Origin: Octopus vulgaris
Lineage: Eukaryota
Assembly: GCA_951406725.2 (NCBI GenBank)
Contig: OX597814.1
Span: forward strand, 68,634,001 to 68,698,000
Reading direction: 5' to 3'
DNA: 64,000 nt
Below the pieces are notes generated by a model, which was not told where the DNA came from, made no database searches, and saw only the letters and a list, made by a program, of their open reading frames with translations. Below are positions 1 through 64,000 of the stretch, piece after piece (the stretch's first letter is position 1; each line of letters opens with the position of its first letter). The translations under genes and the position numbers were made by a program.

Positions 1-2330
1 GACTCCGTCACTCTCTACAGTTTGTGCTCATGCCACATCTTGCCTCTCTCTAGCCCCCACTTTTCGCACAGTTTCCTATGTAGCACTTTCGCTACCTGGT
101 AGTGTCGCCACAGCTTGTAGTGGTTTTAGGGAAGTCTAGTACATTCGTTCGTAATGTGAGCAGATGCGGCACAGCGAAGACACTTGCTCATTCTTAAGGT
201 TGACACTCAAATTCGTGGCCAAAGCTCGGTCTTGCGCTGCTAGTATAGCGTTCTTAGTCTATTTTTTATAGGACTCCTTTGATCAGCCAATCCCACCTGC
301 TTTTTCCAGCAACTTCTGTTGTGGATATATAGAATTGACTGTGTAGTCCCGTGTTGCATAATTCTTGTTCACGTCCTTTTTGTACTTCTTTTGTTATCCT
401 TTTTTCTCTGATTTCAGTACTCGTTCCTAACTGTCACTAGCAAGGTTTCCTTACTTTGGGCTAAGTATCTCATTAAGCTTTCAAGTTCGATACGCACGCA
501 GACATCCACACTTATCAATCCCCTTCCTCCATTTGCCCTCTTCATGTATAGGCGATTTACATGTGGATGACGGACTTAATGCATCGTCAAAAGCTTTCTT
601 GACTTCCTGTCCATCGCCTTTAGCTCCTCGTCTGTCCACTTCAGGATTCCAGCGACATACTGAACTACTGCGACTTCGCGCGAGTTTATCACCGAAATTA
701 TGTTTTGAGGCCAATATTTTTCTCACTCGCCGCAGGTACTCTCTTTTTGTCTTTTCCTTCGTGTCGTGATGCTTGATTCCATCTGCCTCAATTATTCCCA
801 GATATTTATAGCTGGATTGAGGCTAAATTGCTTTCATCATTTCATCACATGGCAACCATATGCCTTCTGTCCTGGAAAGCTTTCCTCGTCTCATCACCAT
901 CGTAACACATTTTGAGGGTCCAAACTTCATATTGATATCATTGGAGAAAATCCATACAGACTAGGCTGTTCAGTTCTTCCTCACTTTTTGTGAATAGCTT
1001 TAGGTCGTTCATGAGTAGCAAGCGGATCAGTTTTCCCTTACTTCTTCCCAGATCATACCCCAACTTTACTTTCTGTAGTATTTCACTCAAGAGGATCATT
1101 CCCAGCACGAATATCAGTGGGAATACATTGTCCCTCTGCAAGATTCCTTTCTTGATTTTCACCTCTCCTAGTACTTGCGTCACTGCTGTCAATTCCGTTC
1201 TCCAGCATTTCATGATATTCCATATGAGGATTCTCATATTCTCTGCTACTCCATACATTTCCATTGTTCTTATTATTCAGGAGTACAGTATCATATTGTA
1301 TGATTTGCGATAGTCAACCCATGCGATGTACAAGTTTGTATGCCTTCTCTTGCAGTTCCTGATAATTAGATTATCAATTAAGAGCTGATCCTTCGCTCTC
1401 CAGTTCCTTGTTATGCACCCTTTCTGTTCAATGGGTAGTAGCCCACTTTTTTCCAAGTATCTGTACAATTCACCGGCCAAACGCCTGACATTAGATTCCA
1501 TATTAGCGGAAGGCATGTTATTTGTCTGAGGTTGGGTGCAACATTTCCCTTTTCAGGATCCTTGGAACATAACAATGTCTTTCCCTTTGTCATCCAGCTG
1601 GATACTGCGCCTTACTGCAAGCACTCATCTAGCTGTTATGCTATCCTTTCATGGAGCCCTCTCAGCTTCTTCATCCAATAACCTTGGACACCAACCGGTC
1701 CATGGGAATTTTCTTAATTGCTTTTTTTATCATTACTGTAGCTATGTTAATGTCTTCTTTCTTAACCTATCTTGGATTTCATGCAGCCTCTCCGTTTCAT
1801 CAATATGTTCCACAGGCTGGTCCTAGATCCCTCTCAAGAATTCTTTACTTTCATTTGCATCTGGTATCATTGTTATATGTATTTGCCCATCTAGTTCTTG
1901 AAACAATTTCTTCTGAATTGCTTCAAACAATCTGTTTGGTCTGAACTGTCTTTTTTCTATTGTCATATCTTTCTAGTTTTGCTTTGATTATTACTATTCT
2001 CTGTTTCAATTCTTCCAGTATCACATCATAACCTTTTTCTATATGTTCACATCATAATTTCTTATTCTATATGTTCGTTTCAGTGTTATTCTTAGGATTT
2101 CATTCTGCAATTCCCCTTTGCTCAATCAATCAACTTGTCGTGAATGTCTTTATAACCTTGTTTCTCACAAATTCGTCCACGCCAGTATGGTTCTTTACCT
2201 TCTGTTTGTTCTTTTCTTTTGTATCCAACTCTGTCTGCAGTAACCATAGCTGCAGCCCCAATAATTTTGTTAGTTTCAGTTATATTTCTCCTCTAGAATA
2301 GCCCAAAAACCGATTCTATCTTTTCGGTTT
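1..2330 (-). mobile_element. Decayed R4/Dong-clade non-LTR retrotransposon (RT region, frameshifted)
   Basis: Minus-strand peptides TKGKTLLCSKDPEKGNVAPNLRQITCLPLIWNL, EQKGC..RAKDQLLID..RRHTNLYIAWVDYRKSYNM, KKGILQRDNVFPLIFV and LLLMNDLKLF match the RT motifs of R4/Dong elements. Many stops and frameshifts. Confidence 0.85.
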
Positions 2331-5300
2331 CAACTTTAAGCTTGCATCGATCAATGTACCTCAGAATGTGTGGTGCTTGATCCTGGTCTTCTCTAATATA
2401 TCAGTACAGCGTCCTCACTATGTTTTGTTGGTCATCGCATTTACCTTTGCACTTTGCTCTACATCTTCACTGACGCCTTTCCCTTTTCAGTTCTCACTGG
2501 GAACGTTATTCACTGGTGAAGTATTATTTCTATATTATACTTATCTTTTTATCTCGTCTATTCCTATGTCTGTTAACCACCATTTTCCCCTTATTGCTCT
2601 TGTCTGGTCGGCTAATCGTTGTTCACCTTTTTCGAAGAGTCCTATCTCATTCCATTTTGCTTTCATTCGTTGTCGGAATCCCATTCTGTTGTGTTCACTC
2701 CTGATGCGGCATTCAATTATCGTTCGGTTTGTTTCCTTATCCTATCTTCTTCTCTGCTTCTGGCTGTGTTTACAAGCAATCTCTGGATGACGACGGGGCC
2801 AGCGCTGCTCAACGACGTTTATAATAAGAATGATTATTATAAATTTCGAAAGGATGATTACATAAAATGCAAGTGCTTTGCTAATGAGACTCTAAAACTG
2901 AAAGGAGTGTTTGTATTGACAAATTAGTTAACAGACAGACTTTCAAGGAATAATAATTTTTTGAACGAAAAGTAATTTAAAAAAAAAAACAGAATTATAT
3001 ATGTCGTAACTTATTATCAAGTACCTTGTCACCATCATATTTGATGTGTATATTTCTGTTATGAAACTAATATTTGATGAAGTTGTTCAGTAGCACGCAC
3101 AAAATCTTCCATGAAATTGCAGAGGGTAAACAGAGATATTGACTTCAAGAAAGGGCTTTTTTTCGTTTGACAATTAGTAATTAACAGAGTGCGTTAATGA
3201 ATAACAATACTGCAAAGTTGCGGATTACGATTTTCCCAACATCAGTAGATACAAAATTGTAAAAACCAGAAATTGAAATCTACTTTCAAACATTTTACAT
3301 GGTAAAAGTGAACCATGACTGTATTCTAATTTCGTTCTCGTTGAATCAATTTCAGTTAATATATTTCGCTAATTGCTTTGGAAAAACTTGTACATCATAC
3401 TTTCAACTTTCTATAGAGACTTATTCCTGTCTTCTGTGCACCATTCCGAAGAGGGTAACCTTTTCTAAGATTTCAAAAATGATGGAGACAGTCATTAATG
3501 TACTTCGACATATATGAATCTCTTTCCCCTTAATGAGTTCGAGTACGACTTCTCTAAATCCAGGTCTCCTAGTATCCTATTATCCAATTTCAGTCATCTG
3601 TGGACAGTTGCATTCAAGAGATTTTGTGAAAAAAAAACCTTCTTGCACTTAATATCTGTAAATCATTTGGTCATATAAAGTGTGCACGTTTTCTTGATAA
3701 ACTGCCTACCACATCTGTCTCTCTCCTCAGAGATCACTACAGAGGCGAGTCCCTTACATCACTATTTCCACTCAGATCGTAGTTTCTTTTCTGTCATGTA
3801 GTTCTTATTCAATGTGCTTGTTCTGTCTGGGCCAGAAGTTAGCAGTTACTTCATCATAATTTAACGTCATCGAGAGTAGTAAGATTTTAAAACTTTTCAA
3901 TTCAAATACTTTTGATACTCAGCTGCGACAATATCTTGGTTTGAAATAAACTAACAACTGTAATTTCTTGTAGATGTTGTTTAATGCGTAGCTTTCATCA
4001 GTTATTGCAGGTGAATATGAAACCGTGTAATAAATCTACAAAGTAGTCTGAATATATTGGTTGCTTTTAAGTAGATTGATGTTAAGTTGGTAATACCAAT
4101 ACGTATCCCATATAAAACGTAGGTGTAACACATACTGAATAGCTTATAAGTGATCTTGCAGCAAGTTTGTTTATGCGTCTGTCAAAACTCAATCTTCATT
4201 CAATAAAGCAAAACGAGAATATGTGGTATGAATTCATAAACTAGAATGTAGATCCCGAAAACAATTTTGAGAAAGACTTGCATGTCATACCTTCATATCT
4301 CTCTGTGGAACGTACACGTATCTTAAAGAACACAGTATATTGCGTGCCATTCCCAATAAGGCAACTTCTTATATACGAATAAATATAGAAGCATGGGCAT
4401 GAAAATAAATACACATAACACTAGAATCAATTAATAATTGAATTGTTATATGAATTTTATTTCAAGAATGGTTAAAAACAATAATTTTTATATGCCCATC
4501 AGTTTCCATATCTCTTTATTGAACTGACACAACTGCTTCTCAGTTATGTCCTGTTAAAATATTACTTATTGGAAAAGGCGATATTATTCAAAAGGTTCAA
4601 TGTGGTGCATGAATGCGCCGCAGAGAGTAAACCATAGATTCTTAACTAAGATTTGAGGCTTTTAAAATATAATTTAAACGGCTTGAAACATATTATTTTG
4701 TTTTCCAATATGAGTGATAAAAGCAAGTTAAGTCATAGTTTTCTGTAGTGTTTTATTTGATCATCATTGTACCACATAGTCAAAAAGATTGAGAACTACT
4801 GTTATTTATCGAAACGAAAGCAATAAACTACTTAACAGTTGTCGTGTCGACAAATCCGTGATATTCTTTTCCCTGTGATTCTTTGATATCACAAATGATC
4901 ATTTAATTGATAGATAAGATGTAATTTTATAATATTCGTTTAAGCGTTTGATATACATTTCCAATGTAAATGTTGCAATTTACAGAACATTTTTAGCAAT
5001 CATATTGACAGAGCAGATAGAAAGGATTTCGTGCACATCAAATTTCTTTAAGTTAATTCATAGATGCAATCTGCCATCTGAATTATTTCATTTCTGTACA
5101 AGTATGATTTTATACAACAAACGCACAATCTTCTGTATTTACTCTGTCAATATGAAGGCCAGAATAAGACCCAGACATTCTGTATATGTTCTTTGTATCT
5201 AAAGGCTGAAAATGAAAGTAACTAGGCTAATTATTGATAGTTGTCTAACAATTTTTCTTCATTACCTGCATCTATATAATTGGCTTTTTAATTTCCCATT

Positions 5301-5742
5301 ATCACCTACTAAGCTATTTCTCAAAATTATTCACATAACATTTTAAGACCTGGAAATTACCACTTCTGCAAATAGATTCTTGAAATGAATTTTGGAAATT
5401 AAGATATTTTCTGATAAAATCTAATTATGTATCCCATAAGCCCAAATTTTCAGCAATTAAAAAGTAAAGCTTTTTTGAGTATTAATCCTGCGTGGCGCAG
5501 ATATCTCCTCTCAAGAAGTGCTTGTACTCTTCTTTACAACTTAATTAATCGTCAAATAAAAATGTTACAGATACATAGTATATCTAGTTATTTTTTCTCT
5601 CTGTCCTTCCATAGCACTTACATAGCCTTACCTGCCACCTTGGATCTCCTGGATACCAATACCTCTTATAGGGATATGGGCTCGAGTCCTGAAGCAACTC
5701 AGCGTTCGAAAAGTATCCCCTTCTTATTTATATCGTACAATA

Positions 5743-5773
<31 letters not shown>

Positions 5774-5789
5774 ATACATATATATACAT

Positions 5790-7425
<1,636 letters not shown>

Positions 7426-7436
7426 CTTTTATATCC

Positions 7437-7508
7437 TTGATTTTGGAAATTGACTACACTGTAACAGTGTTATAACACTGTTACAGTGTAGTCAATTTCC
7501 AAAATCAA
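7437..7508. repeat. Perfect 72-bp palindrome with no spacer
   Basis: ttgattttggaaattgactacactgtaacagtgtta|taacactgttacagtgtagtcaatttccaaaatcaa; 36/36 complementary. Confidence 0.97.
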
Positions 7509-7679
7509 AAATACTCAGTAACAAACACGTAACAAATTTATACCTCTTCGCAACGACTTCTACGACTGCCTTCACAAATGAAACTGCATACACTACACTG
7601 TATGTCGCACTGTCAGTAAGCATGCGATTTTATACGGTTTAGGACAAATCACTTACTATCCTACAGGGGTGTCAGGATT

Positions 7680-8611
7680 TTACCGCAACAGGTCCCTTGT
7701 TCTCTCAGCATCTTCCACAGTTTTCTTCAAAAGATCGTCATCTTGCAATAATCCCCGCTTTGAATGACAGAAGTATATTTCCTTCATGAGTCTTCAATGA
7801 ATCAAAGGATACTGGCCACTTTATGTGATGTCGACGAAGCCTCAAATAGTATACACTCTACAGTATACACTGAACAGTATACACTCTGCCCAGATCATTG
7901 GCTTCCAAAATATCTGGATGCTCTAGCATTGGTCTCCCCTTCTTCCGTTTTTGCCATATCTTGTCAGTAGAATCTTAGAATATCGGCATAGAAGATTGAT
8001 TTTGCAAATGGTTCATGTCTGCAAAGCTCCATGAATTCTATCAAAGTTGTCCATGCCATATCATTCAATTGCACATCACCATTCTCACGCAAGAAAACTT
8101 TTTGCTGATCTGAAAGGTGCACTTGACGGCGAGCAACAGGTGAATTTCTTGAGTGAATTGGGACACCAAGGATAGATACAGCGGCCTCCGAGGGCCCAAT
8201 ATATCTGCCTGTCAAATACTGTGTGATTTCATCAGGTCTATTCATTCCAAAGATGGCTTGATCGCCTCCTTTCATGGGGTACTTTATAACATGTTTGGTA
8301 GTTTTATAGATGAGCCTATTTCTATAATGAGATGGCATTTGAATTGCGCACAATAACTGGGTAATTTAGGGGACTACTCATTGAAAAGTAACAGGTGGTT
8401 TTTGCGTCCTCCTTGAACACCTTCTAATCCACCATTTTTCAAAGGCCGTCTCCGATTCTTGGAATATGAAATATCATCACACATTGTATGTGCAATGAAT
8501 AGCTTTGGGTACCTCTTACTACATGTACCATTTTCCCAACATGGTGATCTGTTATTGCAGTAAGGACCATAGAACATGTGCCTCAATACCAAATAATGCA
8601 GCTCTGGATTT
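7680..8611 (-). mobile_element. Helitron Rep-helicase fragment (pseudogenised)
   Basis: HMFYGPYC..NRSPCWENGTCSKRYPK, KGGDQA..DEITQYLTGRYIGPSEAA..ILGVPIH..VHL are characteristic Helitron Rep-region motifs. Confidence 0.88.
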
Positions 8612-9128
8612 TCATTTGGATTTCAGCTTGCACGAATTTCTCATAATTTTGTTGTCTTGGTTTTGAGGCAACATCAAGCCAGAGTAAACAGTGCAAATCA
8701 CCGCAAAAAGATGTTTCTCTATGTCAGTGTATGTATAAGTCAAAAAGACGCCGTTTTTTTTCTTACAGAGTGATAGAAAGAGAGAGAGAGAGCGAAGACT
8801 ATGTGTGTGTATATGTCCCAGATAGCGTACGTGTGTTTGTGTTGATTCCCATGCCATGACATTTATTATACGTGCGTGTATTCTGTATGTGTGTATGTGT
8901 GCTGAAGTCACGGAAGCCCTGTTTTTTTACGTTCAGAAATAACAAAAAAATTCTGTTTAATCGTTTCCAAATATCACAAAACTTCATACTGCACTGCATA
9001 AAGTATGAAAATATATATATGTAAAAAATTGAGATAGAATATACTGTTTCCGAGATATTTCGGGAACAAACATCTTCTCGAGTTTTAGTATTATTTATAG
9101 ATAGATAGATAGATATATATATATATAT

Positions 9129-9225
<97 letters not shown>

Positions 9226-9299
9226 GAGATGATGGATGGATGGATGGATGGATGGATGGATGGATGGATGGATGGATGGACGGACGGATAAGTATATTT

Positions 9300-9478
9300 A
9301 TATTTACAATCCCAGAGTCACAGGTATTGAAAGAATTGGGGATGAGTATGTACAATGACGCATCATTTTATATGCACATTATCAAGATGGCAACAAAGTG
9401 CAGACAAATGGGTGGTTGGATACTGAGGTCCTTCACGACAAGAGACCTAGAAATTATGCTGTCCCTGTGGAGAAACGA
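9300..9478 (+). mobile_element. CR1/L2-like LINE fragment
   Basis: [35 protein letters not shown] resembles the post-RT region of CR1-group elements. Confidence 0.6.
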
Positions 9479-9489
9479 GTAAAAGTGTA

Positions 9490-9559
<70 letters not shown>

Positions 9560-9574
9560 ATTTTATTTATTTAT

Positions 9575-9927
9575 ACTTTATTAAAAAACAGCAAAAATAT
9601 CACAAAAACTGTTTCACGTTCCCGTTCTTCGGACAGTTTTGTGTGGAATGAAAGGAAAATAAGGTTATAAGCAAACATATACAATTAGTTTAATGGATAA
9701 ACATTTGAAAATGGTTTTGTTTCATTGGTCCTTTCAACTAACGGTCTTTGCAATGACCGGTTGCATGCAATGAACAAATGTCGGTATAAAATCAACTTAT
9801 TACAATAACTTTGAGTTACAGTTTTTGTGATATTTTTGCTGCTTTTTAATAAAGCATATTACTCTACCGCTGGTATTCGAGTACTATTTTTACCACCTTG
9901 TTTCTCAGTTATGTGCATACTCTGGTA

Positions 9928-9930
<3 letters not shown>
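9575..9930. mobile_element. PLE pseudo-LTR module with short inversion and broken hammerhead
   Basis: 9577-9612 is the reverse complement of 9818-9853. The minus strand reads actgt-CCGAAGA-acgggaacgt-GAAA-cagt (stem III deleted). 9810-9930 is homologous to 27318-27440. Flanked by (TA)n. Confidence 0.65.
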
Positions 9931-10012
<82 letters not shown>

Positions 10013-10039
10013 TTATATACATATATTTATATGTATATA

Positions 10040-10096
<57 letters not shown>

Positions 10097-10614
10097 GCAT
10101 ACGTAAGGGAAAGAATCTGAAAATGCAGAAGTCTTTTAAAAGTATTTATTAACTTAACCGGTTTCATTTATTTTAAAAGATTTTCAAAAGTGAAGTGTGA
10201 GGTCTTGCGTATTCCCTGTGATGTCAAACATTAGTTTACAAAAATGCATTCACATCAAGTGATAGCGTCTTTGATAAGGATAAGAAAAGCCTTGTGATGA
10301 GTCAAAAAATAGTTTACATTGAAACATTCAGATCAGCTAATACAATATTTTTATAATGATAAAAAAAAATAGTTTACATGAATTAATTCCGATCAAGTAA
10401 TAGAGTTTTTGACAAGGAGATAAAATATGTAACTTCTAAGGGTCTTGCGTCTGGCTGGAGTTTGGCAGTTATAAACAGTTGCAATTCTTCTGTATAAAAT
10501 CTTCCTTTTATCCAAAAATCATAAATATTAATCCTCACTGAGACATACACATATACACACACAAACACACAGGTACATACACTTACACACGCACACCGTC
10601 CTGATGAACACAGG

Positions 10615-10752
10615 GGAGACGACTGGCTTATCTCAGTTTCCATCTACCAAATCCACTCAGAAAGATTTGGTTGGCCTAAGGTGCCACGCAGTGGGACTAA
10701 ACCCGTAACCATGTGCTTGGTAAGCAAACTACTTACCACACAGCCACTCCTA
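10615..10752 (-). mobile_element. SINE family A 5' part
   Basis: ggtgccacgcagtgggactaaacc..cttaccacacagcca is the reverse complement of the tRNA-like head at 46470-46545. Confidence 0.8.
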
Positions 10753-10788
10753 TATAATGTGTGTGTATGTAGTTATTATATATATTTA

Positions 10789-10834
<46 letters not shown>

Positions 10835-10859
10835 GAGAGAGAGAGAGAGAGAGAGAGAG

Positions 10860-10936
<77 letters not shown>

Positions 10937-10964
10937 GGAAATTCCTTGATACAGTTATGATATT

Positions 10965-11310
10965 TGAGGGGAAGATTATTTTCTCAAAGAGTTAAGATTC
11001 AGGAAAGAACCTTTTCAGAAAATTGAAAGACACTAACCTTTGGGAAGAGATTTCACAAAATATCTGTAGACTTTGCTTTTATAAATGCGCAAGCGCTTTC
11101 AGTTTTTAACGTTTTCAAGCACGTGTTACTTTCACTATATATAATAACACGTGCTTGAAAACGTTAAGAACTGAAAACACTTGCACGTTTATAAAAGCAA
11201 AGCCTACAGATATTTTGTGAAATCTCTTCCCAAAGGTTAGTGTCTTTCGACTTTCTGAAAAGGTTCTTTTCTCAATGTTAACGTTAACTCTTTGAGAAAA
11301 AAACTTCTCT

Positions 11311-11312
<2 letters not shown>
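10965..11312. repeat. Fold-back inverted repeat, ~160-bp arms, ~16-nt spacer
   Basis: 10965-11128 versus 11145-11312 (e.g. aacgttttcaagcacgtgtta / taacacgtgcttgaaaacgtt); between (GT)n and (TA)n tracts. Confidence 0.92.
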
Positions 11313-11361
<49 letters not shown>

Positions 11362-11541
11362 TCGTAAATAATTTTATTTTATTAGCAAAAGGTTGCCGAA
11401 ACTATGCATAGTCCAGAAAGGATAGGGTAAACGTTTTTATTTCTCTTTCCATTTCAGAATTACAACTATTAGTGGTTTGGAGCTTAACTGCTCTTTCTAG
11501 TGAATCGGATGTCCTATTATGGCTATCTTTTATATGTTTGA

Positions 11542-11580
<39 letters not shown>

Positions 11581-11789
11581 CCTGCTCGCTTAGCCAGCGG
11601 GGTGGCGTCATTCGAAGGTTAAAAAAACAATGCGAACGCATTGTGACCAGCGATGTGTAACAACATCTGATGGTCTGGTCGGTCACGTGATCACGTGATA
11701 TATATATATATATATAGTTATATAATTATATAGTTATATAGTCATATATGTAGCACAACTACATAGTGCTCAAAGTTAATTGGGCTATT

Positions 11790-13070
11790 GGAATATTGCT
11801 TTGTGCCGTTTGTAACTCCGAAGGAAACCGAAGACTCCACACTGGATAGGAGAGTAGCCTTCATTCCTTCATAACATTCAACATGTTATCAGATATACCA
11901 AGCTTTTTCTGAACTCCCCATAGTGCTTACCAGTTAACAGTGTCGAAGTCCTTAGTAGAATCAACAATTACCATGAACCACTCTAAATTTTTCTCACGTA
12001 CTTTCTCCATAACCTGTCGAAAGGAAAAGATTATGATGATAGTGCAACGACTAGAGTGAGATCCGCATTGTGATTCTGGATAGATATAATTTACAACGTA
12101 TTTGATGATCCTATCATGAATGCGTCAACAAGCATCTTGTCAGCAACAGACAGACGTGATATCCCACGATGATTATCACAGACACTTCTGTTTCCTTTTG
12201 TTCTTATAAAGATGTTGAACTTAGACATCCTTGAAGTACACGGCCTACCATCCAAATATTTATAAAGCGGTCATGTAATTTCTTAAAAAACTTCTATTTC
12301 AGCGTGCTGTGGAACAGACAGTATGATGTCATCATTAGTGACTGAGATGGAGTTCAACACGGCTTCTAAACGATATTTCCATCGTTTCAGGATGTCAGAT
12401 TTGTTGGTCAACAGTGTCTCTCCATTTGATGAAAAAATAGGAGCAACACCGTGCTCTTGAAAACCATACATTTTCTTGAGGCCATCATAAAATGCTTAAA
12501 ATCCTTTCTGTCTGCAGCTTCTTTGAGATCGGTAGCCTTGGAATACCAGCAAGCTTCTTTCATCTGTCTCAAAGCACGCTGGATCTAGCCTACGCATTTC
12601 TTATAAGTATTCTCTTTTCTGGATAAGCTCTTATCATTTATCTATGTTTTGTGAGTGCTGTGAATTTTATCTATCAACTGTTGGACATCCGTGTTGTTAT
12701 CATAGAACCAATCTTAATGATTACGAACAGGAAGTCCAAGAACATCTACAGATGCAGAGTGCATTGCATCATGCACAACTTTCCAAGATGATTCTATGTC
12801 ATCATTGATATCAACAGTGTTGAGTGCAGTGTTCAACTTGATAGAGAGCTCAGCAGAACATTAGAGGCAGAACATTAATGTGCTTAGGCACTGATGACGT
12901 TTGTAGTCTTGTGAGTTTTAGATGGAACTTAGCCTTGAGACAGATGAAAGAAGCTTGCTGGTATTCCAAGGCTACCGATCTCAAAGAAGCTGCAGACAGA
13001 AAGGATTTTAAGCATTTTATGATGGCCTCAAGAAAATGTATGGTTTTCAAGAGCACGGTGTTACTCCTAT
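11790..13070 (-). mobile_element. Decayed RTE-clade LINE with an inverted duplication at its 5' end
   Basis: CDNHRGIS, PESQCG..FSFRQVMEKVREKN..VDSTKDFDTVN RT motifs. 12437-12572 is duplicated in reverse at 12935-13070. Confidence 0.82.
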
Positions 13071-13145
13071 GACCAAAATCAATGCTAGCCGTTAAAAATG
13101 TTCTTGAGGGTGTTTAATATGATGTTTAAGGCCAGTTATGGGGAG

Positions 13146-13405
13146 AGAACGAGTCTGTTAGATTCGATCATGGGTAGACTTGAGAGAGTTGAAGATATTT
13201 TATTATAGTAGGTTAAGTGCGGGTGTTATTAGGAGAGGTCATAAAAAACGGTTAAGGGTAGGTGAAAATAGGAGATAAATGGGGCAACGGGTGGGTGAAG
13301 GAAAATTAAAAATAAAATAGATAATATAAGTAAAAATAGAATACAGATGAAAAAATCTTCAACTCACTCAAGTCTACTCACGATCGAGTCTAACAGACTC
13401 CTTCT
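13146..13405. repeat. Inverted repeat, ~55-bp arms, ~150-nt spacer
   Basis: agaacgagtctgttagattcgatcatgggtagacttgagagagttgaagat versus atcttcaactcactcaagtctactcacgatcgagtctaacagactccttct. Confidence 0.85.
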
Positions 13406-13739
13406 AAGGTGCCACACAGTGGGACTGAACCGGGAACCATGTGGCTGGTAAACAAGCTACTTACCACACAGCCACTCATGAAAAATCAACGAAAATGCAT
13501 ATTGTAGATATAAAAAGGCTATTTATGATAGGTAAAATAGCCTTTTTATATCTACAATATGCATTTTCGTTGATTTTTCATTTTTTATCCTTACATTTCC
13601 ACGTGTATTTTATATTTTTTTCAAAACGTATTTCTACTATATATATATATATATGTATGTGTATATATATATATTTGTATATATATATATATATGTGTAT
13701 ATAAATATATATGTATGTATGTATGTATATATATATATA

Positions 13740-14540
13740 TACTAAGTAATTAAGGGTTTAGCAACGATTTGCCTCACCACACACCGAATTTAGAAATAGC
13801 AGTCAAAAGTTTTGGCTATTCTTTCTACTTATAAAGGGAGATCCCAGTAAAACCACAGCACTTAAAAAGCAAACGATGCAGGCAAAAGAGAAAGAAATGA
13901 CGAAAATCATTCTATATTAAGTCACCTACGGACGTACGTTTCGGAATTAAGTCAATTCAGTATGTCACCATCCCCCTTATTTTGGCAGCATGCTGGCGGA
14001 AGGGGGATGGTGACATACTTTCATTCACCCTTTGAATTTGATGTTACTGGTAATGGCTTACGCTCGCTCTGATACCATGAGTTGAGGTGATGTCTTCTAG
14101 TGCCTTCAAATTTAATACACAATTATTAATAATTGAGACGCAATTATTTATAATTGAAGAGTCCTACGCTGAGGAGGAAAATAGTCAGGTAAGACATAAT
14201 TATATAATTTTTATGCTCTGAATTGACTTAATTCCGAAACGTACGTCCGTAGGTGACTTAATATAGAATGATTTTCGTCATTTCTTTCTCTTTTGCCTGC
14301 GTCGTTTGCTTTTTAAGTGCTGTGGTTTTACTGGGATCTCCCTTTTAAGTAGAAAGAATAGCCAAAACTTTTTGACTGCTATTTCTAAATTCGGTGTGTG
14401 GTGAGGCAAATCGTTGCTAAACCCTTAATTACTTAGTATTACTTAAACCTTTCTTGAATGGGGCTTTTACATGCCGAACTCTACTTGGTGAAATTAATGA
14501 TTATTTCTAAATTAATTAATTTCACCCTTTATTATTGATA

Positions 14541-14545
<5 letters not shown>
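13740..14545 (+). mobile_element. ORF-less fold-back PLE pLTR / retrozyme-like module
   Basis: Near-perfect inverted arms 13740-13960 and 14218-14438, an intact hammerhead, (TA)n on both sides; diverged homolog at 60475-60667. Confidence 0.8.
14163..14253 (+). ncRNA. Type I hammerhead ribozyme (intact core, extended stem II)
   Basis: Stem I cctacg/cgtagg; CUGAGGA (14169-14175); stem II ggaa..agtca...tgact..ttcc; GAAA (14236-14239); palindromic stem III cgtacg; GUC with predicted cut after 14247. Confidence 0.9.
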
Positions 14546-14620
<75 letters not shown>

Positions 14621-14638
14621 GATAGAAAGATAGATACA

Positions 14639-14674
<36 letters not shown>

Positions 14675-14699
14675 TGTAAATATTTATATATATTTTACA

Positions 14700-14742
<43 letters not shown>

Positions 14743-14859
14743 TCGATGTCCAAGGAAAGAGATCCAGAGGTAGCCAAATGTCACACAAGCACCCAAGGAA
14801 TTAGTAATCACACTTGCGTGGGAGTTAATTCCGAGGACAGATGAGACGTGTTTTGGTGA

Positions 14860-15318
14860 ACATAAAAATGGAAAATAGAGACAGATGCTCAAGATGTTAT
14901 TTAAATCATTTATATCACCATATCGCCGAAATATGTATCGATATATGCATTAAAATAAATCCGAGGGGAGGAATAATATGGAAAAATTCATGTGTTCATC
15001 AATAAGTTATTTTTAAGGATGTAAGAAACTACAATATGTATATATGGAAAACCTTTGTTTTACACACACACACACACACACACAAATATATGATATATAT
15101 ATATATATCATATATTGTAGTTTCTTACATCTGTAAAAATGACTTATTGATGAGCACTGTTGTTTATAACCTCCATGATAAGATTGATGCATTTTTTCAC
15201 ATTATTCTTCCTCTCGGACGTATTCTAATGCATCTGTCGAAACATGTGTCGGTGATATGGTGATATAAATGATTTAAATAACATTTTGAGCGTTTGTCTC
15301 CATTTCCCATTATTCTTA
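14860..15318. repeat. Diverged inverted pLTR pair with degenerate hammerhead
   Basis: 14860-14990 is roughly the reverse complement of 15185-15318. At 15169-15255: (c)atgataa-gattgatgcatt...aatgcatctgtc-GAAA-catgtg-TC-ggtg. Confidence 0.65.
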
Positions 15319-15376
15319 TATACATACATACATACGTACATACATACATACATACACACATACATACATACATACG

Positions 15377-15488
<112 letters not shown>

Positions 15489-15509
15489 TTCTTCATATAT
15501 GAATTAAGG

Positions 15510-17005
15510 CTACCATTGGTTTCATGTTAAGAGGCCGGTTACATGGAGAAAGGTGTTCGCTTTCATTTTGAAAGACAGCCATGTTTCGTTCACGGGATTT
15601 CTCGTAGTTTCGCGTAAATAAAACAATGAATCACTGAATCAAAGGACGTTACTCTTGAGTGACATCTTTGGATGATTGTCTCCCCTTGATTTGCCTTTTG
15701 ATTATTTTTGGGATTAATTTGGTTTATTTTGCATTATTTGTTTTTGTTCTGGATATCTTGTTCTTGTACTTGTATGTTGAGTTAGTTCGTCATTGGGGCA
15801 TATTTCTTCTGTGAAGTTTGTGTGCTATGTGTGTTCAGGTTTATGAAAGGGGCTATCCCTCGTTCATAGGGGCTCTTCTTTGAAATATGAGAGTGTAAGT
15901 TATTGCTTGTGTATGCAAGGAGAGAAGGTTTTATCCGTAATGTTTAAGATGTTATCTTTTGATTGTATAATATTTAAGTTTTCAGTAATATATAGTTCAC
16001 ATTTGGTACCCGGTCCCCTCTATTTTCTGGCTTTAGCAATAATTTTCCATTCCATCAGGGGGCTGCTTGTTCTACTTTCTTACAATGTCCATGTTATTTT
16101 TGATAGGGAGGTCGTATGTCTTTTTGTTTTTGTCCCTGAATGATGCAAGATGTTGTGCATACTGTTCCTTAAACGAGTTACCCGTCATTCCGATGTATGT
16201 CTTTGCTATTCCATTGGGGTCCATGATCTTGTATACAAATTCTTTCTCCAGACAGTTGTTGTTTAGAGGGCAGCGGTTTGGGGGTCTGAAGTCGCATTGT
16301 CTTTCTGGAGTGCTTCAGGTGTGTTTAAATTTATTATGATTTATTACTATTGACCCTATTTTGTGGAGGTAATTATAGCAAACTTTAACAGTCTTTCTGG
16401 TGAAGATTTTGTGGTACTTGTGTGAATGTGAAAAGTAGTTGTCTATCAGCTTTAAGAATTTCCTCTGCCTTCATGCTATACGGTGGGTTGAACCATAAGA
16501 TTTTCCTCTGTCGGCATCTTCATGGTCTATTTTTATTTGGTTCAATGCAGTGTATGCTATTCTTGAAGTTGGACCTTTTTAATGCAGCATTGTAATATGG
16601 GGCGGCTTTTTCAAAAGTGTCTTTGTCCACGGATAAAATGCTAATATTGTTAACTATTTAATTACTGCTGGTGGGTGGGTGGATGGAACCTATGTTTATG
16701 TACGAGGCTTCTTCGTTTTGTTTGTGGTAGGGTTTAAATTTTCCTTTGTTAAGGTTCATGTTAATGTCTAGGAAGTTGACTTCTTTAAGGTCTGTACTAA
16801 TTCTGGTACTTAGGTCTAATTGGCTGAATACTTTGCATAATTTTTCCTTATTCTATCCCTATCATGTCCGTTTATATTGTGTACTACTCCCAGGCCATCG
16901 TTCCTATATAGGTCTACGTTAGATTCTTTTATTTATTTTTTAAGGGCATCTAGGATACAAAGGCCGACAAGGTCAGTTATCTCTGCATCGTCATAGCTCC
17001 CCATT
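15510..17005 (-). mobile_element. 5'-truncated Penelope-like element (RT C-half plus GIY-YIG endonuclease), decayed
   Basis: GSYDDAEITDLVGL, LYRNDGL, VNFLDINMNL..KPYHKQN..YINIGSIHPP, RKILWFNPPYS, CPLNNNCLEKEFVYK..TYIGMTGNSFKEQYAQH. Confidence 0.88.
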
Positions 17006-17524
17006 GCCACGCCAAGTAACTTGTCTCTATTCTTTTTACCCAGTAGGAATTATCATGAAAGAGTATTGCGTTCATAGACATAATTATGTATGCAAGGAAG
17101 TCAACTCTTTCATTTTAATTCCTCCGCAACTAGCTTATGTCAACACTGTTGGTCAATATATAAAGGTTAGAAATATAACTTTTTTCACCTATATAGGCCA
17201 GTCGTTTTGGTTGTCATCGCCTGGTGATCATAGTTCTTCAATTAACTTGGCATTTGATTGTAATTCATATATCCTCTCTTACTCCCTTCGCTCAGTGGGG
17301 AGTCCTTTGGCTTTGTATAATACAGCACACCAGGAATTGATGATCTCAAAGGACAGCAACAATAGGACGAAAGGTTGACAGAAACAGTATAAGGAAAGGG
17401 GAGTAGAACTTCTATCAGTAGCAGTAGAACTAAAATAATTATTTCTGCTTCAAACAAAAGAGTAGCAATTTTGAGGGAGCTGGATTAAACACCATCGATA
17501 CAAGTATTTATCTTTTTAATATTT

Positions 17525-17730
17525 TCTTTTACTTGTTGTAGTCATTGAACTGCGACCATGCTGGACATCACCTTGAAGGGGTTTTAGTTGAACGAATCGA
17601 TCCCAGAACATTTTAAAAACTTGGTGCTTATTCTACTGGTGTCTTTTGCCGAAACGCTAAGTTACGAGGACACACACAAGCCAACACTGGTTGTCAAGCA
17701 GTAGTGGAGGATAAACACACACACACACAC
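17525..17730 (-). mobile_element. SINE family A 3' part
   Basis: tttacttgtt..gtcatt..ctgcgaccatgctgga..cttttgccgaa..gctaagttacg matches the family A 3' segment. Confidence 0.75.
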
Positions 17731-17785
17731 ATATATATACATACATACGTACATATGATGGATATACTGTGGTACTACTATAAAT

Positions 17786-18165
17786 ATCAGGCCCGAAATT
17801 TTGGGGGAGGGGGCTAGTCGATTAGATCGACCCCAGTACGCAACTGGTATTTAATTTATCGACACCGAAAAGTTGAAAAGCAAAGTCGACCTCAGCGGAA
17901 TTTGAACTCAAGCGAGAAGACAGACGAAATACCTATTTCTTTACTACCCACAAAGGGCTAAACATAGAGAGGACAAACAAGAACAGACAAACGGATTAAG
18001 TCGATTACATTGACCCCAGTGCGTAACTGGTACTTAATTTATCGACCCCGAAAGGATGAAGGGCAAAGTCGACCTCGGCGGAATTTGAACTCAGAACGTA
18101 ACGGCAGGCGAAATGCTGCTAAGCATTTCGCTCAGCGTGCTAACATTTCTGCCAGCTCACCGCCT
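17786..18165 (-). mobile_element. SINE family B (tRNA-derived) with internal partial duplication
   Basis: Minus-strand head aaggcggtgagctggcagaa..gttagcacgc..ctgagttcaaattccgccgaggtcgac; the gaccccagt..aaagtcgacctc..gaactca segment is repeated twice. Confidence 0.85.
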
Positions 18166-18185
18166 TAGTGAGACTTTTTATTGAC

Positions 18186-18227
18186 GTACCCGAAGAGACT
18201 CAAAACGGGTCGAAATATGTGTTGTAC
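18186..18227 (+). ncRNA. Degenerate minimal type I hammerhead
   Basis: gtac-CCGAAGA-gactc-aaaac-gggtc-GAAA-tatgtg-TT-gtac; U4C and C17U-type substitutions; AATAAA just downstream. Confidence 0.7.
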
Positions 18228-18387
18228 CCAATAAAGTCTATTACACATTCCATCTATTTTATTAATACTGTTGCCCCAACCACCACTACGAAGTTCCTGC
18301 AATAAATCTACGGATAACAATAGGTAATCGAAACTGTGCCGGTACTTTAAACATCATCTATTTATACATTTTGTATAATTTCTCCAT

Positions 18388-18421
<34 letters not shown>

Positions 18422-18424
18422 TAC

Positions 18425-18560
18425 ACGACGAGCTTTTTTCAGTTTCCGTCTACCCAATCTACTCACAAGGTTTTAGAAGGTAGCGAAAGGGGCCACGCAG
18501 TGGGACTGAACCCAAACCATGTAGTTGGGTAAGGAAGCTTCTTACAACACAGCTATGCCT
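18425..18560 (-). mobile_element. SINE family A 5' part
   Basis: ttcagtttccgtctac..gccacgcagtgggactgaaccc..aagcttcttac. Confidence 0.75.
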
Positions 18561-18692
18561 GCGACTGTTTGAGGAGAATGAAAGACAAAGCTGACTCTGG
18601 AGGGAGTTGAACTCAGGACGCAAAGAGTCGGAATAAATTAGTGAAATGATAATAATGAACAAATAATTATGAACAATGGCTAGTATTATTAT

Positions 18693-19080
18693 TGGAGGCG
18701 CAATGGCCCAGTGGTTAAGGCAGCGGACTCGCGGTCGTAGGATCGCGGTTTCGATTCCCAGACCGGGCATTGTGAGTGTTTATTGAGCGAAAGCACCTAA
18801 AGCTTCACGAGGCTCCTGCAGGGGGTGGTGGTGAACCCTGCTGTACTCTTTCACCACAACTTTCTCTCACTCTTTCTTCCTGTACAAGGGCCAGCCTTGT
18901 ACCTGTATTTCAAAGGGCCAGCCTTGTCACACTCTGTGTCACGCTGAATCTCCTCGAGAACTACGTTAAGGGTACGTGTGTCTGTGGAGTGCTCAGCCAC
19001 TTGCACGTTAATTCCACGAGCAAGCTGTTCCGTTGATCGTATCAGCTGGGACCCTCATCGTCGTAACCGACGGAGTGCTC
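18693..19080 (+). mobile_element. SINE family C (tRNA-derived), near full length
   Basis: tRNA-like head ggaggcgcaatggcccagtggttaaggcagcggactcgcggtcgtaggatcgcggtttcgattccc with A and B boxes; second copy in reverse at 25035-25380; (TAT)n flanks. Confidence 0.88.
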
Positions 19081-20023
19081 CTATAGTATTATTATTATTA
19101 TGCTGTTCAGCAATTATAATTTGGACTCTCTGTCAGTGCACGCATTTAAATATTTGTACAATGGAGAGGATGACCGAATACAGAAACGGTAGATGTCATA
19201 TAAAATTATTTTGTCCGTTTCTGAGTTCAAATCATGACTTCATGAATTGAAAAAATAAAGTACCAGTCACATGTCGGTGTCAATTAAATTGACTATAACA
19301 TTCTCTCAAATCTATAGCCTTGTATCTAACTTATATACCAATATCTAGACATCGGTGCGAGTGTCGTCGCTAACGAGGTCTCTAGATATTGTAGCACCAG
19401 ATCGTCTTCATATCTGGCTAATGTCGTTTTACTTTAACTTGGTATATCACTTTTATTTTCACAATGTACTTAAATTGAAAGTTACCGTAACAAAGAGTTC
19501 ATCAGAAGATGCAATATTTTATTAATTGTAAACGTATCATTAACCTGTAGTCATCAGCAAATTTGCTACAATTTCAGAATAAATTGTGGACTATTGATAT
19601 TCTTATACAGGGAAAGATTTGTGTTTTCTGTGGTGGCCTTAAATGATTTTAAAGTAGCGCCTGACTGATACAGTCGGGAGTATGTAATGATTGATCCCGC
19701 TCAAATCGTTCCAAAATCAATAGTGCTTCCAAACTTGAAAATGAACTAACTCACCAATTGATAAGATATTGCTTATTCTAGCCGAATAGATTTCAAATTA
19801 TGAATTCATAAATATTTTCGGGCAATTAGCAAATAATTCAATATTTTATAGCAATATAAACGCTCTACTTGGAAGTAGGAAACTGCTGAGCTAAGTACCA
19901 AGGAATATTTAGTTTCATTCATGATATTCCCATCTGAACTAGGAACGATGCTTATCGATTATACCGCCACCCCTTCAAATATATGTAGTATTAAAAAAAA
20001 TGTGAAAAATCGATATTATGCAT

Positions 20024-20086
<63 letters not shown>

Positions 20087-21133
20087 ATTAATGAATTGCT
20101 TCAATTGATTCTTCTGTTATGTTTCTAGAAATACGAGCAAATTTTAATAATTTCTATTCAGATGTCTAAAAGGGATCACAGATTTGGACAGAATATCAAT
20201 AAGCATAAACATTTGAATAAAAGAATACAACACAAGCAATTTGTTTTACTTATACATGTGCACATGGGTATTAAACATACGTTGTTTTAATCTTTTGTAA
20301 ATTGTTGTTTATGAAATCAGTATAGGATATGCAAAATTTTGAATAAATATTGTCAATTCAGTTTACCAACAGTATAAACAGTAACATAAAACTGGAATTT
20401 TATCTGTGCTTCCACATAGGTTGATACACGTTAATATAATTTAGAATGACTCATCCAACAGTATGAGAGATATTTTATAAATATATATTTATACACACAC
20501 ACTAATGTGTGTTTGTGTGTGTGTGCGTGCGTGCGTGCGTTTGTGCGTGTGTGAGTGTGTCTATGTTTCTGTTTATGCATATGTATGTATATAAATATAT
20601 ACATATGTATATATAAGTATATGCTTATATATATGTATGTGTGTATATTTTTATACATACTTGTCTGTGTATGTATACATATAAATAAAAGTGAAAAGCC
20701 CACATTCTAGTAAAAAAGAAAACTGTTCCGTTAATTTCTTTGCAGATAATATTGCTAACATAAATAATAAAAATGTGTTCACTCAAGATCAAATCAACCT
20801 CAACGACTAAGCTGACTATTGTTCCTACAAATAAAAAGGAACTCAATTCCAGAAGGAATTTTAGAGTAGATGTCTTATAAAATGCCTTGAGATATTTATC
20901 CCTCTCCTCTAGTGTTTTTACCCGATTATTACCATCGAGTTATTTCTCATTTACCTCCAAAGCATTAATTCACAATAACAAATATTTCAAGAAAATCAAG
21001 AATCATATCAGGGGAAAATAAGCATGGAAGAATGATATTTAATTCTATTAATAGAAATGAAATAAAGGAAAATCAATATTGACATAACATATCCCGTAAT
21101 GTTCTCAAATATTTTTATCTTAATTGACAAAGT

Positions 21134-21990
<857 letters not shown>

Positions 21991-22000
<10 letters not shown>

Positions 22001-23632
22001 TGAAGGATATTCCAGTACCTTCTAGAAAGGAATTTACTTTGAAACTTATTAATAATATTAAGGATTTTGTTTCTAGAATTAAATGGAAAGCTTACTATTA
22101 TAACTATTATATATCTAATCTTAATGATAGTATGAATGATAATTTTACCTCTAATTTTAAATCCAAAAAGGAACCCCCATTTAATAGAGAATTACAAATA
22201 CTAGAAGATAATATTTGGAAGGTGGTGAAAAACATTAAATTTCATAAATACCCAAACAGAAATAATGAATATTTAAGAAATTTAGCAATTAGAATTAAAG
22301 ATATGAGAAATATGGATGGTATTATTGTACAATCTGATAAAACTAGGAATCTATATAAATTGGATGTTAAATTATATGATAACCCTTTAGAGAAAGAAAT
22401 AATTAAAAAATATAAAATTGTTCCAGATAGTAAACTTTATAATATTAATAAGGCCTCTAAATTAGTAATGATAAACTATGAATTGGATAATAAAACTGAA
22501 CCTTATGTACCTATGCACCCTAGAATTACTCTGAAAGACCATAAAGATAATTTTTATTCAGACCCTAAAGTTAGATTAATTTGTCCATGTAAATCTGACC
22601 TTGGTAAATTAAGTAAACTTATTTTAGATAAATATATTAATAAATTAAATAAACTTAATTACTTAAAATTTATGGTTTAGTAATAATAATAATACTTTGA
22701 ATTGGTTTAATAATATTAAAGATAAAAATCGTTATAAATTTATTCAAATAGATATAGATAATTACTATTCTTCTATTAATGTTTAATAAGGCCCTTATTT
22801 TTGCAATGAATAAAGTGGGAATGACATTTGAAGAAGTTAATGTAATTAAAATGGCTAGGAAATCGCTCATTAAATATAAAAATAAATTATGGGCCAGGAA
22901 AGATACTAGGGATTTTTTGGATATACCTATGGGAGCACCTGATTCTGCACAAGCTACGGATTTAGTAGGTATTTATCTTTTATCTGAACTCCAATTAGAA
23001 AATTTAAAGATAGAGGGTGGTTTATATAGGGATGACCTTCTACTAATTACTAAGAATTGCACTAATAGGAACCTAGAAGTATATAAGAAAAAACTTTATA
23101 GTTTCTTTAAAAGATATGGTTTAAGTATCACTATATATAATGAGAATTTTAATGTTAATTATTTAGATGTTAATTTTAATCTAATTACAGGTAAAACACA
23201 ACCATATCATAAACTTAATGAGAACCTTAGATATATAAATGTTAATAGTAATCACCCACCATCAATTAAAATATCGTTGATTAATAATATAAGTAAACGT
23301 ATATCATTACTTTCTTATGATATAGAGATTTTTAATAAACAAATGGCGGTGCCCCAGCATGGCCACAGCTCGTGAGCTGAAACTAGATAAAATAAAATAA
23401 AAAATAAAATATGCTCCTTATTATAATGAGGCCCTTAGAGAGGCAGGCTATAATAGTAATATTACATTTTTTATTAAAAATAAAGATAAAAGATATAACT
23501 AATAATTTTAGAGATATAAATATTAATAATAATTATAATAATTTTGTTAGTAATAGTGGTAAAAATATTAGAAATTATAAAAATAAAAATAATATAAATA
23601 AAAATAAGAATAAAAATAAAAATAAAAATAAA

Positions 23633-23685
<53 letters not shown>

Positions 23686-24550
23686 TAAAAATAAAATTAA
23701 TAACTTTAATAATTCTTTAAATGTTGATTATAAATATAAATCTGATAATAATAATAATATTAATATGATAAAGAAATATAATTACAACAATAATAATGAC
23801 AGTTTTAATAATAAGAAGGAAAATAAGAATAAAATTTGGTTAATAGTTCCTTATGGTGCTCAAGTTAAAACGAACATTATTAAAGAGATTGTAGATATTA
23901 TTGAACTATTTATTCGAGATAATCGTAAATATAAAAACATTTTCTCTAGTAATAATTTTGGAGTAGGTTATTCCACCACTAATAGTGTAGGTAACATTAT
24001 TTCTTCTTTTAACAAATTTAAACTGAATAATTTTTATAAAAATAAATTATTTAATAATACCAATAATAAAGACAAGACACTAATTAACTGTACATGTAGA
24101 GATAAATCTAAATGTCAATTAAATAATAAATGTGATACTAATGATGTAGTGTATAAATGTATAGTTACATTACATGATAAGAATATTAAGAATAATAATA
24201 ACTCAAACGCGATATATATAGGGTCCACTTCCTCTAAAATAAAATAAAGAATCGCACAACATTTGAATTCATTTAAAAATAAAAAACTTAATTAACTCCA
24301 CTGGACTTAGCAAGTACATTTGGAGACTTAAATCTCAAAAAAAAAATTAATTATAATTTATCTTGGGAAATAATTAGTAAAACTAAATCATATAATCTTC
24401 AACAATTTATTCTCTTTTTTTTTTTTTGCTAATAACGTAATTCCATGAGTATTCTTATAAACGCTGTATAAGACGTTTTTTGATCCAAAATTCTAGTTCA
24501 TTGTTTAAACCTCGCCAAGAAAAGTATGTATCTTTTTAAGACCTTCAAAT
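21991..24550 (+). pseudogene. Penelope-like element RT plus GIY-YIG ORF, disrupted
   Basis: QSDKTRNLY, RITLKDHKDNF..KVRLICPCKSDLG, IPMGAPDSAQATDLVGIY, GLYRDDLL, NYLDVNFNL, SNHPPS, CTCRDKSKCQLNNKC..VVYKC..IYIGSTS. Frameshifts, a SINE-tail insertion and an Asn-rich expansion. Confidence 0.92.
23341..23408 (+). mobile_element. SINE 3'-tail insertion interrupting the PLE ORF
   Basis: ggcggtgccccagcatggccacagc..ctgaaac plus an A-rich tail. Removing it restores FNK-YAPYYNEAL with an aataaa duplication. Confidence 0.75.
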
Positions 24551-25034
24551 TGTAAATTTTTAATATTGTATAAGCCTTTGGAGTAATAATATTCTCCTTA
24601 TGTAAATATTGTTGTTTATGTAATGATCGTAATTTTCTATGTTATTAGATATTAAATAAATTAGATAAACTTTGATAAAATTAGATATGTTTCGACTAAA
24701 GATTGGTCTAGGCCATATCTAATTTAATAGCATAATTTATATTAGATAATTATTCCCATTCATAATTACATAAATATTTAAAATGACTAATATATATAAA
24801 TTATCAATGAAAATATATATAAATATTATAATCAAGATCTAAAATAATCTCTATAAATAATTGTATATAATGAAAACCTAATAAATTTAATTTTTCATAT
24901 TTAAAGATGAAATAGCTAATTTCAAAATACAAATAAACTAACTTAAACTGACTTTCAAAATCTTATGTAAAATACTTACATAAATATTCAATTCTTAGTA
25001 ATATAGTATTAAATAAATACTATAAGTGGAATGG

Positions 25035-25380
25035 AAGCACTCCGTCGGTTACGACGACGAGGGTTCCGGTTGATCCGAATCAACGGAACAGCCTGCTCGT
25101 GAAATTAACGTGTAAGTGGCTGAGCACTCCACAGACACGTGTACCCTTAACGTAGTTCTCGGGGATATTCAGCGTGACACAGAGAGTGAAAAGGCCGGCC
25201 CTTTGAAATACAGGTACAACAGAAACAGGAAGTAAGAGTGAGAGAAAGTTGTGGTGAAAGAGTACAGCAGGGATCACCACCATCCCCTGCCGGAGCCTCG
25301 TGGAGCATTAGGTGTTTTCGCTCAATAAACACTCACAACGCCCGGTCTAGGAATCGAAACTGCGATCCTATGACCGCAAG
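25035..25380 (-). mobile_element. SINE family C copy
   Basis: Reverse complement of 18730-19078. Confidence 0.88.
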
Positions 25381-25439
25381 TCTATATATATATATATATA
25401 TACATTTTTTTTATACTTCTATTATTTTTCAAAATTAAT

Positions 25440-26657
25440 ATAAACAAAGTTCTTTTCTAATCTAAAATATACACTCCTTCATTTTCTACAATACTCTTCC
25501 ATCTATCTAGCAGACTTGCAAGGCTCCTCTTCCAAAATTCACTTATCAGTGACGAAAAATACTCCTCCAGTACTGTTCTCACCTCGTCTACAGAATTCAT
25601 ATTTTTTCGGTCCAAATGATTTTGAAGACTGCGGAATAAATAATGATCAGATTGAGCAATGTCCGGAAAATATGGTAGGTGGGACATCGTTTCCCATTCA
25701 AACTGCTCCAGCCTTTCGAATATCATCCTCGCTGTATGTGGCCGAACATTATCCTGATGGAAGAACATCTTTCGTCTTGAAATCAAAGATAGTTGTTTTT
25801 CTTCTAGCGCTGACTGCAGCCGCTCAAGCTGCTATCAGTGGATTTCCTTTGTTACCGTTTGGTGTAGGTTTAATAATTCAAAGTGGACTAAACCATTTAT
25901 ATCCTACCAAACAGATAACAACACCATATGTGGGTGAAGATTTTCTTTAGCCTGGGATGTCGGTGTTTCTCTTTTCCCTATTCACTGTCTACGAATTTGA
26001 CATTTTTATAGAGAACCCATTTCTCGTCACCAGTCACTATTTGGTCCAAAAAGGTTCATTCATGAGACGTGACAGCAAAGAAGAGCACATACTCACTCTC
26101 TGTGCCCAGATAGATTCGGAAAGTTTGTGAGGAACCCAATGACTTTTCTGGTGGCACACAGATGTCGATGTGAGGTTGAATGACCAAATCCAAGCATCTC
26201 TGCTAGTTCCTCAACAGTTACGATTAGATTTTGTTCGACCAGGTTTTGCAGGACGTCCTCGTCGAACTCCACAGATCTTGTGGGATATGACTCGATTTCT
26301 AGGCTGTAGTTTCCGGCTCGGAATTTATGGAGCCACCGTTGACACTGGCTTACGCTTACTGTCCGATCCCTATATACTGCATTAATATTCCTCACACTTT
26401 ACGTTGCATTGTTGTTTTTATTGAACTCATAAAGCAAGATAAGCTGCATATACTCCTTTGTCACTTCCATTATAGCTTTGAAAGAAATTACTGTTAAAAT
26501 CGAACTGCACTCTTCAACACTCGCACTAAGAAGAAGGAAAAGATAAAATTACTACCTGCTTTTCTAGTAAGTTGATGCACGTAATTTATCCCACCCCTCT
26601 CCGATTTTTAGTTCATGTAATTGAAAAAAAACGCATTATTTATGGGATGACCCAATA
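25440..26657 (-). mobile_element. Mariner (DD34D) DNA transposon, decayed transposase
   Basis: HTH region RNINAVY..VSVSQCQRW..FRAGNYSLE, VTGDEKW, FFHQDNVRPHTAR, HLPYFPDIAQSDHYLFRSLQNHL. Candidate TIR gcattatttatgggatgacccaata at 26633-26657; the other TIR is not seen. Confidence 0.9.
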
Positions 26658-26862
26658 CACACATACACATAAATCAAAGTTAAGACAAAACGAACATAAC
26701 AAGTGGAAATTAAACGCAACATACGGAAAATAGACGATGACAAAATAAAACCGCAAACAGGACAGAAACAAAATACACGGACCATTCGCCTCAGATTTCC
26801 TCTTCAGTCGGTTTCCAGAAAGTTATTGTTTCGCATTCGTTTATATATACTGGTCAATCCCA

Positions 26863-26963
<101 letters not shown>

Positions 26964-27289
26964 GGTTTTATAATAGATCAGTAAGTATATTAATGTTATT
27001 AATTTACGGGTATGTTATTTGGATAAATATTAATTAGTACTATTTACAAAATCTTTTTCTAGACCTATTGGCAAATCCCGTTATACTAAATTACTTATTT
27101 TATTTTTTATTATTTATACACCCAGTTGCTCCTCACGAAAGATTAACCCACCAATTAATTTTCTAGCTTAGTCATTTGCTCAACGATTTGAAGAGTTACA
27201 CTGCAAAATAGTATGATTCGAATATATTAAGCCTTCTTTCCTTCCTCATCTCGAGGCCCTTTTCTTTTCTCTTCTCTTTTTGATCATAT

Positions 27290-27335
27290 CGTTATTTCCC
27301 GACGAACGGGAACGTGAAACTCTGAGTAACATCTT
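27290..27335 (+). ncRNA. Minimal hammerhead-like motif in a PLE pLTR fragment
   Basis: CCGACGA-acg-ggaa-cgt-GAAA-ctctgag-TA-aca; near-palindromic stem III; stem I is eroded here but intact (actgt/acagt) in the homolog at 9.6 kb. Confidence 0.7.
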
Positions 27336-27637
27336 TTGTTATATTTCTACTACTTTTAAATAAAGCATATTACTCTACCTCTGGTATTTGAGTACTCTTT
27401 TTTCCACCTTGTTTCACATTAATATGCTTACTCTGGTATATATATATATATATCAATTACGTAGAAAATGCAGAAAATTATTGATCAACAAACAACTTGA
27501 TTATTATATTTTTAATACAAAGTTTTAACGACACCCAGTGCAGCCAAAGAAAACACTGCGAATATTATAGCACATCCCACCTCCTACATGGAGTTTCATC
27601 AGAGTGAAGAAAAATACATTATTTCAAATATCTTTTG

Positions 27638-28270
27638 TTTGTAGTTTGATCGTAGGTGATCTACTTCTAGCATATGGCTGACCACATAGTGGTTTTTGGC
27701 ACTTTGAATATACACATCTATTAGAATTTTCTCTGATTTTTCAGATTTTTGTATGCTAGGCTACTGATTTTAAATCGATATTAATTAAATTAAATTCAAT
27801 TTATCTCCCTCATTATTTAAATGCTAAAATAAATATGTTCCCTAATAGGCAGCATTAACTGCAGTAAATTATTTACTGCAGATTTTGCTTCCGGAATTTA
27901 GCTCGCCATAACTCAGACATTTGAAATTAACCCCAATGTAATCGGTGGAACTAAGCACGTGTCTGTTTTTATACAGAAAACTGGTGGTTAGTTTTACAAA
28001 TTATATTGCTTGTGGAACGATCGTACTGACGAGCCCTACGGACGAAGGGATTACGTAAGTGATTTATTCGTTAATAGGCAAAACCGCCGGTCTGCGATTA
28101 ATTCTTGTTTTTTTATATAATTTTCATCTGTCTTGCCCGCATATTGTTCTGGTGTCCGCTGAATTTTTCTCTAGAGAACAATCTTTTCTTTGTAGTTTGA
28201 TCGTAGGTGATCTACTTCTAGCATATGGCTGACCACATAGTGATTTTTGGCCGTTTAAATACACACATGT
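27638..28270 (+). mobile_element. ORF-less ~550-bp hammerhead-containing unit with ~80-bp direct terminal redundancy
   Basis: ttgtagtttgatcgtaggtgatctacttctagcatatggctgaccacatagtg at both 27638 and 28190; HHR at 28019-28099; reverse homolog at 38690-39050. Confidence 0.75.
28019..28099 (+). ncRNA. Type I hammerhead with G12A substitution, long stem II
   Basis: gatcgta-CTGACGA-gcc...ggc-AAAA-ccgccgg-TC-tgcgatt. Confidence 0.75.
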
Positions 28271-28375
28271 ATTATATATATATATATAAGACAATAAAAG
28301 AATGAAAGAGACCTCGATATTACGTAAATAGAGGAATTTATCTGTAATATAAATTATTCGGTTGCCATAATAAAA

Positions 28376-28436
28376 CTCCGACCGAGTTTCGAATTTCGGG
28401 GCGGAAACCTGCTCCGGCATCTCGTCAGTTATAGAG
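28376..28436 (-). ncRNA. Hammerhead-like motif with atypical stem I
   Basis: Minus strand ctctataa-CTGACGA-gatgccggagc..gccccgaaattc-GAAA-ctcgg-TC-ggag; core intact, stem I pairs only with a 4-nt bulge. Confidence 0.55.
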
Positions 28437-29303
28437 GCAGTCAAAGAATACTATGAAAATGACCGTTAAACAAAGGGAAATTACTATGTAATTGCCCATT
28501 ATTAAGACAAAAGAGCTATTAGAATGACCGTTAAATAAGGGGGAGAACCGAAGGGAGTAAAGTAAAAAGTAAAGAAGTCAAAATGCTCATAGCAATCGCG
28601 TATGCACGCATGTACTTACATACACATTCCCGCACGCACACCCACGTACATGTGCTGAATCAGTTTGTAATTGATAGTTACATGCTTGATTGACGATGCG
28701 CACTCTTCATGCGCCCTTAATTAAATACAGTTCCAAAGCTAACTTAAACGTGTGTGTGTGCATTCGTGTGAGTGTGTGCATTCGTGTGAGTGCGCGCGCA
28801 TGCGTGCTTGTGTGGGTGTGGTTGTGTGTATACCAGATAACATTCCAGAAGTAGAAAACATTAAGCATTATACTAGCCAAATGAGATTATCTATTGAGCC
28901 AGTCATGCAATATCAATTTATCTAATCACCATACACCATGAACCCAAAACCTAGATTCACAAACAAGCATATCAAACATATGTTCCCATTGTCATCTGCC
29001 TAACGGTTACACATCGGTTACAACACCGTTAAAGACGTAAATCGTTCCGGTGAATCAATAATCAAGCAGCAGAAGCGAAAGATTAGCGTAGTACGCCCAT
29101 TGCGCAAACAACTGCTTATCATTATAAATAGCATCAAATACAAACAAAATAATATTGACTTATAGGTACAAATCTAGAAATTAAAAATAGTATCTATAAA
29201 ACAAATTCCTCACACAAAGGACATTGCGATCCCTAAAGTTATAGTACAAAATAGCACACACACACTCACACACACACATACACACATATATATGAGAGCT
29301 CTG

Positions 29304-29346
<43 letters not shown>

Positions 29347-30250
29347 AAAATGTGTGTGTGTGTGTGTATGTGGACGTACGTCTTCGTTCAGAGATCAAAT
29401 AACAAACCCGAGTTAATATCTTAGACCGAACATTACTATTCATTTGTACCATTAGTTTTGCAAGATGCTTGGTGAATAGTACTACAACCAAAAAGTATGA
29501 TAAACTATCGTTGTTTAAGCTGATACTATGACAAATTGCCTTTTTCTCTGATATTGCTGTACGAGCGTAAGTGCAATCGATTTCTGTTACATTGTGACAC
29601 AACAGAGTGACGTAAGCGTGCCTCTTGAGTCTACCGACTCTACGGGGGGAAATGCTGTAATAGAACGTTGGTAGCCTTTTAACAATGTTTAAGAATGTGT
29701 AGCTAGTGTTAACGTTATGTTCATTAAAATGCTTACGGTAATTATTAATGTTGAGAAAATTCTGTAAATGTAAGAAGAAAATTGTAGCTACATTAGTGGA
29801 AGTATCAATGTTGTATAAAGTATTGAATCAGATTATCAATGTCTTTCCAAATATTTGGGGTCGCAGGGCGGAACCCTCCATATACACTGATTTTTCACTA
29901 AAGTCCATCTCTGCTTATTCCCCGTTGTAATAGGCTACGATCCTGTTGAAGATCTCACTAGTCACTTGATTCCCATTTATAGCTAGGGTTGCTGGAGTGC
30001 GTAGGAGTTTTCGCGTTAAGCTTTCCATAGAGATATTATTTGTCAGTCTGGAGATCTAGTGTGATATGCAAGAATTCAAATTATTTGAAATGTTAAATAT
30101 ATCTTTGAATATATATCTGCAAAAGCAGAAATATAGTAACATTTGGCAAGAAGTGTCTTCCCTTCCGGTCATTCTAAATGTGACCGCGAGTGTACCGTCG
30201 GCGATTTTTTTCCTCCGTCTTCCCTTCTTTGGATCTTTTCTTTTCCTATG

Positions 30251-30283
30251 CTTCTGACAAAGAGCTCCGCTCGAAACGTTAAA
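30251..30283 (+). ncRNA. Minimal hammerhead-like motif (PLE type)
   Basis: tt-CTGACAA-a-gagc-tcc-gctc-GAAACGTT-aaa; palindromic AACGTT stem III; G8A substitution. Confidence 0.55.
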
Positions 30284-30409
30284 TTCTCCTTCTTTCCTTC
30301 TTTCCTGAGCGTCCAATAACACTATACTTGTTCCACGTCCTCACGTTGTTGTGTTTTCTCTTTGTGTTTTCATGTTTGGATTAACTTTATATATATATGT
30401 ATACACGTT

Positions 30410-30770
30410 GATATTTTGATAGGTTTCGGCTAGTAGTGGCCCAGGCCACGTCTAACTTAAAAGCACCACCTGGCGAATTCATTCAAATCAAGAATCGGAC
30501 AACATAGCCCACTCGGGTAGAGAGTTATTGTTTACAGAGACATATCCGAGTGTAGGAGGTTTATCCGGGATATCTTGAAGGAATTTGTCCAAAGAATTCT
30601 TGAACATCATGGGGTCTATTTCTGCTTTAATGTGTTTTGGTGTAATGTTACAGAGAGTGGGGCCAATTGAAGTGAAATAATTGTGCCGTAGTGTTACTAT
30701 GTGATGGAAATATGATTTATGTCGTGGGCGGATAGCACGGGGCCCAAGACTTGGGTGTATCTTAAAGATG
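30410..30770 (-). mobile_element. CR1/L2-group LINE 3' end
   Basis: GPTLCNITPKHIK..FKNSLDKFLQDIPDKP..NNNSLPEW is a typical C-terminus, followed by a short 3' UTR. Confidence 0.7.
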
Positions 30771-30799
30771 ATATATATATACATATATAAATGCACACA

Positions 30800-31170
30800 T
30801 ACTTATATATATATATACCATTTTAATAGAACCCCCTGTACTGATAGGAAATGTATTGTATGAAGAGTTAGCCCACAAAGAAACTGTAACGCTAGGTATG
30901 TAGTCTACAGAACAAGATGTATAAAGAGACGGTGCAAAAATAAGACAACAACATACATAAGGGAGAGAGCACGTAGCATAGGAGAGCGGATTAATGAGCA
31001 TTGGAGAGAACTCAAGGAAGAGAAGAACTCATCGGTGCTGTACCAACACACAGAGCGGGAACACAAGGACTCTATCAACAACATAGAATTAAATATCTTG
31101 TCCCCACATAGAACGGACGCAACGCTTAGACAAATTACGGAAGCTACACACATAATAGGGAATAATTAAT
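30800..31170 (+). mobile_element. PLE GIY-YIG endonuclease fragment
   Basis: TYIRE-[frameshift]-ARSIGERINEHW..SVLYQHTEREH..LRQITEATHI. Confidence 0.65.
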
Positions 31171-31278
31171 ATAATGAAATAAAACTGACGCAAGCGAACA
31201 CCAAGTAAATAGTGCGTGTGTTTTCTTTGGCTAAACTGGCTACATGACCATCCAAAAATTACAACAATATATATGTGT

Positions 31279-31387
<109 letters not shown>

Positions 31388-32017
31388 TCGATAGATAGAT
31401 ACATAGATATATAGATAGATAGACAGATATATAGATAGATAGACAGATATATAGATAGATAGATAAAAGGAGTCAAACATCTTTTTATATAGGCAGTTCT
31501 TCATCTCAGTTGTCCAAAAGAATATCTAATCATTGCTCTACATTTAGGCATATCAATAAACGTAACAATACTGGGCTTGGTAAATTAATTTGGTATCTAA
31601 ATGATCATAATAAATATTGTGATTTGGAATGGAATATTCTCTCTATATCTTTTCTGTATGATAAAGGTAAATATTTTTGTCCGCTTTGTAACAGTGAAAT
31701 ACATTTCATCCTGTTCTCAGAGAATCCTCTTGTAAACACGTTTATAGAACGTGTTTATCGTTGCAAACATTGGCAGAAACATGCCTTTAGTTCGTATAAG
31801 TGATTTCTACAATTCTAAAAAATTTGACCTTTGACTGTCTTCTTACATTTCACTTCCACTAAATATATCTACTTCCATGCCTTTAAGCGTTATTCCTATT
31901 CACCTATCGCTATATTAGTTTTCTGCTCATTTCTTTCTTTCTCCTCCTTCTCTTTCTATAAACTACCTTTGACGTTATATCTACTAAAATGTCTTATTGG
32001 CGTGTTTTGTTTCTTTC

Positions 32018-32104
32018 TTTCCCTGATAAGAAGATTGTATTGTTTTACACCATTTTATTCTTTCTGGAATAATACCAATGTTTTATTCGAAACATATGTC
32101 AGAA
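32018..32104 (+). ncRNA. Hammerhead in 5' pLTR (G8A)
   Basis: CTGATAA-gaa...ttc-GAAA-catatg-TC-agaa; palindromic stem III. Confidence 0.7.
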
Positions 32105-32782
32105 GTAACAAGATTTGAATAGCACCTGCGTTTATTTCCCTTTCTTTATCAATATTATACAAAAACATTCCACCTTAATCTGGAGTTTCTACCTTTATAA
32201 ATAGGCTGTTACATCCTTGTTACTTGTGTGAATATTTACTACCCTGGTTACTATTTATTTTTTTCCTTGTTATTTGTAAACATTGAGAAAGTACACATAC
32301 ATTTATATACACTTCAAACAGGTTTCCATATATCCTACTAATAAAATAGTTATCACATATGGAGTTATTTGATACAAACGCTTCTCTTAAGGATTCACCT
32401 CAACCCCCAAGGAAGGTTTTCCTTAAGCAACTCATTAGTAAGACAATCTCCTTTATTAACCGTATTAGATGACTTGCCATTTTCTTCCACAATAAATACA
32501 CTAAACAGCCCTCTATCGATCTAACTTCTGAATTCAAAAAATTGTTTAAATCTAAAAACAATCCTCCACCTAACCCAAGATTGAGACAGTTTGAAGACGA
32601 TGTGAACTTCTACCTTTCACCCTTAAGGAATAAACATCAGAGATATCTTCACAATACCACCAAAGAAATTCATAGTCTGGATGGGATACTGGTTCAATCA
32701 GATAAAACAGGAAACCTATACAGGCTTACCAAGGTCAATTACCTAGAATTGCTTAGAAAAAAAATACAAAAATATTATAGGA

Positions 32783-32977
32783 TTCTTTTCTACTCTAGGT
32801 GCAAGGCCCGAAATTTTGGGGGACTCCAGTACACAACTGGTACTTAATTTATCGAACCCGAAAGGATAAAATACAAAGTCGACCTTGGCGTAATTTGAAC
32901 TCAGAACGTAAAGACAGACGAAATATCGCTAAGCATTTCGCCCGGCGTGCTAACGTTTCTGCCAGCTCGCCGCCTTA
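32783..32977 (-). mobile_element. SINE family B inserted in the PLE ORF
   Basis: Matches 17786-18165. Flanks aaaatattataggatt / aaagaattttaagatt resemble a decayed target-site duplication. Confidence 0.85.
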
Positions 32978-33052
32978 AAAGAATTTTAAGATTACCGGTA
33001 AAAGTGCAATCAGGTAAGCCAACCTCGAAGCTAAGAAAATTATGGGGAAATA

Positions 33053-34214
33053 TAAGTTAAGTTAAGTTAATTTTTTGGCTCAAAAAGCAAAAAGCAAGGC
33101 CATGTAGGGGGACATGGAGTTATGTACAGGCAGGGTGTTCATGCAAAGAGTTCAGGCCATTTCTGATCAAGAGAGACTTTGAAACGAGCGGTCGTCGGCA
33201 TCTTCACTATCTCGTCCGGCAGCTTATTCCACGGATCCGCAACCCGGACGGAGAAAGCCCCTCTCCTTAGACTGAGATGAAATCGTCGCAGATAGAGCTT
33301 TTCGGAGTGACCCCGCAGCCGACGCTCTGGAGCAGGAATGAAGAACAGCTCTTTCGAGAGGTTACACTTTCCGCTTATGATGTTGTGAGCAAGAATGAGA
33401 TCACCACGGCGTCGTCGTTTTTCTAGAGAATAAAGGTCGAGCGTCTTCAGCCTTTCTTCATAAGACAAATGCTTGAGACCAAGAACCATGCGGGTAGCCA
33501 GCTTCAGGACTCTTTCGAGATGATGTATGTCTTTGATGAGATAAGGAGAAGATGCTTGAATCCCGTACTCCAATATGGGTCTCACCAGCGTGACATAGAG
33601 CGGTAGGAATATGGCTGCTGTGAGCATTCCGAATGACCGTCGAATCAAAAACAGAACTCCGCGTGCTTTGTTGGCAGCATGGATGCACTGGGCCGAAGGC
33701 GAATAGGAAGAATTCACCAAGATTTACCTGGTCGGTCCTCTCCAGCAGCAGACGACCCGGCTCGAAATCAAGTTGAGTTGCAGGAGAGGAGCCAACAGGC
33801 AGATGAGAGCACTTTGACATGTTCAGACACAGGTCCCATTCGTTAGACCATCTCCAAACTTGGTGGAGGCATCGACGAAGATCATCTATAACACCGCGAG
33901 GAACGACCAGTTTGACATCATCGGCAAATAGAAGGGTGTGTTGCGTGAGATCGTCGGGCAAGTCATTTATGAAGACTAAAAACAGTAAGGGCCCAAGCAC
34001 TGAACCTTGAGGCACGCCACTGCTCGCACTGAAGACGTCGGACAGCGAACCATTAACTTGGACTTAGAAGGAGCGATCTGAGAGGAAGGCACCAACCGAT
34101 CGTACAATGTCCGGATGGAAACTATATGCTTGAAGCTTGACAAGTAATAGGCGGTGGTTAACCGAGTCAAAAGCTTTGGCAAAGTCCAATAAAACGATGT
34201 CAACAGCATCACCA
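33053..34214 (-). mobile_element. 5'-truncated CR1-clade LINE (relatively young) nested in the PLE
   Basis: DFAKAFDSVNH, GVPQGSVLGPLLFLVFINDLPD, FADDVKL, LVRPILEY, LEKRRRRGDLI; (TTAAC)n 3' tail; higher GC than the flanks. Confidence 0.93.
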
Positions 34215-36306
34215 TGATTTACAGATGAAGACAGAAGCCCTTGATCATAAACAACCTCGTTTTATTTTAAGAGATCACAAACACTTTTTTAATAACCCAA
34301 TCTTACGAATTATTTGTCCTTCTAGCTCTGACATCGGTGTACTTAGCAAATATATTCTAGATAAATATATTCCTATCTTAGTTAAAAAAATTAATGCTTA
34401 ATGTATGGTCTAATTCGTTCCAAGTGGTCGACTGGTTTAATTCTATTCATAACAAGAAGTGCACTAAGATTATCCTGTTTGCCACTTCCTGTTTCTATTC
34501 CTCTATCAACCCAATCGTACTCAACAAGACACTATGGCTCGCTCACAATAAAGTAGGTCTCACCAGGGATGAAATGAATGTCGTGTTAGACGCCAGAAAA
34601 TCTATTAAATTCGATAGCAAGCTTTGGTATCCGGAAAGATACACCTGACAGCTTTGATGTCACGATGGGAAGTTCTGATTCAGCACATATCGCTGATTTC
34701 GTCTATATATATATCCTTTATGAGATGGCTGATCAAGTCCCAAACATCAGTAATGATTGTCAACTCTACCTTCAAAATGCTTCTAACCAAAAATTCCAAA
34801 GAGTTAAGAATAGCTTAGTTAAATTTTTCCGAAACATGGGCTTAAGCATTTGTTTTGACGATGATATAACTAAAGCCAACTTTTTGGATATTACCCTTAA
34901 TTTGCATAATGATTCATATTTCCCATACCATAAACCCTCAACTAATTAAAAATATATTAGGTCTTTCAGTAATCACTCTAGGGCTATTGCAAAGAATTTA
35001 GTTAGGAATATTTCACTTTCTAGATACCCTACTAATGTTGATATCTTCAACGATAAAGCTGAATTTTATAACTCTGCATTACTTAAAGCAAGCTATAAAG
35101 AAAACTTCCCTATATTAACCCTATTGACATTAATTCTACCTCTATTAATGAGGACATGAAATCAAGTCATAACGATATTAACAATATTATTTCTTTTCGA
35201 ATAACAACGCCAAATTGAGTGATGTAATTCTGCAGCGTAAAGGGAGATAACCGTTATTCAAGACCCATTTTCGTTATAAAGGTACATCGAAGACTTTTAA
35301 AGATAATTACCCTAATAACAAGGTATGCACTTTCAAAAGTCTTTGGTTAATAATTCCATATGGTAATCAGATCAAATCCAACCTCCCTTACAAGTTTCGA
35401 GAAATTCAAGATATTCGATTATTAATTCACACCGAGTCAGGATAGGTTTTACTAGCATAAAAAATATTTCATAAATCATCTCTTTGCATAATAATAAGTT
35501 GTTAAAAACAAATCCACTTAATGAAAATAGTAACATTGATTTTGTTAACACTAACCATTCTTTAAGTAATAATAGCAGCAGCATTAGTGTTTCTGATGCT
35601 GACTCCAATCGCATTCATTTTCTTAGCAGTGATTCTAAGATTAGAAACTCTAATTATCACTGTAAAATTAATTCCGGTTCTGACGACTATTTTTATATAG
35701 GAAGTTCTTCATCTCAGTTGTCCAAGAGAATATCTAATCATTACTCTACATTTAGACATATCAATAGACGTAACAATACTGGGCTTCGTAAATTAATTTG
35801 GTATCTAAAGGATCCTAATAAACAATTTGATTTGGAATAGAATATTCTCTCTATATCTTTTCCGTATGATAAAGGTAAATATTTTTGTTCGCTTTATAAC
35901 AGTGAAATGTATTTCATCAGGTTCTCAGAAAATCTGCTTGTAAACACGCTTATAGAACGCGTTTATCGTTGCAAACATTCGCAAAAGTATACTTTTAGTT
36001 CGTATAAGTGATTTCTACCGTTTTAAAATATTTGACCTTTGACTGTCTTCTTACATTTCACTTCCACTAAATATATCTACTTCCATGCCTTTAATCTTTA
36101 TTCTTATTCACCTATTCTCTCCATATCTATTCACAATTAGTTTTCTGCTCATTTCTTTCTTTCACCTCCTTCTCTTTCTATAAACTACCTTTGACTTTAT
36201 ATCTACAGGCGGTTTGCTTTTAAAAAGACTTGCTAGCGCTCCCTTCATCATATACGTCGTCATCACATTCTGTTAAAAAGTCTTATTGATGTGTTTGGTT
36301 TCTTTC

Positions 36307-36389
36307 TTTCCCCGATGAGAAGATTGCATTGTTTTACACCATTTTATTCCTTCTGGAAACCAATGTTTTATTCGAAACGTAAGTCAGAA
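36307..36389 (+). ncRNA. Hammerhead in 3' pLTR (U4C)
   Basis: CCGATGA-gaa...ttc-GAAA-cgtaag-TC-agaa. Confidence 0.7.
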
Positions 36390-36785
36390 GTAACAAGATT
36401 TGAGTAACACCTGCGTTTATTTCCCTTTATTTATCAATATTACATAAAAACATTCCACCTAAACCTGGAGTTTCTACCTTTATTAGTAGGCTGTTACATC
36501 CTTGTTACTTGTGCGAATATTTACTACCCTGGTAACTATTTTTCCGTGTTATTTGTAGACATTGAAAAAAACACAGATTTATATATACATATATACACAC
36601 ATCCATACATATATACGAATATGTATATATATGTATATATATATATCTGCGTGTGTGATTATTTATGTATATATATATGAATATTTATGTATATATATAT
36701 ATGTATATATATGTACGTATGTAAATATATATGTATATATATGTGTGTATATAAATATGTATATATATATATATGTATATATGTA

Positions 36786-37075
36786 GTGAAGGCGCATGCC
36801 TCAGTGGTTAGAGCATCGAGCTTACGATCGTGAGGTTGTGAGTTCGATTCCCGAACAAAGCTGCGTGTTGTATTCTTCAGCAAGACACTTTATTTCGCGT
36901 TGCTCCAACTCACTCAGCTGCCGAAATGAGTTGAGACGTAATGTATCGGCTTTGCCTTTCCTTTGGATAACATCGGTGGCGTGGAGAGGGGAGGGTAGTA
37001 TGCCCGGACGTGTTCCTCGGAGGGTCACTTTCCAGGTACAATTCCATGGTCATTCATGACCGAAGAGGGTCACAC
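36786..37075 (+). mobile_element. tRNA-derived SINE (family D)
   Basis: gaaggcgcatgcctcagtggttagagcatcgagcttacgatcgtgaggttgtgagttcgattccc head with A and B boxes, followed by a non-tRNA body; embedded in (TA)n. Confidence 0.8.
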
Positions 37076-37094
37076 TTTATATATGTATACGTGT

Positions 37095-37151
<57 letters not shown>

Positions 37152-37224
37152 TATATAATTATATATATATAAATATATATACATATATGCATATATATAT
37201 GTGTATATACATATATACATATGC

Positions 37225-37316
<92 letters not shown>

Positions 37317-37324
37317 GCATATAG

Positions 37325-37454
<130 letters not shown>

Positions 37455-37692
37455 CGTTTATATTTTCGCGCTTCCAATAGAAATCCCAAAAAATAAATAT
37501 AGGGCTGCAAATAGAGATGCTGAAGTAAAACCGAGACAAAGAAAATATATTCAAAAGGATATAATGAACAAACGTCTTACTTGGTCAAGCAACTTTATAA
37601 AATCCCTTTATAACATTAATTAACATTAATACATAAAAATATGAAAATCATAAAGATATGTATTTACTATAGCTTTTTGAATTCATAATATA

Positions 37693-37786
<94 letters not shown>

Positions 37787-38081
37787 TATAGTTTCGTTAA
37801 TCTATTGAAATGGTTGGAAGACGCAATGAAAATTTTAGTAAAATAAAAATGAGGAATAAGTGGAAATTTTACCTGTGTGTTAAATTATAAGGCACAAAAA
37901 GAAAATGACTCTCCCCAGACACAACAGGACATATATATATAAATATGTGTGTGTGTGTGTGTATGTACATATGTATATATATGTATATACATAAGTATAT
38001 ATATGGATACATATATATACATACGTATATATGTGTGTGTATGTGTTATTTTGTTTCAAATTTGTGTGAATGTGCATAGAA

Positions 38082-38595
38082 TAATATATTAATTGAATAA
38101 AGTTAGAAGAGTATGGTTTTCATGTTTTTATTATGTTAATTTAACAAAATTAGCGCTTTCATACATAATATACTTATCAGATTTCAAATGTGTTTAACTG
38201 ACAGTTGAGTTCTTGACAACTTTAGTACCTCTTAGAACGCTGTAACCAGTTGGTTGTTATATTATTGCTATTATTACCGTTCTGAGCGGAAACAACAGCA
38301 ATAATATAACAAACAGTTAATGTTGAGGATTAATAGATATAAAGTTACAGAAAATCGGTACGCCTGACAAACCATGATGTTTAAGAGCATGCGGATTGAT
38401 CAAAAAGTTATTCTAAAAAATCAGTTGGTTGGAGCATTCTAAGAGATACTAAAGTTGTCAAGAACTCAACTGTCAGTTAAACACATTTAAAATCTGATGA
38501 GCATACAATGTATGAAAGTGCAAAATTTGTAAAAATGCCATAATAAAAATAAAACGTGTAGACCAGACTGTTTTAACTTTATTCAACTAATATAT
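38082..38595. repeat. Diverged fold-back module with two opposed degenerate hammerheads
   Basis: Arms ~38082-38250 and ~38422-38595. Plus strand aaat-CTGATGA-gcatacaatgtat-GAAA-gtgc (38490-38527); minus strand aaat-CTGATAA-gtatattatgtat-GAAA-gcgc-TA-attt (38184-38147). Confidence 0.8.
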
Positions 38596-38654
38596 ATGTA
38601 TATGTATGTACATATATATATATGTATGTCTATATATATATATATGCATATATG

Positions 38655-38694
<40 letters not shown>

Positions 38695-38961
38695 TTAAAT
38701 AATGAGGGAGATAAATTAATATTAATTTCAATATCAATTTAAAACCAGTAGTCCAGCAATACAAAAAATCTGAGAAATCAGAGAAAATTCTAATATATGT
38801 GTATATTGGCAGGGCAAGACTACTAGGTAGTCGGCCGTATGCTAGAAATAGATCATCAACGATCATACTACAAAGAAAGTTCTCTAGAGGAAAAATTCAG
38901 CGAACACCAGAACCAAATTTGGCGGGCAGGACAGATGAAAATTTATATAAAAAACAGAATT

Positions 38962-39040
38962 AATTGCATACCTCGGTTTCGGCCTTATACAAAAGAATTA
39001 CTTACATAATTCAAATGTCCATGGCTTCATCAGTACAATT
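38962..39040 (-). ncRNA. Type I hammerhead (core intact, A-C at first stem II pair)
   Basis: aattgta-CTGATGA-agcc...ggcc-GAAA-ccgagg-TA-tgcaatt; homolog of 28019-28099. Confidence 0.8.
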
Positions 39041-39080
39041 GTTCAGTGTAAATGCAATCTGAAAACTAACCCCAGCTTTC

Positions 39081-39155
<75 letters not shown>

Positions 39156-39366
39156 AATGATAAATATCAAAGTGAGTTATATACAGTAGCGGTAACACAT
39201 CGTGACGTATTTTTGCCATTTCAATATGGCTAACCCCTAAGGGTGGATGCTACTGTAGTTTTTAGCCCCAGGAGGACACACTCCTCCAGCTGGCCATAGA
39301 CACACTTTCTGTGTCCTGTCAGTATTTGCAAAGGGAAGTCATCCTTCCCGTCTTCAACATATGATA

Positions 39367-39411
39367 CACACGGACTCGAGTTTCGAGGTATTGACCTCTC
39401 GTCAGCGTGTG
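39367..39411 (-). ncRNA. Intact type I hammerhead (antisense twin)
   Basis: Exact reverse complement of 39494-39538. Confidence 0.92.
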
Positions 39412-39493
39412 ACAATCATAGTTGTCGCCCTGAGACCTCTCGTCAGCGTGTGACAATCATAGTTGTCGCCGAGAATTAGACAACTATGATTGT

Positions 39494-39538
39494 CACACGC
39501 TGACGAGAGGTCAATACCTCGAAACTCGAGTCCGTGTG
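39494..39538 (+). ncRNA. Intact minimal type I hammerhead ribozyme
   Basis: cacacg-CTGACGA-gagg-tcaata-cctc-GAAA-ctcgag-TC-cgtgtg; predicted cut after 39532. Confidence 0.93.
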
Positions 39539-39699
39539 TATCATAAGTTGAAGACGGGAAGGATGACTTCCCTTTGCAAATACTGACAGGACACAGAAAG
39601 TGTGTCTATGGCCAGCTGGAGGAGTGTGTCCTCCTGGGGCTAAAAACTACAGTAGCATCCACCCTTAGGGGTTAGCCATATTGAAATGGCAAAAATACG

Positions 39700-39746
<47 letters not shown>

Positions 39747-40139
39747 AATTTATTTGAGAACTCGTTCTGCCTTGGTTTTGCTTTTACTTCTAATATAATA
39801 TATACCTACTATAACGGAACCCTAATACGGATCCCTAGATTTAGCCTCAACTGTGAACTTGGAATCTAACGAACGACTAACTAAAGCACTTACTTGGTGT
39901 GCCTATTCATTTAGATCACAGGTGATCTAGACCCCTCATGTTCTGCATATATATATATATGTATATGTGTGTGTATATATATGCATATATATATATATTT
40001 GCATATACATATATATATATATATATATGTATGTATATATATGAATATATATATGATTATATATATATGTATATATATGTGTGTGTATGTATATATATAT
40101 ATGTTTGTACGTATGTATGTATATGTGTGTGTGTTCTTT

Positions 40140-40435
40140 TATTCTTTTACTTGTTTCAGTCATTTGACTGCAGCCATGTTGGAGCACAGCCTTTAGTCGA
40201 GCTAACCAATCCCAGGACAGTACTTATCCTATCGGCCTCTTTTTGCCGAACAAATAAGTTGCAGGGACGTCAACACACCAACATTAGTTGTCAAGCGACG
40301 ATGGGTGGGGAACAAACACAGGCACAAATAACAAATGCATACATACATACAGACATACGTATATTTTTTCTTTTACTCTTCTACTCTTTTACTTGTTTCA
40401 GTCATTTGACTGCGACCATGCTGGGGCACCGCCTT
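40140..40435 (-). mobile_element. SINE family A 3' segments (two tandem tails)
   Basis: cttttacttgtttcagtcatttgactgc..ccatg..gcac occurs twice. Confidence 0.75.
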
Positions 40436-40569
40436 TATATATGCATATATATATATATATATATATGTATGTATATTACTTACATGCTGTATGTGTGTAT
40501 TGTATGTGTGTATATATATGCTAGGTGTATTTGTGTGATATTTATATTATGTATGTATGTGTGCGTGTG

Positions 40570-40602
<33 letters not shown>

Positions 40603-41235
40603 GTGTGTGTATGTGTGTTATATATCTGTGTATGTTATATATAGATACATGTTATATTTGTGTGCTGTGTGTATATGTGATATATGTGGGGGCGTTGTGT
40701 GTGGGGGTGTGTGTGTTCTGTGTGTGTGTGTGTTGTTTGTATGTGGTGTGTGTTTGTATACTATGTGTGTGTGTATGTGTGTTGTTGTGTGTGTGTGTGT
40801 TTGTGTGTATATATATGTGTGTGACAAACAGACGCTGTCTGACCAGCAGGCACGGACACATCTATTCACACCCGCATACTAACCTCCTGATAACCCCAAA
40901 ATCATTCATGCATAAAGGGGAAGTATACACCACATTGGCTACTTCTTCTGTTCTCTCAGTTCAGCCTTTCTGCTAATACTGACAGGTCAGTAAAAACATA
41001 CTTAAAATATTCTGAGATGTACAAAAAATCCATTTTAATTTTTGCTGTCAAAACGCTGTATATATATACCAAAGATTGTATATATATACATGTAATGTGA
41101 CAATTTGCGACAACCAATAATTAACGCAACCAATTCCCAATAATATATTTGTTTTATCCTTTTCTGCCAAATTTTCCCAAATATTCTCATCACACTATTG
41201 AACTTCTCTGTTACCAAACACTATATTTATACATG

Positions 41236-41465
41236 TAATGTGACAATTATGTATAAAAAAACATTTTTGAATTCATAATATCCAATGTGACAATTATGTA
41301 AAAAACTTTTTTGAATGCATAATATTCAATGTGACAATTATGTAAAAAACTTTTTTTGAACCCATAATATCCAATGTGACAATTATGTAAAAAACTTTTT
41401 TGAATGCATAATATTCAATGTGACAATTATGTAAAAAACTTTTTTGAACCCATATTATTCAATGT
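41236..41465 (+). repeat. Minisatellite, ~44-bp unit, ~5 copies
   Basis: aatgtgacaattatgtaaaaaacttttttgaa(tg/cc)cataatat(t/c)c repeated. Confidence 0.93.
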
Positions 41466-41599
41466 TTCCTTAAATGTAACTTTTGACAATCTTTTACCAA
41501 AGAGTGAAACCGGTTAAGTAAATAAACATCGTTTAAATTGCATTTTCAAACCTTTTTTCTTATATAATCCCACTCGTGCGATACCCCACAACTCAACTT

Positions 41600-41653
<54 letters not shown>

Positions 41654-41866
41654 ATGTATATATATATGTATGTATATATATATATGTATGTATGTTTTTA
41701 TGTGTGTGTATGTGTGTGTGTATAATTCAAAGAGAGTTAGAGGTTTTGGATCCAACCAACTAAGAGATAGTATCTATCCAATATACTACTGGTAGAATAC
41801 CTAATTAATACACAAGTGATGGTTATTGAGTGGCAATTACCCTACTGAGTAAGGGTTAATTTATGC

Positions 41867-41912
<46 letters not shown>

Positions 41913-42223
41913 TTATATATATGAACATACACACCCATACATATATATATATGCATACACAGATGCATGTATATATGCATGTACATAATTATAACAGAAT
42001 CAATTATTAGTAGGTGTAGTACAATATTCTTATTAGAGAATGCATATAAAGAGAAAGAGAAATAACAGTATAATCGAAGAAAATAATGGAGTTTGAGAGG
42101 GGTACAGTTTTTTAGAGCTGAAAATGCACATAAAAGGAGAAATACATACATATACATACATGCTAATACAGATATATACATACATACATACATACATACA
42201 TACATACATACATACATTCATAC

Positions 42224-42356
<133 letters not shown>

Positions 42357-43422
42357 AATATATGATGTGTTTATAGTTAAGAGCCTGAAATCATGAAGTA
42401 AAACTTTGAATCAATAGTTATGATAGCAATTGGTACTAAATTAGTAAACGCATTACGAAGATACTGTATTATCTTCCGTTATTTATAGTTAACAAGTTGC
42501 TGAATCCCTGTAGGTAATGGGGAGGGGTTGTGCTCACTCGCGTAATCTAATTGCTTACCTAATTTATTTGAAATGCTATGACGCTGCTATGGTTAGTTCG
42601 TGGTTAACAGATAACATAAACAAACTATATAAAAATCATATATGCATGAAAACATAGAAACAAATAACTCATATTTAACTATGGGCAGGTGTGAGAGTAA
42701 AAATTGATATTGAAACTTGATTCGATTAGATTAAATTAAATTAAGAATTATAGGTGTAAAAATTTGATGAGTGTATAGGTTAGTGAGGATGATATAATAG
42801 GGTATAGTGATATTGCTAGGGGATGTGGTTTTTAGATTGTTTACGAGAAATAAGGCATTACAAATGTATGAAACGGATATTATGAATGTGAAAACGTGAA
42901 TCTGTCTACTTAGGGGGATTAAATGTGCATTTACTAAAATATATGAGCAATATAGCTGGAAATTTTATGATGGAAATTATAAGTACAATTTTTTTATCAA
43001 TGGAGAAGTTATTTTTCCAAGTTGTTGTTATTTATCGTTACAATATGGTTATATTATATTTCATCAGACACAATACATTAAGTACAAGGCGCTATGCAAT
43101 AGTGTTGAGTTGTTCAATTAATCATCTAATCATTTATTTAGATCCTCTATTTATTTAGTTATTTAATTTTAATTATTTAATTTTAGTGTTTTATTTGAGT
43201 GGTGGTACCAGCTAACAGTAGGATGTTTATGTTTCGCCATTTTTTTCGTAATAGAAGGGGTATAACTTTTTGATTCGCTATTATAAATTGAATAAGATAC
43301 TTAAAAAGCATCAGATAGTAAACTAATCAGCTAATAAGTTAATGAATGAATCAATTAATTAATTTAATAATTAATCAATTGGTTGTGTATTGGGGTTGTG
43401 TATTAATGCTTTCATACCTATG

Positions 43423-43470
<48 letters not shown>

Positions 43471-44468
43471 TGTATGTATACACACATACATATACACAAG
43501 TATACACATACATACATATATATATATATATGTCTTGAGGATAGTACTAAATAATGTTATAACTCTGCATATTTGTGGGCTTTAATTTAATTATTTTAAT
43601 TTTATTATTAAAGATGAGCTAGTCTATGTGTATTTGTTTAAGGTATATTAATAGAGGGTTTATTAATTTCATTGCTTAAATCATGTTTGTGTATATTATT
43701 ATTATTATCATCATTATGGGTGTATAACATAATGGCGGGGTGATGTTTTTTATATCTGTTACTACCCTTGCTACAACCCTTTCAAATATAACTAGAGAAA
43801 TTAATTAGATTAAATAAATTATAGGTATGCCTATATACATATATATAAATATAAAAGAAAAGGTATGATTCTAAAGTATATCTACTGATCTACAAGTGTT
43901 CTAGAACTAATTCTAATCAGATGTATATTAACATCGTAATTTGTGTGCATAACAATTTATATTATATGTAGAACCAAACTTGTCTTTACATATATATAAA
44001 ACTCCTCGAATATGCATACACACGCATAATTATATGTATATGTTCATATTCATTTACATGACAACATTAATATATCCAAAGATCCCCAAATACTCTAATC
44101 AGATATGTATTTCTTTACCTATATTAACACAACTCCAATATATACATAGTCAACCCAGTTCGAACCCACATCTTGAACTTTATATATCCATATATGTGAA
44201 TATTCATTTTATATTATGTGTGAAGATATCTATAACGAATCTATTGAATCCTATCCATTTTGTTATATATACCCGTACAAGTATGAGCATATATTTATAT
44301 ACACATATGTATGTCCTAACTTATGACTACACCAGCATACTTGGATTACTATATATAAACTAATATACATAGACACATGTACACATATATATACATATTC
44401 ATACACACAAAAATATACGCATATAGATACATACACCCACATACATACACACACGCACACACGCACAT

Positions 44469-44554
<86 letters not shown>

Positions 44555-44779
44555 TATATATATACACGTGCGCACACACATACATATGTGTTTATATACA
44601 CATGCACGTACAGATATGCGTACAAAAATAATGGCAATATATATATAGACTCATATACATGTATATATGCATACAATCATAACTAACTTACTATATACAC
44701 TTTCAATTATACATCTATATATAGAAAGTATATGATATAATAGAGCATCGACAACAACAACACTAATAAATATTAATAA

Positions 44780-45353
44780 ATACTTATTAATAAATACTAT
44801 ATCAATATGGATTTGAATATTAGGTACTAGTGTTATTTGGAGAAGGTATACTTAGTTTTATGAAGAGAGGTACGTTGCGTTCATTAAGACTATTTATAAT
44901 CGGAAGTTTTGCTTTGATTATAAAGAAAATTTCATTAATACATAACAAATATTTTCTATTTCTAGTATTATATGCTGGTGCTGTTGTTAATATTTTCCGA
45001 TGCAAATTATAATTAATTCCCACCTCCTTTAGTTCCCACATATAGTCACTTAATCATGTACTATTTTTCCTATTTCTATTTCTAAAAGTGTATCAGTGTT
45101 GATTCAGCCTCTGTTTCATATTGTTTTTGTTCGCTCCCACATATACTTGCTATCATATTGTGTACATTGATATATTACTTCCTTTCTAATGCAGTTATTA
45201 TTGAATACACAATTACTACTGATTCTACAATTACATGTTTTAAGTAGCTGTGTGGCGTTTATATTTTGGGGGTGATAGTCATTGCATTGTTAGTACTGTG
45301 GCTATTCTTTATACCAATAATGTTATTACTGTTACTATTGTGATTATTAGTAA

Positions 45354-45429
<76 letters not shown>

Positions 45430-45511
45430 TAGTTTTATAGCGTGCTTTCACTTCACTACCGAGCGCAGCTCTGTGTGCCTTAGGTATGTGCTGTGATTTG
45501 TTGTGATGTTC

Positions 45512-45608
<97 letters not shown>

Positions 45609-46280
45609 ATTGTTGTTGTTGTTGTTGTTGTTGTTATTATCATCATTATTACTTGTGTATGTATCATTTTTGTTAGTTTTTCTGCTTAGACAGGTGCCCA
45701 GTTTTCTATTGTTAATTGAGGATATGATGGTAGCTAGGTTATTGTTAGACTATATCCTATTCTTATTGTTTTGTTATTATCTCCCAATATTTGTTTGTGT
45801 TGGCAGACATTTATCTAAGATTACTTTACTAAGTTTAACTATGTCAGATTTATTGGAACATATTAATCTAACCTATGTGTTACTAGAGAAGTTTTCTTTG
45901 TGGTCTTTAATTGTTATGCGGGGTCTAATTGGAGTAAAAGGTTCTGTTTTTTCACCTAAATTAAAATCTAGGATTATATTTCTGGCTTCTAGGTTCATCT
46001 TCTTTAGTGTGCTGTGGGGTACTACCTTATATTTTTTGCTATTTCTCATTGCATGAGTTCGTGGTATACTATATATGTTTTTAGTTTTGTCTGAATGTAT
46101 TAAAATACCATTTTTGGTATCCCAGGAACTTATAAGTTCTTTCAATTTTCATTGGAACGGATTGTGTCTGAAGGGATGGTTTTTAAACTTGATGTTTTTA
46201 ATGGTACTCCATATTTCATGTTCGAAGCTCTCTAGGTGCTTGTTAGCTGGTGGTGTCTTTCTAGATTTGCATATATGTTA
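44780..46280 (-). mobile_element. Decayed, internally deleted Penelope-like element
   Basis: HSDKTKNIY..RPRITIKDHKENF (RT N-terminus) and WELKEVGINYNLH..APAYN..LCINE (GIY-YIG tail); homologous to the 22-24 kb ORF. Confidence 0.8.
45428..45512 (-). mobile_element. Short retroelement 3'-end fragment inserted in (TAA)n (probably R4/Dong)
   Basis: An ~85-bp unique island inside an (ATT)n tract; shares ggtagtgaa with the R4 3' UTR at ~57446. Confidence 0.5.
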
Positions 46281-46412
46281 AGTAAGTTCCAATATTTCAG
46301 TGTTTTCAGTTCTAGAGTTATTGTAATCGTTGCAGGCTCCTAATGTATACTACCTCTGGATTCCCTCCATTTTCTTCTTGCCATACATACATACATACAT
46401 ACATACATACAT

Positions 46413-46460
<48 letters not shown>

Positions 46461-46464
46461 GTAC

Positions 46465-46659
46465 AGGTGCAGGGGTTGCTGTGTGGTAAGTAGCTTGCTT
46501 ACCAACCACATGGTTCAGGGTTCATTCCCACTGCGTGGCACCTTGGGTAAGTATCTTCTACTATAGCCTCGGGCCGATCAAAGCCTTGAGAGTGGATTTG
46601 GCAGACGGAAACCGAAAGAAGCCCCTCGTATATATGTATATATATATATATATGTGTAT

Positions 46660-46695
<36 letters not shown>

Positions 46696-46900
46696 TTGTG
46701 TGTCTGTTGCCCCCAACATCGCTTCACAACCGATGCTGGTGTGTTTACGTCTCCGTAACTTAGCGGTTCGGTAAAAGAAACCGATAGAATAAGTACTAGG
46801 CTTCCAAAGAATAAGTCCTGGCGTCGATTTGCTTGACTAAAGGCGGTGCTCCAGCATGGTCGCAGTCAAATGACTGAAACATGTAAAAGAGAGTAAAAGA
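46465..46900 (+). mobile_element. SINE family A, near full length
   Basis: tRNA-like head gctgtgtggtaag.agcttgct..ggttca.tcccactgcgtggcacc, internal (TA)/(TG) microsatellite, 3' tail ccagcatggtcgcagtcaaatgactgaaac. Confidence 0.88.
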
Positions 46901-46902
46901 TA

Positions 46903-46949
<47 letters not shown>

Positions 46950-46950
<1 letters not shown>

Positions 46951-47115
46951 GACGGGCTTCTTTTTGCTTCCGTCTACCAAATCCACTCACAAGGCTTCGG
47001 TCGACCCGAGGTTAAACGAGAAAACACACTTGACCAAGATGCTATGCAATGGGACTCAACTCGAACCATGTAGTTGGGAAGCAAGCTTCTTACCACACAT
47101 CCACTCCTGTGCCTA
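46950..47115 (-). mobile_element. SINE family A 5' part
   Basis: Reverse complement of 46465-46630. Confidence 0.78.
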
Positions 47116-47145
47116 TATAATAATAATAATGATAATGATGATGAT

Positions 47146-47201
<56 letters not shown>

Positions 47202-48887
47202 TAATATTAATAATAATAATAAGTAACAACAAAAGAATGAGACCTCAATATTAGATAAAAAGATTATTTATATATGTTATGATTTAGAAGAAACAGTAAA
47301 AGGCTGCCGATATAGGACTCGGAGTTTCGAATGTCAGAGCGACATCACCACCATGTCTAAGAAAGGGTATTTGTCGTTATTGTACTCCATAGCAAACTGG
47401 ATGTGAGAAGTTACACTGTTTATGAGATTTCAAACTTCGTTCAGCTGATCAAGATTTCCCCTCACTAAGATAATTGTCCAGAAACATTTTCTATTTGTCA
47501 GTTATATTTTAAATAAGCACTGAAATTATTTCAAAATATCTATGTGGATAATACAGAAATATTAAATTCATGACATTTCAAACTAAATTCGCGTATGTTA
47601 CTGTAGCTTTACTCACCATAAGTGAGACTGACTTTTGTCGGTATTTTGTTTCACTGATTATTAAGTAGTTATTTTCTAAATTAAATTGAAGACTATCTAA
47701 AAGAAATTTCTTATCGATACGGTCTAGTAATCTATAAATAATTGAGTCTAACTAGTAACTGCATAGCATATATCTAGATAACTTCAAGAAATACACTTCT
47801 GATTGAAAAAGTACTCTTAAAGAAAGACAATGATGCTAAAAGCTGCAGTGAAATTTTTCAACAAACACGATCCACAAGCTTCAAGTAAATTCAAAATAGA
47901 GTAAAATTAGTCGCGAGATGTAACAATATGTGAGTCATGATATTCACAAACTCTATTTCATGGGAGATTCTTGTTTCACTTCTATCTAAAGATCAGTGAG
48001 ATCTCTCCTTTCTTCAAGTTCAATTTGTTGACCTTCATACGAATTTTTAGCCTGTGTATCATACACAAAATGTTGTGTTTTACAATATGAATTTGTTACA
48101 AGGAAAAAGTTATTTCTTTTTTGGTGACTTATAAAGCGTTTCTAAGTGATTTCTGATCTCAGTCGAAGTGATTCGTTTGATTTATTTAACCTATGCATTG
48201 AAACGGAGATAATTACAACGGGAAAAATATCACTAGGCATTTAGAAACACAAAACTTATATTCCTTTCCTTTATTTTCTTAATGGCGTTCCTTCCCTCAT
48301 AATTTAGAACATGTTGCTGCTGTTACTGAAGTTGTAGTTGCTGTTGTACATGAAGCTACTGTCATTTTTGTTGTTGTTGCTGTTGCTAAAATGCTGCTTG
48401 TCTTGTTTAAAACGTTGTCTATACAGTGTCGTTATCATTATTGTTATTGTTGCTTTTGTTATAGTGTAAATATTCTCTCATGAAGTTGGTAGTGGTATGA
48501 GAAAGTTATCCGGCTACTTTGTCGTTGATTCAAGACTATTGTAAAGACGCACTTCGCTAAGTTACGTGGATGCTGAAAATAGGCAATATTCCTTTAGAGC
48601 ATATATCAATTTCTAACAACCAATTTCTATTTATCACCACCATGTCTAAGAAAGGGTATTTGTCGTTATTGTATTCCATAGCAAACAGACAAATACAAAT
48701 AAATAATACAGAAATTGTTTTCTTGGCAGTTTCTTTCTTCACCTAGAGAAGTAGAGATCCTTACTAAAGGTTTTAACAAAAATGTACAACAGTAAACAAG
48801 ATATTTTCAACGAAATGTAATAAACCTTAAGTACTCGATAGGAGTACGTACGACAGATGATGATGATGATGATGATGATGATAGATG

Positions 48888-48997
<110 letters not shown>

Positions 48998-49359
48998 GAA
49001 AATATTAATTTGTTTACGGGATTTTTGAAGCACTGTTCCTGATATATTTTGTGGTTTGATACTGGCAGTTTTTTTCTGTAACCCACTTTCGAAATTTGTG
49101 TATCTTTATTAGTATTTGGAATTTAGCTTCTTTGCACTGTCTATATTTTTTTTATTCACTTATTTTCGCTCTTAGATGTTCACTGGTAAACAAGTCAGTA
49201 AAATCAAGGCTTCAAAGCAACATATTTGAAAATTTTCATAATCTCTAGTAAATCCGGGAGTGCAGAAAAATTCATTTATCAAAATATATTGCTTGTGAAA
49301 TCCCGACAGGATTAGAGGCCTCGAAGCTTAGGTTTCATTACTAATATACTAGATCCACC

Positions 49360-49436
<77 letters not shown>

Positions 49437-49488
49437 ATACATATATATATATATATATATACATGTATATATATACGTATATATATAC

Positions 49489-49531
<43 letters not shown>

Positions 49532-49614
49532 TATATACATACATACATATATATGTATTTATACATATATATATATATATATATACATACATACATATAT
49601 ATATATATATACTA

Positions 49615-49730
49615 TATTACATTATATCACATTATATTATATTATATTACATTATATTATATTATATTATATTATATTATATTATATTATATTATATTAT
49701 ATTATATTATATTATGTTATATTATATTAT
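49615..49730. repeat. (TATTA)n pentanucleotide repeat
   Basis: Directly visible. Confidence 0.95.
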
Positions 49731-51296
49731 ATTTATTTTTATTCCAAATAGAATGTGTTTTAACTGCTAAAATCAAAGTTCACTATTATTTTTTAAAGCT
49801 GAAATACATGAGATTAGTTTCTTGATTATTTCATTGATTTCTGCGATTTTGTGTCAAGTTTTACTATATCGTTTAAAATCTTTAATATCTTTTATTATTA
49901 TTATTCTTATTATTATTATTGTTGATGTTGTTGTTGTTATTATTAATTTTACTTTTTTTATTTATTACTATATTATTTATTAATATTTGTTTTGACTCAA
50001 TGTTTTTAGTAAATCTTATCGTGAACCACTGACGGAATATATAAATGTCTATATTCCGTGAGGCAGTCACGCCGACCAGGAAGAAGGAAAATGCATTTCA
50101 CCCGAGGACACCTTACTGCAATTAAGCACAGTGCACTGATATTAGTGCACTATATTACACAACAGAGTCTAGTAAACAAACTGGAAGCATATTCGTTGAC
50201 ATTGATATTTATGAAAATGTAGAAAACTAGGAGAAGAATAACATAAATAGTAATGATTTGTCCCATTTCTAAAAGGGCTCTAGTTGATTTCTTGGATACG
50301 AATTTAATATTTGTTTGGCAAACTGTAAAAGTATCTTCCAAGTTTTGCAGCCACAACTCTAAAAGACAATTATTTTTAGACTCGTTTACTTGAATTTAAA
50401 ATATCTTATCGATACCTTATTGAAAGGTAAAGTTTACCACAGAGGCTTTTAAATTTGGAATGTAAAGACATTTTTACAATACTCTAACGATTCTTGTAAT
50501 ATTGATAAAAAATGTTTCTAAACAAATTACATGTTAATAAAATATAATGTTAATAATAATGGCAAAACTGCAAACATTAACATTTATGAAAAGCCGATTT
50601 ATCGATCTTGATGTCTAACATACTTATTTGGTACAAAGTCGCAAATTTTAGGCAAGAGTATAGTGGATTGTACTTTGTTATCACCTCTAAGAAGTTCAAA
50701 TGCGAATTCAATATTGATAGATTTAAAGTGTATTTAACAATACATTACTAAACATCCTAAGGTATCAATTATTTTCCTTCTCCCTTCATTTGAAGCACAA
50801 AGAAGGGATATAGTCAATCTAATCAATCCTAGCCAATTGTGGGCTAGTAATTATTTCGCTGTGGTGAATAATAGAAAATGTTGAACCCGGTAGAATTATA
50901 ACTCAGAAGGTATATTGCAAAGCGTTTTCTGGTGCTCTACTGAATGTGCTTTCTCTTGTTTTAAATCCTAAGTTTTTCATAAGAGAAAGTGGAACAGCAC
51001 TTATGAACTTTTCAGGCATTCCTGGTTTGGTGATTGATGTTCATTATATTCTTGCTAGTATCTCTGATGAAAATATGACCGCGAAAGATGTTCCTGACGG
51101 TTGAACTTCTTGAGAGAAACAGAATGTTGAATATTTTAGAATTTGGGCTGAAGATTTTAGAAGTTCGCTTGAGAACTGAGTGTTTCCGAATTCAATTCCA
51201 CTGAATAGGAATTCTAGCATGTATTATCTCCATTTGTCTCAAGGTGATCAATATTTTGTGACTGAAATTTGCTATGCGGTATTGTGTCGAAGCCGC

Positions 51297-51338
<42 letters not shown>

Positions 51339-51949
51339 ACGTGTATATGTATGTGCACGTATATCTATGTGTCCTCTTTTCTTATTTATTAGAATCCTTC
51401 CTAGAACGAGGGAGCTGATTTCTAGCAGTGAAAAAAAGTCTCCAACCCTGGAATTTGTAATTGTTACACATTTCATTTTAGAGAAATTTTGCATATTTTT
51501 TCTGTTCGTCATACAGATTACATTTGTAAAATTTGTGTCAGCTGGTCCCTTTCTTTGCCTCAAAATCCAAGTTCTTCTAGACTGTCGTTTACACATTTAC
51601 TAGCATAAACAAGGTCCGCAATGATAGCTAGTAAAAAATATGAATATGTAATCAGAGGAAAGGAGCTGCAGGTTTCGAAGCAATTTTCAATATATATACT
51701 TTCCTCGCTGATTTTGGAAGAAATGTCCACATCTGCAGGGTAGCACCTGCAGGGTAGCTAACCTATGTGACTGTAAATGACATTTATTTTCTATCCAAAA
51801 TAAATATATCAGGCCTATGTTTCTACTTAGTAAAAGTCTTGATGGGAGTACTCCAACAACACCCCTTGTGTTAATATGTATATTTTTAGTAGCAGACATG
51901 TTTGTATGTATCCAAGAGCAGTATTTTCCGCAGATGGAACTATATATAT

Positions 51950-52152
51950 TCTTTTCTACTCTTAGCACAAGGCCCGAAATTTTAGTGGAGGGGACCAATC
52001 GATTAGATCAACCTCAGTACACAACTAATACTTAATTTATCGACCCCGAAAGGATGAAGGACAAAGTCTACCTCAACGGAATTTGAACTCAAAACGAAAT
52101 ACCGCTACGAATTTCGCCCGGCGTGCTAACGTTTCAGCCAGCTCACTACCAC
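51950..52152 (-). mobile_element. SINE family B
   Basis: Matches 32783-32977. Confidence 0.85.
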
Positions 52153-53511
52153 GGCACTATATTGTCTTATCAACAACATCATGCCGCACAAGGGGGTAGT
52201 AACTTGATGGCCTTTTTTTGGACAACTTCTGATTACGTCCTCCACAGAAGTGTCACATAATAGTGAGAAGCAGTTGTTCTTTGGGGCTTCTATGGTTTCA
52301 CTGCCGCGTTCATTAGATATTTTGCAAGTATTACTCTTAAACTACAAAAGCGTAGCGTTCGATCTGTGACGTGATGTATCAGTGATGAATTCATGTAAGG
52401 CAACATATAATTATCATTCTTGTCAAGATCACGGGAAAATACACATGCTTGACCTTTTGTGATATTTTCATTGTTTCTCTTCAAAGTTTTTGCAAGATAT
52501 GTTAGCCTTGCACTTCATCATAAGAGGTCATCTGGAAATGAATGTTTCTTGAAGGAGTTCACTACCAACCCACAAGATGCTATTGACTTTATTTTTCAGG
52601 ACTTATTTTATGTATTTATATTTGTTGCCATTGTTTGGTATGTGCTGTCTGAGTAATATAATATGGATGTAGAAGGCTCTCTGTATTGATCTCAATGCAC
52701 TCCTTTCATCTTTCTTCTGAGATAGTATCTATCATTATCACAGTTTAGAGTGAGGTTTCCTGTTGATGTCCGAATGCTGTGAATTTTAATGTTAATAGCA
52801 CCAATTGCCACTAAATGTATGTAGTTGTGTGTATACATGTAGGCATGTGTGTGTCTGTATATGTATGCATTTTCGCTTGTATATAATAGCGAAGAATAAT
52901 TGGCAAGAAACCGAAAATGGCTCCATTCTCTTCTCTCTCACCGCCAAAAATGCAATGAGCTGATATAAGTATTGTCCACAAATTTGGATTTAAACTAAAC
53001 TAAAAACAAAGTTCTTAGTGTAACAGTCTGACAGCTGTGGCACTGTAAAGGTGGCAGAAGGCGAGGTGGTTGGGTACAACATCTCTAACCTTAGGAATAA
53101 CGTTCTTAGAGAAAAATTGATTTAATACTTTAATGGATGATATGTCATTCACCGAGAAGCAAACAGTGTGGCATTGATAAATTGGAGTAAGTGATACGAG
53201 ATTTATTTTGAGTAGCTCATCTAATTAAAGCATGACGGACAATTTTCTGTTTTAGACTTTTCTTTTTAACCATTTTCTGCCTTGGAAGGGAGGACAAACA
53301 CTCTCTGACTTGCCGAGTTCTTCTGGTCATTATCTGTACACATCCCAACACTCACCACCCAAATGATATATTTGGATATATATAGCATAAAACAATGATG
53401 TACATATTTTTAAAGCACTTGGATAGAGTAAATGAATTTTTCGCAATTTATTTTACTTGGAAGGACTCTAAAATGTTTTTTTTTTTACTTTTATCTTTCT
53501 TTTCTGCAGTT

Positions 53512-54303
53512 ATGGAAATTATGGCTGCCACTGAACTATCAACGAAACTACCAAAGACCGACCAGGAATATCTGCTGACCTTGGAAACAGATGTTAATGG
53601 TACATTCAATACTACTTATGATAATGGTATTCTGTATGAAGTACCAACTGGACTCGTTGTAATTTTGGCCATGCTCTATGGCGCGATTTCCATTCTCGCG
53701 GTACTTGGCAACGGACTGGTAATTTTAGTAATCGTCAAGAATAAAAGAATGCAGACAGTTACTAATCTTTTCATATCAAACTTGGCTGTTGCTGATGTAA
53801 TAACTGGCATGTTTGCAATACCCTTCCAGTTCCAGGCAGCATTATTACAACAATGGATCTTTGCCCATTTCCTTTGTTCACTTGCTCCTTTTGTTCTAAC
53901 AATGTCAGTGTCCGTTTCAGTCTTAACTCTAACAGTCATTGCAGTTGATCGATATTTTGCTGTTCTTCATCCACTCAAGCAGCGATTTACAAAACGCACT
54001 GCTGTTATTTTGGTCACCGCTATATGGATAATATGTTCGACTTCTAGTTTGCCTGAAGCATTGTTTCGTAAAGTAATTCCCATTTACCCCAAACCCCTTG
54101 TTTTCTGTACCACTGACTGGCCAACTCATCCACCAAACTTTGCTAAAGCTTATCACTTATATCTCTTATTTGCACAGTATTTGCTTCCGTTGGTAATCAT
54201 CAGTTTTGCCTATCTACGTATTGGTTGCCATATTTGGATGTTAGAAAATCCTGGCATTGCCGTTAACAACCAGAATGACATACGCTCAAGAAATAAACGA
54301 AAA
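53512..54303 (+). CDS. Coding exon (N-terminus to ICL3, TM1-TM5) of a rhodopsin-family neuropeptide GPCR, leucokinin/lymnokinin receptor-like
   Basis: GN in TM1, VTNLFISNLAVAD, PFQFQAALLQ (typical of kinin receptors), DRY, N-glycosylation sites NGT/NTT. Polypyrimidine tract plus CTGCAG acceptor ending at 53509; donor AAA|GTGAGT at 54304. TM6-7 not found in the window. Confidence 0.9.
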
Positions 54304-54323
54304 GTGAGTAGTTTTCAGCAGCA

Positions 54324-54507
<184 letters not shown>

Positions 54508-55089
54508 TGTGTTTAGAAAGAGAACGTTTGTTCATGGCTTGTAAGTTTTCTTAAAAATATGTAGTTTTGTTATTTGGTATTCGAATTTTGGTTGGAGTGT
54601 TTACTAAATAAACCAGCTCGCTTTGCTTAAGGCGAGCTGGTCTGACAAACGATTCGCCCTTTAAGGATGAATTTGAGATGTAAAACTTGTAATTTAATAT
54701 TTTAATGCAAAGAAAAAATAACAAATCGAGGAAAGTGATGTCTGTTGGAACAGCCATGATGTCATAATTTTCCTACCACTAGTTGATATAGTCGAGAGAC
54801 AAATCACAGACAACAACAACAGCAACAGAAGAAACAACAGCAGTGAGGAGCAGGATAAAATTTAAAATGACACAAGCACCAGACCAGGGATGACTTTGGG
54901 TTCTTGTCGGAGTGTATCAATAATTCCATTCTCATGCTTGGCCAATTTTTCTTTCCCATTTTGTACTCTTGGAGAGTTACTGTTGTGTACTCTAAACTGT
55001 GCATTACGGTTGCAACCAGCAAAGAAGTGTCTACTTCTGGTGGTATTCCTGATTCCTATATTTTAACCACGCTCCAACTGAGGCACTTG

Positions 55090-56160
55090 AGAAAGGCACC
55101 GCAGCGGACGTTCGAGATCAGCGTTGGATGCTCTGCCCTACGAACTTTACTTACATGCCAGATTTGTTTAGCGGGCTCTTAGTAAATATCCATTGTAACT
55201 GGCAGCAGTTAGTTCAGTGGGTCGAGGAGCGGTTACACTGCTAAGAAAGGAGTCAAGCAATGGAGATGAAACAGAAAGTTTTAGGCCTATAACAATGCTG
55301 AACGCAGATTTCAAAATTTTGGCCATGATGCTAGTGAAGTGGTTGGCGCTTGTAGTCGAGGAACTGATTGGTGATGTGTAAACATGCGCTGCCCCAAGTA
55401 GATTCATCCAAGACAACCTCTACTTTATGCGATACGTCATAGACAAAGCGGATAAAGAAACTGGCATAGATGGGGCCCTGGTCATTTTGGATCATCAAAA
55501 GCTTTCTCACAGCGGCTGGCTTCGGTCCCGTTTTCCATGGTTGGATTGCCTCAGTATACAGCAACATTTGCTCGATGGTTCGGGTGAATGGTTACCTATT
55601 GGAACTATTCAATACCATGCGTTCGGTCCATCAAGGGTGTCTGCTCTTGTCTCTTCTGTATGTACTGGCTCTAGGGCCACGCTGCAAAAACTGTAGGAGT
55701 TGGGAGGCATCCTAGAGGTCGTGGGAAAATCGTGTGGCGTATGCGAACGACGCCACTATCATACTGTCGAACACCAAGCACATAGTTCTGATCGGCACTG
55801 CTCTAAAAGAATACGTGGCGATAACATGAGTAAAAGTCAACCAAGAAAAGTTAGTGGGCCTACAGCTCGACACCAAGAGAAGCAGGTCTTTCCCGTCTAA
55901 TAACGTCGCGGGATACTGGACTGTTAAATTACTTGGAGTCTGGTTTGGTACGGATCTCCAGACAGAGAAAAAGTGGGAGGAGGTGATGAGCTGGGCAACC
56001 AGTCTCATCCAGAAATGGGCCGAGAGAAAGTTGTTTCTGAAAGGTTGAGCAGAGGTAATGAATACACACATCGTATCCGTTTTATATTACCGCCTGAGTC
56101 TGACCAAACTGGGGTGTATACTTTTCTACTTTCTGTAGAGGCACTGCATTTGCTGTCAAC
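55090..56160 (+). mobile_element. Decayed Tx1/L1-clade LINE RT fragment
   Basis: VTLLRK..FRPITMLNADFKILA, RFIQDNL, SVHQGCLL.SLLYVLAL, VKLLGVWFG. Confidence 0.8.
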
Positions 56161-56439
56161 ATCTGCTGGATGGAGAACTGAGCATTTAGGGTTTGATCCA
56201 GTAATCGACTGGTTCCACTGCATCTAGAATAAAGCAGCCTGCAGGCTTACCCAGTTCTATATCATGGATTTCTACACTTCAATATCAAAATCTCCCCTCC
56301 TAAAAGCTCTGGATGCTGGTAGGCAATTCACCAAGATCAGAAACTTTACTATCAGAATCATCATGAACACTACAAAACCAATCTTGCTTCACGATAATTC
56401 CTACTGGATAAATAATGAAATTGGTTCATCAAAGTAATC

Positions 56440-57501
56440 TTTTTGGGACAGAACCACCCAATAGAGGGTATCGAATACATGAGCAATCGAAGACTTACTG
56501 GATGCGAACACAGCATTAGAGTAGACAAAAACAACATAGCATGGTATGTAAAAAATGCCACCGAACCGCTATTATTAGAAGTAAGAAGGTCGGGCTTGTG
56601 TAGGATGAAAGATTTCAAAGGTAAAGCACTGTACAAGCACTTGAGAATGAATGAAACTGAAAATAGGCGTATAAAGAAAAGAATGCATGGACAATTACAT
56701 GGGGATGTTGAAGATAAGACAGACAGAGAAACAACTGGCTGTGGATGACTAAAAGTGATTTAAAACCGGAAACGGATGCTCTATTCTATACTGCCCAACA
56801 GCAAGAACAAACTACATAAAATACAGAATAGACACCAAAGCAGAAAGTGATAAGTGCAGAACCTGTGGACAAAACGGTGAAACCGTATGGCATATTACCA
56901 GCCAATGTACGCCACTAGCCCAGAAGGAATATAAGAGACGCCACGATAATATAGCAAGGCTTGTCTATTGGACACTGTGCCACAAGTATGGACATGACAG
57001 AGCAAAAGATTGGTACTACCAAAAACCTGAAGACATCGTCGAAAATAGAAGTGCAAATATCTTACGGGATTTTACGATTCAGCGCGACCATGAGATAGAG
57101 AATAGGAAGACGGAAATAGTCTTAATGGAGAAAGAAAGCAAACTATGCTGGATCATAGATATAGCATACCCAGCTGACAACAAGGTATGCGATAAGCAAG
57201 AAAGAAAAGTGGAGAGATATGACAGGTTAGCTTGGGAAGTTAAGCAGTTGTGGTCGGTGAAAAAGATAGCAGTACTACCAATAATTGTCGGAGCCCTGAG
57301 AACAGTGAGCAAAAATCTCGAAAAGTACGTGGAACGAGTAAGGGCTGCAATAAGGGTGGAGCATTTGCAGAAAACAGCACTGCTTGGAACCGCTTGAATT
57401 ATCCGGAAGGAGCTCGAAAAATAAGAGGTGTTACCTTAGTTCACTGGTAGTGAACAGCTGATACCGTAGTACATCTCCAGCGTTAGAAGCTTTGCAAAGG
57501 C

Positions 57502-57502
<1 letters not shown>
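56440..57502 (+). mobile_element. R4/Dong 3' portion with restriction-like endonuclease, ending in (TAA)n
   Basis: MHGQL, CRTCGQNGETVWHI..C..LAQKEYKRRHD, WIIDIAYPAD, LQKTALLGTA, followed by a short UTR and an (AAT)n tract. Confidence 0.88.
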
Positions 57503-57555
<53 letters not shown>

Positions 57556-58439
57556 TATAAATTTACTGAAGAACACAGAGAACACAGAGAGTCTATGATA
57601 GAACTGAAGCAGAAAATCCTGAATAAGCTTGCAGTTGTAAGATACGCCAATATGCACGATAGAGAACCACCTCATAAGTTCTCAAATACAAATTAAGATT
57701 GGAAACTATGTAACAAAGGAAACTATACAAGAACTAAAACCAGATCTCACTGGATTAAATGAAATTATTTGCGCAGCTGGGAGTGTTATCATGTACATTG
57801 TTTTGTATTGGTATAAAAAATGGGCTACAGCAAATATTCTGCTTAATACTACAGATTTGCTTGTCAGTTGTTTGACCATAAGCAGTTGAGCATGTCCCTT
57901 AGTGGCTGACGATATGTGCATCTCTGATCACGAGCAGAATTATGGTGATTGTCATAGCCATGTGTTGAGAGGAGTTCTTTAGGGTTTGGATAATTCACCT
58001 CTGGAAACATGGGTGTTACGTTCAACATCCTTAAACAACCCTTATTCAGGGACCTTTTGAGAGAGATAGACTACTCGACATGAAGAAAATTCTAATTGGG
58101 CCCCACCTGCAAGGTCATACGCTGTTTAGCTTGATATAAGTTCATCATGTCACGTACATATGGTCGTGATGCATGTGCCTGGTGTACCCTTATTAGACGA
58201 GTGGTCATGATAGGTATATTGGGCTTCGTATATTTGTACCTCAGTGTCTCTGGGGTAGAAATGGGTTATGCCATATCTGATTGGAAGTGTTTTCATTGGT
58301 TATGCTATATCTGATTGGAAGTGTTACTATGTACATGTTATGTTTTCGTGTAAAAGATGGGCTACAGAAATTCTCATAGGTTAAAACTGAAATTCGTTGC
58401 TTAGTGTTATCAAAATTGCATTTGATGTTGCGTTTCATC

Positions 58440-59140
58440 GACTACATTGAATAATTTAACACAGTGTATCCGAGGCATACGATTTAAAGAGCTCAAAGAC
58501 ACCACGGTCATCGATAGAAATTATCCGCCATCTTTAATAAATAATTGAATCGAACGCGACAAAGAAAATTAATATCCTGAAAGTAAGACAAGCAAAACAA
58601 ATAAATATACCGGAAATTGAAAGTTTTACCACATATTCCCACCCAAAAGACTGGAATCAATGAAACCTACAACATTGTTTTATGAAATAGACCAACATTG
58701 AAAAAGACCCCACGATAAATAATATTTTACAGCACATACCGTTATAAAGAGCAAAATGCAATCCGAATCAATGAAAACAATATTAACAAATATCGATCAC
58801 AACAGCTATCAATAAAAGTGTCAACGATTCAATTCTGGCATATGTTTAAATTTGCCAGTAGTATTGGACATACGTTTTAAAGAGGGATAACTTACCAAAA
58901 TATATTTTGTCGTGCTTCGAAAAAATTACGAAGTAGCATGTTCATGTTTTGGAGTAAAATATATGGAGCAAACCGGGATAACCTTAATAGAATGAATGAC
59001 TTCGCAAGGACAAGAAATTCGGGGTTAAATATAGAGGAAAATAGTCCCCAGCCAACAAACAGACGCATATATCGGAAAGAAACAACCAAGTCTTACGATC
59101 TTTCCCTTCTCTCAATTTATCGATTACACTTTCCAACAAT
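58440..59140 (+). mobile_element. Highly decayed PLE fragment (thumb/GIY-YIG region)
   Basis: RNYPPSLIN, KSKMQSESMKTILT and degenerate IYGANRDNL..RMN motifs. Confidence 0.45.
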
Positions 59141-59829
59141 AATGAATTCATCGCCAGTTGATTGATACTGTTGCTGCATCTACAATTACTATTACTACTA
59201 CTGCCATAGTCATTACTATTATCATTACTGGTATAAAGTGGGGAACAAGCCTCTCCTACATTTATCGCCTCTGCTATTTTTACTGACTCCAACTATTGTT
59301 TTTTACAATATTGTTTCAGCTGCTAGGACTGCTGCTGTTGCATCTGTTGCAGCTATTTCATCTGATATGATCTCAATCACAGCCACTACAACTGCTGCTA
59401 TTATTATTGTTGCAACCACTTTAAGTCTTTTTCCATCCTTTAGGAACCACTTTTTAAATATCTAGACTACCAATAAGTAACAATTAATAACCCTTACAGC
59501 TAATATTGTTTAATCCTACTATGACTACAACAGCCTATGTTTTTTAATATAAATTTACGGGTGTTGAAACCTCTCAAGTATAATATAAACAAGTAATATT
59601 GACTCGCTTATATTGCGATCCCAAAACGAAATGCGACCTCACTTTAGCTACATATGTCTATGTCATACATTTCACAATCATAGCATTTTGTTTTTACACT
59701 CAAAGGTAATACTACAAGCACATTTTGATTCAGATGTGTTGCATCAACATCATGTGTATCTTTGAGATGAATTTATCCACACACACACACATATACGATG
59801 CACACATACATACACATGTATATAGAGAC

Positions 59830-59988
59830 ACAGGAGAGGCTGTGCGGTAAAGAAGTTTGCATCCCAAGCACATAGTTCTGGGTTCAACCCACTGTGTGAC
59901 ACGTTGGACGAGTGTCCATTACTATTGTCTCGGCCCGACCAAAGCCTTGTGAGTGGATTTCGCAGACAGAAACTGAAAGAAGCCCGAC

Positions 59989-60051
<63 letters not shown>

Positions 60052-60100
60052 CGCGGCAGTGCCCCAGTATGGCTGCAGTCAAATAACTGAAACAAGTAAA
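59830..60100 (+). mobile_element. SINE family A
   Basis: Matches the 46465-46900 head and tail. Confidence 0.8.
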
Positions 60101-60474
60101 AAATTAAATGAATACAAGCACTCAAACACACACACACAGACACACACACACACACACATATATACTCACGTACATATATACCTTAATATTGAACAGTGAG
60201 AATGAGTGTTCAACACTGCATTGATGGATAAATATTCTTTATTTGCATGTTAACCTGGCTACCATTGATTTCATGGTAGCGATCATATTTTCATCCAAGC
60301 TGGAGACGAACATCAATGTTCCATGTGACAAGCTTGATAATAGCTAAAAGACAACTCTCTTACCACGTAGGCTGGTATACACACACACACACACATATAT
60401 ATATATATGTATATAATATATATATATGCATACATATGCATATATATATTTATATATATACATGAATATATATA

Positions 60475-60667
60475 CTTAATAATTAGGGTCCAGCAAACAT
60501 TTGCTTTATCACATACCGAAGTTTAGAAATAGCAGCCAAAAAACGTTAGCTATTTCTTCTACTTTAAAAAGGTGCTCCCAGAAAAACCAAAATACTTGAA
60601 AACAATCCACACAGGCAGAGAGGAAAAAAGTAACGAAAATCAATCAATATCTGGTCACCTATGGACG
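60475..60667 (-). mobile_element. pLTR fragment homologous to the 13.7-14.4 kb hammerhead module
   Basis: aattaggg..accgaa.tttagaaatagcag.caaa..gctatt..gtcaccta.ggacg aligns to 13748-13934. Confidence 0.75.
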
Positions 60668-61210
60668 CAAAATGAAAATGACATTGATGTCTCATTTTAA
60701 CAGATGTATGTACCAAAATTGCATAAAAATATCTTCAAATACGAAAGAGTAAATTTACTTAATAAAATTGCCATTAGCTTCAACCAACGACTTCAGAATC
60801 TCCTGCAACTCTTCTGGACGGACTTTTTGTTTAAGTTGGTGAATGCTGACATAGTCCTTGCTTTCGGTTAACTTCGGTGTTACGAGGAGTTTTGTTGGTC
60901 TCTAACTCAACTGCGTCCCACACCTAATAATCAAGTGGTTTGCATTTTGGGGAGTTAAGTGGCCAGATGTTAGGGATGATGTAGTCGCAGAAAGTGTCTG
61001 ATAGCCATTACTGATTTCTCCTACTTGTGTGGCATGGTGTAGAATCTTGTTGAAAGACATAGCGTCTTCCAGCAGCCACCCTTTTGACCCAGAGCAGCAC
61101 TACTCCTCAAGGCATCTGATGTAGGCTTCCGTGTTGTGTCTGATGAATGGGGAAGATGAATGGAGGCATATCGTCACCATCACTAGTGATCACTCTAAGC
61201 ACTATAATGT
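60668..61210 (-). mobile_element. Tc1/mariner-superfamily (maT/DD37D-like) transposase C-terminal remnant
   Basis: FQQDSTPCHTSR..WLSDTF..IWPLNSPKCKPLDY*VWD. Confidence 0.75.
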
Positions 61211-61369
61211 ATTACCAGCCTGATAAGAAATTCAAACAATGCCATGTCTCTGGGGATGGACCTGATTGACTTGGAGGGATCGTTGTCAATCATGACTTGG
61301 GTCTCACCAACAAATGCAGGGGTTCTTTTCTTATCAGAACTACCAGAATGAGGTTTAGGCTAGCTTGAG

Positions 61370-61560
61370 AGGACGTAAACACACCAATAACGGTTGTCAA
61401 GCGACGATGGGGACAAACACAAACACAAAGATACACGCACACATACATACACGATGAAATACTTTCAGTTTCCCTCTACCATTTGCATTAACAATGGTTT
61501 GGTCAAATATAGTAGAAGACACTTGCCTAAGGAGCCACGTTGTGGGATTGAACTCGGAAC
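61370..61560 (-). mobile_element. SINE family A fragment
   Basis: gacgtaaacacacca..ggttgtcaagcg..agtagaagacacttgcc.aagg.gccacg. Confidence 0.75.
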
Positions 61561-62965
61561 TGTTTTGAAACTCATCGTGCTTTTGTAATTGTTAATTACT
61601 TGTTTTGCTTTTTAAATTTCGACTATATTATCCAATTCAGTTGCGCTAAATTTTGATCGGTTTCATATGGTTAATCTCAAATGTATTCATAGAAAGGATC
61701 AAGTTCTTATCTTTTAATGAAGTATCTATGTTTTTGTTTCTTACAATCGACGCCTCATCGTTATTCTTACCGTTTTGATATTCTGTGTGCCACAATTTTC
61801 TGCAGAATACTGCAATATCGAGGAGATTTTGTAGATTTAAATTCTTTTGATAGTAAATTAATTTGTTGTGTCGTTAATATTTATGTAAATTATAATTTAT
61901 AATTTTCATTACATTTTGTTTTTTCCTGTATGTATCACCACCCATCTCTATTCTTGTAGACAGGCTTTACAAAGTTTCGCTGTGAATTTGCTTTTTATTT
62001 TTCATCGTAGGAGGGAATTAGGACTAATGTCGATTCTGAGAATATTTTTTTTCTTGTTTTACTTCGGTTTTGTAAGGTACTTTTGACACTGGTTTGAGGA
62101 TGATTTATTAAAAGGTTGGTCTTTTATTATTACATTCTTTAGATCAACTTTCATTTGGTTTTCTTCGTGTCAATATGATCAATAGGAAACAATAGATTAC
62201 TAATGCCACAACTGCTAATATTGTTGCCACTAATATGACTACAAGAGATATCAGAGAGAAACGAGCATCTTCAATAAAAGTTTTAGTATAAAAAGCGTGT
62301 GAATTTTCAAAGCTATGCATGCAAGATTTATTTCTTTTAATTCATTTCCTCGTTTATTTCCATGATCAAGTGATATAACTGAAACCGATAACATCCTTTT
62401 CAAAACTGCAGACAAACCCAACCTTTTATGATAATGTCGTCAAAGCATTTACCTCATGTGTATGCATATGTAGCATACAAATATGTGTGATGTGTGTGTG
62501 CGTGTGTTTGTGTGTGTTTGTATGTATTTCATCGATATATATATATAAACAACATACTCAAGAAAAAATATTTAGACATTCACAGAAAAAAACCTTCTGT
62601 GAATCAATTTGTATTCTTAATCGTCTGTAAGATTCATCGAGAGTAATTTCAATGTTGTAAATAAATTGCTTGTAATTTTATCGCTAGTTAAGTATATTTC
62701 AAGCCAATACTTGTAGACATATTCACAGTCCTGTTTTTTTATCCATGACGTAAAAATACTGCTAAAGTTTACACGTATATTTTTTTTTTTTTTTTAGAGA
62801 ATGATTGTATAATTGCTTGCTTCTATTTTTTGTAAACATGCGCGAGACAAACTTTTGAATTTTTCTCAATAATTTGACGTGCCAGAATGCTTATTGAAAT
62901 ATAATTGCACTGACAACGATGAAATCCCACGTAATCTTCATTATTTATATATAACTCCAAACCTT

Positions 62966-63071
<106 letters not shown>

Positions 63072-63424
63072 CATTACGTAAAAACGTAACTCCAATTATA
63101 TATGAAATTTAGATTTGGCAGAAAGTAAAATGGGCAACTTTGTATAGAAACATTTTGTATATTCATAATTTAGTGAAATAATATATATAAAATAACACGT
63201 GCTGAAATGAAATGTTACAAATATCGAAAGCAACAATAATAATTTTCATGATACTAAATGTTAGCATGAAGTATCTGGCTTTCAACCGTCATCATTTCTT
63301 CAATGAATTAGATATAATAAGGAAATTTAGTTGATACCTGACATGGTCGTAAACGTCCAACATATTTACTAAATAACCTCACCGTGGAAAGTAAAAGACG
63401 AAAAAAGTGTCTAATGTTAATTTT

Positions 63425-63605
63425 AAATTTTGGTACAAGGCCAGTAATTTCGAGTGAGGCGGGTAAGTCGATTACATCAACCCCACCGAAAGGTTGAAAG
63501 GCAAAATCGATCTCGGCAGAATTAGAACTCTTGACGTAAATACGGATGAAATGCCACTGAGCATTTTCCCTGATGTGTTTACAATTCTGCCAGCTTACCG
63601 CCTTA
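63425..63605 (-). mobile_element. SINE family B, diverged
   Basis: ggtacaaggcc..gaaaggttgaaaggcaaa.tcga.ctcggc..ttctgccagct..ccgcctt. Confidence 0.75.
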
Positions 63606-64000
63606 AAAGTATCTAATAATAATATCATTCAACCTGATTTTGTAATAAGTAGTAGAGCTGAAACTTAAAATGAAATTTTGCAGAACTGTAAAGTATATTC
63701 GAGTAGTGGTGAATGTAAAAGAAACCAGAAATATCTCTGTTCACTGTGAGGTTGTACAATAAACATTACAGACGTTTACGACTGTCTTATATATCCAAGA
63801 AATTTTATAAATTTACAAAATTATTTACTGTAAATATACTCCATAATAAATCTTAATATGAAAAGTAAACACTGCATATCAGTAATTAACGTAATTCGTA
63901 TAATATACGCAAATTTCCATTTGAAAATTCTATAGTTATGGCCTTTCAAAATCGTATATGGGAACACACACACACACACTAACACGAATTTATACACATC

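What the first reader, a model, noticed from the sequence alone, without database searches (positions are those of the whole stretch)
39202..39703. Young 500-bp palindromic element with two perfect, oppositely oriented hammerhead ribozymes
Seen: near-identical ~225-bp arms, each with a flawless minimal HHR (cacacg-CUGACGA-gagg-ucaaua-ccuc-GAAA-cucgag-UC-cgugug). A third partial copy (37-bp tandem repeat, 39393-39429 and 39434-39470) lies in the spacer. No ORF. Either strand's transcript contains one HHR plus its full antisense, so it folds into a rod with ribozymes in both polarities, superficially like viroid-like RNAs. The conservative reading is a freshly inserted, 5'-truncated and inverted PLE pLTR. 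It is the best experimental entry point.
Basis: partly seen in the sequence, partly recalled or inferred. Interest (0 to 1): 0.85.

Follow-up and report, generated by a model that had tools for sequence, protein, structure and literature searches.

The report
Fold-back copy of a young retrozyme
This palindrome is one back-to-back insertion of a young 353-base non-coding repeat that carries a predicted self-cutting ribozyme and has hundreds of copies in the genome; its fixed, unequal ends show it was likely pasted in by a Penelope-type retrotransposon enzyme, likely from a circular RNA, and this copy itself is predicted to be a dead end.

Summary
The palindrome is real: 225-bp arms with 1 mismatch and two identical type I hammerheads (HHR). 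It is not a unit of its own. It is one insertion (39152-39703, in a (TA)n tract) of a young, ORF-less, 353-bp head-to-tail repeat, with 407 exact HHR cores genome-wide and 1.2% divergence: a non-LTR retrozyme. Its centre is unique, and 35 of 35 sampled fold-backs have different centres. The 3' ends are fixed at two sites 46-50 nt apart. Of 40 fold-backs, 35 have one short and one long end, none has two alike, and two non-(TA)n sites have 12-13-bp target duplications. This is the 'tail' footprint of Penelope-like element (PLE) reverse transcriptase. Units and both arms of one insertion usually share a haplotype, which fits one circular or multimeric template. A sister family keeps all 14 HHR pairs. 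No copy is joined to an ORF. Intact Hydra-type PLEs exist but share no sequence with the unit. In this copy the antisense arm comes first on both strands and is predicted to block both ribozymes. Cleavage, circles and expression are untested. Verdict: a new member of a known class, with unusually clean mechanistic footprints.

The parts
39152..39703 (.). Whole insertion: head-to-head (fold-back) copy of the 353-bp retrozyme unit, 552 bp
   Evidence: BLAST against a natural monomer from L021
39152..39429 (-). Left arm, unit positions 297-353 then 1-221 (unit numbered from the HHR cut); ends at the long (L) 3' site
   Evidence: 99.6% over 278 nt
39152..39201 (-).
39367..39411 (-). Type I hammerhead, minus strand; predicted cut between 39373 and 39372
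   Evidence: Rfam RF00163 32.2 bits; identical to the plus copy
39430..39480 (-). 4-nt junction plus a re-copied segment, unit 287-333 (the 'third partial copy'); likely an RT slip-back; holds only the 5' half of the HHR, so no extra cut site
39479..39703 (+). Right arm, unit 300-353 then 1-171; ends at the short (S) 3' site; 2-nt microhomology at the centre
39494..39538 (+). Type I hammerhead: helix I CACACG/CGUGUG, core CUGACGA, helix II GAGG-UCAAUA-CCUC, GAAA, palindromic CUCGAG, UC; predicted cut after 39532
39081..39151 (.). Left (TA)n target tract
39704..39747 (.). Right (TA)n target tract

Best explanation
This is one fold-back insertion of a young, non-coding 353-bp tandem repeat with a type I hammerhead (a non-LTR retrozyme), likely written into a (TA)n tract by the reverse transcriptase-endonuclease of a Penelope-like element, likely from a circular RNA, and predicted to be inactive itself. 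Steps: (1) tandem arrays elsewhere are transcribed and cut by hammerheads working as dimers to give 353-nt monomers, which are ligated into circles (inferred from HHR anatomy and from other retrozymes; untested here). (2) A PLE protein nicks both strands of AT-rich DNA and starts cDNA inside the RNA at two fixed sites, unit 171 and 217-221 (the ends are shown; the enzyme is inferred). (3) One nick primes at the short site and the other at the long site. Each cDNA runs across the HHR cut site, sometimes for several units, and stops at a variable point (variable 5' ends and one short plus one long end are shown; simultaneous two-strand priming is inferred). (4) The two cDNAs join at a few bases of microhomology, giving a head-to-head palindrome with a unique centre (junctions shown). 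Here both cDNAs stopped just past the HHR and the left one slipped back 37 nt, so the two opposed ribozymes are a by-product of where RT stopped.
For: 407 exact HHR cores and 594 exact short-end motifs in G000, 0 for the reversed controls. 353-bp arrays with 0-1 differences between units. 1.2% divergence over 72 complete copies. No ORF in the unit. Centre unique; 35 of 35 centres distinct. One short and one long end in 30 of 35 fold-backs and in 5 of 5 more picked by the end motif; none has two alike, and the other 5 have one off-site end. Exact ends pile at 171-174 and 216-221. TSDs of 12 and 13 bp at non-(TA)n sites. Haplotype markers agree in 199 of 225 within-insertion comparisons and 95 of 112 between opposite arms, against 10% between insertions; 11 insertions carry a private variant on both arms. 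In L028 and L013 neither arm is contained in the other. Only 1 of 40 single-orientation copies starts at the cut site. The monomer folds as a circle at z -6.5. The HHR dimer is -32.1 against 2 x -7.8 kcal/mol. A sister family (178 exact cores) keeps 14 of 14 pairs with 2 compensatory changes, including the palindrome centre, and uses the same two ends. PMC11167929 shows a PLE protein nicking both strands of AT-rich DNA and starting RT at two internal sites that bound the 'tail'.
Against: The autonomous partner was not found. 30 PLE loci from at least three Hydra-like families share no nucleotide similarity with either unit. The one family whose ends I mapped has a tail of about 90 nt, not 46-50; published tails are 30-40 bp. 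Nothing here shows cleavage, circles or expression. The monomer HHR is not the MFE fold and scores below Rfam's cut-off. Only 1 of 9 Xenopus retrozyme dimers cleaved in vitro, and the PAc hammerhead was dispensable for insertion in vitro. 17 of 112 opposite-arm comparisons disagree, and 115 of 132 private variants are not shared within an insertion. The covariation rests on two lineages only. Most loci were selected for holding the HHR, so crossing of the cut site is over-sampled.
Confidence: 0.8

Rival explanations
1. Same family and same PLE enzyme, but the template is an uncleaved linear multimeric transcript of an array rather than a circle; the hammerhead plays no part in insertion.
For: Uncleaved RNA was the main substrate for PAc in vitro and HHR mutants still inserted. 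The monomer HHR is weak. Parent arrays are internally homogeneous, so shared variants would also be inherited from them.
Against: With heavy 5' truncation, linear copying alone should shorten arrays each generation, yet young arrays of 5-7 units exist (inference). The HHR and its dimer palindrome are kept through compensatory change in two families. Circles are documented for 350-390-nt mollusc retrozymes.
Confidence: 0.25
2. The arm is the truncated, inverted pLTR of a protein-coding PLE.
For: The insertion style is that of PLEs. A coding Hydra-like family here also forms head-to-head HHR pairs with one short and one long end. 24 of 57 Xenopus retrozyme families match annotated TEs, nearly all PLEs, at their termini.
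Against: None of 81 complete insertions is joined to a PLE ORF, and the sequence upstream of the HHR is always the same unit closing on itself. The 5' flanks of 40 single copies share only 4 pairwise matches, none a coding extension. The one pair of same-strand cores 3.25 kb apart lies in a satellite with no RT. Roughly two thirds of the family was not examined.
Confidence: 0.07
3. The 500-bp palindrome is a self-propagating, viroid-like rod with ribozymes in both polarities.
For: Each strand does hold one HHR, and the RNA folds as a rod.
Against: The centre is unique and all 35 centres differ. One HHR per strand cannot release a monomer. On both strands the antisense arm precedes the HHR, and all 12 HHR pairs have probability 0.0, at a cost of 57-78 kcal/mol.
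Confidence: 0.01
4. The second arm arose by DNA-level fold-back copying of the first cDNA, or the palindrome is an assembly artefact.
For: In this copy the right arm is wholly contained in the left arm, and the two 5' ends are 13 nt apart. 12 of 35 centres have 5' ends within 30 nt, where about 6 are expected if uniform. Raw reads were not examined.
Against: 23 of 35 centres are further apart, and in L028, L013 and L041 neither arm contains the other. Fixed unequal ends and TSDs are not features of read chimeras, and the flanks are not mirrored.
Confidence: 0.1

Closest known systems
Metazoan non-LTR retrozymes (PMC7229834: Mytilus 350-390-bp and axolotl Rtz_331/Rtz_353 repeats; bioRxiv 10.64898/2026.07.22.740005)
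   Same: Non-coding head-to-tail repeat of 353 bp, GC 42%, one canonical type I HHR per unit with a weak palindromic helix III, highly paired predicted circle, TSDs longer than 4 bp, PLEs in the same genome.
   Different: Expression, cleavage and circles are untested here. In the sections I read, those papers support PLE mobilisation by co-occurrence and pLTR homology. Here there is no homology to a sampled pLTR, but there is a direct insertion footprint: two fixed 3' ends, a one-sided tail and fold-backs.
EN+ Penelope-like elements, especially the Hydra clade (PMC8557442) and Poseidon-Ac (PMC11167929)
   Same: 5' truncation, partial tandems, inverted 5' copy, tail at one end only, (TA)n or AT-rich targets, HHR shortly upstream of the 3' end.
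   Different: No RT or GIY-YIG ORF; the unit closes on itself; the tail is 46-50 nt against 30-40 published; the HHR is canonical rather than the min-HHR of most metazoan PLEs.
Non-autonomous Chlamys elements such as MRC1 (passage in PMC8557442)
   Same: Non-coding PLE passengers with multicopy head-to-tail insertions.
   Different: They generally resemble their autonomous family at the 3' end, and most Chlamys lack canonical HHRs.
Hammerhead viroids and viroid-like rods (recalled)
   Same: Rod fold; HHRs in both polarities.
   Different: Here the rod is a perfect DNA palindrome with a unique centre, not a repeated circular genome; each polarity carries the same HHR next to its full antisense.

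Membership tests
non-LTR retrozyme | Short (150-450 bp) head-to-tail tandem repeat | tested here: met
   353-bp units; 31 of 70 insertions hold a complete cut-to-cut monomer. The window copy holds only partial units.
non-LTR retrozyme | One type I HHR per unit | tested here: met
   Core and helices intact; RF00163 32.2 bits (cut-off 34), E 7e-6; 14 of 14 pairs kept across two families.
non-LTR retrozyme | No protein coding, GC below 50% | tested here: met
   Longest stop-free frame 66 codons in a natural dimer; GC 42%.
non-LTR retrozyme | Dispersed mobile copies, TSDs longer than 4 bp where visible | tested here: met
   Best 40 hits on 13 contigs, 407 cores in all; 12- and 13-bp TSDs at L028 and L069; not readable inside (TA)n.
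non-LTR retrozyme | Self-cleavage of the RNA | not testable with these tools
   Only folding energies.
non-LTR retrozyme | Expression as linear and circular RNA | not tested
   No read data were examined.
autonomous EN+ PLE (pLTR) | RT plus GIY-YIG ORF joined to the repeat | tested here: not met
   0 of 81 complete insertions; no similarity to 30 PLE loci.
PLE-type insertion (works like) | Fixed 3' ends with a tail on one side of inverted copies | tested here: met
   35 of 40 fold-backs have one short and one long end, none two alike; tail 46-50 nt, longer than the published 30-40.
PLE-type insertion (works like) | (TA)n or AT-rich target, 5' truncation, inversion | tested here: met
   28 of 36 fold-backs have (TA)n on both sides; 5' ends scattered.
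PLE min-HHR (PMC4209133) | Long helix II (7-8 bp), short helix I (4-5 bp), extra nucleotide before stem II | tested here: not met
   Helix II 4 bp, helix I 6 bp, no extra nucleotide.
viroid-like replicon | Recurring unit with one junction and ribozymes able to release a monomer in each polarity | tested here: not met
   Unique centre; HHR pairs have probability 0.0 in the rod.

The most novel reading that the evidence does not exclude
A dimeric PLE enzyme primes both nicked target strands on one 353-nt ribozyme-made RNA circle, one subunit at each of two fixed internal sites, and rolls round it. Fold-back insertions are then the direct record of double target-primed rolling-circle reverse transcription, and this family, which has no sequence likeness to any sampled PLE, is recognised by RNA structure alone.
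Probability: 0.35. Interest if true: 0.68.

Novelty: new member of a known kind. Interest (0 to 1): 0.45.

Why it matters
How animal retrozymes are mobilised is still open: the 2020 paper names PLEs as strong candidates, and the 2026 preprint says the precise mechanisms remain to be elucidated. This very young family shows the PLE 'tail' at single-base resolution on a non-coding ribozyme repeat, and a near-strict one-short-one-long rule with shared haplotypes across arms. That makes two questions testable with a 353-nt RNA and natural intact PLE ORFs from the same genome: do PLE enzymes copy circles, and why does the tail sit on one end only? The palindrome that was flagged is itself ordinary here: half of the sampled insertions are fold-backs.

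Tried and rejected
Search for the autonomous partner. Two RT-protein searches of G000 (150 of 11,572 and 150 of 5,899 candidates scored) led to 30 long PLE loci; blastn and nhmmer found no similarity to either unit. An RF00163 search of G000 scored only 73 of 263,217 candidates and returned 6 unrelated motifs. Same-strand cores 3.25 kb, 1.6 kb and 1.4 kb apart proved to be copies inside larger repeats, not pLTR-ORF-pLTR. Pfam did not recognise two intact PLE ORFs and gave only sub-cut-off GIY-YIG hits on two window fragments, so 'Hydra' rests on motif matching. Expression, cleavage ends, read support and empty-site polymorphism therefore stay open. The HHR core had 0 matches in the metagenome collection. 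Earlier findings of this scan: nothing by sequence, words or place. Rfam miRNA matches are far below their cut-offs and reflect the perfect hairpin. A first pair count used wrong columns and is superseded. The supplement of PMC7229834 could not be read, and bioRxiv supplements are closed; either may list this family. L1-style twin priming (recalled) was considered: the short arm's 5' ends do not cluster at the long priming site.

Full report
Observation. The palindrome is as described: arms 39202-39426 and 39479-39703 (225 bp, one mismatch at 39359), a 52-nt spacer, an exact 37-bp duplication, no ORF, and two identical hammerheads (HHR) at 39494-39538 (+) and 39367-39411 (-). Rfam Hammerhead_1 gives 32.2 bits, E 7e-6, under its 34-bit cut-off. 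A relaxed HHR scan found nothing in 30 shuffled windows. The HHR has a 6-bp helix I, a 4-bp helix II and a one-pair helix III capped by a palindromic loop. That is the 'canonical' metazoan type I form said to work as a dimer, not the min-HHR of PLEs (PMC4209133, passages). The dimer fold is -32.1 kcal/mol against 2 x -7.8 for monomers; in the monomer, helix III has probability 0.0 and the HHR fold is 6.8 kcal/mol above the MFE.

What it belongs to. The window is G000:C1:68634001-68698000 in a 2.8-Gb animal genome; a cephalopod is my guess from recall, untested. The arm matched 40 places at 100% among the 40 candidates scored of 2,462. The 45-nt HHR core occurs exactly 407 times and the short-end motif 594 times, with 0 for reversed controls. 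Many copies are spaced 353 bp apart. A natural array (L021) has units with 0-1 differences, and 72 complete insertions differ by 1.2% from the commonest letter. The unit has no ORF and 42% GC, and it folds as a circle at -116.9 kcal/mol, z -6.5 against 50 shuffles. Extrapolating from 29 insertions on contig C1 gives roughly 250 insertions (my estimate). These are the defining features of non-LTR retrozymes (PMC7229834, parts 2-4 of 6 read; bioRxiv 10.64898/2026.07.22.740005, parts 1-3 of 5 read).

Anatomy of this copy. Numbering the unit from the HHR cut, the minus strand reads 287-333, four extra bases, 297-353, then 1-221, and ends at 39152. The plus strand reads 300-353, then 1-171, and ends at 39703. 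Both ends lie in (TA)n. Unit positions 222-286 are absent and each strand has one HHR, so no monomer can be released. On both strands the antisense arm precedes the ribozyme; all 12 HHR pairs have probability 0.0, and forcing the fold costs 57-78 kcal/mol. The copy is predicted to be a dead end that would give double-stranded RNA if transcribed.

Not a self-propagating palindrome. The 31-nt centre occurs once in the genome. After dropping two apparent segmental duplicates from 72, 35 of 70 insertions are fold-backs and all 35 centres differ, most with 0-8 nt of overlap.

The PLE footprint. 3' ends pile at unit 171-174 (53 ends) and 216-221 (27 ends), with scattered single values elsewhere; 5' ends are variable. 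Of 35 fold-backs, 30 have one short and one long end, 5 have one off-site end, and none has two alike; single-orientation copies end short in 28, long in 5 and elsewhere in 2. Nine further loci picked by the end motif added 5 of 5 short-plus-long fold-backs and 4 singles. Two non-(TA)n sites have 12- and 13-bp target duplications. PMC8557442 (passages and section 11) describes inverted 5'-truncated copies, a 30-40-bp tail often at one end only, and (TA)n targeting as PLE features. PMC11167929 (parts 1-2 of 4) shows a PLE protein, predicted to be a dimer, nicking both strands of AT-rich DNA and starting RT at two internal sites that bound the tail. I infer one nick primed at each site. The tail here is 46-50 nt, somewhat longer than published.

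Template. Seven haplotype markers agree in 199 of 225 within-insertion comparisons and 95 of 112 between opposite arms, against 10% between insertions. Of 132 private variants at multiply covered sites, 17 are shared within an insertion, 14 of them on both arms (11 insertions); the other 115 are single. In L028, L013 and L041 neither arm contains the other, so one is not a DNA copy of the other. Only 1 of 40 single copies begins at the cut site, so cleaved linear monomers were not the usual template, although most loci were chosen for holding the HHR. A circle or an uncleaved multimer both fit. I favour the circle because long young arrays persist despite truncation and the HHR is conserved, but the PAc result keeps the linear rival alive.

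Sister family. A diverged copy near L063 led to a second family of 353-358 bp (178 exact cores). It has U at core position 3, keeps 14 of 14 HHR pairs with two compensatory and two one-sided changes, and swaps the loop palindrome CUCGAG for CUAUAG (six sequences but only two lineages). It uses the same two ends and fold-back pattern.

Partner. No examined copy of either family is joined to a PLE ORF. The genome holds intact ORFs of 838-955 codons with the RWK-like, DKT and CxCX5C motifs given for Hydra PLEs (no phylogeny made, Pfam silent). Their repeats carry HHRs with palindromic helix III. One such family (978 exact cores) inserts in (TA)n and shows short-plus-long ends in 5 of 5 simple two-arm loci, with two complex three-HHR loci set aside, but its tail is about 90 nt. 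None of 30 PLE loci resembles either unit. The partner is thus a candidate class, not an identified family.

Novelty. The class is known, and PLE mobilisation has been proposed. Paper searches for 'hammerhead ribozyme' + 'octopus', 'retrozyme' + 'cephalopod', 'retrozyme' + 'rolling circle' + 'inverted' and 'Penelope' + 'tail' + 'hammerhead' (listings only) showed no description of this family or of tails on a retrozyme; unreadable supplements may contain one. Verdict: new member of a known kind, interest 0.45. The value lies in the family's insertion footprint, not in this palindrome. Cleavage, circles, expression and read support remain untested.

Noticed in passing
window 21255-24400 (+): Decayed Hydra-like PLE (ORF pieces 21991-22680, 22758-23375, 23408-24247) with its own 247-bp, 99% inverted repeat (21255-21501 / 21617-21863) around microsatellites; relatives with intact 838-862-codon ORFs exist in G000.
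   Followed up: partly
window 38975-39040 (-): A second, unrelated HHR-like motif with a long helix II and a 7-bp helix I just left of the (TA)n tract; probably a PLE repeat remnant in the same target tract.
   Followed up: no
window 14163-14255 (+): Another HHR-like motif with a long helix II and palindromic CGTACG helix III.
   Followed up: no
window 31459-36500 (+): Partial tandem of a third Hydra-like PLE family (GIY-YIG pieces at 31459-31803 and 35475-35840, RT piece at 34590-34949), interrupted by a minus-strand LINE-like RT fragment at 33139-34063.
   Followed up: partly
window 53386-54300 (+): Exon of a rhodopsin-family GPCR (Pfam 7tm_1, E 2.6e-46), about 14 kb from the element.
   Followed up: no
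L138-L167, L174-L189: Sister retrozyme family, 353-358 bp, HHR with U at core position 3, same two 3' ends and target duplications; more diverged.
   Followed up: yes
L190-L219: Coding Hydra-like family with 978 exact HHR cores, many as head-to-head pairs 60-100 bp apart, tail about 90 nt.
   Followed up: partly
L168:1490-1560 (-): Isolated canonical type I HHR scoring 45.5 bits, with no tandem repeat found nearby.
   Followed up: no
L012, L053: Arrays with a 5'-most segment of another haplotype or with internal re-priming, suggesting template switches between RNA molecules.
   Followed up: no
window 41237-41465: 44-bp minisatellite, about 5 copies.
   Followed up: no
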